Assembly (NCBI GenBank): GCA_963781885.1
Contig: CAWAHW010000001.1
Coordinates: forward strand, 512,001-576,000
DNA length: 64,000 bases
DNA from: an uncultured Spirochaetota bacterium
GTDB lineage: Bacteria; Spirochaetota; Spirochaetia; SZUA-6; Fen-1364
Direction: 5' to 3'
Part shown: piece after piece, positions 1 to 64,000 of the stretch
Layout: each line of letters begins with the position of its first letter
Numbering within the stretch: position 1 is the stretch's first letter
The notes under the pieces: generated by a model
Databases searched by the model: none
Seen by the model: the letters and a program-made list of their open reading frames with translations, nothing else
What the model was told of the DNA's origin: nothing
Made by a program: the position numbers and the translations under genes

Positions 1-1
1 G

Positions 2-739
2 CCGGGGGTGCTCGTCATCCAGGAGATCGGCGGCGTGGGCCGGAACATCGAGGAGCTGACGCGCCGCTTTGCCGCGGCCGGCTACGCTGCCCTGGCGCCC
101 GACCTTTTCGCGGTGGACGGCGTCCGCCTGCCCGCACTCGCGGATGAACGGATCCGCGCGGCTTTCGCGTTCGGCGCCACGCAGCCGCCGGGGGCCATGT
201 TCGATCCCGCGCTTCGGGAGGCGGCGCTGGCGAAGCTTCCCGAGACGGAGCGGCGAGCCATCGCCGAGACATACGGCCAGATGTTCTCCTATGCCCGCGG
301 GGGGAGCGCGGAGACCCTGATGGAGCCGCTTTCGCTGGGATTCCGTCACCTGCATGACGAGCGGGCGGAGACCCGGGGCCAGAAGATCGGCTGCGTGGGC
401 TTCTGCATGGGTGGCGGGTTGTCGGCGCTCCTGGCCTGCGAGGAGCCTGCCCTTTCCGGCGCCGCGGTCTTCTACGGCACGACACCGCCTGCCCCGAAGA
501 TCGCCCATATCACCTGCCCCATCATCGCCTTCTACGGCGCGAAGGATCAGCGCGTGAATGCGGGCATCCCCGGCTTCCTGGAGGGCATGCGTGCCGCGGG
601 CAAGTCATTTGAGCACCACGTCTATGAGGGGGCAGGGCACGCCTTCTTCAACGACGACGGGCCGGGCTACGAGGTGAATGCGGCCCGGGACTCATTCGCG
701 CGTCTGCTCACGTTCTTTTCCCAGACGCTCGCCACATAG
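2..739 (+). CDS. Dienelactone hydrolase family protein (5' end outside window)
   Basis: PGVLVIQEI N-terminal motif, G-x-C-x-G-G nucleophile elbow (GFCMGG), acid GAKD and His YEGAGHAF; frame open to the window start. Confidence 0.9.
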   Translation, partial: PGVLVIQEIGGVGRNIEELTRRFAAAGYAALAPDLFAVDGVRLPALADERIRAAFAFGATQPPGAMFDPALREAALAKLPETERRAIAETYGQMFSYARGGSAETLMEPLSLGFRHLHDERAETRGQKIGCVGFCMGGGLSALLACEEPALSGAAVFYGTTPPAPKIAHITCPIIAFYGAKDQRVNAGIPGFLEGMRAAGKSFEHHVYEGAGHAFFNDDGPGYEVNAARDSFARLLTFFSQTLAT

Positions 740-747
740 GAGGGGAC

Positions 748-1902
748 GTGTCTCGGGAATGCCTCGTGATGGCAAAACCCGCGGGGCCGCGCTGCAACAT
801 GCGCTGCGCGTACTGCTACTACGTGGAGAAGGAGTCTGTCCTGCCGAAAGGTCCGGGCCGACTTCCCACGGATCTCCTGGAGCGCTACATCGAGCAGCGG
901 CTCCGCGCGTCGCCCGGCCCCGTCGTTCATTTCGAATGGCACGGCGGGGAGCCGACGCTCCTGGGCCTGGACTACTTCCGCACGATCGTGCGCCTCCAGC
1001 GCACACACCTTCCGCCCGGGCGCACGGTCACCAACGGTCTGCAGACCAACGGGTACGCGGTGGACGGCGCATGGGCGGGCTTCCTGGCAGGGGAGGGTTT
1101 TTCCGTCGGCCTGAGCCTCGACGGCCCGGCGGATGTCCACGACGCGTATCGCAGAACGGCCGATGGACGGGGCACGCACGCGCGGGTCGAGCGCGCCCAT
1201 GCGCACCTGAAGGCGCGGGGCGTCTTTGTCAACCTTCTCTGCGTGATCCAGGCGCGGAATGCCTGCCAACCGGACGCGGTTTACGACTACTTCCACGGCC
1301 TGGGGGCAACGCACCTGCAATTCCTCCCCCTGGTTGGTGGCAGCCCCGGAGGTGCCTGCGCGGCGGCCCCGGAAACGGTCGGGCAATTCCTCTGCCGGGT
1401 TTTTGACCGGTGGGTGGCAGCGGACGTCGGCCGGGTGGTGATCCAGAACATCGACGAGGCGCTCCGCCCCCTTTACGGCCTGCCCCACGCTCTCTGCGTG
1501 CACCGCGAGACTTGCGGCGAAGTGGCGGTGCTGGAACGCGACGGCGGCTTCTACGCCTGCGACCATTTTGTCGACCCGGACCACCTCATTGGGAGCCTGC
1601 GTGAGAAAGCGCTGGCCGAGCTTGTCGACGACCCGCGGATGACGGCATTCGGTGATGCGAAGCGCGACGCCTTGCCGCGTGCCTGCCGTGGGTGCGACGT
1701 GCTTTCATCCTGCAACGGCGGCTGCCCGAAGGATCGCGGGGCCGCTTCCCCCGGGGAGCCCGGCGGCGTGAGCCGGCTTTGCGCCGCTTACCGGATGTTT
1801 TTCCGACACAGCAAAGCCGAGCTTACACGGCTGGCCTCTCACATGCATGACGGGCGCCCGCTCCGGGAGTTCAACCCGATCTCGACGCCTGCGGTAGTGT
1901 AA
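748..1902 (+). CDS. Anaerobic sulfatase maturase-type radical SAM/SPASM protein
   Basis: CNMRCAYC radical SAM motif, WHGGEPTL, SLDGP, Cys-rich SPASM (CDHFV, CRGC..CNGGCPK); GGAGG RBS before GTG. Confidence 0.9.
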   Translation: MSRECLVMAKPAGPRCNMRCAYCYYVEKESVLPKGPGRLPTDLLERYIEQRLRASPGPVVHFEWHGGEPTLLGLDYFRTIVRLQRTHLPPGRTVTNGLQTNGYAVDGAWAGFLAGEGFSVGLSLDGPADVHDAYRRTADGRGTHARVERAHAHLKARGVFVNLLCVIQARNACQPDAVYDYFHGLGATHLQFLPLVGGSPGGACAAAPETVGQFLCRVFDRWVAADVGRVVIQNIDEALRPLYGLPHALCVHRETCGEVAVLERDGGFYACDHFVDPDHLIGSLREKALAELVDDPRMTAFGDAKRDALPRACRGCDVLSSCNGGCPKDRGAASPGEPGGVSRLCAAYRMFFRHSKAELTRLASHMHDGRPLREFNPISTPAVV

Positions 1903-1964
1903 TTTTTTTCCTTGGAAACTTTTTTCAAGTTTCTTACCTTTTCCCTGCAAGGGGGAAAACATCC

Positions 1965-2588
1965 ATGTCCTTTTCGTCACTTGCGAACGAGCAAACAATT
2001 GCGAAAACGGTTGAAGCTGTTTCGGCGCGCGGCGTTTCGGTGGAGGTGGTCGATACCCGCATAAACGCCCTTGCGCGGGTGAAGGCTCTGATTCCCGCCG
2101 GATCAACCGTGCAGACCGGCGCATCCCTCACGCTGCGGGAGATCGGCTTCGAGGATCTCCTTGTTTCCAAGGACCACCCCTGGCAGAACCTGAAAGATGC
2201 CATTCTTGCGGAAAAGGATCCTGCGCGGCAGACACTGCTTCGGCGACAGGCCACGTTGGCTGATTACTTTCTGGGCAGCGTGCACGCCATTTCCCAGACC
2301 GGGGAGATCGTTGTCGCGAGCATGACGGGAAGCCAGCTCGGTTCTTATGCCTACGCTGCCCGGAACGTCATCTGGGTCGCGGGCGCGCAGAAGATCACTG
2401 CCACGCTGGACGAGGCCATCCGGCGCGTGAGGGAATACGTGCTGCCGCACGAGGACGAGCGGATGAGAAAGTCGAGCGGAGGCAAGATGGGCAGCATGAT
2501 CGGGAAGCTTCTGATATTCGAGCGCGAAGCACCCTTTCTGGCCAGAAGGGTCACGCTCCTGCTCGTGAAGGAATCACTCGGGGACTAG
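1965..2588 (+). CDS. LUD domain (lactate utilization LutC/YkgG-like) protein
   Basis: GAS.TL..IG, ADYFLGSVHAIS.TGEIV..S.TGSQ, VIWVAGAQKI motifs. Confidence 0.8.
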   Translation: MSFSSLANEQTIAKTVEAVSARGVSVEVVDTRINALARVKALIPAGSTVQTGASLTLREIGFEDLLVSKDHPWQNLKDAILAEKDPARQTLLRRQATLADYFLGSVHAISQTGEIVVASMTGSQLGSYAYAARNVIWVAGAQKITATLDEAIRRVREYVLPHEDERMRKSSGGKMGSMIGKLLIFEREAPFLARRVTLLLVKESLGD

Positions 2589-2597
2589 GGAGCCGCC

Positions 2598-2640
2598 GGG
2601 CGTCCAGGGGCCGGCGAGATCCCAGTCCCGCTGGACGCCC
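2598..2640. terminator. GC-rich stem-loop after the LUD gene (possible terminator or stabiliser)
   Basis: Inverted repeat gggcgtccag (2598-2607) / ctggacgccc (2631-2640); no clear U-tract. Confidence 0.4.
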
Positions 2641-2841
2641 ACCAATGATGGAAAAGTCAGTTTCTGATTACTCGTCACATATCCGCGCTCGTTTCGTCTC
2701 TGCGGCCGAGGGCCGCCGCCCCCGCATGAAAGCTGTCACGGATTGCATATAGGCGCCAGGGGGACCCGGTTGTAGTTTTGCGAGGTTTTGCGATATGCTT
2801 TCATTGATCATATTAATGAACGAAGTGGAAAAGGGAGACCC

Positions 2842-5800
2842 ATGAAAGCTGGCGCCGGCAACCGCCGTTTCTATCGTTTTGCTCTTCTTTGCTCCTTCCT
2901 CTTTCCACTGGTGCTTCTGCTGTCCGCCTGCCCGCCCCCGGTGACGGACCTGCTCGCAACGGCCGTGACCGACAAGTTGCCGCCGACAATTACGGTCACC
3001 TCCCCCGGGGCGGGCCAGACCTACACCGCCAGCGTCACCTTCACGGGAACGGTGACGGACGACGCCATCACGGCGGGCGATGGAAAAGGCACCCTGAAAA
3101 CGATCGACTACACGGTGGCCAACGACGTGCTGCGCAAAGGCAAGATCAAAATCAACACCGACGGCACGGCGACGCAGGACACCACCTTTGGCTCCGGCAC
3201 CATCACCTGGACCGCGGCCACGCATACATTCACGTTCACCATTTCCACCATCAGCCCGACGCAGCTTCGCGGCGTCGTCACCGTCAACGTCGACGCAACG
3301 GACGTCAACGGCAATCCCTCCACTTCCACGGTGCAGTTAACGGAGGGATCGGGCCCGGTCATCACGCTAACCAGCCCTGACGCTGTCAATAATCCGAACA
3401 GTCTGAAGTACACTAATCTTTCTCTTTTCACCCTGAGCGGCAAAGTGGCAAATGCATCCGACGACCCGATGCACGACGACAATATTGCATCCCTTTCCTG
3501 GGGGGTAACGGGCAAGAACTGGGGAACCTCGATCACGGTGGTGAGCGGTACAAAGAGCTATGCCGTGACAAGCACGGGTTCCCTGAGCCCCGAGCCGACC
3601 TTCAATTTTAACACGGACACCCAGGTGTTCTCCACGACGTTCACCATCCCTGTAATCAGCGACAATACGCTCATCCTGACCGTGACGGCAACTGACAAGA
3701 ACGGACATACGACCACAAGCACGAACTATCTTGTCGCGGATGTATCAGGACCCGAATTGCATTTTTCAAGTGCAACGACAGGAGTTTTTTACAGTCCCAG
3801 CCATTATATTCCCCAGCTGGTCCAGGGAAGTGCCATAGTCGTTGACCCTGTGGCATTCAAGCAATTGACATATCAGCTCGCGGCTAACGACGGTTATTTG
3901 TCCGACATTATCGATGTCACGACTTCCGTCCAGCCGGACGGATCGTTCAGCTTCCCGTTGCTTGCCACGGGCACCAAGTCTGCCACGCTTGCCAACCACA
4001 ATGGTACGGCGTCGGTAACAATTACAGCCGTCGACAGCAACAACCACCCCACGGTCTTCTCTTATCCGATCGCGATGGACAATACGCCGCCGTCGATCAC
4101 CGGGGTGTCCATCACCACGAACAACAGCTTTGACAGCACGCACACGCACACGAAGGTCGGCGACACGATCACCTTGTCCTTCCAGGCCTCCGATGCCCTT
4201 TCGGGCATGAGCGCAGACCCCGTGGTGAGCATAGCGGGCAACTCCATCACGCGGGCAGGACCGGTGGGCAGCACCTACAGCGGGCCCGTGGGCTCGACCT
4301 ACACCGTCACGTACACCCTGCAGTCGACGGATTCTGGTGATGATGCCTTCATCCCCTATGGCATCACGGCGACAGACAATGTGGGAAACACCAACAACAC
4401 GTATGCCAGCCAGACCAGCGTCATCAAGTTCTACGAAAGCCTTCCCACGGTACCGACGGTGACCATCGCCTCCACGACCAATCCTCACCCGACATGGGCA
4501 AAGCAGGGCGACACGGTGCGGCTGAGCTTTACGACGCTTCGGGACTTGAACGCGGCAGCCACGGTCACCATGGCGGGGCCGAGCATAGGGACGCAAAACC
4601 CGGTGACTCCTGTCCTTCCTGCAAGCCTGACGGCGCACAGCTACACGGCCGACTACGTGATGGCCGCGGGGGACGCGGAAGGCACTGTGCCCTTCACGAT
4701 CAGCATCGTGGATGCGGCGGGCAACACCATCGCGGCGCCGATGACGACGATCACCTCGGGGTCCAACGTGACCTATGACCGGAGCAAGCCCATCGGCTAC
4801 TCGGCGCACATCGACCAGCAGTACGTCACCACTGCAAACCTGACCACGGTCACCTTCACCTTTGCCGGGGCCGAGGTGAAGACACCCGCCACCACGTACA
4901 ATTACACAATCACGAGCTCGGGAGGGGGAACGCCGGTGAGCGGCAGCGGCAGCATCACCTCCCCCACGCAGAATGTGGCCGTCCCCACGCTCTCAGGGCT
5001 GACTGATGGCACGCTGACCCTCTCGGTGTGGCTCACGGACTACGCTGGCAACGGCACCGTTGCAGATGAGGTCTCTTCTACCGTCACAGCCGGATCCCAG
5101 ACGGTGTACCTGGACCGCGCGGCTCCTTCGATCAGCGCGGTGAGCATCACCACGAGCAACACCTTTGATAGCACGCACAAGCATACGAAGGTTGGGGACG
5201 CGATCACGCTGACCTTCAACGCCTCAGACGCGGTCTCGGGTCTCAACGGAGACCCTGTGGTGAGCATAGCGGGCCACTCGATCACACGGGGAGGGCCCAT
5301 CGGCACCTATAGCGGGGGCCCGGCCTACACGGTCACGTACGCCCTGCAGTCTGCGGATTCCGCCTATGATGAGGCCTTCATTCCCTACAGTGTCACGGCG
5401 GCGGACAACGCGGGGAACGCCAACAACACGTATGCCAGCCAGACCAGCGTCATCAAGTTCTACGAGAGCCTTCCCACGGTACCGACGGTGACCATCGCCT
5501 CCACGACCAATCCTCACCTGACATGGGCAAAGCAAGGCGACACGGTGCGGCTGAGCTTTACGACGCTTCGGGACTTGAACGCGGCAGCCACGGTCACAAT
5601 GGCGGGGCCGCCGCAAAACTCGGTGACTCCCTCTCCTGCAAGCCTGACGGCGCACAGCTACACGGCCGACTACATGATGGCCGTGGGGGACGCGGAAGGC
5701 ACTGTGCCCTTCACGATCAGCATCGTGGATGCGGCGGGCAACACCATCGCGGCGCCGGTGACGACGATCACCTCGGGGTCCAACGTTATCTATGACCGGA

Positions 5801-8770
5801 GCAAGCCCATCGGCTACTCGGCGCACATCGACCAGCAGTACGTCACCACTGCAAACCAGGGCTCTGTCACCTTCACCTTTGCCGGCGCCGAGGTGGCGAC
5901 TCCTGCCACCACGTACAATTACACAATCTCGAGCTCGGGAGGGGGAACGCCGGTGAGCGGCAGCGGCAGCATCACCTCCGCCACGCAGAATGTGGCCGTC
6001 CCCACGCTCTCAGGATTTAATGATGGCACGCTGACCCTCTCGGTGTGGCTCACGGACTACGCGGGCAACGGCACCGTTGCAGATGAGGTCTCTTCTACCG
6101 TCACAGCCGGTTCCCAGACGGTGTACCTGGACCGAGGTGCTCCTTTGATCAGCGGGGTGAACATCACCACGGACAACACCTTTGATAGCACGCACAAGCA
6201 TACGAAGGTTGGGGACGCGATCACGCTGACCTTCAACGCATCGGATGCGACCTCGGGTCTCAACGGAGACCCGGTGGTGAGTATAGCGGGCCACTCGATC
6301 ACGCGGGGCGGGCCCATCGGTACCTATAGCGGGGGCCCGGCCTACACGGTCACGTACATGCTGCGGTCCGTGGATTCCGCCTATGATGAGGCCTTCATCC
6401 CCTACAGTGTCACGGCGGCGGACAACGCGGGGAACCCCAACACCACGTATGCCAGCCAGACCAGCGTCATCAAGTTCTACGAGAGCCTTCCCACGGTGAC
6501 GCCCGTGACCATTGCCTCCACGACCAATCCTCACCCGACATGGGCAAAGCAAGGCGACACGGTGCGGCTGAGCTTCACGACGCTTCGGGACTTGAACGCG
6601 GCAGCCACGGTCACCATGGCGGGGCCGAGCATAGGGACGCAAAACCCGGTGACTCCTGTCCTTCCTGCAAGCCTGACGGCGCACAGCTACACGGCCGACT
6701 ACGTGATGGCCGCGGGGGACGCGGAAGGCACTGTGCCCTTCACGATCAGCATCGTGGATGCGGCGGGCAACAGCCTGGCGGCGCCGGTGACATCCACCAC
6801 CGACTCATCAACCGTGACCTATGACCGGAGCAAGCCCACTGGCTACTCGGCGCACATCGACCAGCAGTACGTCACCACTGCAAACCAGGGCTCTGTCACC
6901 TTCACCTTTGCCGGCGCCGAGGTGGCGACTCCTGCCACCACGTACAATTACACAATCTCCAGCTCGGGAGGGGGAACGCCGGTGAGCGGCAGCGGCAGCA
7001 TCAGCTCCCCCACGCAGAATGTGGCCGTCCCCACGCTCTCAGGATTTAATGATGGCACGCTGACCCTCTCGGTGTGGCTGACGGACTACGCGGGCAACGG
7101 CACCGTTGCAGATGAGGTCTCTTCTACCGTCACAGCCGGATCCCAGACGGTGTACCTGGACCGCGCGGCTCCTTTGATCAGCGGGGTGAGCATCACCACG
7201 GACAACACCTTTGACAGCACGCACACGCACACGAAGGTGGGGGACACGATCACGCTGATCTTCAGCGCTTCAGATGGAGTCTCGGGTCTCAACGGAGACC
7301 CGGTGGTGAGCATTGCGGGCCACTCGATCACGCGGGGAGGGCCCATCGGCACCTATAGCGGGGGCCCGGCCTACACCGTGACCTACAAGCTGAAGTCGTC
7401 GGATTCTGCCTATGATGATGCCTTCATCCCCTACAGTGTCACGGCGGCGGACAACGCGGGGAACCCCAACACCACGTATGCCGGCCAGACCAGCGTCATC
7501 AAGTTCTACGAAAGCCTTCCCACGGTGACGCCCGTGACCATTGCTTCCACGACCAATCCTCACCCGGCATGGGCATTGAAGGGCGATAACGTACGGCTGA
7601 GCTTCACGACGCTTCGGGACTTGAACGCGGCAGCCTCGGTCACCATGGCAGGCCCGAGCATAGGGCCGCAAAACTCGGTGACTCCCTCTCCTGCAAGCCT
7701 GACGGCGCACAGCTACACCGCCGACTACGTGATGACCGCGGGGGACGCGGAAGGCACGGTGCCCTTCACGATCAGCATCGTGGATGCGGCGGGCAACGCC
7801 ATCGCGGCGCCGGTGACGGCGATCACCTCGGGGTCCAACGTGACCTATGACCGGACCAACCCCGTATTTGCTGCTTCGAACGCCATCGCTCTCAACTCAA
7901 CGAACGATACGGCAACCGTCACATTCTCCGACACGAATGGTGCCTACGGCTTCGGCGGAGGAAAGATTACAGATATTACAAGCTTGATAATCAAGGACAC
8001 GACCGCTTCATCAACGGCAACCGTCACGGCAATAAGTCAAACGAATGCCGGAGATCTGACGATCAGCGTCACAATCAGTTCCTGGTCCAGTGGCGCGCCG
8101 ACGACCGGCCACGCACTCACGGTAGATGTTGCCGACGCCACCAAGGTTTTTGACGCAGCAGGAAATGCCTTGCAGCCGGGTACTCCGGGTACCGGAACAA
8201 AAAAGATTGCGGTCGTGGGTGCAGCCGTGCAAACCAGCTCCGCGCGCTCGCCGGTTGCAGCGATCGGCAGCATTGCCGCCCCCACCTTCTCCGGGGCGGG
8301 CGCCCTTGCCCCGACCAGAGCGACCCAGCTGACCTCGGCGCAGACTGCCGTGCTGGCAACATCCGTTTCGCGCGCGCCTTCCCCGGCCGGACCAGTTTGT
8401 GGACTTGATTCACACGCCCATTCCCGCAGCGGCCACGGCACCTGGCGCAATCGCTTCGGCGACTGCTCCCGCAGCGGTCCCCGCGGCCAGCGTAGCTCCG
8501 CAGCCGGCGGCGCAGTCCATGACGGCAGTCCCGTCATCGGTCGCGGCGGCATCGACGTCAATCGCGATGGCGCCTACCGCGACGGAGCGCGCGGTGCAGG
8601 CAGAGGCGTCACCTGCGCAGTCGCTGGCAGCGCCCGGCGTCACGCATCAGGCCGCACCGCCGCTGCAGCCGGCGTGGTGGGCCCTTCTGCTAGGAGCCCT
8701 CGCGGTGGCGCTGGTCGTGGCGGGAGCATGGAGAGGACTGAAGATTATTCGGGACCGGGGTCGAAAATAG
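2842..8770 (+). CDS. Giant Ig-like repeat surface lipoprotein (~1975 aa) with C-terminal TM anchor; one +1 frameshift near 8381-8384
   Basis: AAGGGAG RBS, ATG at 2842, lipobox LVLLLSA-C; Thr/Ser-rich beta-sandwich repeats (D.AGN motifs); removing one C in cccc 8381-8384 joins frame 8399..8770, giving an Ala/Pro linker, WWALLLGALAVALVVAGAW and a basic tail. Confidence 0.8.
4075..7856 (+). repeat. Intragenic tandem repeat, ~3.7 copies of a ~1.03 kb (three Ig-like domain) unit
   Basis: DSTH(T/K)HTKVGD codons start at 4132, 5167, 6184 and 7213 (periods 1035, 1017, 1029 bp); long near-identical DNA stretches; the fourth copy lacks the third domain. Confidence 0.95.
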
Positions 8771-8794
8771 AAAAGGCAGCGATAGCAAGTCCGG

Positions 8795-9436
8795 CTAAAG
8801 CTCCCACCAGTCGTCCCAGAGATATCCTTGCTGGACGATGTAGCGGGTGTCCCACGCCTCGACCTTGCCGTTGGAAAAGATGACGGGGAACCAGCCCCAC
8901 TTCCAGTTGCTCCAGAGATCGATGCTCGTCTTGCCGTAGGTGTCCATGACCTTTACCACGCCCGTCGACCGGTCATGCGCGGTGATGCGCATGTGCTGAA
9001 TGTCGAGGCTTACCTGGGCATGCTTTTGAAAAACGTATGCTGAGTAATGTTCGATGGTTCCCCAGGGAAACTCGTATTGATTGATCTGCTTGCGCAGCAC
9101 GCAGTTCGCATCCTCATTCGGCCCATAGCTCGTCGTGGAGCGGGAAACAGGCGTCTCCTGGGAGACGGCGGAAAGCTGCACGAACTTTGAATAGCCCGAT
9201 CCGAACGCGCCCTGCAGCAGGGAGGTGAGGCCGGCAACAAGCGCGCTTTGGTCGCCGCCCGATGCGGTGCCGTCCGTCGATTGCGCGACAAGCGCCTCTG
9301 CCTGCGGACGGAGGCTGTCGAGGACCGCTTGTTCCTCCGCGGTCACCGCGACGCCGTTCCAATTCGCCTGCATCTGACATGCAGAAACCACCACGAGAGC
9401 AGCCAGCACGGCGATGAGCCGGAGCTTCATGTTCAT
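8795..9436 (-). CDS. Hypothetical lipoprotein, Trp-rich C-terminus
   Basis: GGAGG RBS; lipobox LVVVSA-C; no recognised family. Confidence 0.75.
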   Translation of the reverse strand: MNMKLRLIAVLAALVVVSACQMQANWNGVAVTAEEQAVLDSLRPQAEALVAQSTDGTASGGDQSALVAGLTSLLQGAFGSGYSKFVQLSAVSQETPVSRSTTSYGPNEDANCVLRKQINQYEFPWGTIEHYSAYVFQKHAQVSLDIQHMRITAHDRSTGVVKVMDTYGKTSIDLWSNWKWGWFPVIFSNGKVEAWDTRYIVQQGYLWDDWWEL

Positions 9437-9508
9437 GGGCGCGCCTCCTATGATTGTTCTGCCGGGAGAATACCATTGCCAGCAACGCGCTGTAAAGCGC
9501 GGCGCCTC

Positions 9509-12500
9509 CTAATGTGCCAGCCAGTCTGGAATGAGTACCCTGATCACGCGCAGCGCGAAGGAGTCGGCGACGATGGCGTAGTCGCCCTTCACCGCCACGC
9601 CCACGGCGTAAACGTCGTCGCAACTGGAGACGACCAGCGGCCGGGTGGGGACGGATGCATCGACGACCGTGAGCCCGCGGAAGCCTTCCGCCACGTAGAG
9701 GTACTTGTCTGAGGCGGAAATCGCCTCCGCATAGGCGGTGTCGTAGCGGCCCTTGAGCACCGGCGCGCCAGGGTCGGAGACGTCTATGACGCTCACGCCG
9801 CCGTTGCCCGCGGCGAAAAGCAGGTTGCCGGAGAGGGCAAGACTGCCGGCGTGCCCGCGGATTGCGGCGGGCTGCAGCACGGGCTTTGCGGGCGTGGAAA
9901 CGTCGATCACGCGCACGCCGCCCTCGCCGTCGGCGACATATGCCCAGGTGCCCTGCACAACGATGTCCTCCGCGTTGGTCGTGGGCACGGCGCCTATCTC
10001 CGTCGGGGTCGACGGCGTGCTCACGTCCAGCACGCGAACGCCCTGGTCTCCCGCGGCGACGTATGCGACCGTCCCGACGGGGAAGACGCGGTTGACGCTG
10101 CCGCCGGGTCGATACGAGCCGATGTCGACGGGCGGCCCCGGCTTTTTCGGGTCCCATGAGGGTGAGACGTCGACGATGCGGACGCCATTCGTGCCGTCGG
10201 CAACATAGGCGAGCTTGTCCGCCACGTTCACGGCCAGGGCGAACCGGGTGGAGAGGGCTCCCGTGGCGGATGCATCCGACAGGCGCGAGGGGTCGGCGAC
10301 GTTCAGCACGTGCAGCCCCAGCGAGTGCGACGCCACGTAGGCCCAGTTGCCCGCGACGGAGACCGCAAAGGCCTTGCCCCCCGTCTCCGCCGCGCCGACG
10401 CGGAAGGATTTGCCCTGGATCTGCACGCGCATCAGCTCGAGGCCCGACGTCTCCGCGACATAGGCCATGTTGTCTTCCACGCTCACGTCCGCCGCGCCGG
10501 GGAAGGCGTGCGACGTGAAAAGGGCGGGATGGGCCGGGTCGGAAAGATCGATCACCTTCATGCTCGAGGTGCCGTCCGTCACGTAGGCATAATCGTCGGC
10601 GAGCGCCACGGACGCGGCCACGCCGACGGCGAAAGTGGACAGAAGCTTCGGATTGCGCAGGTCCTTCACGTCCACGACGAGGAGCCCCGCGGCGCCGTCG
10701 GCCACGACCGCGAGGTTGCCCTGCGTCGCCACTTCCCGCGCATCCGTCGTGGCAAGCGATCCGATGACCGCGGGCGCGGCCGGCTTGGAAACGTCGAGCA
10801 CCTTCAGCCCGCCCGCGCCATCGGCGAGCAGCACCTTGCCGCCGCACAGGGCGACGTCCAGGGCGTTGGTGGTCTCCAGCGTGCCCAGGCGGTTCAGCGT
10901 ATGCGTGTCGGATATGTCGATCACCTTCACGCCCTTGTCGGCATCCGCCACGATGGCATCGTCGCCCGTGCAAACGACCGCGCGCGCGTCGCTCGTTTTC
11001 CGCGAGCCCAGGAGCACCGGCGTGCGGGGCGCGGAAACGTCCAGGACGCGCAGGCCCGATTCGCCGTCCGCGACGTATGCGTAGCCGGACCTCACGGCGA
11101 CGTCCCACGCGTTGTCCGTCTGCATGCTGCCGACGTCCACGGGGCCCGTGGGGTTGGACACGTCGATGATGCGGACACCGCGCGCTCCTGCCGAAAGGAA
11201 CGCGTAGCCGCCGCTCACCGTCACGCGCCGCGTGTCGGTCTCCGCCGCGGCCCCGACGTGCGCGAGCTTTTCGCTGGGAAAGGCGAGACTCCGCGCCGTT
11301 GCCGGGGCGCTCAAAGGCGCGAGGACCCCTCCGGAAGGGGAGATCTGGTAGGTATAGTCCTTTCCGAACTCGACGGCGGTGTCCGTGTAGCCCGCCACCT
11401 TGATTCCCGACGCGATTTTTGCAAAGGCCGTGGCGCTGGAAGAGGAACGCCAGACGTCGTAGGAATCCGCTCCGCCGATGCTGTCCCATGACAGCTTGAT
11501 CTGCATGTAGTCGCCCTTCACGACCGGGGCGAGCGTCTGGGGCGACAGCGGGATCGCGCGCACGAGCGTGGAGGCGCCGGTGGCGCCGTCGTCGAAGCGC
11601 ACCTGCATGCGGAGGGAATACAGGCTGCCATTGTCGAGGCCGGTGAGCACCACCGGCGAGCTTGCATTCGTGGTGGTCCGCCCCTTCTCGGGATCCTCCG
11701 CGCCGGCGGCCCAGGACAGGTCGTAGCCCGTGGCAAAGGCCGCGGGACTCCAGGAGACGGTGATCTTGCGGTCGGCCGGCGCCACCGTGAAACCCGGCAC
11801 GTCGCCGTCACCGGGAATCACGCGCAGGCTGAGCTCGCCGCGGTTGCCGTTCTTTGCGATCGCCGTGAGCGTGATGTCCTGGGGGCCCGAAAGGGTGGCC
11901 GTGGGGAGGGAGAATCGAAAGGCGCCGCCCGCGTCGATCTGCGCGGTTCCATGCGCCGGGGTGGAGGTGTGGGCAAAATCGACGGGCGAGACAAGCCAGT
12001 TCAGCGTGTCGATCCCCGCCATTCCCGCCTGGCCTTCATAGGGGTCGCTCACCTTGCCGGCCACCCGCAGCGTGCTGCCGAAAGCGCTGCCCTGCGTGGG
12101 GGCCGTGACGACCACGGCCGGCTTCAGCCGCCCGTCGTGGAGAAGGACGCTCGCCGTGCTGGAATGACCGCGCAGGTCCTCCGCCGTCACCCGCACGGTG
12201 ACGTCGCCGCTCAGCTGACTGGAGGGAAGCGCGACCTTGAACTTGCCCGTCGCGTCCGCGGTCAGACGCCCGCCTAGGGCGGGCTTTCCCAGCACGTCGT
12301 AAGAAAGGGAGCGCAGCGCCGCCGTTGTCGTGCCGTCTCCGACCCTGCCTTCGATGCTCGTGGCATCCTTGTAGTAGCCGCCATTGGCGGGGGAGCTGAG
12401 CGCGAGGGGAAGGCCCTTCAGGTCGTCCTGCAGCACGACCATCTTTTCCGCCGTGGCACCCGTTGCCGCGGTGGCAACCACGCTCAATGCCTGCGTGCCG

Positions 12501-13972
12501 CTCAGCCCGGCCATGCTCACGGTGAAGGAGAAGGCGCCGTCGCTTCCCAGATTGGGGGTGCCGGAAAGCTTTGTCCCCGCGACGGACCAGGAAATCTTGG
12601 AAACGGCATTCGTGCCCGTGTCCGTCGCGGAGTTCGTCGCCTTGCCGGAGACGGTGATCGATGCGCCGTACGTGGATCCATCAGCGGGCGACGTGAGGGT
12701 GAGGCCGGGCGGCTCCTGCTGAGACGCGGAGGCGGCCTGTTCCGGACCTCGCATCGCGAGTGCGTGGATGCTCGTGCGACCGTTGAGGTCCACCGCTTTC
12801 AGCTCCAGCACCTGGCCGCCGGAAAGACCCTGCGCGGAGAAGGAAAATCGAAAAGACCCGTCCTTCTGGAATGGCACGTCACCGGAAAGGCTCGGAGTGC
12901 CGATCAGCCGCCAGGACATCGATTTGACATCCGACGGAAGGCCCGATGGATCGGCGGGATCTCCCACGCGGCCGTTCACGCTCACCGTGTCGGCATAGGA
13001 GGCGGAATCTGTCGGCGAATCGATGCGGATGGCCGGCCCGGTGGCGCGGTCTGCAAAGGACACCGTCGTGGTGGTGGAACGGCCGTTCTTATCGACGGCG
13101 GCAATGTCGACGACAAGATCGCCCTTCTGCCCGACCGTGGAGAACGAAAACGAGAAAGAGCCGTCCCGTGCCAGCGGCAGGGCGGCGCCCAGGCTCGTGC
13201 CCTCCAGCGCCCATGAGACCGATGCCACCTCGGCGAGCGGCTCGGCGACATTCTCGGGTCCCTTTACCAGACCCGCGATCCTCACCGTGGCGCCGTACGT
13301 TTCCTGCCCCTGCGGGGAGCTGATGGCGACGCCGGGTCCCTTGCCGTCATCGGCAAGGGAGACGGTCGCTTCAGCCGTCGTCTCGTCCTTGAAGGAGGCC
13401 TGCACCACGAGCTTCTGCGCGGACCGCAGCCCCACGGTGGAAACGGAGGCATGAAAGGAACCGTCGGCAGACACCGGGAGGCTTCCCGATCGGTCCGTCC
13501 CGGTGATGCTCCACGACGCGGAACGCACCGCGGAAAGCGAGCCGGATGCCTGCGGGGCCACGATCCTTCCGGCCAGGGTCACCGAGGAATGATAGACCTC
13601 ACCATCCGCCGGCGAGTCGATGCGCAGGGAATACCCCTCCGATGCGGCGGCCGCAGGATTCTGCGCGCTTGCTGCGGGAGGTGTTGCAGGCGCCGCCGGG
13701 GCCGCGGCGGCCTGGGTCGGCACTGCTGGGCCGGGGGTGGCAGCCGGGGTCGACGCTGGCGCGGCCGCGGCCGGTGTGCGCTGCGGGGTGACGGCCTGCG
13801 TCTGTGCGGGCGCAGAGGGAGTTGCCGGTGAAGTGGTTGCCGGTGTCGGAGTCTCCTGCTGCTGCACGACGGCAGGCGCGCCCGCATGGCGCGGCACCAA
13901 TACGACGACAAGAATGGCGCCTGCCACCACGAGCGCCGCCGCGCCGAGAAGCGCGTAGCTGCGGGGCCTCAT
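9509..13972 (-). CDS. Membrane-anchored Ig-like/FN3/LVIVD-repeat beta-propeller protein
   Basis: N-terminal TM, Ala/Pro linker, ~6 Ig-like repeats (SP..G..Y...V.G...DGSF.F), FN3 (TGLDNGSLYSL), ~13 LVIVD repeats (YAYVADG.GLRVLDVS.P). Confidence 0.9.
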   Translation of the reverse strand: MRPRSYALLGAAALVVAGAILVVVLVPRHAGAPAVVQQQETPTPATTSPATPSAPAQTQAVTPQRTPAAAAPASTPAATPGPAVPTQAAAAPAAPATPPAASAQNPAAAASEGYSLRIDSPADGEVYHSSVTLAGRIVAPQASGSLSAVRSASWSITGTDRSGSLPVSADGSFHASVSTVGLRSAQKLVVQASFKDETTAEATVSLADDGKGPGVAISSPQGQETYGATVRIAGLVKGPENVAEPLAEVASVSWALEGTSLGAALPLARDGSFSFSFSTVGQKGDLVVDIAAVDKNGRSTTTTVSFADRATGPAIRIDSPTDSASYADTVSVNGRVGDPADPSGLPSDVKSMSWRLIGTPSLSGDVPFQKDGSFRFSFSAQGLSGGQVLELKAVDLNGRTSIHALAMRGPEQAASASQQEPPGLTLTSPADGSTYGASITVSGKATNSATDTGTNAVSKISWSVAGTKLSGTPNLGSDGAFSFTVSMAGLSGTQALSVVATAATGATAEKMVVLQDDLKGLPLALSSPANGGYYKDATSIEGRVGDGTTTAALRSLSYDVLGKPALGGRLTADATGKFKVALPSSQLSGDVTVRVTAEDLRGHSSTASVLLHDGRLKPAVVVTAPTQGSAFGSTLRVAGKVSDPYEGQAGMAGIDTLNWLVSPVDFAHTSTPAHGTAQIDAGGAFRFSLPTATLSGPQDITLTAIAKNGNRGELSLRVIPGDGDVPGFTVAPADRKITVSWSPAAFATGYDLSWAAGAEDPEKGRTTTNASSPVVLTGLDNGSLYSLRMQVRFDDGATGASTLVRAIPLSPQTLAPVVKGDYMQIKLSWDSIGGADSYDVWRSSSSATAFAKIASGIKVAGYTDTAVEFGKDYTYQISPSGGVLAPLSAPATARSLAFPSEKLAHVGAAAETDTRRVTVSGGYAFLSAGARGVRIIDVSNPTGPVDVGSMQTDNAWDVAVRSGYAYVADGESGLRVLDVSAPRTPVLLGSRKTSDARAVVCTGDDAIVADADKGVKVIDISDTHTLNRLGTLETTNALDVALCGGKVLLADGAGGLKVLDVSKPAAPAVIGSLATTDAREVATQGNLAVVADGAAGLLVVDVKDLRNPKLLSTFAVGVAASVALADDYAYVTDGTSSMKVIDLSDPAHPALFTSHAFPGAADVSVEDNMAYVAETSGLELMRVQIQGKSFRVGAAETGGKAFAVSVAGNWAYVASHSLGLHVLNVADPSRLSDASATGALSTRFALAVNVADKLAYVADGTNGVRIVDVSPSWDPKKPGPPVDIGSYRPGGSVNRVFPVGTVAYVAAGDQGVRVLDVSTPSTPTEIGAVPTTNAEDIVVQGTWAYVADGEGGVRVIDVSTPAKPVLQPAAIRGHAGSLALSGNLLFAAGNGGVSVIDVSDPGAPVLKGRYDTAYAEAISASDKYLYVAEGFRGLTVVDASVPTRPLVVSSCDDVYAVGVAVKGDYAIVADSFALRVIRVLIPDWLAH

Positions 13973-13977
13973 GGGCC

Positions 13978-16182
13978 CTATTCCTCCCCTTCGGCGAACA
14001 GGGCCTGCGGCCCGGTTGCCTCCGACGCGCGCGAACCGCTGTTGCCGGTCGTGGGACCCGTCTTCAGGTACCCGTAGGTGCTCACGAGGCTGGGGTCCGC
14101 CGCGGAGGCCTTGTCATAGTACACGCTGGCCTGGTCGTAGTTCTCAAGCTCGTAGTACGAGCGCGAGATGCTCAGGAGCACGCGGCCGTACAGCGGCGAG
14201 GCCTGGTTGCCGTCCGCCTCCATGGATCCTTCGGCCTGGTGGAAGACCTTCAAGGCGTTCTGGTAATCCTGCTGGAGGAAGTAGACGTTGCCGAGGTTGA
14301 TCTCTGCACTAAGGTAGTTCCTGTCCAACGCGAGTGCCGTGTTCAGCGCTTTCAGCGCCTGGTCCCAGCGCCCGAACTGGGCGGCGATGATGCCCACCCG
14401 GTTGTAGTCCGCCTTGGAGTTGCTCGTGGTCGCCACCGTCGTGTAGCTGTCGATGACGGTATCGATGATCTTGTCCGCCGTGTCGCGGAAGTTGTCGGCG
14501 ATCTTGCGCGTGTCGCCATACTGGAGGCCCAGGTCCTCTTCCTTCAGGCCGACGGGGCTGAAGATGTTCTGGACCGCGGAGGTGAAATAGATCTGCCTGT
14601 TCTTCGTGTCATTGTCCAGTGCCGACCACTCCTCCACGCCCTTGCGCCAGGCGGAGAGGAAGTCGGAGGTTCCTACCATGGTCATTTCCACGGGAATCCA
14701 GAGCTCTCCGTTCACGTCGAATGTCATGCTCTTGTCGGGATGCAGCTCGCGGAAATTGGCCGTCGCGATCTTCGTCCCGAACACGGGGTAGATGTGGCCG
14801 GGCACGGTGATGAAGCCGGTCGGGATGCCGACGGATTCCATGATCGCGTCGAAGAGGGCGGTGAGGTCGCTGCAGTCACCCGCCTTCCTTTGCAGTGTCT
14901 CGCGGGGAAGGTGCACGTGGTCCACGACGAGGGGGTTGGCCTGCGCGGCGGCGAAGGAAGAGGTGAGGGCGAGCTGATAGATGACCCCCAGCTCCTTCAG
15001 CGCGTAGTACACCGCCATTGCGGTCTGCACGGGCGAGCTGTAGCCGGGCACCAGGCGGTCCTTCACCGCCTGGCGGATGAAGGTGGCATAGTTGCGCAAA
15101 GCGGTGTCCGCCTTCGTGATGAAGGCCCCCTCCTTGCGGTTGTCGTCCCAGCTGATGGAGGTGCGGTCATAGAGAACATAGGAGACGGACATCGATTGGT
15201 TGGCCGGCCTGTTGTGAGAGACGTACGCCACCTGGATCTCGCCGTTCAGAGGCGTGTCGCCGTTCGTGTTGAACACCTCGCCGTTGAACGAGGCCATGAC
15301 AGGAACGTCAACGCTCTTGCCGGCATCCAGGGTGGGAATGCTTATGAGCTTGGTTGGGGCGTCCATATAGCCGGTCTGGTTGAAGGAGACCTGCACGTCG
15401 GTGATGGGGAATTTCTCCACGTTGGTGATCGTCACCTTGCTGAAGGCATTTTTGGCGTAATAGCTCTGCATTGCCGCGTACAGGGGCGGGAACGACACGT
15501 CCCCGAACTTGATGCTCCGTATAGAGGCCTTGGGAGCGTCCGGATCATCCCCGAACCTGTAGGCGCCGCCAACCTCAACGCCGAATGTGAAACCATTGAA
15601 GTCCGTGAGCGACTGCAGCCCGTAGCGATAGGTCAGAGAGGGCACCAGGTCGATGCTGAAGCTGTACGAGGCATCGAGCGTGATGTGTCCGGCAAGTGAT
15701 GCCAGCAGGTTGTCCGTGCGGACCGACTGGGGCTGACCGGTGCTCAGCACGTCGAGATTAGGGAATATCATCATCTCGTATCCCAGCCCGAGGTCTGCAC
15801 CCAGCTCGAAGTTCTTGCTGATCCTGCCCACCCACCCGAGCCCCCCGAGGGCGAAGATTTGCGTGTTGCTGAAATCCGCGGTCTGGTTGCCCGTGGTCGT
15901 TCCGGAGCTCGTCTCGGGCGTGAAGAAGTTCACTCCCAACTTTCCGAAGGGCTGCAGGGTCGGCAACCCGGGGATGGGGACGCGCACGGTTGCATAGAAG
16001 CCATTATAGGTTGTGGCTTTCTCCTGGGTCCCGCCGTAAGGCGTGATGCTTTCAAACGCGGCCCCGAAGGACCAGGGGTATGCGTAGTAGGAGTTCAGAT
16101 CGATGCTTTGCGCGTGCGCGAGGGTTGCCCCAAAGAGGAGAACGACGGCGAAAACGTGCCGCGGCCTTCCCAGCAATCTCAT
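13978..16182 (-). CDS. Exported protein: N-terminal beta-barrel-like domain, Ig-like domain, transglutaminase-like domain and TPRs
   Basis: Signal peptide (AHA-Q); amphipathic strands ending GGAYRF; GDCSD..GHIY..WIPVE Cys-His-acid triad; TPRs (INLGNVYFLQQDYQNAL). Confidence 0.8.
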   Translation of the reverse strand: MRLLGRPRHVFAVVLLFGATLAHAQSIDLNSYYAYPWSFGAAFESITPYGGTQEKATTYNGFYATVRVPIPGLPTLQPFGKLGVNFFTPETSSGTTTGNQTADFSNTQIFALGGLGWVGRISKNFELGADLGLGYEMMIFPNLDVLSTGQPQSVRTDNLLASLAGHITLDASYSFSIDLVPSLTYRYGLQSLTDFNGFTFGVEVGGAYRFGDDPDAPKASIRSIKFGDVSFPPLYAAMQSYYAKNAFSKVTITNVEKFPITDVQVSFNQTGYMDAPTKLISIPTLDAGKSVDVPVMASFNGEVFNTNGDTPLNGEIQVAYVSHNRPANQSMSVSYVLYDRTSISWDDNRKEGAFITKADTALRNYATFIRQAVKDRLVPGYSSPVQTAMAVYYALKELGVIYQLALTSSFAAAQANPLVVDHVHLPRETLQRKAGDCSDLTALFDAIMESVGIPTGFITVPGHIYPVFGTKIATANFRELHPDKSMTFDVNGELWIPVEMTMVGTSDFLSAWRKGVEEWSALDNDTKNRQIYFTSAVQNIFSPVGLKEEDLGLQYGDTRKIADNFRDTADKIIDTVIDSYTTVATTSNSKADYNRVGIIAAQFGRWDQALKALNTALALDRNYLSAEINLGNVYFLQQDYQNALKVFHQAEGSMEADGNQASPLYGRVLLSISRSYYELENYDQASVYYDKASAADPSLVSTYGYLKTGPTTGNSGSRASEATGPQALFAEGEE

Positions 16183-16252
16183 AATATTGACCCCTCTGCT
16201 GACCTTCTTGATGGAACGGCAACGACCCGTTCAATACAAAAATACTACCATT

Positions 16253-16983
16253 TCAGGGCAAGTGTTCCAATGGTGCGCGCGCTTTTCCCGCAAAGGCCGC
16301 TGCATACTCCTGGAGCAGTCGGGCCACAGGCCCGCCGTCATTCCGCTCCCGGTAACCGTCGTCGTCGGGGTAGAACCCGCCCTTGTCGTCGATGCCCGTC
16401 AGGATCCAGAACATCGCGCCCGCGCCGCCCGCCTCCATGACCGTCCTGTTCCACAGATCGTAGGCTGCCAGACGATCCACCCCTCCCGCGGCGCGGACCC
16501 CGTATTCCTCCAGCACTGGAACGACTTCGGCGGCATCAACCAAGCAACGAGGATGACGTGCAGCCCTTTCGCGGCGGCGCGCGCCACGGCGTGATCCAGC
16601 CTCTCGAAGCCGTCCCATTTCGCGCTCCTGCCCGGCGGCGGTCCGTAGACCCCCGGCGCCGATTGCATGAAGACGTCGTGCTCGCGGTTCTGCGGGCCGT
16701 CCCCATTGAAGAAGGCCCAGAGCCGCAGGACCCGGAGGCCCATCGCCGCCGCCGTGTCGATCACGTCGTCCACCATCGCGTCCGACTGGTAGAGAAGGTA
16801 GTAGTTGTTGGTCCCTTCGAACCGGAGCTCCGTGCCGTCCAGGAGGAACCGCCCGGCTTCTGCCCGGATGAAGCCGGGGGCAGCGACGGCAGGGACGGCG
16901 CATGCAAGCGCCGCGCAGGCAGCCAGGGCGATGGGCCAGGGCAAGCTGCGGGGAAAATGACCCGGGGCGCCCCGCCCCTTCAC
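16253..16983 (-). pseudogene. GH5 (beta-mannanase-like) glycoside hydrolase remnant with large internal deletion and frame break near 16545
   Basis: N-terminal piece FEGTNNYY..LRVLRLWAF..GFERLD..GLHVILV joins in another frame a C-terminal piece PVLEEYG..GAMFW..YPDDDGY; central NEP acid/base region absent. Confidence 0.75.
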
Positions 16984-16993
16984 TCCCCGGCGG

Positions 16994-18064
16994 TTAGACG
17001 CGCCAGGCAATGCCCAGTCCGAGGTACTGGAAATCGCCGATGGGGGATTCCGTGTACCAGGGGAAGGCGCCGGGGAATATGAGATCGAAACCGATGCTCC
17101 CCTTCAGTGCGATGGACGGGGAGATGTTCCAGATGAGGGCGGGCGCGATGCGGAGCCGGAGGATGGGCGCGCTCCACGTGGAGCTGCCCTGCGGCAGCAC
17201 CACGTTCTGGTTCAAGTCATGGACATCCCCCTGGTCCGCGGTGAGATAGATCCATCCGGCGGAAAGAGTGACGGCGTATTCCGCGGAGATGACACCCAGC
17301 GTCCGGTAGACGATCCCGACACCCGGGAAGAGGAAGATGCCGGTGGCCATGTACCGGTCATGCTGCCCGAAGTCATAGGCGTTGCTGTCGTTGAAATAGA
17401 AGGATGCCAGAGCCCCGAGGTTGCGGCTGAAGAACCAGTCGGCCTCCAGGATGAGGGGAAAGATGCTGAGCGCATAAGAGGCGTTGCCGGAAAGATCGAC
17501 CCCCGTGCTGTCCAGCATGCGCAGGAGGCCACTTCCCAGGAGGGAGAACGACCACCGGGTGTCCAGCGTGTCCAGGTAGTCGGACTCCTTTGCCGCAACG
17601 ATCAGCTCCTGTTCCTTCGTGACCTTGAGGATGTCCACCTGCGGCGGCACGGGTCCCAGCCGGGGAGCGAATCGCTGCGCCGCCGTGCTCAGGAACCGGG
17701 CAAAGGCGGGCTTGTCGACCGCGGCGGAGGCAAAGACGGCGCTTTCCTGGTCGCTGCTGCCGTCCGTGTCGCGCAGCCCGATGGTGACGGACAGATGTCC
17801 CTGGCCGTCATCCACGGACTGGACGCTCACGACGGTGCGCGCCCTGTCGGCGGAATCCACGCGCGTGTAGGGCTGCATCGATGAGAGCGCGGTGGCGAGC
17901 ATCTCCGGCGCGCCTTCCACCAGCGCACGCGCGTCGCCGGTCAGGGCCCCTCCCGTCGGGATGGCGAAGAACACGGAGCGCAGCACGGGCGCTGCCGCGG
18001 TTTGCGCGCCGACCGCCGCCGCGGCTGCCGCCATGAGCAGGAGACAAAGAGCCGCACGCTTCAC
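16994..18064 (-). CDS. Exported protein with C-terminal outer-membrane beta-barrel-like domain
   Basis: GTG at 18064 overlaps the upstream TGA (GTGA); signal peptide; amphipathic strands ending YLGLGIAWRV. Confidence 0.7.
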   Translation of the reverse strand: MKRAALCLLLMAAAAAAVGAQTAAAPVLRSVFFAIPTGGALTGDARALVEGAPEMLATALSSMQPYTRVDSADRARTVVSVQSVDDGQGHLSVTIGLRDTDGSSDQESAVFASAAVDKPAFARFLSTAAQRFAPRLGPVPPQVDILKVTKEQELIVAAKESDYLDTLDTRWSFSLLGSGLLRMLDSTGVDLSGNASYALSIFPLILEADWFFSRNLGALASFYFNDSNAYDFGQHDRYMATGIFLFPGVGIVYRTLGVISAEYAVTLSAGWIYLTADQGDVHDLNQNVVLPQGSSTWSAPILRLRIAPALIWNISPSIALKGSIGFDLIFPGAFPWYTESPIGDFQYLGLGIAWRV

Positions 18065-19867
18065 AGCCGTACTCCGTAGCCGAGGGTCAGGGAGAGCTCC
18101 AGCGGCGTGAGGTGCGCGTTGGACAAGCTCGCGTCTGTCTCCACGCCAGCGATATACCAGTTGAATCCGAAGAGGAAGAAGGACGGGGTTCTGGCTCAGG
18201 CGCGTGTTGAGATAGGTGCGGGCCGTCGTGGAAAGAGATGCGCCGAATATCCAATGGCTTCCATAAAGGTAATTCCCCTGCGCGTCCTGGGAATAGAACT
18301 GACCGTAGCGAGCCTCGCCGAGCAGGCTGAAGGAAAGGTCGACGTTGTACCCCTCCAGCGTGAACGACGGGCCAAAGCGCAGGGGCAGGTCCAGATAGGG
18401 CACGGAGACGTAGGAAGTCGGCGGCACGGCGCTTGTCGCTGAATCGAATGCGACGGCCGGCTGGAACGTGAGACCCAGGGAAAAGGGGCCGCCGAAGGAG
18501 TAGTCGAATGCCACCCCGAGGGGAAAGAAAGCAAGCAGGGAACCGGGCGCGCCCGGGAGGTACTGGTTGCCCCACGACGCGACGGAGGGACCCTCGATGA
18601 CGGCCAGAGAGACCCTCCGCTTCGCGCGCTGCGCGATCAGGTCGCTCTCCGACCTTTTCTTCTCATAGGTGACGATCCTGCTCTGCGCGCCGGCGTTCTC
18701 ATCGACCTGCTTCTTTCCGACTTCCGGCAGCACCTTGCCGATGCCGGCGATGAAGTCGGCGGCCATTGCATCGATGGAGTCGAACATCGAAAGGCCTGCT
18801 TGCCCGGTGTAGGTGATGGAGGAGCGCGCCATCTCGGTGCGCACGTCGTAGAGCGCCGCGTAGACAAGGAGCCCATCCGGGCCCGCCAGGTAGTACCCCG
18901 ACACGATCAGGTCGATGCCCAGCTTGTCTGCCTCCGCGAAGTCGGGCGCGCCGGGTATCCCTCCACGCTGCGCGACCAGCGTGGCGGCGTCCACCAGAAC
19001 GAGTCGCGTGTCGTCGCGCAGGTCGCCGCGTATCACCTGGGGGAACGTGGCGGAGAGATTGTCCGTCTCCGGGCCGCCCATGTTCTGGAACGCGGAGAGC
19101 AGGAGCGTGCGCTTCTGCGACCTTTCCCGTGCCGCGGCCACTTCCTGTCTTGCCTGCAACGGCAGCGTGATGTCGATGGAACCCGCCGACTCCACGGTGA
19201 CGAACGTGCGCGTGAGCGCCACGTCCGGTATCTCCAGCTGCAGAAGATGCTTGCCCGTGCGCAACGTCGCGGTGAGCGGGGTGGTGCCAAAGGGCTGGTC
19301 GTCGATGGAGACGGTTGCCCCGGACGGCGTGGAGGTGATGGTGTAGGCGACGTTGCCCTGCTCGGGCACGAGCCGCGGAATGGAGGCGCCGAAGCCGATG
19401 GCGGTCCTGCCGAACCACCGGCCGAAATCGATGTAATCCGTGAGCTCCGCGGACGCCTTCTCCTGGTCCGCTGCATCCACGGGAGCGAGGCGCCGAACAC
19501 GCGCCCCGGCATCCGCCACGCGCGTGAGCTTGAACGGGGCAAGCACCACCGCGCCGGCCGGCACCTGGATGACGGCAGGAGCGGCATCGGCCGGTGCAAG
19601 ACCGGGTGTGCGCAGCGTGTAGGTGCCGGGCCTTACGCGCAGGAAGAAAAGCTTTCGCGCATCGTTGGGCACGCCCAACCTGAACGCCAACGGCCCATCG
19701 AACTGCAGCGAGGTGGGTCCCCGATCCGGGCCCGTGCGCGGAGACGGGTTTTCCGCGATGAAAAGAACAAGCGAGTCATCCTCCGCGCGCGGCGTGGGCA
19801 TCGTGGCGCAACCGGCAAGAATCGCAAGGCCCGCCGCCGCAACAATCGCGGCACGCGCGCGGCTCAC
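18061..19867 (-). CDS. PEGA-domain lipoprotein with TolB-N/FlgO-like middle domain and C-terminal beta-barrel; frameshift at G4 18185-18188
   Basis: GTG 19867 overlaps the upstream TGA; lipobox LAILAG-C; PEGA (ITSTPSGATVSID..GTTP); removing one G gives C-terminus NPSFFLFGFNWY...LSLTLGYGVRL* ending at 18061. Confidence 0.75.
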
Positions 19868-22098
19868 TGCATCGTCCCGGGGTAGATCACGAGGATGTCG
19901 CCCTTTGTCGTGCCGACGACGATCCGTGGGCCGTCCTGCACGGGCCGGGTATTGAGCACGGCGCCGACGTCCAGCGATGCAACGGGCCTGCCCGTGAGCG
20001 CGTCGACTGCCGACAGCTTTCCGCTCTGCGTTCCGAAATACAGCCTGCCGTCCAGGAGGAGCGGCGGCGTGGAGGCGCCGGGAACCGGGGCAAAAAGGGG
20101 CGTGCCGTCGGTTCCGTAGGCATAGACCGTGTTGCGCGTGAAAACGTAGACGCCGTCCGCGGAGCCTGCGAGGTCCTGGAACACGCCGCCGCCGCCCTGG
20201 CCGGGAAGGGTCTTCCGCCACGCCACGCGCTGCGCGTCCAGGTCGACTGCAACCAGGAGCGATTTGCGATCCGCAAAATACGCGCGGGATCCCTCAACGA
20301 GAACGGAGGTTGCCACGGGTTGGTTCGCCGGCGTGGGAATCTGCGTGAGGACGCTGCCCGTCGCCTGGTCCACGGCGACGAAGAGGCCCGCCTGGCTGAC
20401 CGCGTAGATCCTGCCGCCGACGACGCTGGGCGACATCAGCGTGCCGCCGGGGATCGGGTAGTCGTGCAGGGTGCGGCCGGTGCGCGGATCGAAGAGGCGA
20501 AGGGAGGAGGAGGTGGGGAACACGCCAACCGTGTCGGCGATGGAGACGTGCTGGCCGAAGAGGTGCGTGGAGGCGCCGTCCAGCGGCGTGCGGGCGGCGG
20601 GCTGACCGGTGCCGGCGTCCAGCACGAGGAACTCGCGCGCCCCGCTGAATGCCACCACGCCCGGGCCCGTGACCGGGAAGGAGTTCTCATTCGGCGTGTT
20701 CAGGGTCGCGGTGCTCCAGAGCACGCGCCCCTGCCGGTCGGCGGCAATCACGTGGCCGGTGCCGTCCGCGGCAACGAGCGTGTTTCCTGCCACCGCAAGC
20801 GCGCCGACAAGCGGGCTTGCACTCACGTTGAACTTCGTCTCAATGGGCTGGGCTTCCAGCTGCACGTTGAAAGAAGCGGGCTTTCCCGCCGCAATCTGCA
20901 CCGCGACGTTTTTCGGCGCGTATCCTTCGTGCTGCACGACAAGATTGAGCGTGGTGCCGTCCGCGACGTCCGCCGTATAGCTTCCCGCGCCGACGGGGGC
21001 GCCATCACGAAGGATCTGCGCGTCGGCAGGCGCGGCGGTCACGGTGAAATGAATCGGCGATGGAGCCGCGGGCGGCGCCGCAGCAGGGGCGGAGGGCGTG
21101 CCCGTAGCGGAAGCAGCGCGTGCGGGTGCCGCCGGCGCCGCGGCAGGTGGCGCGCCGGAGGTGCGGGACGCGGGGGCGGGTGTCTGCGGCGCCGGTGTCT
21201 GGCTCGGTTCCGGCATGCTGCCCAGCGGCTGAAGCACGCGCTGTCCTGCTGGATTGAGCCGCGCCGCGGTGCCCGTCGCCGCGGCCAGCCCGCGCACGGC
21301 AGCGTCCACCGCCGCGGCGCGCGATGTCACTGTGGCGTTGGATGGCGCCTGGCCCGCTGCCTGCTCCCGCGCAATCTGCGCCGCGGCATCACGGACAGCG
21401 GCAAACCGGGTCGCTGCCGCGGCGTTGGCCGCTGCCGTGACCGTGATCTCGCGCCCCGCGGGCACGGCCGCTGCCGATGCGTTCACGCGGCCCACCAGGG
21501 CATCCAGCTCCGGCACGGGCGCGCTCACCTGCGCTTGCAGCGCCTGCGTGTCGAATGATGCCGGCAGCACCGCGACGACGCCGTCCTGCACCGCGACCGT
21601 CGTGGCGCCCGCGGCGGAAAGCGACACGGCGAATGCCGTTCCGCGCACGCCTGCCAGCGCCGACGACGTGCGCACGTTGTAGCCGTCCGCGCTGCTCAGT
21701 TTCCTGACCTTGGAAAGGATCGTGCCGCTCACGAGCCCAAGCGTGACCTGTGAGCCGGCGCCGCTGAGCTGCACGGTGTCGAGCTCCAGCTCCGTGCTTT
21801 CGCGGATGCTCACGACGGCCATGTCGGCGAACCGCAGCTGGCACTCCGCCCCCGCCGCCGTGCGCACGGCATCGCCGCGGGAGAGGGTCGCGCCGGTGTC
21901 GATGGCGCTCCACGCGCCCTGGCGCCGTCCCTGGACGTCGCCGCTCGCGTAAATGACTTCCACGGTTGAAGGGGCGACCGCCGCGGCGTTTTGCGGGGGA
22001 GCCTGCACGGGGGCGGGCTGCGGGGGTCGACTGCATCCGGCAAGAAGGGCGGCGCAGCCGATAGCGGCGAAAAGGGCCTGGCGCTGTCCGATAGTCAA
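19864..22098 (-). CDS. Lipoprotein: FecR domain, PEGA-like domain and PQQ/BamB-type beta-propeller
   Basis: Lipobox ALLAG-C; FecR motifs GDAVRT and VRTSSALAGVRGTAFAV; PQQ-like repeats (GRLYFGTQSGKLSAVDALTG). Confidence 0.85.
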   Translation of the reverse strand: MTIGQRQALFAAIGCAALLAGCSRPPQPAPVQAPPQNAAAVAPSTVEVIYASGDVQGRRQGAWSAIDTGATLSRGDAVRTAAGAECQLRFADMAVVSIRESTELELDTVQLSGAGSQVTLGLVSGTILSKVRKLSSADGYNVRTSSALAGVRGTAFAVSLSAAGATTVAVQDGVVAVLPASFDTQALQAQVSAPVPELDALVGRVNASAAAVPAGREITVTAAANAAAATRFAAVRDAAAQIAREQAAGQAPSNATVTSRAAAVDAAVRGLAAATGTAARLNPAGQRVLQPLGSMPEPSQTPAPQTPAPASRTSGAPPAAAPAAPARAASATGTPSAPAAAPPAAPSPIHFTVTAAPADAQILRDGAPVGAGSYTADVADGTTLNLVVQHEGYAPKNVAVQIAAGKPASFNVQLEAQPIETKFNVSASPLVGALAVAGNTLVAADGTGHVIAADRQGRVLWSTATLNTPNENSFPVTGPGVVAFSGAREFLVLDAGTGQPAARTPLDGASTHLFGQHVSIADTVGVFPTSSSLRLFDPRTGRTLHDYPIPGGTLMSPSVVGGRIYAVSQAGLFVAVDQATGSVLTQIPTPANQPVATSVLVEGSRAYFADRKSLLVAVDLDAQRVAWRKTLPGQGGGGVFQDLAGSADGVYVFTRNTVYAYGTDGTPLFAPVPGASTPPLLLDGRLYFGTQSGKLSAVDALTGRPVASLDVGAVLNTRPVQDGPRIVVGTTKGDILVIYPGTMQ

Positions 22099-22169
22099 CT
22101 CAACTCACCTCCGCAAAACGTGAATATACTCACCCCGCGGACGCGGCGACCATCGTCGTGTACCGAAAA

Positions 22170-23013
22170 TCAGGAATGGGCGCCGACCAGGCGCGCGCTT
22201 TCCTCCCACAGGCGGGCGGCTTCGGGTAGGAGATCGTACGGGACGCGAATCTCGGCGGGCGCGCCGTTCACGAAGAGCTTTCCCGTCTGCCCGACCAGGG
22301 CAGGCGAGGTGGCAAGGGCAATGCCGGTCTTGGTCTCCCTGCTCATGAAGAGCATGGCGAAGCGCATCACGGCTGCCATGTACCACGGCAGGCTGCCGGG
22401 CAGCCCCGAGCGTACGAAGCCGGGATGGAAGGTGTTGGCCGTCACACCGGTGCCCTGCATGCGTCGCGCGAGCTCCAGCGTGAAGAGCGTCTTCGCCAGC
22501 GCAGCGCGCGTGGTGGCCTTCAGGGGGCCCCAGCCCTTGCGCAGCATCAGGTCGTCCATGTCCAGCCGAATACGCCGGAGAGGGGCCGGGAGTCCCGAAA
22601 CAGTGATGACCCGCGAGGGTTGGCCTGCCAGGAGCAGGTCCAGGAGAAGATCGGTGAGCAGGAAGTGGCCAAGGTAGCATGCGGCGAAAATGCTTTCGTG
22701 GCCGTCCGACCGTCTCGACCCTCTTCATTGTGAGCGTGGCGGCGTTCAGAGACAGCACATGGAGCCTGTCGTACTTGCGGCGGAACGCCTCAGCCAGCGC
22801 CCTCACGGAGGCAAGCTCGGAAAGGTCCGCGGCCAGCGCTTCCACGCGAGGTTTTCCCGTTTTCGCGCTGATCTCCCGCGCCACCTGGTCTCCGCGCGCC
22901 TGGCTGCGGCTCACGATCACGACGGTCGCCCCCTCCCGCGCGCATGCTGTGGCGATCGATTTTCCCACGCCCGAAGTTCCACCCGTGACCAGGCACACCT
23001 TGTCGTTCATCAT
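22170..23013 (-). CDS. SDR family oxidoreductase (retinol dehydrogenase-like); frameshift near 22708
   Basis: TGGTSGVG Rossmann motif, ADLSEL, then second frame DGHESIFA..YLGHFLLT..HPGFVRS. Confidence 0.75.
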
Positions 23014-23159
23014 AGCCACCAAAGTACGAAGTGGCGGGAGGAGTCGGCAAGGACGGAAAGGCCGTGCGCGGGGCCGTCTCTCTGACGCCCTGAGACCCTG
23101 TGCACCCACTTTTCCGATCGGCACAGACGGCAGTAGAGTGATGGCCCCGGGAGGAGCCC

Positions 23160-25076
23160 ATGAGAAAATGTCTTGCGACCGCACTCTTTCTCGCCATCGT
23201 TGCAATCGCCCAGGGTCGGGCCGCGGCGACAGGACCCGCGCCGGAAATGACCGCCGCCGACGTTGGCGCGTTTCTGGATGGTGCGCTTCCTGCCCAGCTC
23301 GCGCGTGAAGATATCGCCGGTGCGGTCGTTGCGGTCGTGAAAGACGGCGGACTCCTGTTTGAGAAGGGCTACGGCTTCGCCGACGTCGCGAAAATGACCC
23401 CCGTCTCCCCCGAGGACACGCTCTTCCGTCCCGGCTCGATATCCAAGCTCTTTACGTGGACCGCGGTCATGCAGCTCGTGGAGCAGGGGAAGCTCGACCT
23501 GGACAAGGACGTGAATGCCTACCTCGACTTTGTCATCCCGCAGAAGGGCGGCTCACCCATCACGCTGCGCACCCTCATGACGCACACCCCGGGATTCGAA
23601 GAGGTGCTGCGGGAGCTCTTCCTCGGCGACGTCGCCGATATGAAGCCCCTGGGAAGCTGGCTGGCGTCGCACGTTCCGCAGAGGATTTTTGCCCCGGGGG
23701 TGCTCCCCGCGTACTCCAACTACGGCGCGGCGCTGGCGGGTTACGTCGTCGAACGCGTCTCCGGCGAGCCTTTTGCCGCCTACATCGAGGCGCACATCCT
23801 CGCACCGCTGGGCATGACCCATTCCTCATTCCGCCAGCCGCTTCCCGCGCCGCTCCAGCCGCTCATGTCCCGCGGTTACATCACCGCTTCGGGTGCTCCC
23901 CGGCCCTTTGAGATCGTCGAGCCTGCTCCCGCGGGAAGCATGTCCGTCACCGCGGGGGACATCGCCCGCTTCATGATCGCCCATCTGCAAGACGGCCGTT
24001 ACGGAAATGCGCGCATCCTCAGGCCCGCAACGGCGCGGCTCATGCACGCGCGGCAGTTCGGCATGCTTCCCGCGCTGAACGGCATCGCGCTCGGGTTCTA
24101 CGAGGACTCCCGCAACGGCCTCCGAATCATCGGCCACGGGGGCGACACCATTGCGTTCCACAGCGACCTTCGCCTGATCCCGGACAAGGGCGTGGGCTTT
24201 TTCATCTCGGTGAACAGCCGCGGCAAGGAGGGCTCCGATGTTCGCACCACGGTCTGGCACGCCTTTCTTGACCGCTATTTCCCCTTTGCCCCGCCCGCCG
24301 TCACGGCTCTCCCAACGGCGGCGCGGGACGCCGCTTCCGTGACGGGCCGCTACATCGCCACCCGCCGCTCCGTGAGCACCTTCTACCGGGTGGGCGCCCT
24401 TGTCACCGAGCCGGCTGTCTCCCGCAATCCGGACGGCACCATCAGCGTGAACGTCCTGAAGGGTCCGAACGGCATGCCGCTCCATTTCACGGAGACGGCG
24501 CCCCTGTTCTTCCAGGCTCCTGACGGCCAGACGCATATCGGTTTCACGAAAGAATCCAGCGGGCGCCTCGTCGCCGCGACCGACACGCCGGTGTTCGCCT
24601 TTGAAAAGGCCCGCTGGTTCGAGGACAGCCGCCTGAATGTCCCGCTCCTGCTCTTTGCAATCGTCGTGATGGCCCTCACGCTGCTCCTCTGGCCCGTGGG
24701 AGCACTGCTGCGAAAACACTACGGACGGAAGCTGGAGCTCACCGGCCGGCGGCGCCTCTTCCGCCTGCTGGGGCGCCTGGTCCCCGCGCTCGACCTTCTG
24801 TTCATGCTGGCGTTCAACGTGACGATCTCCGTTGCGACGTCGAAATCGGGCGCCGCAGGGGCACGCCTGGACGTGTGGCTGCGCATTCTGCAGGCCTTTG
24901 GCTGGCTTGGGGTCATGGGCACGCTCGTGCCGCTGCGCAACGCGATTGGATCATGGCTCTGGAAGGACCGCTGGCTCCTGTCCCGTCTTGGCGACACGGC
25001 CGCGGCCCTTGCCTGCCTTGCATTCGTCTGGCTTGTCTTCGTGACGAACCTGCTCAGCGCAAGCCTGAGTTTTTAG
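23160..25076 (+). CDS. Serine hydrolase (beta-lactamase/PBP-like family) with three C-terminal TM helices
   Basis: Signal peptide; SxxK (SISK), YSN, HGG motifs; hydrophobic C-terminal helices. Confidence 0.9.
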   Translation: MRKCLATALFLAIVAIAQGRAAATGPAPEMTAADVGAFLDGALPAQLAREDIAGAVVAVVKDGGLLFEKGYGFADVAKMTPVSPEDTLFRPGSISKLFTWTAVMQLVEQGKLDLDKDVNAYLDFVIPQKGGSPITLRTLMTHTPGFEEVLRELFLGDVADMKPLGSWLASHVPQRIFAPGVLPAYSNYGAALAGYVVERVSGEPFAAYIEAHILAPLGMTHSSFRQPLPAPLQPLMSRGYITASGAPRPFEIVEPAPAGSMSVTAGDIARFMIAHLQDGRYGNARILRPATARLMHARQFGMLPALNGIALGFYEDSRNGLRIIGHGGDTIAFHSDLRLIPDKGVGFFISVNSRGKEGSDVRTTVWHAFLDRYFPFAPPAVTALPTAARDAASVTGRYIATRRSVSTFYRVGALVTEPAVSRNPDGTISVNVLKGPNGMPLHFTETAPLFFQAPDGQTHIGFTKESSGRLVAATDTPVFAFEKARWFEDSRLNVPLLLFAIVVMALTLLLWPVGALLRKHYGRKLELTGRRRLFRLLGRLVPALDLLFMLAFNVTISVATSKSGAAGARLDVWLRILQAFGWLGVMGTLVPLRNAIGSWLWKDRWLLSRLGDTAAALACLAFVWLVFVTNLLSASLSF

Positions 25077-25188
25077 CCGCGTCCGGCGTCCTCAGTCCGG
25101 CTCTGGCAGTCCGCCTCATAGAGCTTTTCCTTTGCGCCGCTTGCGCACCATCGGCTTCTCCCCTATCATGGCCCGGCACGGGAGGAGC

Positions 25189-27426
25189 ATGCCGCCAAAA
25201 GCCCAGACGCCAGGAGCTGAATCCAGGAAGCAACCTGCCGCCGCCGCTCCCGCGGCGACCACCGGCGACACCACCCTCGACATCCGCATGGCGCGCCTTG
25301 CGCGGCTGGTCGGCACGGATGAAGGCTTCTTCCTCCTGGCGCTCCATTCGTTCGTGGAGAGCTTCATCTGCGACGTATTCCCCTCCTACAAGTACGCCAG
25401 CAATTTCCCCACCCTCCTCTGGGACTACAAGGATTTCCTGAAGGCCGAAAGGAAAGCGGACCTCCAGGACCTGCAGGCCATCATCCGCATGGCCAAGGAA
25501 CATCCCACCGCCAACAAGGTCCGACACGGCTTCCTGCCGCTGGGCAAGGAAGAGGCGGTGGCAGCGACCTACAATTTCCTGGGATTCTGCCGCGCGTCCG
25601 GCATCGTCCATCCGTTCCTGGATACCCTCAAAATGAGCCTCAATGTGTGGGACGAGAAGGTCTCCCCGATCCAGAAGAGCCAGGAGCTGGGCAGGCTCAA
25701 GTTCGATCTTTTCCTTTCGCAGCGTGAGAACAGGAAGCTCCTCCAGCAGGCTGCCGCGGCGCGGGATGCCGAGGCAAAGGCCGAGCAGCTTGAATCCGAC
25801 CTGAAGCAGCGCGCCGCGGAGCTCGCGCGGGAGCGGGCGCGCGCGGAAGGAAAGACCGACAGGGTGGACGTCCTGCGGGCGGAGCTCAACAACCTCAACC
25901 AGCAGAAGAAGAGCCTTACGGACGAGCTTGCGAAGTTTCGCGACCTGAACCTCTACGTCGAGCACCTCAACAGGTTCACGATCTACACCCGCACCCGGCG
26001 CGACTACGAGCGCAGCTTCATGCGCCTCACCGCGGAGCAGCAGGCGGCGCTGGACGCCATCACGCCCGGTCACGACTACCTGGTGCGCGGCGGGGCGGGT
26101 ACGGGCAAGACCATCGTGCTCCTCCACGCCTACGGCAAGGCACGGCGCGAGCTTTTCGCGCGCAGCACCGTGCTCCTCACCTACACGACGACCCTGGTGA
26201 AGTACGACCGCTACCTCGCGGAGCTGCTGAAGGCCTCGGAGGACCCCACCCTCATCCAGACCGCCGACAGCTTTTTCCTTGGCCGCCTGCGCGGCATCGA
26301 CCCGTCGTGGAACGTGGACTATGGCGCGGTGGAGACCCTTGCGAAGCGATGGAACACCACGGGCTTCATGACCGACGGCGAGCTCGCCGCCGAGGTGGAG
26401 GATTTCCTCCTTGCCAACATGGTGAGCCGCACCGAGTACGTGGAGGACCGTGTGGCGCGCCGCGGCATGCGCCAGCCTCTCACCAAGGACCAGCGCGCGC
26501 TGGTGTGGGAGATCAGGGGCATGATCGTCGGTGCGATGGAGGACCGCGGTCTTTTCAGCAAGAACTATTCGCGCATCAAGATAATAGAAGCGATTGGCGA
26601 TGTCGGAACGGCGGCTCATGCGGTGGATAGTGCCGTCTCCGGCGACGCCGCACAAGGCGCCGTCGAGCTTGCCTTCGTGGACGAGTCGCAGGACCTCACG
26701 GCCGCGGACCTGAAGGCACTGAAGCTCCTGTGCAAAGGCGGCGTGATCATGGCAGGCGATTCCGGCCAGGCCATCTACGGCCTGGGCAGCCCGTACAGGC
26801 GGGCCGGCATCGACATCTCGGGCCGCACGAAAATACTGCGCACCGACTTCCGCACCACCTGCCCCATCCATGATCTTGCGGAAAAATACCGGGAGCTCTG
26901 CGGTCCCGACATCGATGGCGAGCAGGTGACCACGCACGCGTTCCGCGAAGGACCTTCACCCGAGCTGTACCGGGCCGGCACGCGGGAGGATCTCCTGAAG
27001 CTCCTGGTGGAAAAAGCGAGCTTGTTCATCGAAAAGCTCGGCTACGATCCTGAGAACATCACCGTGCTTGCACCGAGCAAGACCGACGTGGGCCTCATCC
27101 AGGACAAGCTCTCCCGTCGCGGCATCAAGTCCGCGAACATCCGCGACGATTCCTTCTCCTTTGCCACGGAAGGCCTTGTGCGCGTGACGACGCTCCATTC
27201 AAGCAAGGGCCTGGACTTCCCCGTCGTGCTCCTGTACCTGCCGTCGCTTCCGATTGCCGGCGAATACGACCCGAAGTCGGCGGATGCCCTGGCGCGCAAC
27301 CTCATCTACGTCGCCATGACGCGCGCGATGGACAACCTGAACGTTTTCGTGATGGAAGAGGCAAGGGAAAAGGCCATTACGGAACTAGTCGGCGTGATCG
27401 GCGGGATGGGAGGAGGGACGCCATAA
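25189..27426 (+). CDS. UvrD-like SF1 helicase with N-terminal helical domain and coiled coil
   Basis: GGAGG RBS; GGAGTGKT, VDESQD, GDSGQAIY, TLHSSKGLDF, LIYVAMTRA motifs. Confidence 0.85.
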   Translation: MPPKAQTPGAESRKQPAAAAPAATTGDTTLDIRMARLARLVGTDEGFFLLALHSFVESFICDVFPSYKYASNFPTLLWDYKDFLKAERKADLQDLQAIIRMAKEHPTANKVRHGFLPLGKEEAVAATYNFLGFCRASGIVHPFLDTLKMSLNVWDEKVSPIQKSQELGRLKFDLFLSQRENRKLLQQAAAARDAEAKAEQLESDLKQRAAELARERARAEGKTDRVDVLRAELNNLNQQKKSLTDELAKFRDLNLYVEHLNRFTIYTRTRRDYERSFMRLTAEQQAALDAITPGHDYLVRGGAGTGKTIVLLHAYGKARRELFARSTVLLTYTTTLVKYDRYLAELLKASEDPTLIQTADSFFLGRLRGIDPSWNVDYGAVETLAKRWNTTGFMTDGELAAEVEDFLLANMVSRTEYVEDRVARRGMRQPLTKDQRALVWEIRGMIVGAMEDRGLFSKNYSRIKIIEAIGDVGTAAHAVDSAVSGDAAQGAVELAFVDESQDLTAADLKALKLLCKGGVIMAGDSGQAIYGLGSPYRRAGIDISGRTKILRTDFRTTCPIHDLAEKYRELCGPDIDGEQVTTHAFREGPSPELYRAGTREDLLKLLVEKASLFIEKLGYDPENITVLAPSKTDVGLIQDKLSRRGIKSANIRDDSFSFATEGLVRVTTLHSSKGLDFPVVLLYLPSLPIAGEYDPKSADALARNLIYVAMTRAMDNLNVFVMEEAREKAITELVGVIGGMGGGTP

Positions 27427-27448
27427 GGGTTGTTCCCAGTCGGTGGGC

Positions 27449-27715
27449 TCAGCGCCTGCCGCCGCCGGGAGGCGTGCGGTCTTCACCGAAATACTTTTCG
27501 CTTCGATACCTGAGCCATACGCGCAGAACTTGCGGGATCTTTTCCTTCTCCGCCTGCGTGAGCTTGGCGTACAGCGCCAGCGCCCGCGTGCGTTCCGCCC
27601 GGCAGGCGCCATTGTTGTGGGCGTCCCAGTAGCTGCGCGCCAGTCGAATGCGGCGGCAGACTTCCTTTCGCAATGCTTCGCCGGTCAAGCTTGCCGGATC
27701 CGGGCGCTTCTTCAC
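27449..27715 (-). CDS. Small basic hypothetical protein (start uncertain)
   Basis: Protein-like core EVCRRIRLARSYWDAHNN..LRVWLRYRSEKYFG; co-oriented with pirin. Confidence 0.55.
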   Translation of the reverse strand: MKKRPDPASLTGEALRKEVCRRIRLARSYWDAHNNGACRAERTRALALYAKLTQAEKEKIPQVLRVWLRYRSEKYFGEDRTPPGGGRR

Positions 27716-27889
27716 GAGATGAAGATAACCGCCCGCGCCGGGGAATCGCAAGCGGCGTTTGTCTTGATCAGAAAGACGCCGTGGTGCGGGTCTCACCGGC
27801 AATGACGCCGCGACGAGGGGCCTCCGTCAGGCTGAATTCGCGCCCGCTGCGAAAGACACCATTGCAATCGCCGTCACCAATTTTCCTCC

Positions 27890-28906
27890 TTACCTGACGA
27901 TCTCCCTTCCGTCGGCGAACCTCGCGAACCTGCCACGGGACCTCGGGTGAACAGGGTCGCTCCTGGACCAGGGCCAGCCGCCGAACTGGTCCCTGCGATA
28001 GTCGCGGAACGCCGCAACGATTTCTTCCTGGGTGTTCATGACAAAGGGGCCGAACTGGACGACAGGTTCGTCGATCGGCCTGCCTTGGAGCAGCAGGAGA
28101 TGACATTCGTCGTCTCCTGCCTCCAGCATCACGTCGGGCTCAGGCCGCAGCCGAACGGAATGGTCGGCCTTTATTTCCATGCCGTCGACGACGATCCGCG
28201 ACCCGCGGTAGAAAAAGAGCTTGCGATTCACGCCGGCAGACGCGGCAGGCATTTTCCAGGATGAATGCGGCTCCATACGAATTGTCCATATCGCCAGCTC
28301 GTTCGCGGGGTCCGCGGCCCACGAATCCGGCGCCGGTGGAAGGGCCCGTACACCGCCAAGAGTGCCGGCGATGATGTCGACCTCGATCGGATTTCCTGCG
28401 GTGTTTCTTTGCGACAAGCGGGGAACGTCTTCGGTCCACAACATCGTGTAATACGGTTTTGCGAATTTCCGCGCCGCGGGCAGGTTGAGCCAGATCTGGA
28501 AGAGCTCCAGCGGATTCCCGGCGTCCGTGTCGAGCAGCGGAAACATCTCCGCGTGCTGGATGCCGGCTCCGGCCGTCAACCATTGCACGTCGCCGTTGCC
28601 GTAACGCCCCGCCGCCCCTTGCGAATCGGAGTGATCGATCAGCCCTTTCAGGACCGCGGTTACTGTCTCGAATCCGCGGTGTGGATGCGACGGAAACCCC
28701 GGCACCGCCTCACCATGGTACATGCGCCAGTCCTCGCGCGGGTCGAAGTCCTGTCCCCTGTCCCTTCCCTCAAGCGAAGCCGCGGGCCCAAGCTCCGCGT
28801 TCCCCGCCGGGTAGTTGTCCAGGTGATGCACGCAGTAGAGGAAAGGATCCTCGGTCTCCCAGGGGAAACTGAGCTTCTTGGTGGAAATCACAGACGTGCC
28901 GGCCAT
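27890..28906 (-). CDS. Pirin family protein
   Basis: HPHRGFETVT, HSDS, QWLTAGAGIQHAE, FQIWLNLP, GPFVMNT. Confidence 0.95.
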   Translation of the reverse strand: MAGTSVISTKKLSFPWETEDPFLYCVHHLDNYPAGNAELGPAASLEGRDRGQDFDPREDWRMYHGEAVPGFPSHPHRGFETVTAVLKGLIDHSDSQGAAGRYGNGDVQWLTAGAGIQHAEMFPLLDTDAGNPLELFQIWLNLPAARKFAKPYYTMLWTEDVPRLSQRNTAGNPIEVDIIAGTLGGVRALPPAPDSWAADPANELAIWTIRMEPHSSWKMPAASAGVNRKLFFYRGSRIVVDGMEIKADHSVRLRPEPDVMLEAGDDECHLLLLQGRPIDEPVVQFGPFVMNTQEEIVAAFRDYRRDQFGGWPWSRSDPVHPRSRGRFARFADGREIVR

Positions 28907-29032
28907 GGGGTGCCTCCAATTATCACTTTGGACATTATAGCTTACCGGGCACGAGGCGGGGAGGGAGGCGGACGTTCACAGGCGCATACGCTTCCTTGAC
29001 GCGCGGCCCGGTCGGCGTCGAATGCGCGCTGA

Positions 29033-29458
29033 TCAGGCGCCGCCGAGGACCGCGTCCAGGGAGAGCTCCGGGAACAGGTTCTTTACTTTCTTCAGAGTTG
29101 AGAGCGATGGATTCCCGCGCCGTTCGAGTCTCTGGTAGCTATAGATGCTCTTCAGCTTGAGCTTCTGCGCCGCCTGCTGCTGCGTGAGACGCCGGCGGAG
29201 CCGTGCCTGCCGCAGTTGCATCGCAAATGCAACTCCGGGATCCACCTCAACGGCAACCACGTTTCGCGTTTTTATTTCTCGTGCCGGCGGCGGGAAGATC
29301 ACTTTTGAAGATTCCGGTTCTTCGAGGTACAGATTCAGAGCTTCACGCATGTTTTTCTCGAGCTCCATCCGACTCCGTCCCTGCGTCAGGCAGCCTTCAA
29401 GCTCGATGCATTCTGCCCATGCAGGGCGGCCGGTGTGGATCTGAAAATGGTACTTCAT
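29033..29458 (-). CDS. hicB: HicB family antitoxin with C-terminal HTH
   Basis: WAECIELEGCLTQG...REALNLYL HicB core; XRE-type HTH (LTQQQAAQKL..YQRLE..NPSLSTL); ATG overlaps upstream TGA. Confidence 0.85.
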   Translation of the reverse strand: MKYHFQIHTGRPAWAECIELEGCLTQGRSRMELEKNMREALNLYLEEPESSKVIFPPPAREIKTRNVVAVEVDPGVAFAMQLRQARLRRRLTQQQAAQKLKLKSIYSYQRLERRGNPSLSTLKKVKNLFPELSLDAVLGGA

Positions 29459-29563
29459 TGTTTTCCTTGCTGGTCCGTCCTGGACCGCGCGAGCCTTTTC
29501 AGCAGCTTGCGTTCGATCCCGCGACCGAGCTCCTTGTGCAACACATTGTCGCCTGAGTGGCAC
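29455..29563 (-). pseudogene. hicA: HicA toxin remnant (internal deletion)
   Basis: AGGAGG RBS, GTG CCA CTC start, then out-of-frame HicA-like C-terminus HKELGRGIERKLLKRL whose TGA overlaps the hicB ATG; the GSH segment is absent. Confidence 0.65.
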
Positions 29564-29703
29564 CCCGTCTCTCCTCCTCACTTTACCAATTAAAGTTGGC
29601 AAAGTACAGCGTCTGGAAGAAATGACGATTCGCGGCAAACCGAAAGGCCGCGTCCCGATTGAAGGATTGCGATGGCAATCTCCCGAACCGCAAGACTGGC
29701 GCG

Positions 29704-30114
29704 TCAGCGGTTGGGCATCGATTCAAGGACAACGAGATCCGGAATCTGGCGAAAGTGCGGATCCCGCGACACCACGACGGCCCCTGCCCGCAGCGCACAT
29801 GAAGCAATCGCCAGGTCGGGCACGGGGAGAATCGTCCCTTGCCTGTCCAGCCCCCATGCCAGGCGAGCAGCTTCGCGCCACAGCTCCTCGTTCAGGGGGC
29901 AGGCGGATATTTCGTCGAAAAGCTCTTCCATCCACGTGCGAACCTGGTCGTTGATGATGCCGCGGAGCACCTCGAGCCTGATGATTCCACAGGTCAGGAG
30001 CGTGCCCTTTTCCAAGGCGGATCGAAATTCATCCGTCGGACTCCGTCCCGCGCGCAGGAGATCGATATAGATCGATGAATCGACCAGGAGAGGGCGCTCT
30101 GCCTTACCGGTCAT
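29704..30114 (-). CDS. vapC: VapC PIN-domain toxin
   Basis: LVDSSIYID, IRLEVLRG, PDLAIAS.A, VVSRDPHF acidic PIN motifs. Confidence 0.9.
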   Translation of the reverse strand: MTGKAERPLLVDSSIYIDLLRAGRSPTDEFRSALEKGTLLTCGIIRLEVLRGIINDQVRTWMEELFDEISACPLNEELWREAARLAWGLDRQGTILPVPDLAIASCALRAGAVVVSRDPHFRQIPDLVVLESMPNR

Positions 30115-30322
30115 TCGCCGCGTGCCGGACGGCCAGGACATCGTAACGGGGATCAACGGAGGATTGGAGCTCTTCCGGATTCCATTGGGTTGCGAACAGT
30201 TTGTCCCGCTTCATGGCGCGTTCGGCAGACCGCAGCGCCCAATCCACCGCGGCGGTCTTTGTTCGGATTCCCGCAAGCTTCATGAGCCGAGACAGTCTCC
30301 GCTCATCAATTTCAATCGTCAT
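30104..30322 (-). CDS. vapB: VapB-type antitoxin
   Basis: MTIEIDERRL..LMKLAGIRTKTAAVDWALR, overlapping the vapC start. Confidence 0.8.
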   Translation of the reverse strand: MTIEIDERRLSRLMKLAGIRTKTAAVDWALRSAERAMKRDKLFATQWNPEELQSSVDPRYDVLAVRHAANDR

Positions 30323-30392
30323 CTTCAGCCTGCAAGGATATGGGCAAAACACCCATACGTCAACCCATACTATTGGCGCCGGCCTCCCATGC

Positions 30393-30885
30393 TCATGCGA
30401 CGTGAATGAGAGCGTTTGCGGCCGCTGCCATTGATTCGATCGCAGCGGCATCTATGAGAAGCACTTCCCGCGACCAACGCGGGTTGCCCAGGAGGGAGAA
30501 CCTGTCCCAAAGGGTGAGTCGGTCACGATGAAGCTCGCCGCCGAAGAGGCTATCGGCGAAGGCATGCGCCGAAAGCCATTCGGGATAAGCGCCCCTGAGC
30601 TCCGCTTGAGCCTGCTCTCCCTGGTACATGCTGCAGAGGAATAATCCCACCTTGCGGCTGAGAAGCTCCTCGCGCTGGCGATTGCAGAAGGTGGTCACCT
30701 CCCGCTGGATCTTTGCGCCGTAGATGGAGCCACCAATCAACACGACGTTCGAACTCGTGCGCATCCGGCCAAGGCTGGCGCGCGAGGTCCACGATTACCG
30801 CCTCCGCGCGTATCCGCTGGCCTAAAATGCGTGCGCAGGCTGCCGTGGTCCCATACTTCGACCTGTATGCAATCAGGACTCGCAT
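30393..30885 (-). CDS. Flavodoxin-domain (HemG-like) protein; frameshift near 30749
   Basis: LIAYRSKYGTT FMN loop; second frame VVLIGGSIYG..GLFLC..FGGEL. Confidence 0.75.
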
Positions 30886-31311
30886 GTCATCTGCCCTCCC
30901 TGCTCCTTTTATTGCACTAAACTGACCGTGGTCTATCTCCGCGTACAATATACTCCTATTGGTGGTGACCAAGGCCCATCGTCCCGATGGTCTCCCCCCC
31001 CCCGATTCCGTCGAGTCGAATGGTCCGCCCGTCGCTTCTCCATTGCACTGATGATTGTGCCCACAAGGTAAGGTACCTTGTACTCTTCCGCTGAGGGGGA
31101 AAAGCAAATCACATAAGGGCTGTTCCGTGCCGCCACACCCCGGCATAGGCTCTTCGACATTCAGCGGTTGTTCGGGAGGGCTTCAAATTCACGCCATTTG
31201 CTGGCGATTGCATCATGATAGTGATATAAATACCCAGGATTTCGCCTTCAAGTGGCACATCACTTGAAGCGCTGCTACGTCGAAAAGTTCGGTGCTTGAG
31301 AGGGCCCAGAA

Positions 31312-34158
31312 ATGGCAGAGCAAGGACGGCCGTCAAAGAAGTCGCAAGGCAAAGAGACAAGGGCTGAGAGCTATCGCTATCCAGAAGCAGAAAGCCCCTT
31401 GCGGCCTGAAGCGGGCACCCAGGCTCAGTTCAGGAAGAAGAAACCCCCGGCCACATACAAATACGATTCTTCTCTCTCTCCCGTTCTGGAGTGGGACGGA
31501 CAAAACAGTGCGCGCGAGCTTGGCGAATTTCTTCTTGCCTGCATCCGCGATGCAGCGCTGCTTCCCTCACCGCACGTATTCGAAAAGCCACGCGAGCTGC
31601 GGCTGAACGACGGAACGCTTCGGGCATCTGTTCGGGATCTGCACGATGCCGTAGAACAGCTCGCCGCTCTCGGCAAGCCCTTCCTCAATTGGACGGGCAA
31701 GGCAGAACGTCTTTCTTTCGATGTTCCCACGCTCCCGCTTTTCGTTCACGAACGCCTTTCCACGGCGGGAATCATCGAGACCTTGAAGGGGCATCGCAAG
31801 CCGCAGGCGGTGCAGCTCGACCTTTTTGGCGATCCGCAGCACCCCATCGCAGATCAGCTCCTTCGCGCCTACGAGTACAAGGACAAGTGGGTGAACCGCA
31901 TGGTGCTGGGCGATTCGCTCGTCGTGATGAATTCACTGCTTCACTATGAGGGTCTTGGCGGCCAGGTGCAGACCATCTATATGGATCCGCCCTACGGGGT
32001 GAAGTTCGGCAGCAACTTCCAGCCCTTTGTGCGCAAGCGCGACGTTAAACACAACGAAGACGACGACATGACCCGGGAACCCGAAATGGTGAAGGCCTAT
32101 CGGGATACCTGGGAGCTGGGCCTGCACTCGTACCTCACCTACATGCGCGACCGCCTGCTTCTTGCCCGTGAGCTTCTTACCCCAAGCGGCAGCATCTTCG
32201 TCCAGATCAGCGACGAGAACCTCCATCACGTCCGCGAGCTGATGGATGAGGTGTTCGGGGAGGAGAATTTTATATCTCAAATTACTTTTCTCAAGACATC
32301 AGGATTTGAGACTACCACTATCTCTGCGCTTGGAGACTATCTGCTTTGGTTTGCCAAGGACGCGGCGCGGTTGCATGTCAGCAAATGCTACCAGAAGCAA
32401 GAAATTGTCCTTGGAGAAGGTAATGCACGCTGGGTTTTTTTTCCTGACGGCACTTATAGAGGAGTCGCCGCGGACGAGAAGCGAGGCGAAACTGGCATAC
32501 CGGCCGAGGCACGATTGTACAAACCGGACAACTTGGTCTCCCAAGGGCCCCCAAGCCAGCCACAGCCCTTCGACTATGAAGGCAAGCTATATCAACCGCC
32601 CGAAAATTCGCATTGGAAAGCCAACTATCCCGTCGGAATGCAAAGATTGGCAGATGCAAATCGTATTCATGTTGCGCGAAACAGCATTCAATATAGACGT
32701 TTTCCTGAGGACTTTCCTTTTGAGGAAATTGGGAACGTATGGACTGACACTCGGACTGGCAATTTTACTGACGATAAGGTTTACGTTGTACAAACCGGTA
32801 CCAAGATAGTTGAACGCTGCCTCCTTATGACCACCGACCCCAGCGATCTCGTTCTTGACCCGACCTGCGGCTCTGGTACGACGGCATACGTCGCCGAACA
32901 GTGGGGCAGGCGGTGGATAGCCATTGACACAAGCCGTGTTCCCCTCGCCTTGGCAAGGCAGCGCCTTCTCACCGCGACATTCCCTTGGTACGACCTCAAG
33001 GACGAAAGCCGCGGACCGGTCGGCGGCTTTGTCTATAAGCGCAAGCAGAACAACAAGGGCGAAGAGGTTGGCGGCATCGTGCCGCACATCACGCTCAAGT
33101 CCATCGCGAATGACGAGCCCCCGCAGGAAGAGGTGCTCGTAGATCGGCCCGAGGTCAAATCGGGGATCGTTCGAGTCTCAGGCCCCTTCGCTGTAGAGGC
33201 CACCATCCCGACGCCGGTGGATTGGGAGGGAGATGGAGAAGAAGACAGCGGGGCGGGCATAGGTGAAAGCCACGGAAACTTCGTGGACAGGATGCTGGAG
33301 GTTCTCAGGCGATCGCCTGTCCTTCACCTTGGCGGCGGCAAGACCGTCACGCTGAAGAACGTGAGACTACCTGCCAAGACGCTCACTCTCAGTGCGGAGG
33401 CGCTTGTCGATGCCACCGCGGAAGGGCAGAAGCCAACCCTCACCGACGCTGTGGAAGAATCGACCGAGAAGAACAAAAAGCTTCTCCCCTTCTCCCAGAA
33501 GCCGGTGGCTATCGTCTTCGGTCCCGAGAACGGTGCAGTCAGCGAGATGCTCGTCTACGAATCGGCTCGTGAGGCGCATGCAAAGAGCTACAGCCACCTG
33601 TACGTGATCGGCTTTGCCATTCAGCCCGGCGCTCGAAAGCTCGTCGAGACCTGTGACCAATCCGTGGGCGTTCCCGCGACATACGTACAGGCAACGCCCG
33701 ATCTCATGATGGGCGACCTGTTGAAGAACATGCGGTCAAGCCAGATCTTCAGCGTGTGCGGCTTGCCTGATGTGGCCCTCCGGAAGGCGAAAGCTCCCAA
33801 GGCGGGCAAACCACTGGAATACGTCGTCGAGCTGAAAGGCCTCGATGTTTTCGATCCGTCGACCATGGAAACCATGCCGCTCAAGCCCGACAACGTTCCT
33901 GCGTGGTTCCTCGATACCGACTACAACGGCCTCTGCTTCCATGTTTGCCAGGCGTTCTTCCCCCGTACGAGCGCGTGGGAGGGTCTCAAGAAGGCGCTCA
34001 AAGGAACCTACGATGAATCCGTGTGGGACCACCTGGCAGGTACGGAGAGCGCTCCATTCGAGGGGGGAGAGCACGCGCAGGTTGCGGTGAAGGTGATCGA
34101 CGACAGGGGCAACGAGCTGATGGTCGTCAGGCTTCTGGCCGAGGCCGACCACAAATGA
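31312..34158 (+). CDS. mod: Type III R-M DNA methyltransferase (Mod)
   Basis: DPPY catalytic motif, DPTCGSGTT SAM motif in beta-class order, C-terminal VAVKVIDDRGNE; ATGA coupling to res. Confidence 0.92.
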   Translation: MAEQGRPSKKSQGKETRAESYRYPEAESPLRPEAGTQAQFRKKKPPATYKYDSSLSPVLEWDGQNSARELGEFLLACIRDAALLPSPHVFEKPRELRLNDGTLRASVRDLHDAVEQLAALGKPFLNWTGKAERLSFDVPTLPLFVHERLSTAGIIETLKGHRKPQAVQLDLFGDPQHPIADQLLRAYEYKDKWVNRMVLGDSLVVMNSLLHYEGLGGQVQTIYMDPPYGVKFGSNFQPFVRKRDVKHNEDDDMTREPEMVKAYRDTWELGLHSYLTYMRDRLLLARELLTPSGSIFVQISDENLHHVRELMDEVFGEENFISQITFLKTSGFETTTISALGDYLLWFAKDAARLHVSKCYQKQEIVLGEGNARWVFFPDGTYRGVAADEKRGETGIPAEARLYKPDNLVSQGPPSQPQPFDYEGKLYQPPENSHWKANYPVGMQRLADANRIHVARNSIQYRRFPEDFPFEEIGNVWTDTRTGNFTDDKVYVVQTGTKIVERCLLMTTDPSDLVLDPTCGSGTTAYVAEQWGRRWIAIDTSRVPLALARQRLLTATFPWYDLKDESRGPVGGFVYKRKQNNKGEEVGGIVPHITLKSIANDEPPQEEVLVDRPEVKSGIVRVSGPFAVEATIPTPVDWEGDGEEDSGAGIGESHGNFVDRMLEVLRRSPVLHLGGGKTVTLKNVRLPAKTLTLSAEALVDATAEGQKPTLTDAVEESTEKNKKLLPFSQKPVAIVFGPENGAVSEMLVYESAREAHAKSYSHLYVIGFAIQPGARKLVETCDQSVGVPATYVQATPDLMMGDLLKNMRSSQIFSVCGLPDVALRKAKAPKAGKPLEYVVELKGLDVFDPSTMETMPLKPDNVPAWFLDTDYNGLCFHVCQAFFPRTSAWEGLKKALKGTYDESVWDHLAGTESAPFEGGEHAQVAVKVIDDRGNELMVVRLLAEADHK

Positions 34159-37100
34159 ACTATGAGGTGGACGAGCCGATTCTCAACTCTCCCTATGAGG
34201 AGCCGCGAGAATACTGGCGCATTGTCGAAGGCGAGACGCCTGTCCGCATACAGGGTCGGCGCAGAGCGATGTACTACTATCGCCCGCCCAACGAAGAGAC
34301 ACAGCAGGGCGACGCGGGACATGGAACCGCGGTTGAGCTGACGCTCGTCAACGGCATCAGGGACCGGCTGGCGGAATGGCGCGTCGCTGGCTACGCCGGG
34401 GTGAGTCGAACAACGGCCGAGCTGCTGAAGTACTGGCGACGCGAAGGCAGACAGCACCGGCTCTTCTTCGCGCAGATCGAGGCGGCGGAAACCGTCATAT
34501 TCCTGACAGAAGCGCGCGCTGACCTCCGCCAGGGCGTGGACATTCCTCGGGACGAGCCAGGCGACGACGGCAAGCAGAAGGGCTACGAGTCGTTCCAGCG
34601 CTACGCATGCAAGATGGCAACCGGGACCGGCAAGACGATGGTCATGGGCATGCTTGCTGCATGGAGCATTCTCAACAAGGCTGCCTCACGAGCGGACAAC
34701 CGGTTTTCCGATACCATTCTCGTCGTATGTCCCAACGTCACCATACGCAGTCGACTGCAGGAGCTCGACCCCGGCCATGGAGAGGCCAGCATCTACAGGG
34801 TCAGAACCTGGTCCCGCCCCACCTCATGCCTGAGCTGTCCAAGGGCAAAGTCATCGTGACCAACTGGCACGTCTTCGAGCCGCAGGCGGTGCAGACAGGT
34901 GGCACGAGCGCACGGGTATCCCGAGCGGGTGTCGCGGTCAGGAGTCGGGAAACAATCACAATCGGACAGAAGACGGGAACCTCCCATGGAACGCGCTATC
35001 TCACAAAGAAGGAGCTGGAGAAGCAGATTGCCGCGGGCCTGATTGAGGTGAAAGAAGAGATAACGGATGCCGAGGGAAACCTCAAGAAGGTGAGTGTCGA
35101 TTCGACACGCTACGTCGAGAGCGACGCGGCCGTTGTGAATCGCGTGCTCGGCCGACAGGTGGGAGGCAAGAAGAACATCCTCGTTTTCAACGACGAGGCG
35201 CACCACGCGTACCGCATCAGGAAAGATGAGCCTGATGAAAACGAAGACCTCTTCGATGATGAAGAAGAGGAGGATACTGGTCAAGGAAGCCACTGTGTGG
35301 GTGGAGGGGCTGGATCGCATCCATTCTCTGCGCGGCATCAACTTCTGCCTGGACCTGTCGGCAACGCCCTATTTTCTTGCGCGGGTAGGACAGAGTACGA
35401 ACCAGACCTTTCCATGGGTGGTGAGCGACTTCGGGCTTACCGAAGCCATCGAGTCGGGACTTGTAAAGATTCCCCAGCTTGCGGTGCGCGACTCAACCGG
35501 CAAGGACATACCCGGCTATTTCAATATATGGCGGTACATTCTTGAAAAGCTGACACCGGCTGAAAAGGGCGGGAGCAAGGGCAGCCCAAAGCCCGAGGGG
35601 ATCCTCAAATACGCGAATCATCCCATCAGCATGCTTGCATCCCACTGGGATACGCTTCGCCAGGAGTGGGAGGCACGCAAGGAAGATCCGCGGCCACCGG
35701 TCTTTATTCTCGTCTGCAAAAACACGAAGATCGCGCGCGTTCTCTACGAATGGATCGCAGAGGACAAGCCACCAACCGGAATTCCATCCTGCGGCATCAC
35801 GGCATTTCGCAACACCCCTGACAGTGCGTGGACGATTCGCGTCGATTCCAAAGTGGTTCACGAGACGGACTCCGCGGAAGCGAAGAGCGACGAGTCAGCG
35901 TGGATGCGTCTGACACTGGACACCGTGGGCAGGATGAAGTGGCCCGAGGATCAACAGGGGAGGTCCCTCTATCCTGATGGATTCGAGGCGTTGGCAAAGA
36001 AGCTGCGCCGTCCGCTGAATCCTCCCGGTCGGGACGTGCGCTGCATCGTCAGCGTGGGGATGTTGACGGAGGGCTGGGACTGCAACACGGTGACTCACAT
36101 TGTAGGGCTGCGGCCCTTCATGTCGCAACTGCTCTGTGAACAGGTCGTCGGTCGCGGACTGCGGCGCGCAAGTTACGAAGTAGGGCCGGACGGCAAGTTG
36201 ACCGAAGAGGTCTCGAAGGTGTTCGGAGTGCCCTTTGAGATCATACCGTTCAAGGCCTCGCCTGGTGGCGCCCCGCCCGCACCACAGCAGCGACATCGCG
36301 TGCACGCGCTTCCGGAACGTGCCTCTTTGGAAATCAAATACCCTCGCGTGGAGGGCTACCGGCAAGCGATTCGCAATCGGCTGATGGTGGAATGGGAGGC
36401 TCTCGCACCATTGACTCTCGATCCCCTGAAGATTCCCGCCGAGGTGCAGGTAAAGGCAAGTCTCCCCACGAACACCGGCAGGCCTTCCCTCAGCGGACCT
36501 GGCAAGATGGAAAGCCTGGACCTCGACACATACCGGAGAGAAAGGCGCCTGCAGGAGCTTGCCTTTGGGCTGGCAAGAGACCTCACAAACGATTATCTGA
36601 AAGCAGGTCCGCATCCACCGGCGTATGTGCTTTTCCCGCAGGTGGTTGAGATCGTTCTTCGATACCTCCGCGAAAAGGTAGTCCCAATTCCCCCGGCGGA
36701 TCGGCTGGACGTATTTCTCTCTCCATATTATGGGTGGGTGATAGAGCGCCTTGGAGAGGCTATCAAACCCGACACCGCCCACGGGGAAGAAGCGGAGCTT
36801 CCCCGCTACGAATCAAGCCGCGGCCCGGGATCAACCGCGGATGTCGATTTCTGGACAAGCCGTGACGTTCGAGAGATCGTCAAGAGTCATCTCAACTTCG
36901 TGGTTGCTGATACAAAGGTCTGGGAACAAGCGGCGGCCTATGTAATCGATACGCATGATAAGGTGGAATCCTTCGTGAAGAATGCCGGGCTGGGCTTTGC
37001 GATACCTTATCTGCACAACGGAGAACCGCACGACTATGTGCCGGACTTCATCGTTCGTCTTGCGGGCACACCGCCCGCTCATCTCATCCTCGAAACAAAA

Positions 37101-37247
37101 GGATTTGACGATCTTGCCGAGATAAAAGCCCAGGCCGCCGATCGATGGGTGAAGGCAGTGAATGCGGACGGCAGGTTTGGCGCGTGGAAATATGCCGTCG
37201 CGCGTGACCCAAAGGACGTCCGCAAGATTCTTGATTCGGAGCGATAG
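34155..37247 (+). CDS. res: Type III restriction endonuclease subunit (Res); two frameshifts (~34805, ~35275)
   Basis: KMATGTGKT, NDEAHH, DLSATP, MLTEGWD, QVVGRGLR, C-terminal YVPDF..ILETKG PD-(D/E)xK nuclease, spread over ORFs 34023, 34607 and 35226. Confidence 0.88.
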
Positions 37248-37249
37248 GC

Positions 37250-37312
37250 ATGTCGATGAGAAAACTCAAGGTCCTCAGAAGCGAAGCGGAGTACAGGACG
37301 GCGCGCTCATAG
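37250..37312 (+). pseudogene. Possible N-terminal stub of a HigA-type antitoxin
   Basis: MSMRKLKVLRSEAEYRTARS* resembles the IKPIRTEADY..AL N-terminus of HigA proteins; starts right after the res stop. Confidence 0.4.
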
Positions 37313-37355
37313 GTCGACCATGAAATTTTCTCGTGTGGCAGACACGTGCGCTGCC

Positions 37356-37383
37356 TTGACTCCCCCGCGTAGCTCGCTACGAT
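37356..37383 (+). promoter_or_regulatory. Putative sigma70 promoter
   Basis: TTGACT-N16-TACGAT, 10 bp before ATG 37394. Confidence 0.45.
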
Positions 37384-37393
37384 AGCCGTCATC

Positions 37394-39033
37394 ATGTCAC
37401 GAAAACTGCTGCTTCTCCTAACATGCGCTCTGCTCTTCTCCTCTTGCTTCAGCTTCCCCGACGCGGGTCCCGCTTCCGCTACGCCCGCGCCCGGTGCGAT
37501 CGTGCAGCCAGCGACTGGCGCCGCCGCTCCGTCAGCGGCACCCGGGCTTCCCCCGAGCTTGCGGCCCTTGCGCGCATCATCCAGGCGCCGCTGCCGGCAC
37601 CGCTTGCGGATGCGCCCACGCTCATCGACCTGCCGAAGGGCTATCCCGCCGATCGGGCGCTTGCGTTGAATCGGCTGAACCAGTATCGCGTGGCAGCGGG
37701 GCTCGTGCCGTACGTGTACGATCCGACGTTGAGCGCGATGGGTCAGGCGCATGCCGATTACCTGCTGGCCAACGCGGGTGCGAATATCGCCTTTGGGCAT
37801 TTCGAGCTTCCCTCGAACAGGTACTACACCAAGGCGGGAGACGAGGCGGCCAGGACGAGCGGACTTGTCGGAGCGGATCCGGATCCCCTGGACGCCCTGG
37901 AAGGGCTCATGAGCGGGGTCTTCCACAGGGTGCAGTTCCTGCGACCGGAAGAGACGCGCGTGGGAATGGGTTCCAGCTATGACGCTGCGAAGAATGGCGG
38001 CGGCACGCTTTTCGTGACGAGGGAGCCCGAGGCAGGATCGGCGAAGCCGAAGCGTCCTTCCCGATTCATCGTCTTTCCACCCGACGGATTCAACGACGTG
38101 CTCTCCACGTTCAACAATGAGTTTCCCGATCCGCGGCCGGGGCATCGCCCGGAGGATCCGCCCACAGGCTATCCCATCACCATCTCCCTCGGCTGGGACG
38201 ACGTGAAGGCTTTCGAGAACGCAGAGGTCACCGTCACGAATGGGCGCGGTGAATCGGTGCCGGCATGGGTGAGCTTTCCGGGAAAGCCCGCCGTTGCATC
38301 GCCTGACATGAGTATCTATTCGGGTGACGCTGCCTCCATCGCCCAGGGTTATCGCGACAACTACGGCGCGGTGTTCATCCTCCCGAAACAGCCGCTGGAA
38401 CGCGGCGCGGCGTACAGCGTCAGCGCCACGCTTCAGATCGCCGGGAAGACCGAGACGCTCTCCTGGGCATTCAGGACGCGCGGCGCGCGGCTCTGGGAGG
38501 TGAAGCCCCATGCCGCTGATCCCCGGCTGGATCTCGCCTCCGCGATTCGCAACGCCTCCGACGGCGACACGATCAGGCTCGCGGCCGGCGACTACGTGAT
38601 CACCGCCACCTTGAATCTTGACAAGTCCGTCCGCATCATCGGCGACCCGGGGCACACGGTGCTGAGATACGCGGGCAAGAGCGATCTTGCGGCCATCGGG
38701 GTCAGCTCCGATGTCATCCTGCAGGGCATGGATCTCATGGGCGCCGCGGGTCTCTACGTGGGCCGCAAAGGTCGCCTGCTGCTGGAAAACTGCCGCTTCA
38801 CGTACGATATCCGGGAGGCGTCGCTTGCCACGTGCGAGCGCGGCTCCATCCTTGTTGTCGAGCGATGCGATTTCACTGCCTATGCCAGCCCGACTCTTGC
38901 CTACTTCCTGGACAACCCTTCGGATGCGGCGGACGCCGCGCTGTATCTCGGTGTCGGCAACGCTTTCGCGGCGCCGGGAAAACATTCCTGGAACGCGGGC
39001 GTCGAGCAGGCTCTGTCCCGGCCCATCGACTGA
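37394..39033 (+). CDS. CAP (SCP) domain lipoprotein with C-terminal beta-helix; frameshift at C5 37550-37554
   Basis: Lipobox LFSS-C; CAP motifs LNQYRVAAGL, AHADYL, GHFE, FHRVQFL; DGDTIRLAAGDY beta-helix start. Confidence 0.8.
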
Positions 39034-39046
39034 GGCGCTGAAGCCG

Positions 39047-39454
39047 TTATTTGGCCTTCGGCTTCCGACCCCCGGTCGTTTTCTTTGAGACACGCGGCGT
39101 GCTTTTCCGTGGCGCGGTCTTTTTCGCCGCCTTCGCCGTGAGGGGCTTTTTCTCCACCGACGTCAAGTCGACAACGGAGTTATCGGTTCCGAATTGATTG
39201 CTCTCCACCGAATCGGCCTCATAATCGGTGTGCCAGACTCCCTGGTTGTCGTGGTAGCGAAAACGATACGATTTGCCTGCATCCAGCACGAGCCTGCCCA
39301 CCCACGTGCCATCCGGTTCCAGATCGAGCGGGAGACCCCTGACTTTCCAGGCGTTGAAGTCTCCGCAGAGATAAAGCTCGACGACGTCATCCATCGGCGG
39401 CATCCTGAATGTGACTTCGACCTTCCGGCCTGCAAGAGCCTTCTTTTGAATCAT
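39047..39454 (-). CDS. Isoamylase early-set/CBM48-like glycogen-binding protein with Lys-rich tail
   Basis: LCGDFNAW, YRFRY, W..D.EAD....NQFGTDNSVV. Confidence 0.85.
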   Translation of the reverse strand: MIQKKALAGRKVEVTFRMPPMDDVVELYLCGDFNAWKVRGLPLDLEPDGTWVGRLVLDAGKSYRFRYHDNQGVWHTDYEADSVESNQFGTDNSVVDLTSVEKKPLTAKAAKKTAPRKSTPRVSKKTTGGRKPKAK

Positions 39455-39592
39455 ATGCTCCCCCTTCCCGGCGAACTCTTCCCCCCGTGTGGGTAAGGCA
39501 ATGGGAACATTCTAGCATTGGCACGGGCGCCGCGCCAGCCCTTTGTCGGTGACCTTTCATCTGCGCGAACCTTCCACCCGCCGCGGAGCCGA

Positions 39593-40561
39593 TCAGTATG
39601 CGGCTCCCCTCTCGGCAAGAGCCTTGTCGATCTCGGCGATCTCCGCGGGACCGAGGTCCCAATCCGCCCCGCCGCGGGTCTGCTCCACCTGCGCGGGTCC
39701 GCGTCCGCCGACGATGGCCGCCGTCACCTCGGGCCTGCGGAGCACCCACGCAATGGCAAGCTCCGCGACACTCCGCCCTTTGCCCGCCGCGATCGCCTTC
39801 AGCTTCTCCACGAGCGCAAGGTTGGCGCCGAGCGCGGGCTCCGTGAAGTGGGTGTTGCGCTTTCTCCAGTCGGTGTCAGGAAGCTTTGCAACGCGCTCCT
39901 TCGTGAACCTGCCCGCCAGCAGTCCCGCCTGCATCGGACTGTAGACGATCACGCCGATCTTGCTCGCCCCGCAGAAGGGAAGGAGCTCCGTCTCCACGTC
40001 GCGGCGCAGCATGCTGTACGGCGGCTGCAGCGATGCCACGGGATGTATCGCCTGGATCCGCTTGATCTGCGAGACCGAGAAATTGGAGACGCCGGCATAC
40101 CGGACCTTGCCGGCCTTCACCTGGCGCGCAATCTCGGTCCAGCCCTCCTCGATGTCGGGATCGGGATCGGGCCAATGGACCTGGTAGAGGTCGATGTAGT
40201 CGGTGCCGAGCCGCCGCAGGCTCGCCTCCAGCTCATCGCGCACGCTTTTGGCTTTCAGGCGGGAGACGGGCGAGGCGTTTCCCCCCTCGATGACGCGGCC
40301 GCACTTGGTTGCGACGAGCACTTTGTCGCGTCGGCCCGCGATCGCCTTGCCGACGACCTCCTCCGCGTGGCCGATGCCGTAGACGGCGGCCGTGTCGATC
40401 CAGTTGATGCCGACGTCCAGCGCCTTGTGGATTGCCGCGATGGAGGCCGCGTCGTCCTGGGGTCCCCAGCCGAATGCCCACTCTTCGCCGCCCATTGCCC
40501 ACGTCCCCAGGCCAATGCGCGTGATCTCCAGGTCCGAGTACCCGAGATTCCGTGTTTTCAT
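39593..40561 (-). CDS. Aldo/keto reductase
   Basis: IGLGTW, IDTAAVYG, ATKCG, IDLYQVHWP, GVSNF, QPPYS. Confidence 0.95.
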   Translation of the reverse strand: MKTRNLGYSDLEITRIGLGTWAMGGEEWAFGWGPQDDAASIAAIHKALDVGINWIDTAAVYGIGHAEEVVGKAIAGRRDKVLVATKCGRVIEGGNASPVSRLKAKSVRDELEASLRRLGTDYIDLYQVHWPDPDPDIEEGWTEIARQVKAGKVRYAGVSNFSVSQIKRIQAIHPVASLQPPYSMLRRDVETELLPFCGASKIGVIVYSPMQAGLLAGRFTKERVAKLPDTDWRKRNTHFTEPALGANLALVEKLKAIAAGKGRSVAELAIAWVLRRPEVTAAIVGGRGPAQVEQTRGGADWDLGPAEIAEIDKALAERGAAY

Positions 40562-40686
40562 ATCATCATTGTGCCGACAAAATCGGGCGGTCGACAAGAA
40601 TCAAAAGCTTGGCCGTGTCGCGTGCTGAAAAAATATCTGCCATTCGGCCTTCGGCTGATGTAGAATCTGATGTTCCAGGGTCATCC

Positions 40687-43140
40687 ATGAAGGCGAAACA
40701 CCTCACCCCCTCCACGGCGGGAAAAAGAGTCACGTGGCAAGGTTTCACGCTTGGCGTCAAGGCCTCTTTGTTCGGCGCGGGTATCGTGCTGGCCAGCGCA
40801 ATCTCACTCCTCCTCCTGGCCGCGTGGGAGAGCGGCCAGTACAACAAGCTCGCCCAGGGAGAGGTCGACGGCCTGATCAATACCGATCTCGACAACATCA
40901 CGTTGGGCATCTACAACATGGTCGAGACGGAGAACGAGGCGGTCCAGCAGCAGGCGAGCGCGGAGCTCAAGGCGGCGCAACGTCAGCTTGCAGAGACGCG
41001 GGCCCGCGAGGCGATCATCCGCACGCGCGTCGGCAGGACCGGATACGTCTATGTCCTGGGCGGGAGCGGCGAAAAACGCGGTCATTACATCATCTCGCAG
41101 AATGGCGAGCGTGACGGGGAAAACATCTGGGACAGCACCGACAGCCAGGGCAATCCAGTGATCAAGGAGATCGTCGGCAAGGCTGTTGTGCTCCGGCCGG
41201 GGGAGCTTGCCACGGCGCACTATCTCTGGCAGAACCCCAATGAAAAAACCCCGCGCTGGAAGCTCGTCCGCCTGGCCTATTTCCAGCCGTGGGATTGGGT
41301 GATAGGAACAAGTGCCTACGATGACGAGCTCATGACCTACCGGACCATCCTCACCGAGGGGCGGCAGCGCATGACGGCCGTCATGGGCGGCGCGGGCATC
41401 GCCATCACCGTCCTCATGGGACTCCTGGGCGGCCTCCTCGGCTGGCTCATCCTCGTGCGTCCCGTCCGCCGCCTGACCGGCGCGCTGGAGACAGTGATCG
41501 GGGGCGACTTGAGCGGGGCAGTGGTCGTGCGCTCCCGCGACGAGATCGGGACACTGGCGCGGACATTCAACACGATGACGGAGAGACTGCGGGAAACGGT
41601 GGAAGGGCTGCGGCGGAGTGAGGAGAAGTACCGCGCGATCTTCGACAACGCCATCGAGGGGTTCTTCCAGTCCACGCTGGAGGGTGCTTTTCTCGCGGTC
41701 AATCCGACGATGGCGGTCATCCTGGGCTATGACTCGCCGGCGGACCTGATCGCCTCTGTCACCGACATGCGGTCGCAGCTCTACGTCCATGCCGCGGACC
41801 GCGACGAGCTGATCGCCACGCTCCTCAAGAAGGGGAAGTCGGTCGGCCGGGAGGTCCAGTTCCGGCGGAAGGACGGGTGTGAGATCTGGGTCTCCCTGAA
41901 CGAGCACCTCGTGCGCGACAGGGACCGGCCCCGCATCGAGGGCTTCCTCTTCGACGTCACCGAGCGCCGGCGGCTGGAGACGCAGCTTCTCCAGTCGCAG
42001 AAGATGGAGGCCATCGGGCTTCTTGCAGGCGGGGTGGCCCACGATTTTAACAACCTCCTGACGCCCATTCTTGGATACGCCGAGCTGCTGGAGGCAAGCC
42101 TCTCCGCCGACAAGACCTCCCGCGAGCAACTGGCGGACATCCGGCGGGCCGCGGAGCGCGCCCAGGCCCTCACCCGACGACTCCTCACCTTCAGCCGCAA
42201 GCAGATGATCGAGCTTTCCACGATCAATCTCGGCGACGTGATCCGCCGCCTGCACGGCATCCTGCGCCGGACCATCCGGGAAGACATCGGCATCGAGATC
42301 GCGATCGCCCCGACCGTGTCGCCGGTGCGCGCGGACGCGGGCCAGATCGAGCAGGTCCTTCTGAACCTGGCGATCAACGCGCAGGACGCCATGCCGGCCG
42401 GTGGGACACTCTCCATCGAGGCCGCAGACGTCGACATCGACGAGGCATTTGCCGCCGGCCACCCCGAGACTGCCCCCGGGCCATACGTGATGCTCACCGT
42501 GAGCGACACCGGCGTCGGCATGGACGCGCGGACCATGGAGCACCTCTTCGAGCCTTTCTTCACCACGAAGGAGCTGGGCAAGGGAACGGGCCTGGGGCTC
42601 TCCTCCGTGTACGGAATTGTCCGCCAGCACGGCGGCGCCATCAATGTCTATTCGGAGAAGAATCGCGGGAGCACGTTCAAGATCCTGCTGCCCCGGACGG
42701 CGGAGGGCGTGGAGGGCGAACGGCGCGCGGTGGAGCCGGCGGAGACGGCGCGCGGTGCGGAGACGATCCTCGTGGTGGAAGACAATACGATGGTGAGGAC
42801 GCTCGCGTGCAGGATGCTCACGAATCTCGGCTACCGGGTCCTTTCTGCCGAGACGGCGGAGGCGTGCATCGCGCTCGCGGAGGCGCAGGGGGACCGTATC
42901 GCCCTCGTGCTCACGGACGTCATCATGCCACATATGAACGGTCGGGAGATTCTCAACGAGCTGCGCCGGAAGCGCCCCGAGCTGAAGGCGCTCTTCATGT
43001 CGGGGTACCCCAGCAATGTGATCCAGCACCAGGGCGTTCTGGACGAGGGCATGCATTTCATCCAGAAACCCTTCACGTTGCAGGCCCTTTCGGCGAAGAT
43101 TCGCGAGGCGCTCGATTCCCCGGCAGAGCCGACGGCTTAA
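40687..43140 (+). CDS. Hybrid sensor histidine kinase (Cache-HAMP-PAS-HisKA-HATPase-REC)
   Basis: Two TMs, HAMP DEIG, AHDFNNLL H-box, N/G1/F/G2 boxes, REC with LTDVIMP and KPF. Confidence 0.92.
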   Translation: MKAKHLTPSTAGKRVTWQGFTLGVKASLFGAGIVLASAISLLLLAAWESGQYNKLAQGEVDGLINTDLDNITLGIYNMVETENEAVQQQASAELKAAQRQLAETRAREAIIRTRVGRTGYVYVLGGSGEKRGHYIISQNGERDGENIWDSTDSQGNPVIKEIVGKAVVLRPGELATAHYLWQNPNEKTPRWKLVRLAYFQPWDWVIGTSAYDDELMTYRTILTEGRQRMTAVMGGAGIAITVLMGLLGGLLGWLILVRPVRRLTGALETVIGGDLSGAVVVRSRDEIGTLARTFNTMTERLRETVEGLRRSEEKYRAIFDNAIEGFFQSTLEGAFLAVNPTMAVILGYDSPADLIASVTDMRSQLYVHAADRDELIATLLKKGKSVGREVQFRRKDGCEIWVSLNEHLVRDRDRPRIEGFLFDVTERRRLETQLLQSQKMEAIGLLAGGVAHDFNNLLTPILGYAELLEASLSADKTSREQLADIRRAAERAQALTRRLLTFSRKQMIELSTINLGDVIRRLHGILRRTIREDIGIEIAIAPTVSPVRADAGQIEQVLLNLAINAQDAMPAGGTLSIEAADVDIDEAFAAGHPETAPGPYVMLTVSDTGVGMDARTMEHLFEPFFTTKELGKGTGLGLSSVYGIVRQHGGAINVYSEKNRGSTFKILLPRTAEGVEGERRAVEPAETARGAETILVVEDNTMVRTLACRMLTNLGYRVLSAETAEACIALAEAQGDRIALVLTDVIMPHMNGREILNELRRKRPELKALFMSGYPSNVIQHQGVLDEGMHFIQKPFTLQALSAKIREALDSPAEPTA

Positions 43141-43831
43141 TGAGGCTCGCCGACCGGACGTACAGGTCGCGCGCCAGCGGCGCGAGCTTCCGCCGGTCGA
43201 CGACCCGGATGCGGCCCCTTGTTGGATCGAGAATGCCTGCGTCGCGAAAGACGCGCACCACCCGCGCGAGCTGGCGGTAGCTTGCACCGAGGTAGTCTGA
43301 AATTTCCCCCAGATCGTCGGTGCCCAGGATCCAGCCCTCGCCGTCCGTGGAGGCAAGAAGGTAGCTGGCGAGCCGGTTCTCCACCGGGTAGCGCACGTTG
43401 ATCGACTCGGCGATGACGCGGTCCCTGAGCTTCGCGCCGAGCCTGCCGCAGAGGTACATGAGGAGGCGATAGTTCCGCGCGGCGCTCCTCCTGATGGCCG
43501 CGACGGGGAGGCCGAGGCAGACGGTGTCGGTGAGCGCCTCGACGCTCAGCGTGTACCGGTCGGCGGAAAAGAGCTCCACCTCGCCCAGGACGTCGAATGG
43601 CTTGTAGATGGCCGCGAGGAGCCGCTGTCCGTTTTCCATCGTGCTGTAGATCTTGATCCTCCCTTTCACGAAGAAAAGGAGGTCGGTGACCGGGTCATCG
43701 GCCCGGATCACGATCTCCCCGGGTGCGCGCCGCAGCGTCCGCAGCGCGGCGAGCAGGTCGGCTGACAGGAGCCGCTCCAGCGCATACCGCCGCACCCAGG
43801 TTTCCACCGCGTCCATGCCGTCTCCTTCCAT
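43073..43831 (-). CDS. Crp/Fnr family transcriptional regulator
   Basis: cNMP-binding fold (GRIKIY..ENG, LGEVE), ENRLASYL, HTH (ISDYLGASYRQLARV). Confidence 0.88.
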   Translation of the reverse strand: MEGDGMDAVETWVRRYALERLLSADLLAALRTLRRAPGEIVIRADDPVTDLLFFVKGRIKIYSTMENGQRLLAAIYKPFDVLGEVELFSADRYTLSVEALTDTVCLGLPVAAIRRSAARNYRLLMYLCGRLGAKLRDRVIAESINVRYPVENRLASYLLASTDGEGWILGTDDLGEISDYLGASYRQLARVVRVFRDAGILDPTRGRIRVVDRRKLAPLARDLYVRSASLIKPSALPGNRAPRESSPKGPAT

Positions 43832-43833
43832 AA

Positions 43834-43866
43834 GACATATGTCCTATCAAGGAAGCCAGTATGTCC
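43834..43866. promoter_or_regulatory. Palindromic operator between divergent Crp/Fnr regulator and DMT transporter
   Basis: Perfect palindrome GACATATGTC (43834-43843) plus a second TATGTCC half-site ending at 43866. Confidence 0.55.
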
Positions 43867-43888
43867 CCATACTCGGTGCATGGATAGG

Positions 43889-44812
43889 ATGAAAGGGCGA
43901 CTGCTCGGCGTTATCGTGCCCCTGATCGGCGCGCTTGTCACCGTCATGTCCGGCCTGAACAGCCGGCTTGCGGGCATGGTCGGGAGCACGGTCGCGACGC
44001 TCGTCATCCACGTTGCGGGGCTCACCGCGGTCTCCGTTGTGCTCCTGGTGAACCGGGAGGAACGCCGCCCCGGGCGTCTTCCCCTCCACTTCTACCTGGG
44101 GGGGTTTGTCGGCGTCGGCACGGTGTTTTCCAGCAACTACGCCTTTGCCGCCATCGGGGCGTCTCTTGCCGTGGCCCTCGGTCTCCTCGGCCAGACCCTC
44201 TTGTCCCTTGCCGTGGACGCGACCGGGTTCATGGGCAGGAAGAAATACCCGGTTTCCGCGCGACGCCTGCCGGGCATTGCGCTGGCTCTCGCGGGCGTGG
44301 CAGTGATGCTGCTTGGTGCCGCGCAGGGGAGCGGGAAGGTCCCCGCGGTCGCCGTCCTCCTCGCGCTTGCCGGAGGCGGGATGACGGGTCTTTCCTTCAT
44401 CCTCAACTCGGAGCTCGGCCGCAGGAAGGGGGTCACGCGCAGCACGCGCATCAACTACCTTGTGGGGCTTGGCACAACGCTCCTCATCGTGCTGATCGTG
44501 CGGCCGCCGGTTGTCGCATCCGCCCGTGCCGTCGTTGCCGCCGGCCCGCTGCTCGTTTTCGGCGGCGGCCTCATGGGTGTTGTTGTGGTGACGGTCATGA
44601 ACGCGGTCTTCCCGCGCCTGCCCGCGGTCTCCGCGACCCTGCTCCTTTTTGCCGGGCAGGCCCTGATGGGAGTCCTCGTCGATGCAGCGGCGAAGGGTGC
44701 CTTCGACGTGAGAAAGCTGGTCGGCATCATCATCCTGCTTGCGGGCCTGGCGCTGAACGCCCTTCTTCCGAGCCGGCCGGTCCGTGCGGCGGGGCGCGGC
44801 GGCTCTGAGTAG
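43889..44812 (+). CDS. DMT family transporter (duplicated YdcZ/DUF606-like domains)
   Basis: ~10 TM helices, internal duplication (NSRL/NSEL; LGQ..VD/AGQ..VD). Confidence 0.85.
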   Translation: MKGRLLGVIVPLIGALVTVMSGLNSRLAGMVGSTVATLVIHVAGLTAVSVVLLVNREERRPGRLPLHFYLGGFVGVGTVFSSNYAFAAIGASLAVALGLLGQTLLSLAVDATGFMGRKKYPVSARRLPGIALALAGVAVMLLGAAQGSGKVPAVAVLLALAGGGMTGLSFILNSELGRRKGVTRSTRINYLVGLGTTLLIVLIVRPPVVASARAVVAAGPLLVFGGGLMGVVVVTVMNAVFPRLPAVSATLLLFAGQALMGVLVDAAAKGAFDVRKLVGIIILLAGLALNALLPSRPVRAAGRGGSE

Positions 44813-44825
44813 TTGTCTGCCCCTT

Positions 44826-45266
44826 CATGAAGTGCCCGGGCTGCAGGTTGCGCGCCAGGAGAAGATCTACCTGGCATTTCCATTCGAAATGACCGAGCCC
44901 GACATGAATCGACGCGCGGACCCCGCCATCTTCATGATCAACAAGTCGGTGATGATCACCCCGCAGGGGGATATTGCCTACCAGTACGTAAAACACAACC
45001 TCCTGATCGGCCCCGAATCGGAGACCACGTTGCGCGGCCCGAGGGTCATCGACGCCATCGACGGCACGACATCCTCGAAGGGCAACCCGCTGCACTCCGT
45101 CATGGCGTCCTACCGCACGATTGAGGAAGGCTTCTCCCTACAACTCGGGGATTTCTTCCCGCTGCTCTGCGCGGCAGGGCTCGCCGCGCTGCTCGTCTTT
45201 GGCATCGGGACGGCGGTGCGGCGGAAGCGGCCCGCGCGGGTTGCCGATGCATCGCGTCCGCGGTAG
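44826..45266 (+). pseudogene. Remnant of a carbon-nitrogen hydrolase/Lnt-like protein
   Basis: NKSVMITPQG..YVKH (catalytic Lys region), H..MA.YRTIEEGFS and LGDFF+TM are adjacent; no ICxD catalytic Cys motif and no N-terminal half. Confidence 0.6.
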
Positions 45267-45276
45267 CTTCAGGCTC

Positions 45277-45561
45277 ATGTGCCGAAACATCAAGCCGCTT
45301 TTCAATTTCGACCCGCCGGCAACGGATGAGGAGATACGCGGAGCCGCGCTGCAATTCGTGCGGAAGATATCCGGTTTCACGAAGCCGTCGAAGATCAACG
45401 AGCACGTCTTCAATTACGCCGTGGACGACGTTGCCGCGATCGCCCGGGGCCTCATGGGGCAGCTGGTGACGAACGCGGAGCCGCGCGATCGCGACGTGGA
45501 AGCCGCGCGTGCCCGCGCCCGGGCCGTGCACAGGTTCGGCAGCGCCGCGCAGGGGGCGTAG
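45277..45561 (+). CDS. DUF2277 family protein
   Basis: MCRNIKPLFNFDPPATDEEI..AALQFVRKISG signature. Confidence 0.9.
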   Translation: MCRNIKPLFNFDPPATDEEIRGAALQFVRKISGFTKPSKINEHVFNYAVDDVAAIARGLMGQLVTNAEPRDRDVEAARARARAVHRFGSAAQGA

Positions 45562-45568
45562 GGGCTTC

Positions 45569-45913
45569 TCAGGGCAGCGGCTTGCGACCCGCGAAGCCTT
45601 CCTCCACGGGGTGATACCAGCCGAGCTCCTTCTCATCGCTGCGCCAGCAGAGGAACACCGCGGCGCCGTCGATCACGGAGGGAAAATCCACCAGGCCGAC
45701 TGAGAAGTCCCAGTCCTTGAAGAAGCATCCCATCTCATCAAGCTCGAGCATGTGCTCCTTGAGCTCGTCCTGCAGCCGGGGCAGCTCGTCCTGGTCCTCC
45801 TCCGGCAGCTCGCGGATGCTGCGCGCAGTTTCCAGGATGTCGCCCACGATTTGACGCACCAGGGGGAGCGCACTCTCCGCTTCCTGGCGCGTGAACAGTC
45901 TCTTGAACTCCAT
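45569..45913 (-). CDS. DUF2203 family protein
   Basis: FT..EA..LP, KD...GLVDFP, FLCW...E....WYH...GFAGRKPL. Confidence 0.88.
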   Translation of the reverse strand: MEFKRLFTRQEAESALPLVRQIVGDILETARSIRELPEEDQDELPRLQDELKEHMLELDEMGCFFKDWDFSVGLVDFPSVIDGAAVFLCWRSDEKELGWYHPVEEGFAGRKPLP

Positions 45914-45971
45914 AGACCCGCGCATTCTTGCCCTCCTGCAGGGGGTCGTCAAGTGCCGCCCCGTAAAAATC

Positions 45972-46010
45972 GTGACATTTGTCACTGCCCGCGGGGGCGA
46001 CAGTTGTCCT
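45972..46010 (+). promoter_or_regulatory. Tandem palindromic operator upstream of the ABC exporter operon
   Basis: GTGACA-tt-TGTCAC (45972-45985) and GACA-gt-TGTC (within 45997-46010), 25 bp apart. Confidence 0.7.
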
Positions 46011-46047
46011 ACCTTCATCGCGTCCAATCAGAAGAAAGGGGACGTGA

Positions 46048-46992
46048 ATGAATATCGCGATCATGGAGGACGTCGTGAAGCGCTACGGTGCGACACTCGC
46101 CCTCGACCATGCCGACCTGGAGGTGCGCCAGGGAGAGATACTCGGTCTGCTGGGGCCCAACGGCGCCGGAAAAACCACGGCCATTCTCGTGCTCGCCGGT
46201 CTGCTGGGGATCGACAGCGGTTCCGTGCGGCTCTTCGGCCGGGCGCAGCGCCCCGGCGTGCTCGATCTGAAGCGCAGGGTGGGGCTCGTCACGCAGGAGA
46301 TCACCATCTTCGACGACCTCACCGCGTGGGAGAACCTTGCATTCTTTGCCGGTCTCTACGGCCTGAAAAGACCGCGGCTCCAGGAGCGCATCCGCGACAC
46401 CCTTGCATTCGTGGGACTGACCGAGCACGCGCACCGCCGACCGAAGAAGTTTTCCGGTGGCATGAAGAGACGGCTGAATCTCGCCTGCGCGCTCACGCAC
46501 CAGCCCGAGCTCTTGATCATGGACGAGCCCACGGTTGGCATCGACCCGCAGTCGCGTAACCATATCCTCGAATCGGTCCGCGCTCTCCGGGACGCCGGGA
46601 CCACGATCCTTTACACGTCGCATTACATGGAAGAGGTGGAGGCCATCGCATCGCGCGTCGCCATCATGGACCAGGGTCACGTCATTGCGTCGGGTACCAT
46701 CGGCGAGCTGGTGGAGCGCATCCAGTACGAGGAGCACGTCACGCTGGAGGTCGGCGCGCCAACGCTGGAGCTGGTCGGGGAGCTCAGGGCCATTGCGGGC
46801 GTCAAGGAAGTTTGCGGGGATGGGGGACGGCTGCGCATCGTCTCCGAGGTCGGTTCGGGGAACCTGGATCGGGTGATCGCCTGCGCGCAGAAGGCGGGGG
46901 GGGTGCGCTCCATTTCCGCGGAGAAGCCCACGCTGGAGGACGTGTTCCTCACGTTGACCGGCAAGAGCCTGAGGGATGGAGAGGCATCATGA
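46048..46992 (+). CDS. ABC-2 type exporter ATP-binding protein (DrrA/LnrL-like)
   Basis: GPNGAGKT, FSGGM, MDEPT, TSHYM, LEDVFL. Confidence 0.95.
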   Translation: MNIAIMEDVVKRYGATLALDHADLEVRQGEILGLLGPNGAGKTTAILVLAGLLGIDSGSVRLFGRAQRPGVLDLKRRVGLVTQEITIFDDLTAWENLAFFAGLYGLKRPRLQERIRDTLAFVGLTEHAHRRPKKFSGGMKRRLNLACALTHQPELLIMDEPTVGIDPQSRNHILESVRALRDAGTTILYTSHYMEEVEAIASRVAIMDQGHVIASGTIGELVERIQYEEHVTLEVGAPTLELVGELRAIAGVKEVCGDGGRLRIVSEVGSGNLDRVIACAQKAGGVRSISAEKPTLEDVFLTLTGKSLRDGEAS

Positions 46993-47738
46993 GACGCTTC
47001 ATCATCGCGTTCCGGTATTCGTTCCTGCAGCTGGTGAGGAACATCCAAGGCATGATCTTTCTCCTCGTCATGCCGCTCTTCATCATCCCGATCCTCGCCG
47101 TGGTGTTTTCGCGGATTCCCGCCGGTACCGCCTACCTCAAGGGCGCCGATACGGCGACCTTCTTCGCCGTGGGCATGACGATTTTTTTCCAGCTCTTTGG
47201 GGGAACCTACAGCATGACGGGCGTCAGGGCGATGTTCCTGGGTCCGCGGCGCTGGCGCATCCATGCGCTGCCGTGCCGGCCGACGCCCATCCTGATGGGA
47301 GTTCTCGGGGCCAGCACGGTCATCAGTCTCGCGCAGGGTGTCCTGCTCGTGGTGTTTTCCCGGGTTCTGCTCGGCGCGCATTTCGGCAATGTGGGGATCG
47401 TCTTCGCGGTGCTCCTGGGAATTGCCCTGCTTGCACAGCTGATCTGGGTCACGCTCCTTCTCCTGGTGCGCGACTTCACGACGGCATTCGTCCTTGCGTG
47501 GATCGTCAGCTATGGGTGCGGCGTTCTGGGCGGCATCATCTTCCCCTTGCCGGAGAACCCTTTCTTCCATTTCACGGCAACGTATGGCACGCCGTTCTCA
47601 CTCGCGCAGACCGCTTTGCTGGACGCATCCCGCGGAGGGCCGACGGGAGAGATTGCGCTCTGCGTCGGCGTCCTTTTCCTGGCAGCGGCGGTGTTCGCCT
47701 GCCTCACGGCCATCCTGGGCAGGAGGAAGCTCGCATGA
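46989..47738 (+). CDS. ABC-2 permease
   Basis: Six TM helices, LGGIIFP, ATGA coupling. Confidence 0.85.
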   Translation: MRRFIIAFRYSFLQLVRNIQGMIFLLVMPLFIIPILAVVFSRIPAGTAYLKGADTATFFAVGMTIFFQLFGGTYSMTGVRAMFLGPRRWRIHALPCRPTPILMGVLGASTVISLAQGVLLVVFSRVLLGAHFGNVGIVFAVLLGIALLAQLIWVTLLLLVRDFTTAFVLAWIVSYGCGVLGGIIFPLPENPFFHFTATYGTPFSLAQTALLDASRGGPTGEIALCVGVLFLAAAVFACLTAILGRRKLA

Positions 47739-48421
47739 TCATCCTTCGATTTGCCCTGAGGCGTGGATTGGGCAATCCCATCCTCACCGCCATGCTGTTC
47801 CTGCTGCCGGCGGCGGTGGTCTTCCTCCCCCGCACGCCCAATACGGTGCTGCCCGTGGGCTTCCACATCTACGGCATCCTTCTCCTTTTCACCGCGTTCC
47901 TCATGATACGCATCATTGTCGAGGACAGGGAGAGCGGGGTGTTCCTGCGAATCGGGGCTGCTCCTGTTACTCATTTCCGCTACCTGCTGGAGAGCCTCAT
48001 TGCATACGCGATCGTGCTGCTCGTGCAGAATGCCCTGGTGGTCGGCCTTGGGGTCCTCGTGCACGGGAAGAGTCTCATCGCGCCATGGCGGCTGTTCGCG
48101 GCCTATGCGGTCTTTTCCTCCACGGCCATTGCCTTCTGCCTTGCCGTCTGCGCGATGTTCCGCCTGCGGGAGGCGGCCTATGGGACGTGCTCGAGCCTCA
48201 TCATCGTGATCTCGATGCTGGGAGGCGCCTACTTTTCCACGGAGATCATGCCGGTGAGCCTTCAGCGCGTCGCAATGGTGACGCCCACCTACTGGCTTTT
48301 CAACGCGCTGCGCATCGCGGAGACTGGTGGCGCGCGGTCCGGGTTTGCGCTGTCACTCGGCATCATGCTACTCTTCACCGTGGCTTTCCTCATCGCGGGG
48401 AGCAAGCGGCGCCTGGTGTGA
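47735..48421 (+). CDS. ABC-2 permease
   Basis: EDRESGVFLRI..AP, LGGAYF, TPTYW; ATGA coupling. Confidence 0.88.
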   Translation: MIILRFALRRGLGNPILTAMLFLLPAAVVFLPRTPNTVLPVGFHIYGILLLFTAFLMIRIIVEDRESGVFLRIGAAPVTHFRYLLESLIAYAIVLLVQNALVVGLGVLVHGKSLIAPWRLFAAYAVFSSTAIAFCLAVCAMFRLREAAYGTCSSLIIVISMLGGAYFSTEIMPVSLQRVAMVTPTYWLFNALRIAETGGARSGFALSLGIMLLFTVAFLIAGSKRRLV

Positions 48422-49591
48422 AGACGAATGTCCGACTGGCTTCCCCGGCGGCCGCCCTTGCGTGGCGGCTTCTGGGGGAGATCCTTCTCTGTATCCTCTG
48501 GATTCAAGGGCCTGACAGGCCGGTCGGGCTCGTCCTCGTTCTTTTCCTCTGCATCCTCAGCCTTGCCCGGTGGCGCTTCACCCTTCCGGCATGGACCGTG
48601 CTGATCGACCAGGCAGCGTGCATCGCCGTCATGCAGATCTGGCCGGATGCTGCCTTCGGGCTCGCCCTGCCCGGTCTTCGATGCCGTGTGCGCCGCGGCG
48701 CCGTGGCTCGCGCTGCCCGTTGTCGTCGCGGTGTCCGTCGACAGGCTCTGGGTGCTCCCGCTGGACGCCGCTCTCTGTCTTGCCGCCGCGGCAGGGGGAA
48801 GCATCCTGCTTTGGGGCCGGGAGGCGGCGCGGCTGCGCCAGGAGGCGGACGCGGACCGGCGGGAGAAGTACGAGATGGCCCGGCTCAAGGACGACCTGCT
48901 CGTGGCGAATGTCCAGGTTGCGCGGATCGCCGGGCTCGCCGAGCGCGCCCGCATCGCGCGGGACCTGCACGATCACCTTGGGCACGAGCTCACGGCCGCG
49001 GGGCTCGCCCTCCAGGCATTCGACCAGCTCTGGAAGGAAGGCGACGTGCAGGCCGGCGAGCTTTTGTCCCAGGCGGAACGGCGCATCGCGGAAGGAATGG
49101 CCGTGCTGCGTTCCACGGTGAGCGGCATCGCCCCGCCGCGCGAGACGGGCGTGGGAGGCCTGGAGGAAATATGCCGCGGCCTCACCGATCCTGCGCCCGA
49201 GCTCGTGGTGCACGGCAATGCGGAGCTGATCCCGTCCCATGCATGGGCGGTCCTCGAGCCGTGTCTGAAGGAGGGCCTCACGAACGCGGCGCGGCACGGT
49301 GCGCCGGGCAGGGTGTCGGTGAGCCTCGACATCGGACCGCGCATCGTGCGCCTGTGCGTGCACAATGAGGCAGACGGCGCGGGGCGCGCGCAGGCCCGTG
49401 CGGCCAAAGGCAACGGTCGCGGCCTTCCGGCGCGCCTGAGGGCGGAAGCGTCAGATGCGGAAGGACACGGCCTGGGTCTCCGCAGTCTTCGGCAGCGCGC
49501 GCGGGCGGTGGGCGGCAGCGTCACGACGGACGCCACCAACGGTTTCCGCCTCATTTGCGTGCTGCCGCTTCCGGGAGCGCGCGAGCCGTGA
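48418..49591 (+). CDS. NarX/DesK-type (HisKA_3) sensor kinase; frameshift near 48670-48672
   Basis: Hydrophobic N-terminus from GTG 48418; ERARIARDLHDHLGH, EGLTNAARH, GHGLGL. Confidence 0.85.
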
Positions 49592-50196
49592 CGCTTCTCA
49601 TTGTGGACGACGATCCCCTGGTCACGCAGAGTCTGAAGGTGCTGCTCTCCCGCGAAGCGGACATCCAGGTCGTGGGAACGGCGAGTGACGGCGCGCACGC
49701 GGTGAAGGCCTGCGAACGGAGCGTGCCGGACGCGGTCCTCATGGACATCCGCATCCCGGGCATGGACGGCATCGAGGCAACGCGCCTCATCAAGCAGCGG
49801 TGGCCCGCGGTGCACGTCGTGTTTCTCACGACATTCACGGACGACGAAAGCGTGCGCACGGCGCTCCAGGCGGGAGGCGACGGCTACCTGCTGAAGTCGG
49901 CGCCGGCGGCGGGCATGGCACAGCGCCTGCGCGCCCTCACGACGCAGACGTCGGTGATCGACACCGCGGTGCTGAAGCGCCTCACCGAGCCCGACGGGGA
50001 GCCGCTCCCGGGGCTCACGCCGCGGGAGAACGACGTGGCCGCGCTCGTCGCGCAGGGTTGCTCCAACCGGGAGATCGCCGACCAGCTCTTCATCGGCGAA
50101 GGCACGGCGCGCAACATCCTTTCCATCGTGCTGGAAAAGCTCGATCTGCGGGATCGCACGCAGCTTGCAATCTTTTACTGGAGACGACGGCTCTAG
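49588..50196 (+). CDS. NarL/LuxR family response regulator
   Basis: VDDD, LMDIRIP, LTTF, GYLLK; [16 protein letters not shown]. Confidence 0.93.
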
Positions 50197-52292
50197 GAGC
50201 CCCGCGTTTCCTCGACGGCGGCCGGCGCCTCCGGCTTTTCGCCGGCAACGACGAGGCCCGTCTCGGCGATCTTGAACTGCGACGTCATCTTCTGCAGCTC
50301 ATGCGCCATTGTGGCGAGCTCTTCCGTGGCGGTGGACATCTCCTGCGCCGCCGTGGCGGCGTTCTGGGTGACGTCATTCACGTTCTCGACGGCCTTGGAG
50401 ACCTGTTTCGCGTTCAGTGACTGTTCCCCGGTGGCCGCCGAGATGTTCAGGCTCATCTCGCTGATGCTGGACAGAGCGAAGGACAGCTCCTGCACGGCCT
50501 CCACCTGCTGCGTCATCGCGCCCGACAGCCCACCGATCATCTCCTTCACCTTTTCCGAGGCGACGCGGATCTGCTCCATCGCCGCCTGCGAGCCCTGCGC
50601 CGTCTTCACGCCCGTCGTCACGTTGCGCGCGCTCTCCTTGAACAGCCGACCGATCTCCTTCGTCGACGCGGAGCTCTTTTCCGCGAGCTTGCTCACCTCG
50701 GCGGCGACAACGGCGAATCCTCGGCCGTGCTCGCCGGCGCGCGCCGCCTCGATGGAGGCGTTCAGCGCCAGGAGATTCGTCTGGTCGGCGATTTCCGAGA
50801 TCACGTTCACGATCCCGCTGATCTTCTCCGAGCTTCCCGCGATTAGGTTGATGCCCTCCACCACCTGGGCGACCGCCTTCGCGCCTTCCTGCGCGTTCTC
50901 CACCGACTTGCCCGCCAGCGCGGCGATCTCCTGCAGGTTCTTCGTCACCTCCGCGATGGATTGCTGCACGCGCCCCATCGAGCGGGAGCCATTGCCCACG
51001 GCCTCGGCCTGGCCGTGCGCGTGCTCGGCAACCTGGTCGACGGACGCCGCCAGCTCCTCCACCGCCGCGCTGGTCTGCTCCAGGGTGGATGCCTGGCTCT
51101 GCGCGCCTTCCGCGAGGTCCTGCGCCTTGCCCGTGATGTGCTCGGAGGTGGAAGCGACCTTCACGGCGTTCTCCTGGATCGTCGCGACCATGCCGCGGAG
51201 GTTCTCCGACATGCCGTTCAGCGCGGCGACGAGCTTGCCGATCTCGTCCTTGCGATGGATCGGAAGCTGCTGCGCGAAGTCGCCGGATGCGACGAGCTCC
51301 GCGAATGCGACGCTGCGGGCAAGCGGCCGCGTGATGCTGCGGGAGAAGAGAAGGTACACGAGCAGGGCCGCGACGATCGCCGCCCCCGAGATGATGAGGA
51401 TGAGATTCTGCAGGTCGGTTGCCGGGGCGAGATACTCCGCGTCGGGAAGCGTCATGCCGACGCTCCACCCCGTTGCTTTCACGGGCGCGAAGCCCGCGGT
51501 CATGGGCACATCGCGGAACACGTAGGTGCCGACGCCGCTTTCACCCGCGATCATGCGCGCGGTGAGTGCGCGCGTGCCATCCATCTGCGACAGGTTCGTG
51601 GCAAAGACATTCGACGCGACCGGATGCGCGATCACGAGCCCCGTTTGGTCGATCACGTAGGCGTAGCCGCTGATGCCGATCTTTCCCTCTCGGATCAACG
51701 GATCCAGGAACTGCGCGTCGAGCACGAGGACGTAGACGCCCACGACCTTGCCGTCGGACAGGATGGGAGCCGCCACGGGAACGACCGGCTTGCTCGTCAC
51801 GTGATTGATGACCGCGGCGCCGGCGTTCGGCGTGCCGTCCAGGGCAGTCTTGATGTATGGCTCATCGGCGTAGCTCTGACCGATGTAGGCGGGACTGGAG
51901 GCGGCAAAGGCCACCCCGTCGGTGCCGATGCACATGATGGCTTCGTAGCCCTCGCCGAGCCCCTTCGACTTCTTCACTGCCACGATCCTATCGGTGGCGT
52001 TCTTCATCGCCTCCGCGACGACCTTCGACGCCGGCTTTCCCGCCGCGAGCGCCGCGGCAACGATGTCGCCGTCGAGGGCCTGCCCAACGGCGATCTTCTG
52101 CTCCTCGAGAAACACGCTGTTGATGGAGGAGGCGACAAGGCCCGCGGCGCGCGAAAGCTGCTCTGTTTCACTTCCCGTGACGGCGAGGGTCGATCTCTGG
52201 ACGGCGAGGAATGTCACCACGGCGAGCGGAATGACCATCAGGATCGTGCCCACGGCGGTGAGCTTGATTCCCAACCTCAAATTCCTCAGCAT
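50193..52292 (-). CDS. Methyl-accepting chemotaxis protein (dCache-HAMP-MA)
   Basis: Two TMs, dCache, [35 protein letters not shown]. Confidence 0.95.
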
Positions 52293-52386
52293 GGCAAACT
52301 CCGATCCGCATCTCGCCGCGATGGCACGGCGCGCCCCGCGATTATATGCTACCGGCGCCTCGGCGCAAGGGCGCGCCGCGGCTGGT

Positions 52387-52746
52387 TCAGGGATCCCGGT
52401 CCGGCAGGGACGCCCCGGGGAAACCCCGCACGGGGTGGAGCTCATAGGTGAAAATACCGGCCTTCACACCCGGGTCTTCATCCATGATCGCCCTGACCTC
52501 CGCTTCTTCGACGCAGAAGACGCCAAAGCCCCGCAGCGGACCGCCGTCCACCACGGGACAGATGATCGGAAGCTTCCCCGCCTTGCGCAGCGACATATTC
52601 CGCCGTCCGTGCTCGTAGATGATCGCCTTGGAACCGGGAGAGTCGTAGTTCGGACCGGCCTTCAGGATCAGGCCGCAGTAGCTTCGCGCGTGCGCGAGCG
52701 ATTCGCGGAACTCGTCATCGCCGATGATGTCCACGTTGTCTTTCAC
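52387..52746 (-). CDS. YCII-related dimeric alpha/beta-barrel protein
   Basis: EH..., G+[23 protein letters not shown]. Confidence 0.65.
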
Positions 52747-52842
52747 GGCTTTAACCTACACCGGGAACGGCGAATCGCCAAGAAGGACCCGGCTCGCCCC
52801 TGCCGCATCGCTCATGATAGGCTTGACGTGAACGGAGGGAGT

Positions 52843-53832
52843 ATGGCGAAAAAGGCCGGGACCCCGGGCGCCGCAAAGAAGCCGGCGAGGCCGCGCAAAA
52901 AGAAGGGCGCGCTCTCAATCGAGGGGCTGAGCGCCGTCGAGGTGACCGCGGAGCCGTCGCCGCCGGAGATCGAAGGCATGGGCCGGTTGATACGGGAAAG
53001 CGGCGGCGGGGTGGTGGGGACGTACCGCGACCCCGTGGGCGGGCACTGGCACCTGATCGCCAGCCTGCCCATAGACAAGGTCGAGCCGACCCCGTTCCAA
53101 CGCGACCTGTCGAAGACCCACGTGGAAAGGCTCGGCAGCGTCATCGGGCGCATGGGCCGTTTCCTCGATCCCATCATCGTCGTGCGCGCGGCGTCGGGAG
53201 TCTTCTGGACGCCCAACGGCCACCATCGCCTTGCCGCAATGCGGCAGCTTGGCGCGCGTTCCATACTCGCGGTTGTCGTTCCCGAGCTCGCCGTCGCCTA
53301 CCAGATCCTCGCCATGAACACGGAGAAGGGTCACAACCTGAGGGAAAAGGCCCTGGAGGTGATCCGCATGGCGCGCTCCCTGGCCGAGCTCGACCCGGCA
53401 TCCGGGCGGATAGAGAAGGACTGCGCGCTGGAGTTCGAGGAGCCGGCCTATCTTACCCTCGGCGTAGCCTACGAAAAGCGCGGGCGCCTGAGCGGCGGGG
53501 CCTACCACCCGGTGTTGAAGCGCGTGGAGCAATTCCTCGAGTCGCCGCTGCCGCAGGCGCTGGAGGTGCGCGCCGCGCGCGCCGACAAGCTCCTGGCGCT
53601 TGACGACCTTGTGGCGGCGGCGGTTGCCGCCCTCAAGGACCGGGGCTTCACGAGCCCCTACCTGAAGGCATTCGTCGTGGCGCGGCTGAACCCGCTTCGG
53701 TTCCGCAAGGGCGCGACGATGAGCGCCGACGAGGCCCTTGATGCAATGGCCGCCGCCGCGCAGAAGTTCGACGCGGAGAAGGTGAAGGTCGGAGATCTCG
53801 CGGCCGCCCCGCCCGGGCCGGCGGAGGAATGA
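52843..53832 (+). CDS. Orphan ParB/sulfiredoxin-fold protein
   Basis: GGAGG RBS; PTPFQRDL, LDPIIV, PNGHHRLAA, AMNTEK; no parA nearby. Confidence 0.8.
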   Translation: MAKKAGTPGAAKKPARPRKKKGALSIEGLSAVEVTAEPSPPEIEGMGRLIRESGGGVVGTYRDPVGGHWHLIASLPIDKVEPTPFQRDLSKTHVERLGSVIGRMGRFLDPIIVVRAASGVFWTPNGHHRLAAMRQLGARSILAVVVPELAVAYQILAMNTEKGHNLREKALEVIRMARSLAELDPASGRIEKDCALEFEEPAYLTLGVAYEKRGRLSGGAYHPVLKRVEQFLESPLPQALEVRAARADKLLALDDLVAAAVAALKDRGFTSPYLKAFVVARLNPLRFRKGATMSADEALDAMAAAAQKFDAEKVKVGDLAAAPPGPAEE

Positions 53833-53838
53833 CGCCGC

Positions 53839-54684
53839 ATGCACACGACACTGGTCAACACGACAACCGCTGCCGCGCGTATTGCCAACCCCGACTGGCT
53901 TTTCGTCGACTGCCGCTTCAACATGCAGGATCCTGCGGCAGCCTTGCGCGACTACCAGGCTTCCCACATTCCCGGCGCACTGCGTGCAGATCTGGATGCT
54001 GACCTTTCGGGTCCCATCGTGCCGGGCCGGACGGGACGTCATCCCCTTCCGGCGCCCGACGCCCTTGTGCGCGTTTTTTCAGATTGGGGTATCGGGCCGC
54101 AGACCCAGGTCGTCGCCTATGATGAATCGACGGGCGCGATGGCCGCCGCGCGGCTGTGGTGGCTCCTGAAATGGGCAGGCCACGATCCGGTGGCGGTCCT
54201 GGACGGCGGCCTCAAAGCCTGGAGAGCCGCGGGGCTTCCCTGCAGCGAAGGGGCAGAGTCGCGGCAGGTGACGCCTTTTGCCGCGAGCTTCCGTCACGAG
54301 ATGGCCGTGGATGCGCGGCAGGTGCTCTCCGTGCTGAAAGATCCCGACTGGGTCGTGCTCGATGCAAGGGCTGCCGACCGGTATCATGGGCAGAATGAGA
54401 CGATCGACCCTACGGCCGGCCATATCGCAGGCGCCTTCTCCGCGCCGTACGCCGCCGCCCTTCGGGAGGACGGCACGTTCAAAGCGCAGGCGGAGGTCTC
54501 TGCCCTTTACCGTGCCGCGATGACCGGCCATGATGCCACACACACCGTTTTCTACTGCGGCTCGGGAGTCACCGCGACGCACGGCATCCTTGCCTGCGCG
54601 CACGCGGGTCTGGGCACGCCGCGACTCTACGCCGGCTCCTGGAGCGAATGGATCACCGACCCGTCGAGGCCGACCGCGCGATAA
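53839..54684 (+). CDS. Tandem rhodanese sulfurtransferase (SseA/3-MST-like)
   Basis: HIPGA, GRHPLP, AARLWW, LDGG, active site YCGSGVT, YAGSWSEW. Confidence 0.93.
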   Translation: MHTTLVNTTTAAARIANPDWLFVDCRFNMQDPAAALRDYQASHIPGALRADLDADLSGPIVPGRTGRHPLPAPDALVRVFSDWGIGPQTQVVAYDESTGAMAAARLWWLLKWAGHDPVAVLDGGLKAWRAAGLPCSEGAESRQVTPFAASFRHEMAVDARQVLSVLKDPDWVVLDARAADRYHGQNETIDPTAGHIAGAFSAPYAAALREDGTFKAQAEVSALYRAAMTGHDATHTVFYCGSGVTATHGILACAHAGLGTPRLYAGSWSEWITDPSRPTAR

Positions 54685-54739
54685 GGGTCGGGCCATACGG
54701 GCGGCCCTTCGTTCGCCTGAGGCTCCCCTCAGGCTGACC

Positions 54740-56143
54740 TTATGCCTCCGATGCGTTCCGTTCGAGCGATGCGGTCGGCACCATGCCCCGATACGCGCGC
54801 AGGTACAAAGCCCCGCCGAGCACCACCACGAGGGAGAAGCCCATCATCAGGTTGCTGTAAGCAGATCCGGTGGATGCTGCGATACGCGGTAGCAACGCCA
54901 CGTTCAGCCACGTGCCCGCAAGGAGCCTGCCGACCACTGCGGTGCCGATTGCCCCCGACATGACGCCGACGAGATTGAAAAGACCCATGCCGACGCCCGT
55001 CTCGTGCTCGGGCAGCGTCTGGGAGACGCTGTTGATCATCGCCGTCTGGAAGAGCGCGAAGCCGATGTAGGTGGCGAGCAGCCCCGCCGCCACGACGAGC
55101 GACGAGACACTTTCCAGGAATGCCATCACGACGAAGCTCGTCGCCAGGAGCGCCAACCCCAGGGCGACCACGAAGCTGTTGCCTTTCCGGTCCGCCAGCC
55201 TGCCGCCAATGGGCCCGAATATCACGGAGCTGATCGCGCCGGGGAAAAGGATGAGCCCGATCTGGCTCGTGCCCAGGTGATGGACGTCGCTCAACATCAG
55301 CGGAACGAGGAAAAGCACGCCGATCACGACGAAAAAGAGGCAGAAACCGACGATCACGCCGTTGCGGAACCGGACGTTCGCAAAAAGTGACGGTGCAATG
55401 AACGGATCCGGCGCGCGCCGGATGCGAATGATGAAAAGGGCCAGCAGGACCACGAACGCCGCCAGGTAATACCAGGCGCTGAAGTTGAGATAGACCACGA
55501 TGGATCCGAGCGTGAGAGCAACCAGCGCGGCGCCGAGCAGGTCCACCTTTCCCTCCCGGCGCGGCTCGCGCGGCAGCTCCCGTGCAAGGAAGGGTATCGC
55601 GACCAGGAGGAGCAGCGGAATCAGGAAGAGGAAGGACCAATGCAGCTTCGCGGAGACGAAGCCGCCGATGACCGGCCCCAGCCCGATTGCAAGGGAAACC
55701 GTGGAGGTGATGATGCCGAAGACCCTGCCGCGCGCCTCCGGGGCAAAGTAGCGCGCCACCACGACGAAGATCAACGCCGGAATCGCCGAGCCGCCCATGC
55801 CCTGGATGGCCCTGGCGACCACCACGAGGGGATAGGAAGACTGCAGCGCGAATCCCATGACCGAGCCCACGAGGTAGAGGGTCACCCCGATCATGATGAG
55901 CCGCCGCAAGCTGTAGATGTCGGAGAGCTTTCCGTAGATGACCGAGCCGATGCCAAAGAAGACCATGAAGATCGTCATCATCCAGCTCACGCCGGCCGGG
56001 GTGAGGGAGAACTGGCGCGCGATCATGGGGGTGGAGACGTTGAAGACGGTCTCATTCAGGACCGCAAAGAATATGAGATAGATGATCCAGGGGACCAGGC
56101 GCTTGGGGTTCAAAAAATGCTCCTTTGCCGGAGAAAATAACAT
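54740..56143 (-). CDS. 14-TM MFS efflux transporter (DHA2, Tet(K)/Tet(L)-like)
   Basis: FFAVLNETVFNVSTP, YGKLSD..S.RR, ARAIQG.G, GPVIGG motifs. Confidence 0.88.
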   Translation of the reverse strand: MLFSPAKEHFLNPKRLVPWIIYLIFFAVLNETVFNVSTPMIARQFSLTPAGVSWMMTIFMVFFGIGSVIYGKLSDIYSLRRLIMIGVTLYLVGSVMGFALQSSYPLVVVARAIQGMGGSAIPALIFVVVARYFAPEARGRVFGIITSTVSLAIGLGPVIGGFVSAKLHWSFLFLIPLLLLVAIPFLARELPREPRREGKVDLLGAALVALTLGSIVVYLNFSAWYYLAAFVVLLALFIIRIRRAPDPFIAPSLFANVRFRNGVIVGFCLFFVVIGVLFLVPLMLSDVHHLGTSQIGLILFPGAISSVIFGPIGGRLADRKGNSFVVALGLALLATSFVVMAFLESVSSLVVAAGLLATYIGFALFQTAMINSVSQTLPEHETGVGMGLFNLVGVMSGAIGTAVVGRLLAGTWLNVALLPRIAASTGSAYSNLMMGFSLVVVLGGALYLRAYRGMVPTASLERNASEA

Positions 56144-56371
56144 ATGGAATTTTGCATATACTTGGCAAATGGAAAGCCGGGAACTGCCGATGTATTTCTC
56201 TGTGGGGGAAAGTTTACCGTGCGGAAATAGGGCAGCCAGCTCCTGCTGCCACTCGTATTCCTTGACTCCGGCCGGGGCCGTTTGTAGCTTCTCTCACCGG
56301 GAGGGTACAGCCGTCGCCCTGGCGCGCCTCCTGGCCCTCGCCCGGACGTCGAGCGTTCGAGGAGGGTGGTG

Positions 56372-57271
56372 ATGGCAGCACATGCGTCCTGGAAGGGATT
56401 CCTGAAGCTCAGCCTCGTGTCGGTTCCCGTCAAGGCATACACGGCAACGGCCACCGGCAGCGACATCACGCTGCATCAGCTTCACGCGCAGACCCATACC
56501 CGCATCCAGTACAAGAAATTCGCCCCCGAGGTCGGCGAGGTATCGAGCGACCAGATCGTGAAGGGCTACGAATACGACAAGGGCCAGTACGTCATCATCG
56601 ACGAGGATGAGCTGGACAAGCTGCGCACGGAGAACGACAAGGCCATCCGCATCGACGGCTTCATCCCGCCCGACCAGTTGAGCACGGTCTATCTCGGCGG
56701 CAGGACCTACTTCCTGACCCCGGACGGCCCCGTGGGACAGAAGCCGTACAACCTCCTCATGAAAGGGATGGAAAAGGCGGGCCTCTGCGCCATCGCGGAA
56801 GTGGTCATTTCCCAGAAGGAGCAGGTCGTCATGGTGAGGCCCGTCGACGGGGTGCTCGCGATGACGGTGCTCAACCGCAAGGACGAGGTGAAGGCAGCCT
56901 CCGCGTTCAAGGACGAGATCACGGAGACGGAGGCCACGGAGGCGGAGAGATCGCTCGCCGATACCCTCATCCAGGCGTCGATCATCAAGGAGTTTGATTT
57001 CGGCCGCTACCACGACGTCTACAAGGAGAAGCTCACGAAGCTCATCCAGCTGAAGATTGAAGGCAAGGAGGTGGTCCAGGTGCGCGACCCCGAGGAGCCG
57101 AAGATCATCAACCTGATGGAGGCCCTCAAGCGCAGCGTGGAGGAAGCCCAGGCCGCGGGACGCACCGGTGGCGAGGAAAAGAAGAAGGCAAAGGCCGGCC
57201 TGAAGCAGACCGCCAGCGCCAAGCCTGCAAAGACGGTCACGGCTGCGCCGAAGAAGAGGAAGGTTGTCTAA
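56372..57271 (+). CDS. ku: Non-homologous end joining protein Ku
   Basis: WKGFLKLSLVSVPVK.Y, LHQLH, RIQYK, IVKGYEY, INLMEALKRS, Lys-rich tail; GGAGG RBS. Confidence 0.96.
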   Translation: MAAHASWKGFLKLSLVSVPVKAYTATATGSDITLHQLHAQTHTRIQYKKFAPEVGEVSSDQIVKGYEYDKGQYVIIDEDELDKLRTENDKAIRIDGFIPPDQLSTVYLGGRTYFLTPDGPVGQKPYNLLMKGMEKAGLCAIAEVVISQKEQVVMVRPVDGVLAMTVLNRKDEVKAASAFKDEITETEATEAERSLADTLIQASIIKEFDFGRYHDVYKEKLTKLIQLKIEGKEVVQVRDPEEPKIINLMEALKRSVEEAQAAGRTGGEEKKKAKAGLKQTASAKPAKTVTAAPKKRKVV

Positions 57272-58157
57272 GCACCTCCCGCGCCTCGTGCCGCCCATGC
57301 TGGCCGTGATGGGCCAGCCCTTCGATTCGGACACCCATTTCTTCGAGTTCAAGTGGGACGGCTACCGCGCCGTGGCGATGGTGGAGGACGGCGCCGTTCG
57401 CCTGGTGAGCAGGAAGGGCATCGACCTGACGGGTCGCTACCCGGCCCTTGCGCCGCTGGGCACGCTCCCCGCGGGGCTCGCGCTCGACGGGGAGATCGTC
57501 GCCTTTCGCAACGGCGTGCCGAGCTTCGAGCTGGTCGCGCACCACGATCGCGCGGCAACGGAGCCGCTGAAGTTCATTGCGTTCGACATCCTCTATCAAG
57601 CGTTCGAGCCGGTCATGGACCGGCCGTTCACGGAGCGCCGCGCGATGCTGGAGCGCGTGATCGCGGAGTCGCCACGCCCGCCGCTCGTTCTCTCGGAAGG
57701 CGTAGCGGCCACGGGAAAGGCCCTCTTCGAGAGGGCCTGCGTCCAGGGCCTCGAGGGCGTGGTGGCAAAACGGCTGGGGAGCACGTACGCCCCGGGCAAG
57801 AGGAATGGCGCCTGGGTCAAGATCAAGAGGCGTCTCAGCGTCCAGGTCGTCATCATCGGGTATATCGAAAAGGAAGGCCGCGATTTCCAGAGCCTCCTGG
57901 TGGCCTCCAACGGAATCCCGGGCGGCACGGGCGGACCGCTCCTCTACATCGGGAAGGTGGGGGGCGGGTTCACGGACGCAGTACGCGCGGAGCTGAACGC
58001 GCTCCTGCGGGAGCATCCCCGGGCAAAGCCCCTGGTGGCCTGTCCCGAGCGTGGCACATGGGTTGAGCCGGGCCTCTACTGCACGGTAAGCTTTGCAGAG
58101 ATGACCGGGGCCGGCATGCTTCGCGCTCCGGTCTTCGAGGGACTGATACACGCGTAA
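57264..58157 (+). CDS. Stand-alone ATP-dependent DNA ligase (LigD/LigC ligase + OB domains only)
   Basis: Motif I EFKWDGYR, LDGEIV, FDIL, EGVVAK, WVKIK, LRAPVF; overlaps the ku stop. Confidence 0.92.
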   Translation: MSKHLPRLVPPMLAVMGQPFDSDTHFFEFKWDGYRAVAMVEDGAVRLVSRKGIDLTGRYPALAPLGTLPAGLALDGEIVAFRNGVPSFELVAHHDRAATEPLKFIAFDILYQAFEPVMDRPFTERRAMLERVIAESPRPPLVLSEGVAATGKALFERACVQGLEGVVAKRLGSTYAPGKRNGAWVKIKRRLSVQVVIIGYIEKEGRDFQSLLVASNGIPGGTGGPLLYIGKVGGGFTDAVRAELNALLREHPRAKPLVACPERGTWVEPGLYCTVSFAEMTGAGMLRAPVFEGLIHA

Positions 58158-58163
58158 GGACCG

Positions 58164-59354
58164 ATGGACACCACACCGTTGACGGGGGCAGAGGTCGCCC
58201 TGACAGGTCGTCTTCTCTCCATGACGCGCGCGCAGGCCGTGAAGCTCCTGCAGCAGGCGGGAGCGCGGCACGCGCGCGAGCCCGGCGCGTCCACCGCGCT
58301 GCTCGTGGCCGGGGAGGCCATCGGCAACCTCACCTCGGACGGCCGGATATCGCACAGCCTCGAGCTGTTCCGGCAGCTGAAGAGGCAGGGCAGCGCCATC
58401 CGCCTGGTGGAGGAGACGGAGTTCCTCCGCCTGCTGGGCGCGCAGGACTCGCTCGCCGACATCTCCCGGCTGTACACCGCTGAGCAGGTGAGCCGCATCG
58501 TGGAGGCGCCGCTTTCCGAGGTGCGCGCCTGGGTGCGCAAAGGCCTGCTCCAGCCGGCCCGGCAGCACAACCGGCTTGCCTGGTTCGAGTTCAAGAACAT
58601 CGTTCAGGCGCGCAACCTGAGCAGGCTCACCGCTTCAGGCGTACCGGCATCGCAGATCCACAGGAGCCTGTCGGAGATCGCGCGCTGGCTGCCCGACGGT
58701 GAGCGCATCATCGGCCGGCTGGAGGCCTACGCGCGCGGCCTGCGTGTGAGGCTTCCCGATGGCGGGCTCGCCGAGCCCAGCGGGCAGCGCCTCATGGATT
58801 TCCAGCGCAGCGGCAGGGGCGATGCGAGCCTCCAAGAGGTGAGGCGGGTATCGGTCTTTCCGTCCGAGGTTGCCGCGCCGCCGAAAGCCGGCACGCCTTC
58901 TGCCGCGGACTGGCGCGCTGCTGCCGAAGAGGCCGAGGAGCAAGGCGACCTCGGCGCGGCCGCGCTGGGCTATGCGCGGGCGGTTGCGGACGCACCCGAC
59001 GCGGAGACATTCTTCGACCTGGGCAATGTCCTCTACGAGCTGGGCAGGGAGGGGGAGGCGGCGGAGCGCTACTTGCAGGCCATCCAGCTCGAGCACGACT
59101 TCGCCGAGGCGTGGAACAACCTGGGCAACGCGCTCGTGGCGCTCCGCAAGCTGGAGGACGGCGTGCGCGCCTACGAGATGGCGCTTGCCCTGGAGCCCGG
59201 CTATCCCGACGCGCACTGCAATCTTGCCACCGTTCTGGAACGGCTGGGTCTCTCAGAGAAAGCCATGGCCCACCGGGGCGCCTGCCTGCGCGGGCTTCCT
59301 AGCGAAGCGCATCTCAGCCTGCTGCGCCAGCCGGCACGCGCTGACGAGGATTAG
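58164..59354 (+). CDS. BRCT + MerR-type HTH + TPR protein
   Basis: BRCT like that of NAD ligase (ALTGRL.SMTR..A..L..AG..LLVAGE..EETEFLRLL); MerR HTH (YTAEQVSRI..VRAWVRKGLL.P); 3-4 TPRs (AWNNLGNAL). Confidence 0.85.
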   Translation: MDTTPLTGAEVALTGRLLSMTRAQAVKLLQQAGARHAREPGASTALLVAGEAIGNLTSDGRISHSLELFRQLKRQGSAIRLVEETEFLRLLGAQDSLADISRLYTAEQVSRIVEAPLSEVRAWVRKGLLQPARQHNRLAWFEFKNIVQARNLSRLTASGVPASQIHRSLSEIARWLPDGERIIGRLEAYARGLRVRLPDGGLAEPSGQRLMDFQRSGRGDASLQEVRRVSVFPSEVAAPPKAGTPSAADWRAAAEEAEEQGDLGAAALGYARAVADAPDAETFFDLGNVLYELGREGEAAERYLQAIQLEHDFAEAWNNLGNALVALRKLEDGVRAYEMALALEPGYPDAHCNLATVLERLGLSEKAMAHRGACLRGLPSEAHLSLLRQPARADED

Positions 59355-59695
59355 CTGAAGTCTTCTTGAATGGGAGGACATGGCCGATACCACGCGGGAA
59401 GAGCTTTGCAGTGGCAACGGGGTCTGACTCCTGGTGGATCCTTGCTGGGCCCACTTGAGAGGGGGTACAAACCACGTCAAAGCCCGCCACGAGCGTCCTT
59501 ACGAAGACGAGCAAAGCTTTTCGGAAGTGGGGTACAACAGTCTTCTCGCTGAAACACTAGAACGATTTGTTTGACGTGAATATGAGTGAATAAGTAATAT
59601 TAATTGAGCACAGGGACTCTTCCAGCAGCGCACGGCTCGCCGTCGCAGCCAGGAAAAGCTCTTTAGTCTTTTCCGCGAGGGGGTAAGAGGTTTTT

Positions 59696-60913
59696 ATGAA
59701 AAGGATTTTATTCTTAGGTGCTCTGTTGCTCGTATTGGGTCTGGCGGCTTGTAAAACGCCGTCGCCGAGTGGAACTTCCTACTCCTACTGGCAAGCATAT
59801 TCGAGCGCAGTTGATTCCAGCGGCAACTACTACGTCGCCGGAACGCTCGCAACCTCGGCTCAGGCGTCGAACTCCACAAATACCCAAGGCATCCCGGTCT
59901 ACTGGGAAAACGGCGAAGCAGCACCGCAGCCACTGCCGATGGGCACAAATGGGGATAGCACGGCCAACAACTTTGGTTTTGCAGAGCGCGTTGTGACCCA
60001 AGGGACTCATGTTTATATCGTAGGCGGAGTGAATCACACCACGACCAGTGGCGTGGCCAACTCTCAAGCGGTCTACTGGAAAGACGGCGCGATAAACGTA
60101 CTATCCCTGAGCGGCGGCAACACTTGGGGGTGGGCAGACTGCATTGCCGTTGATGGCTCAGGGAACGTTTATGTTCTAGGTGAAGAGGGCAATAGCTCTA
60201 CCTATTACGCAATCTGGAAGAATGGCACTGTCCTTGCTTCCGCCGCAGCGAACCCATACTTCAACAATCAAGGGATCGCCGTGGACTCCAGCGGCAACAT
60301 ATGGGTCATTGGTCTCTATGGAACTTCGAACAACACCGCCGCAGCCGCATACGGTGAGTACAGTTCTTCCGGAAGCTTGCTAGCCAATGGCACGCCGTCA
60401 GGCGCCACAAACCTTACCGGCATTGTCGCGGACGCTTCCGGACACGTGTACATGTCAGGAACAACTGGAGGATCGCCTTTCTCCTATTCGACAGGCTATA
60501 GCAACAATTGGACACCAACCGTCTGGAAAAACTTGGTCGCTACATCTCAGGCCCTCACGGTGGGAGCCACAACCTACACCTACGGGTTTGCAAGGTCCCT
60601 CGCTCTTGACTCCTCGGCAAATATCTACGCCAGCGGAGTTGTGTTCAGTCCAGGCCCCACCGTACCTGTGTACTGGAAGTTGAACACCACCGCGACGGAG
60701 CTGAATGTGACAGGCTTCAGCTCTAATGCGGCTTGGCAACAATCAAGCATCGCTGTTGACGGATCGGGGAATGTGGATGCCGAAATCGAGACTACCCCTG
60801 GTACGGCGACTCAGACGAACAATTTCTTTGTCGCTCCTACGGCCTTGATCAATTGGATGGGAGCTTCAAACGCGCCAACGACCCTGATGAGCAATCCCGT
60901 GACTGTGCAATAG
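59696..60913 (+). CDS. AT-richer lipoprotein with beta-propeller-like repeats
   Basis: Lipobox LGLAA-C; repeated AVD.SGN.YV.G and YWKNG/VWKN motifs. Confidence 0.8.
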   Translation: MKRILFLGALLLVLGLAACKTPSPSGTSYSYWQAYSSAVDSSGNYYVAGTLATSAQASNSTNTQGIPVYWENGEAAPQPLPMGTNGDSTANNFGFAERVVTQGTHVYIVGGVNHTTTSGVANSQAVYWKDGAINVLSLSGGNTWGWADCIAVDGSGNVYVLGEEGNSSTYYAIWKNGTVLASAAANPYFNNQGIAVDSSGNIWVIGLYGTSNNTAAAAYGEYSSSGSLLANGTPSGATNLTGIVADASGHVYMSGTTGGSPFSYSTGYSNNWTPTVWKNLVATSQALTVGATTYTYGFARSLALDSSANIYASGVVFSPGPTVPVYWKLNTTATELNVTGFSSNAAWQQSSIAVDGSGNVDAEIETTPGTATQTNNFFVAPTALINWMGASNAPTTLMSNPVTVQ

Positions 60914-60935
60914 GCCGCGATGGACATTCGCTCTT

Positions 60936-60965
60936 GCTCGGGGCTCACTCAGCCGGGCCCCGAGC
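60936..60965. terminator. Stem-loop after the lipoprotein gene
   Basis: gctcggggc / gccccgagc inverted repeat. Confidence 0.45.
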
Positions 60966-61023
60966 CTATGCGGGGTGACCCTGCGCCCACAGTTTGAACG
61001 AATAGAAGCGCTGCAATGTCACG

Positions 61024-61051
61024 AAAAACGGACCGGCCACGGCCGGTCCGT
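61024..61051 (-). terminator. Rho-independent terminator for the minus-strand lipoprotein pair
   Basis: acggaccggc-cacg-gccggtccgt hairpin followed by a T-run on the minus strand. Confidence 0.7.
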
Positions 61052-61070
61052 CATGGAAAACATGAGATTG

Positions 61071-61916
61071 CTAATTGCGTGCGAGGTGTCTGGCAGCCAT
61101 CACATCGGTCATGAGAAGGTAGGAACCATCACTTGCAACGCTGAATGTCCTGCTGCTTCCCGAGTTATTGTATAGCGTGGAAGTGCCTGCGGTGAAAGTA
61201 GTCCCCGAGGTCCATGTGTACGGAGTATTCACGTATTGCAGGTAATTATAGGTGAGGGTTTTCCCCTTGGCACTGTCGAGGCTCGTCACACTGTTCGGCA
61301 CGATCGCGCTCACCGTGTAGACACTGTTGGACTTGCTGCCATTGGTTGCCGTGCCAGTTGCGTCGTAGCTTACAGATTCCGAGGTGTACGTGACAGTCGA
61401 GAAATCGGGAGCGATGACAATAGTCCAGGTATACGTGTTTGACGTACCATCCCAGTAGGTTGTGTTTTGACTTTCAACGTAATTGCCGCCGCTTCCCGGG
61501 AGAGCTTCATACTCGTTGGAAGAACCGAATACTTCAGTGTATGAATATGTCCTGGTGGAAGTGGATGGCGAGCTGAGCATGACGTAGCTTCCACCAATGC
61601 CGCCATTCCATATCTGGGTGTAGGTGATCGTCATCATTCGCGTGCCGGTGTTGTAGGAGTACGTGCCTTTGTCGCCACCGGATTGCTCCCACGTGGAACT
61701 TGTGGCATCCCAACTCTTACTGATGTCTTCGTATGTGCCATCGGCCGCGTATGTCTCCGTATAGGAGCCATAAAAGGTATACGTCACATCCTTTGTCATG
61801 TGCCCATTGCTGTCAAAAGCAACCTCAGTATCGCTGTATGACCAGATCGGGCTGCACGCCGTCAGAAGCAACGCCCCAGCGGCCATCGCGATCAGAAGGA
61901 AGATGAGTTTCTTCAT
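61071..61916 (-). CDS. Thr/Ser/Tyr-rich lipoprotein, paralog A
   Basis: AAGGAG RBS; MKKLIFLL..LLLTA-C lipobox. Confidence 0.85.
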   Translation of the reverse strand: MKKLIFLLIAMAAGALLLTACSPIWSYSDTEVAFDSNGHMTKDVTYTFYGSYTETYAADGTYEDISKSWDATSSTWEQSGGDKGTYSYNTGTRMMTITYTQIWNGGIGGSYVMLSSPSTSTRTYSYTEVFGSSNEYEALPGSGGNYVESQNTTYWDGTSNTYTWTIVIAPDFSTVTYTSESVSYDATGTATNGSKSNSVYTVSAIVPNSVTSLDSAKGKTLTYNYLQYVNTPYTWTSGTTFTAGTSTLYNNSGSSRTFSVASDGSYLLMTDVMAARHLARN

Positions 61917-61985
61917 GCCGACTCTCCTTGAATATTTACCAAAAGCATTTTTACGGGCTCTCACGTTGCCGGGACAACGGAGAGG

Positions 61986-62828
61986 CTATTTGATTCCAAG
62001 GTGCTTCGGCACATTCATATTGGGATAGACGATGTAGGAACCGTCGCTTGCAATGCTAAATGTGTCGCTTTCCGAGTTATTGTATGTCGTGGAAGCGCCT
62101 GCGGTGAAGTCAGTCCCCGAGGTCCATGTGGACGGAGTGTCGACGTAACTCAGGTAATTATAGGTAAGGGTTTTCCCCTTGGCACTGTCGAGGCTCGTCA
62201 CTCCGCTTGGGAAGATCGCGCTCACCGTGTAGACGTCGCTGGACTTGCTGCCACCGTTTGGCGCGCCAGATGCGTCGTAGCTTACAGATTCCGAGGTGTA
62301 CGTGACAGTCGAGAAATCGGAGGGGATGACAATGGTCCAGGTATATGTGTTTGACGTACCATTCCAATAGGTCCTGTTTTGACTTTCAATGTAGTTGCCG
62401 CCGCTCCCGGGGAGAGCTTCATACTTGTTGGAGGAACTGAATACTTCAGTGTATGAATATGTCTTGCGGGAAGTGGACAATGAGGTGAGCGTGACGTAGC
62501 TTCCACCAATGCCGCCATTCCATATCTGGGTGTAGGTGATCGTCATCATTCGTGTGCCGGTATTGTAGGAGTACGTGCCTTTGTCGCCACCGGATTGCTC
62601 CCACGCGGAGTCAATGGCATTCCAACTCGTTCTGATGTCTTCATATGTGCCATCGGCCGAGAAAGTCTCCGTGTAAGAGCCACGAACGATATACGTGACA
62701 TCCTTTGTCATGTGCCCATTGCCGTCAAAAGCAACCTCGGTATCGCTGTATGACCAGATCGGACTGCATGCCGTCAGAAGCAACGCCCCTGCCGCCGTCA
62801 CGATCAGAAGGAAGATGAGTTTCTTCAT
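61986..62828 (-). CDS. Thr/Ser/Tyr-rich lipoprotein, paralog B
   Basis: AAGGAG RBS; same lipobox; highly similar to paralog A. Confidence 0.85.
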   Translation of the reverse strand: MKKLIFLLIVTAAGALLLTACSPIWSYSDTEVAFDGNGHMTKDVTYIVRGSYTETFSADGTYEDIRTSWNAIDSAWEQSGGDKGTYSYNTGTRMMTITYTQIWNGGIGGSYVTLTSLSTSRKTYSYTEVFSSSNKYEALPGSGGNYIESQNRTYWNGTSNTYTWTIVIPSDFSTVTYTSESVSYDASGAPNGGSKSSDVYTVSAIFPSGVTSLDSAKGKTLTYNYLSYVDTPSTWTSGTDFTAGASTTYNNSESDTFSIASDGSYIVYPNMNVPKHLGIK

Positions 62829-62902
62829 GCCGCCACTCCTTGAACATTTACCAAAAATCTTTTTGAGAGCTCACTTCGCCGGGACAATGCACGTCCCCGC
62901 GC

Positions 62903-62932
62903 CCATCATATAATGATGGCGCATCATGTCAA
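62903..62932 (-). promoter_or_regulatory. Putative sigma70 promoter with overlapping palindrome
   Basis: Minus strand TTGACA-N16-TATGAT; palindrome CCATCAT-ata-ATGATGG (62903-62919) covers the -10. Confidence 0.6.
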
Positions 62933-64000
62933 CATGGTCCTGGTGTCGCGATCTCTTTCGCCATCTCACGGTAGCGACACAGGCCATTTGCCCACCGCAT
63001 CTGCTCGGGCGTGCTGCATTCCGGCTCCAGGAGGCGGCGCGCCGCCACAAGGATGCATACGCACTGGGCGCGGCTGGTGGCCACGTTCAACCGGTTTGGA
63101 TTGAAGAGGAAACCCATGCCGCGAGGCGCGTCGATGGCGGAGGAGCTTGCCATCGAATAGATGACCACGGGAGCTTCCTGGCCCTGGAACTTGTCCACGG
63201 TTCCCACGCGGAGCGCGGGAAGACGGGCCGAAAGCGCCGCCACCTGCGCGTTGTAGGGCGCCACGACTAGTATGTCGGATGCGTGCAGCCTGCGCGCCGT
63301 GCCGTGCGAATCGGTCCACGTCACGTCGGGTGAGAGAAGGCTCTCCGCAATGGCCGCGATTGCCGCCACCTCCTCCGGAGAGCTGTTCTGATTGCCTTCG
63401 TGGTCCACGGGCACGTAGAAAAGGCCGCTGCCGGCAAAGGGCGTATCACCGTTGATGGCCTGTCGCTCCAGCCCCGCGCGGGAACGGAGCCGGCCTTCGT
63501 AGAAAAGCTCGGAGGTGAACGCGCATATGCGGGGGTGCAGCCTCCAGGTCTCGTCGAGGAAAAGCCCCGCCTCATCGGCAAGCGTCTTCCGCCCCTCCAG
63601 CACGTGCACAAGAGCCGCCACCTCCGCACCTTCGGGATGCGCGCCGCGCTGGGGCTGCTCGAGCTGCTGCGGGTCGCCCAGGAGAACGAGGTTGCGCGCG
63701 GACCTCGCAGCGGCGAGCGCGAACGCCAGCGACATCTGTCCTGCCTCATCGATGAAGAGGTAATCCACCGATTCGATCATGTCGTCCCGGGCCCAGAACC
63801 AGCAGGTTCCGCCGACCACCTTGCCCTGGCCGAGCCCTGCCGCTGCCTTTTCGTTCTTGTCCGTCTCTTCGACGCCCGGCGTCTTTTCCACGCCCCGCTT
63901 GCTCACCTTGTGAATGGCAGCCACGGGCGCACCTGCGGGGGCCGCGCGGACGACCTGCTCCAGGAAGTGCCTGATCACCTTGTGACTGACAGCCGTGACC
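62929..64000 (-). CDS. DNA2/NAM7-like SF1 helicase, C-terminal part (likely TM0106-type nuclease-helicase); 5' end outside window
   Basis: IDEAGQ, LGDPQQL, WRLHP, APYNAQV, TVDKFQGQEA, NRLNVATSRA. Confidence 0.88.
   Translation of the reverse strand, partial: VTAVSHKVIRHFLEQVVRAAPAGAPVAAIHKVSKRGVEKTPGVEETDKNEKAAAGLGQGKVVGGTCWFWARDDMIESVDYLFIDEAGQMSLAFALAAARSARNLVLLGDPQQLEQPQRGAHPEGAEVAALVHVLEGRKTLADEAGLFLDETWRLHPRICAFTSELFYEGRLRSRAGLERQAINGDTPFAGSGLFYVPVDHEGNQNSSPEEVAAIAAIAESLLSPDVTWTDSHGTARRLHASDILVVAPYNAQVAALSARLPALRVGTVDKFQGQEAPVVIYSMASSSAIDAPRGMGFLFNPNRLNVATSRAQCVCILVAARRLLEPECSTPEQMRWANGLCRYREMAKEIATPGPC

Follow-up and report, generated by a model that had tools for sequence, protein, structure and literature searches.

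A BRCT, MerR-type winged-helix and TPR protein encoded behind Ku and a stand-alone ligase is a probable helper of bacterial end joining

Textbook accounts of bacterial end joining name two proteins, Ku and LigD. In the genome of an uncultured Spirochaetota bacterium, the genes for Ku and a stand-alone ATP-dependent ligase are followed by a third, whose product (here T) is probably a helper, as yet undescribed, in the joining of bacterial double-strand breaks, as the same protein follows Ku and ligase genes in several bacterial phyla. T joins a BRCT domain to a MerR-type winged HTH (wHTH) and TPRs, and its linkage to ku and ligase genes is conserved across phyla and through rearrangements. Our preferred and more specific proposal, which we judge evenly balanced between right and wrong, is that T binds DNA and Ku as a non-catalytic accessory factor in a distinct, cassette-like form of NHEJ, made up of Ku, the ligase, T and a LigD-type end processor. 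The proposal draws on the linkage, its independence from ligase layout, the matches of the BRCT domain, the matches of the wHTH to architectural DNA binders and a ku promoter without a dyad, together with a weak signal from complex prediction.

Locus layout and a divided LigD

The stretch of DNA analysed here (the window, 64,000 nt) carries ku, the ligase gene and the gene for T as a compact unit on the plus strand (Table 1), and re-reading of the sequence bears out the layout given in a preliminary description of this DNA, in which ku and the ligase gene share 8 bp and T starts 6 bp past the ligase stop. Judged by this spacing, the three genes may be co-transcribed; a terminator scan found no terminator-like site on the plus strand within or past the unit. 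The putative promoter upstream of ku has identical −35 and −10 hexamers and a 17-nt spacer in genus-mates, with a spacer sequence that varies, and is missing from the consensus scan listing because its −10 is weak. Ku itself is of the bacterial type (PF02735, 1.9e-44; TIGR02772, 254.1 bits against a cut-off of 150, profile positions 1–259). Seven of 401 sampled Spirochaetota genomes contain it, in keeping with the earlier remark that NHEJ is unusual in spirochaetes, though Ku is present in 46 of the 92 genomes of the window's own order.

Table 1 Features of the ku-ligase-T locus, in window coordinates
Feature	Position	Strand	Remarks
Putative ku promoter, TTGACT-17 nt-TAGCTT	56262..56290	+	hexamers recur in genus-mates
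ku	56372 (ATG)..57271; alternative GTG 56366	+	299 aa from ATG, 301 aa from GTG
Stand-alone ATP-dependent ligase	57264 (TTG)..58157	+	297 aa; NTase + OB only, probably LigD ligase-domain type
T, BRCT / MerR-type wHTH / TPR protein	58164 (ATG)..59354	+	396 aa
T BRCT, LigA/RFC1 type	58167..58454	+	residues 2–97; profile and fold matches
T MerR-type winged HTH	58467..58763	+	residues 102–200; short helix and conserved hairpin after, to about residue 213
T TPRs, four and a capping helix	58902..59327	+	residues 247–388; Pfam and model
Low-GC (about 0.52) island, three lipoprotein-like genes	59696..62828		between T and convergent helicase/LigD-like genes; probably an insertion
RecB-like nuclease / RNase H-like / SF1 helicase gene, 3' part	62929..64000	-	1141 aa; runs past window end

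The operon ligase contains PF01068 and PF04679 as its only Pfam domains, LigD_N and Prim-Pol being absent, and its best-scoring family is TIGR02779, at 223.8 bits against a cut-off of 227.75 over positions 1–292 of 302. Its motif I (K30 W31 D32 G33) is invariant across 42 orthologues, and KWDG was found in every stand-alone ligase copy inspected. That the ligase has no LigD polymerase or phosphoesterase domain, as noted earlier, is true of the gene but not of the genome, which encodes both the PE and the Pol domain about 7 kb downstream, past the window, in a separate 677-aa PE-NTase*-Pol LigD-like protein. This protein has neither the motif I lysine in its NTase domain nor an OB fold, so that in place of a three-domain LigD the active ligase and the PE/Prim-Pol activities lie on different polypeptides. 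The same division is seen in relatives: where T and Ku occur with a stand-alone ligase, the accompanying LigD-like protein is lysine-less in 24 of the 24 loci readable at motif I, and where they occur with a complete LigD the lysine is kept (4/4 readable loci).

The low-GC island downstream of T is probably an insertion outside the NHEJ system; in relatives T directly precedes the LigD-like gene or the helicase, without the island. The helicase gene (TIGR03491, 251.9 bits; AAA_11/AAA_12) lies downstream of the LigD-like gene and adjoins the cluster in 14 of 45 loci of the order. In PADLOC the helicase matches the helicase parts of MkoA/MkoC, T has a 44-residue HTH match to mad1 (2.8e-5) only, and Ku, the ligase and the LigD-like protein have no match to the defence-system models.

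Domain architecture of T

Profiles and AF2 models agree with the preliminary assignment of T as a BRCT domain, a MerR-type wHTH and TPRs. The AF2 model of the whole protein has a pLDDT of 86.5 and a pTM of 0.82; Foldseek searches with it were dominated by TPR matches, and residues 1–240 were therefore modelled alone (pLDDT 83.8). At E <= 0.1, PF00533 gives no match to the T of the window in Pfam, and four T homologues have a precomputed PF00533 match. NCBIfam aligns residues 2–90 with the BRCT ends of PRK06195 and LigA, and solved BRCT domains resemble T in both profile and fold. A BRCT-only profile found E. coli LigA residues 597–670 (2owo, 4.7e-9) and the RFC1 BRCT (2ebu/2k6g, 2.8e-8) in the PDB, Foldseek returned the RFC1 BRCT (3.3e-4), and VIA-align gave 9hu3_B (Z 9.0) and 2k7f (Z 8.8), its BRCT matches having Z 8.7–9.0 over about 77–82 aligned residues with an rmsd of 2.7–3.6, where a Z near 8 is of middling weight. 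Designer PPR proteins, which occupy the top rows of PDB profile searches with T, were judged artefacts made up of many weak repeated stretches, each with an i-Evalue > 4.

The MerR-type wHTH is the best conserved part of the T family. MerR_1 (PF13411) matches residues 104–170 (29.3 bits against a cut-off of 21.6, 9.2e-7), GlnR is matched by profile (4r4e, 1.7e-4), and the fold matches include CvkR (7xn2, Z 8.9), TipAN and BmrR as well as the architectural DNA binders RacA and pSK1 Par. In place of the long antiparallel coiled-coil helix of MerR-type proteins, the AF2 model of T has a 14-residue helix (179–192) followed by strands and a disordered linker. In the C-terminal part TPR_11, TPR_1, TPR_2 and others exceed their Pfam cut-offs across residues 250–370, and the modelled domain, of eight helices and a cap, matches consensus TPR and OGT TPR structures with a target-normalised TM of up to 0.94.

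MerR-type HTH domains are typically transcription factors, which counts against an accessory role in joining, and T could instead be a minimal MerR/GlnR-TnrA-like regulator of the NHEJ cassette, or of a wider damage or stationary-phase regulon, with the BRCT and/or TPR domain sensing or binding a partner. The MerR_1 match exceeds the Pfam cut-off, the profile and fold matches are mainly to transcription factors (GlnR, TnrA, BmrR, CvkR, TipAN and SoxR), GlnR and TnrA are themselves controlled via a protein partner, and Ku-less paralogues in diverse neighbourhoods would suit a general regulator. We nevertheless give a regulatory role a lower, though not negligible, probability. Classical MerR sites lie inside 19–20-bp spacers, whereas the spacer of the ku promoter is 17 bp long and non-conserved, with no dyad common to the genus-mates, and no MerR operator is apparent at this promoter. 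In addition, T is the last gene of the unit and is translationally coupled to the ligase, the predicted short helix stands where MerR proteins have their long coiled coil, and the BRCT domain belongs to the LigA/RFC1 type. Were T a regulator after all, it would to our knowledge be the first dedicated to bacterial NHEJ.

Linkage of T to ku and ligase genes

The survey of gene neighbourhoods proposed in the preliminary description was strongly positive, with T linked to ku and/or ligase genes in four phylum-level groups. Within the window's order, whose genomes are kin and whose counts are thus not independent, T was found in 45 of 92 genomes, 43 of which also have Ku. Of these 45, 43 have the ligase gene on the same strand as T and at most 150 bp ahead of it, frequently with a 4-bp start/stop overlap, and in 37 genomes Ku in turn precedes the ligase by no more than 300 bp. 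In five genus-mates ku is parted from the ligase by inserts of 2.6–11.4 kb, consisting of unrelated cargo (a wHTH-DUF3224 protein, a BNR protein and MsrA) without extra NHEJ genes, and the ligase-T pair is intact.

Among 251 sampled Planctomycetota genomes, 33 gave a T match, and 20 of these encode Ku on the same strand no more than 3.3 kb upstream; in the Planctomycetia T comes directly after ku, the ligase being part of a complete LigD. T follows the ligase in 7/7 cases in a 12-genome phylum around genome G493 (the fetched records are labelled Gemmatimonadota), where Ku is seen in the four loci with long enough flank, and one Anaerolineales locus has the order Ku-Lig-T. Over the four phylum-level groups the Ku-(Lig)-T order is kept at 28–45% protein identity. 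The BRCT domain is less constant, being absent from 11 of the 45 linked T copies of the order, which all belong to a single genus, and the T profile match begins only at the MerR domain in six Planctomycetota genomes with Ku linkage. A profile search with T yielded 296 clusters at 50% identity (E <= 1e-30). The related-locus search with the window's T found three true relatives, all labelled Spirochaetaceae or Spirochaetota; cross-phylum related loci were sought with a single protein (P0134). In the Spirochaetota sample T was found in one genome alone (G000) among 401, with four candidates scored per genome, which is weak evidence of absence.

Related genomes supply most of these counts, the T family also occurs without Ku and elsewhere Ku functions without T, all of which would suit a passenger whose adjacency reflects common descent or block co-transfer and whose function is unrelated to end joining. 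We hold this to be very improbable: the gene order survives at this protein identity in all four groups, the linkage outlasts a change of ligase architecture, loss of the BRCT domain, inserts and relocation of flanking genes, and overlapping reading frames typify functional partners.

The association has exceptions in both directions, which count against our preferred reading. No Ku match was obtained in 12 of the 33 Planctomycetota genomes with T, and 10 of the 13 Ku-less T copies on our tree form a paralogous clade (SH-aLRT 99), in what is a quick tree with poorly supported deep branches whose split of Ku-linked from Ku-less copies rests on SH-aLRT alone. The genes around the copies of this clade are unrelated ones (sulfatases, SHMT, PGDH, TruA). 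The T fold therefore does not require NHEJ. Equally, T went unmatched in 13 of the 34 Planctomycetota genomes that encode Ku, it was not found among the four candidates scored in each of the six other Ku-bearing Spirochaetota sample genomes, and one genome (G420) has Ku-Lig with T absent; NHEJ therefore does not require T.

The prediction of a complex with Ku and the ligase, also proposed in the preliminary description, was run with T as the partner and Ku entered as a monomer. It scored 0.39, above the best of three controls (0.00), with runs sharing at least 52% of contacts and a partner pLDDT of at least 68. In calibration 58 of 80 solved complexes came up to the mark, as did 2 of 110 mismatched pairs, though these counts are only rough here because our own alignments and three chains were used; scores at or below 0.60 included 7 of those 80 and both passing mismatches, and passes in that range are more often wrong than right. 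At 0.39, the model lends weak support to a contact of T with the Ku-ligase pair. A control in which Ku was replaced, T and the ligase being retained, scored 0.00.

This last result bears on the suggestion, made in the preliminary description, that T supplies the ligase's BRCT in trans. T and the domain-poor stand-alone ligase would then form a two-subunit enzyme, with T binding the ligase and not Ku. Indeed, ligase and T are the tightest pair of the locus, being neighbours in 43 of 45 genomes, their stop and start overlapping, and staying together when ku is displaced, and the top VIA-align match of the BRCT domain, 9hu3_B, is, by its PDB title, the B chain in a solved structure of a heterodimeric phage DNA ligase. 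The linked copies without a BRCT domain, in the order and in the Planctomycetota alike, the position of T directly after ku where the ligase sits inside a complete LigD, and the loss of the complex signal, itself weak, on replacement of Ku all tell against such an enzyme, which we consider improbable. Since T accompanies Ku and a complete LigD, and some Ku-linked copies are BRCT-less, BRCT supply to a minimal ligase is not its core role.

Proposed role and comparison with known systems

In the accessory role that we prefer, T may bind DNA ends, contact Ku and affect joining. Its MerR-type wHTH would bind duplex DNA beside the break, its LigA/RFC1-type BRCT, where present, would add recognition of a 5'-phosphorylated end or nick, and its TPR domain would hold a protein partner, most likely Ku; T could in this way stabilise or organise the Ku-bound end complex ahead of sealing. 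For RFC, PMC9293004 places the 5' duplex DNA site between the BRCT of Rfc1 and the AAA+ module. A bolder version, which we offer tentatively and with some doubt, would make T a third core factor of a widespread and as yet undescribed form of NHEJ, a Ku-binding and end-recognising scaffold that let LigD split into a stand-alone ligase and a PE-Pol protein with a dead ligase remnant, playing by analogy the organising role of the eukaryotic BRCT assemblies (XRCC4-Lig4, and Pol mu/lambda with Ku).

An extra conserved component recurs in Spirochaetota, Planctomycetota, one Anaerolineales locus and the group labelled Gemmatimonadota, and it accompanies a split LigD with a probably inactivated ligase domain. 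If T does organise a repair complex it would be a bacterial counterpart of the eukaryotic NHEJ scaffolds, could explain how a Pol-less ligase is brought to Ku-bound ends, and could find use as a component of engineered end-joining systems. In those portions of the literature covered we found no paper on a BRCT-MerR-TPR protein with Ku; the supplements of neighbourhood surveys (PMC7719229, PMC9226535) might list one.

The locus resembles canonical NHEJ, in which Ku works with a three-domain LigD (Mycobacterium, Pseudomonas, Bacillus), in its TIGR02772 Ku, its probably LigD-type ligase and the nearby PE/Prim-Pol. It differs in that the activities are split, with the active ligase alone beside ku and a LigD-like PE/Pol protein without the lysine and OB fold, and in the conserved, non-catalytic T, which does not appear in the descriptions of NHEJ in the available parts of PMC7719229, PMC8656161, PMC9638933 and PMC13717202.

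For residues 2–97 of T, the BRCT domains of the NAD+-dependent ligase LigA and of the RFC large subunit (RFC1 p140) are the best profile and fold matches, and the alignment with LigA shares a G-x-x-V-x-x-T-G-x-L start, with an insertion of about 14 residues in T. Whereas the LigA and RFC1 domains are fused to an enzyme, that of T is fused to a wHTH and TPRs and is dispensable in part of the family, its binding of DNA ends being putative. With eukaryotic NHEJ (Ligase IV-XRCC4, and Pol mu/lambda with Ku) T would share the idea of a BRCT-bearing non-catalytic or adaptor element in Ku-dependent joining, which serves us as a working analogy, and a chain of a Pol mu NHEJ complex and the Lig4 BRCT are among the weaker fold and profile matches of T. 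Homology is limited to the BRCT fold, and the BRCT of T is single rather than tandem.

GlnR/TnrA, RacA and pSK1 Par, finally, are like T in having a wHTH without the long coiled coil (GlnR, 1.7e-4; RacA and Par, Z 7.5–7.8). These are small regulators or anchors of chromosomes and plasmids and, unlike T, have no BRCT domain, TPRs or linkage to ku.

The ku-ligase-T unit and its conservation

The preliminary description placed a third gene, here called T, directly behind ku and a ligase gene, and this three-gene arrangement is real: the three open reading frames lie on one strand, the last 8 bp of ku are also the first 8 bp of the ligase gene, and six bases lie between the ligase stop and the T start, as read from the sequence. 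Ku matches TIGR02772 over its full length (254 bits, cut-off 150). The ligase consists of adenylation and OB domains only (PF01068, PF04679), and its best model is the LigD ligase-domain model, at 223.8 bits just below the cut-off of 227.75.

Features of the cassette, its surroundings and related loci (window positions unless a fetched locus, L, is named; L045 is the window locus extended past the window's right end; G, genome)
Feature	Position	Strand	Remarks
ku promoter, putative	56262-56290		TTGACT-17 nt-TAGCTT; common to genus-mates
ku	56366/56372..57271	same as ligase and T	ORF
Ligase	57264..58157	same as ku and T	ORF, TTG start
T	58164..59354	same as ku and ligase	ORF, 396 aa
Low-GC island, ~3 kb	59696-62828		GC ~0.52 (genome ~0.66); three lipoprotein-like genes
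Nuclease/helicase gene, 3' end	62929-64000, on to L045:14355	-	1141-aa product
LigD-like PE-NTase-Pol gene	L045:14369-16399	-	~2.4-4.4 kb past window's right end
ku/ligase inserts	L079-L083 (G467, G466, G460, G464, G457)		cargo: wHTH-DUF3224 protein, BNR-repeat protein, MsrA
Ku-less BRCT-wHTH-TPR paralogues	L110-L121 (Planctomycetota G651, G734, G538, G590, G569, G685, G668, G737, G498, G702, G492, G613)		in genomes or at positions without Ku

Among the 92 genomes of the window's order, which are kin, so that the counts overstate independence, T occurs in 45 and Ku in 46, with both in 43. T stands without Ku in G454 and G455, and Ku without T in G403 (a short contig), G429 (a Ku fragment) and G420, where T is truly absent downstream of the ligase. 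The distribution of T over families is patchy (f1 19/24, f63 20/24, f64 2/2, f66 3/21, the other four 0/20) and that of Ku is near-identical. NHEJ, described as unusual for a spirochaete, does prove rare among the sampled genomes of the phylum (Ku in 7/401) but is common in this order. In the fetched loci of 43 of the 45 genomes, no more than 150 bp separate T from the ligase upstream of it, and a 4-bp overlap of the two is frequent; in 37 genomes Ku is no more than 300 bp upstream of the ligase. Inserts of 2.6-11.4 kb, carrying unrelated genes, split ku from the ligase in five genus-mates, while ligase and T stay paired. The MFS transporter gene that points away from ku in the window is found behind T in several genus-mates; the surroundings have thus been rearranged while ligase and T remained fixed.

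A profile of T residues 1-240 matched 4095 representative proteins at E ≤ 1e-3, 296 of them at E ≤ 1e-30. Among the 150 matches listed, most are 370-430 aa long and match along the whole profile, and named members of the family come from Planctomycetota and Eisenbacteria. With one protein from these matches as query, two Gemmatimonadota-labelled records were found to carry a LigD-like gene followed by Ku-Lig-T, one Anaerolineales record the order Ku-Lig-T, and two Planctomycetia records Ku-T with no ligase in between; a Planctomycetaceae copy lacks the BRCT domain, and its genome has no Ku match. Three further loci from this query were TPR-only matches. A sample of 251 Planctomycetota genomes has T matches in 33 and Ku matches in 34. 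Of the 33 with T, 20 have Ku no more than 3.3 kb upstream in the same orientation, 1 has it elsewhere and 12 have no Ku match; 13 genomes with Ku show no match for T. T is found in 7 genomes of the 12-genome phylum of G493, preceded by the ligase in all 7 (closely in 5, at ~0.85 kb in 2), and Ku is present in all 4 loci with a long enough flank. The neighbourhood survey proposed in the preliminary description thus finds T linked to ku/ligase in the order and beyond, to an extent well in excess of what common descent within a single order would produce.

Two cassette layouts and the LigD-like protein

The ligase had been described as free of LigD polymerase and phosphoesterase domains, which is correct for the protein itself; the genome nevertheless has both in a separate 677-aa LigD-like protein, encoded ~7 kb downstream on the opposite strand. 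It comprises PE (33-140), NTase (198-359, 46.7 bits) and Prim-Pol (402-654) domains. Of the 302 positions in the ligase model the NTase covers only 9-183, and the OB fold is therefore missing. FEPLFAGRR stands where the operon ligase has FEFKWDGYR, and the adenylation lysine is therefore absent; judged from sequence, the NTase looks like a pseudo-ligase domain retained as a linker or scaffold. The LigD-like gene falls within the fetched stretch in 23 of the 45 order genomes, always convergent. Directly downstream of it is encoded a protein with TM0106-type RecB-like nuclease, RNase H-like and SF1 helicase (AAA_11/AAA_12) domains, which may be an additional end-processing partner, as it adjoins the cluster in 14 of 45 order loci. 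The PADLOC models MkoA and MkoC match the helicase part of this protein as well. The low-GC island lies between T and these convergent genes, at a point where relatives lack it and have T directly next to the LigD-like gene or the helicase. Two of its three genes are close paralogues (61071-61964 and 61986-62828, both minus strand).

In clusters with a stand-alone ligase between the ku and T genes, the motif I lysine is missing from the nearby LigD-like protein; this applies to 24 of 24 readable loci, spanning three phylum-level groups, and KWDG is kept in every stand-alone ligase. Where T directly follows ku, in Planctomycetia, a complete LigD with lysine and OB fold adjoins the pair (4/4 readable loci). 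T occurs with both layouts and is thus tied to Ku and the whole cassette, not to one ligase architecture. The earlier proposal that T supplies the ligase with a BRCT domain in trans is accordingly disfavoured, because T also accompanies complete LigD and because the domain is facultative: 11 of the 45 order copies, all from one genus, are ~300-aa proteins of wHTH and TPR only, and still follow ku and ligase.

Architecture of T and its predicted contact

The proposed combination of BRCT, MerR-type wHTH and TPRs holds. Pfam places MerR_1 at residues 104-170, with a score over the cut-off, and several TPR families at 250-370; the Pfam BRCT model does not match the window's copy, and the BRCT assignment comes from profile and fold matches. 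Residues 2-90 align to the BRCT ends of a DnaQ-BRCT model and of LigA (NCBIfam), and a BRCT-only profile from 26 orthologues matched E. coli LigA 597-670 (4.7e-9) and the RFC1 BRCT (2.8e-8), with a ~14-residue insertion relative to LigA. In the AF2 model (pLDDT 86.5, pTM 0.82, 126-sequence alignment; residues 1-240 modelled separately, pLDDT 83.8) residues 2-97 are predicted to resemble the RFC1 BRCT (Foldseek E 3.3e-4; Z 8.8 to the BRCT-DNA model 2k7f) and chain B of a heterodimeric phage ligase (9hu3_B, Z 9.0). Residues 102-200 match MerR-type winged HTHs (CvkR, Z 8.9; also TipAN, BmrR, GlnR/TnrA, RacA and pSK1 Par). The model follows this with a helix of only 14 residues (179-192), no long coiled coil, a conserved hairpin segment in which R196, G200, P205, G207, Q208 and L210 are (near-)invariant in alignment A2, a disordered linker, and four TPRs plus cap at 247-388. 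Conservation in the family is highest in the wHTH and hairpin.

Prediction of a three-chain complex of Ku, ligase and T, with T as the partner and custom alignments as input, scored 0.39 against 0.00 for the best of three controls, which lends weak support on a calibration that is only rough here: 58 of 80 solved complexes pass the mark, as do 2 of 110 mismatches, and at ≤0.60 only 7 of the 80 pass, together with both of those mismatches. At least 52% of contacts are common to the runs, with pLDDT of T at least 68. A control in which Ku was swapped out and T and ligase kept scored 0.00, hinting that the predicted contact of T is with Ku.

Regulation or accessory function

The main rival, that T is a dedicated regulator, is less likely. 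In genus-mates the 17-nt spacer of the putative ku promoter is not conserved in sequence and has no common dyad, so this promoter, the one considered, does not look like a MerR-type site. A conserved GGGAGGG follows it; a GC-rich leader of ~80 nt then precedes the ku start in the window and in some relatives, and in others GGGAGG is itself the ku ribosome-binding site. When 45 T sequences are placed on a quick maximum-likelihood tree, whose deep branches are not resolved, one clade (SH-aLRT 99) holds 10 of the 13 Ku-less Planctomycetota copies and is placed among Ku-linked ones. Their neighbours are unrelated housekeeping genes, and the T fold can therefore work without NHEJ: either its function is generic (DNA/damage binding or regulation), or this clade has switched role. 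G569 carries two Ku-less copies in tandem.

Literature searches over the main text of papers found no protein like T with Ku, and the NHEJ survey PMC7719229, in the part consulted, scores ku-ligD proximity only. The most likely reading, in which our confidence is about evenly divided, is that T binds DNA, associates with Ku and serves a split NHEJ cassette as an accessory factor.
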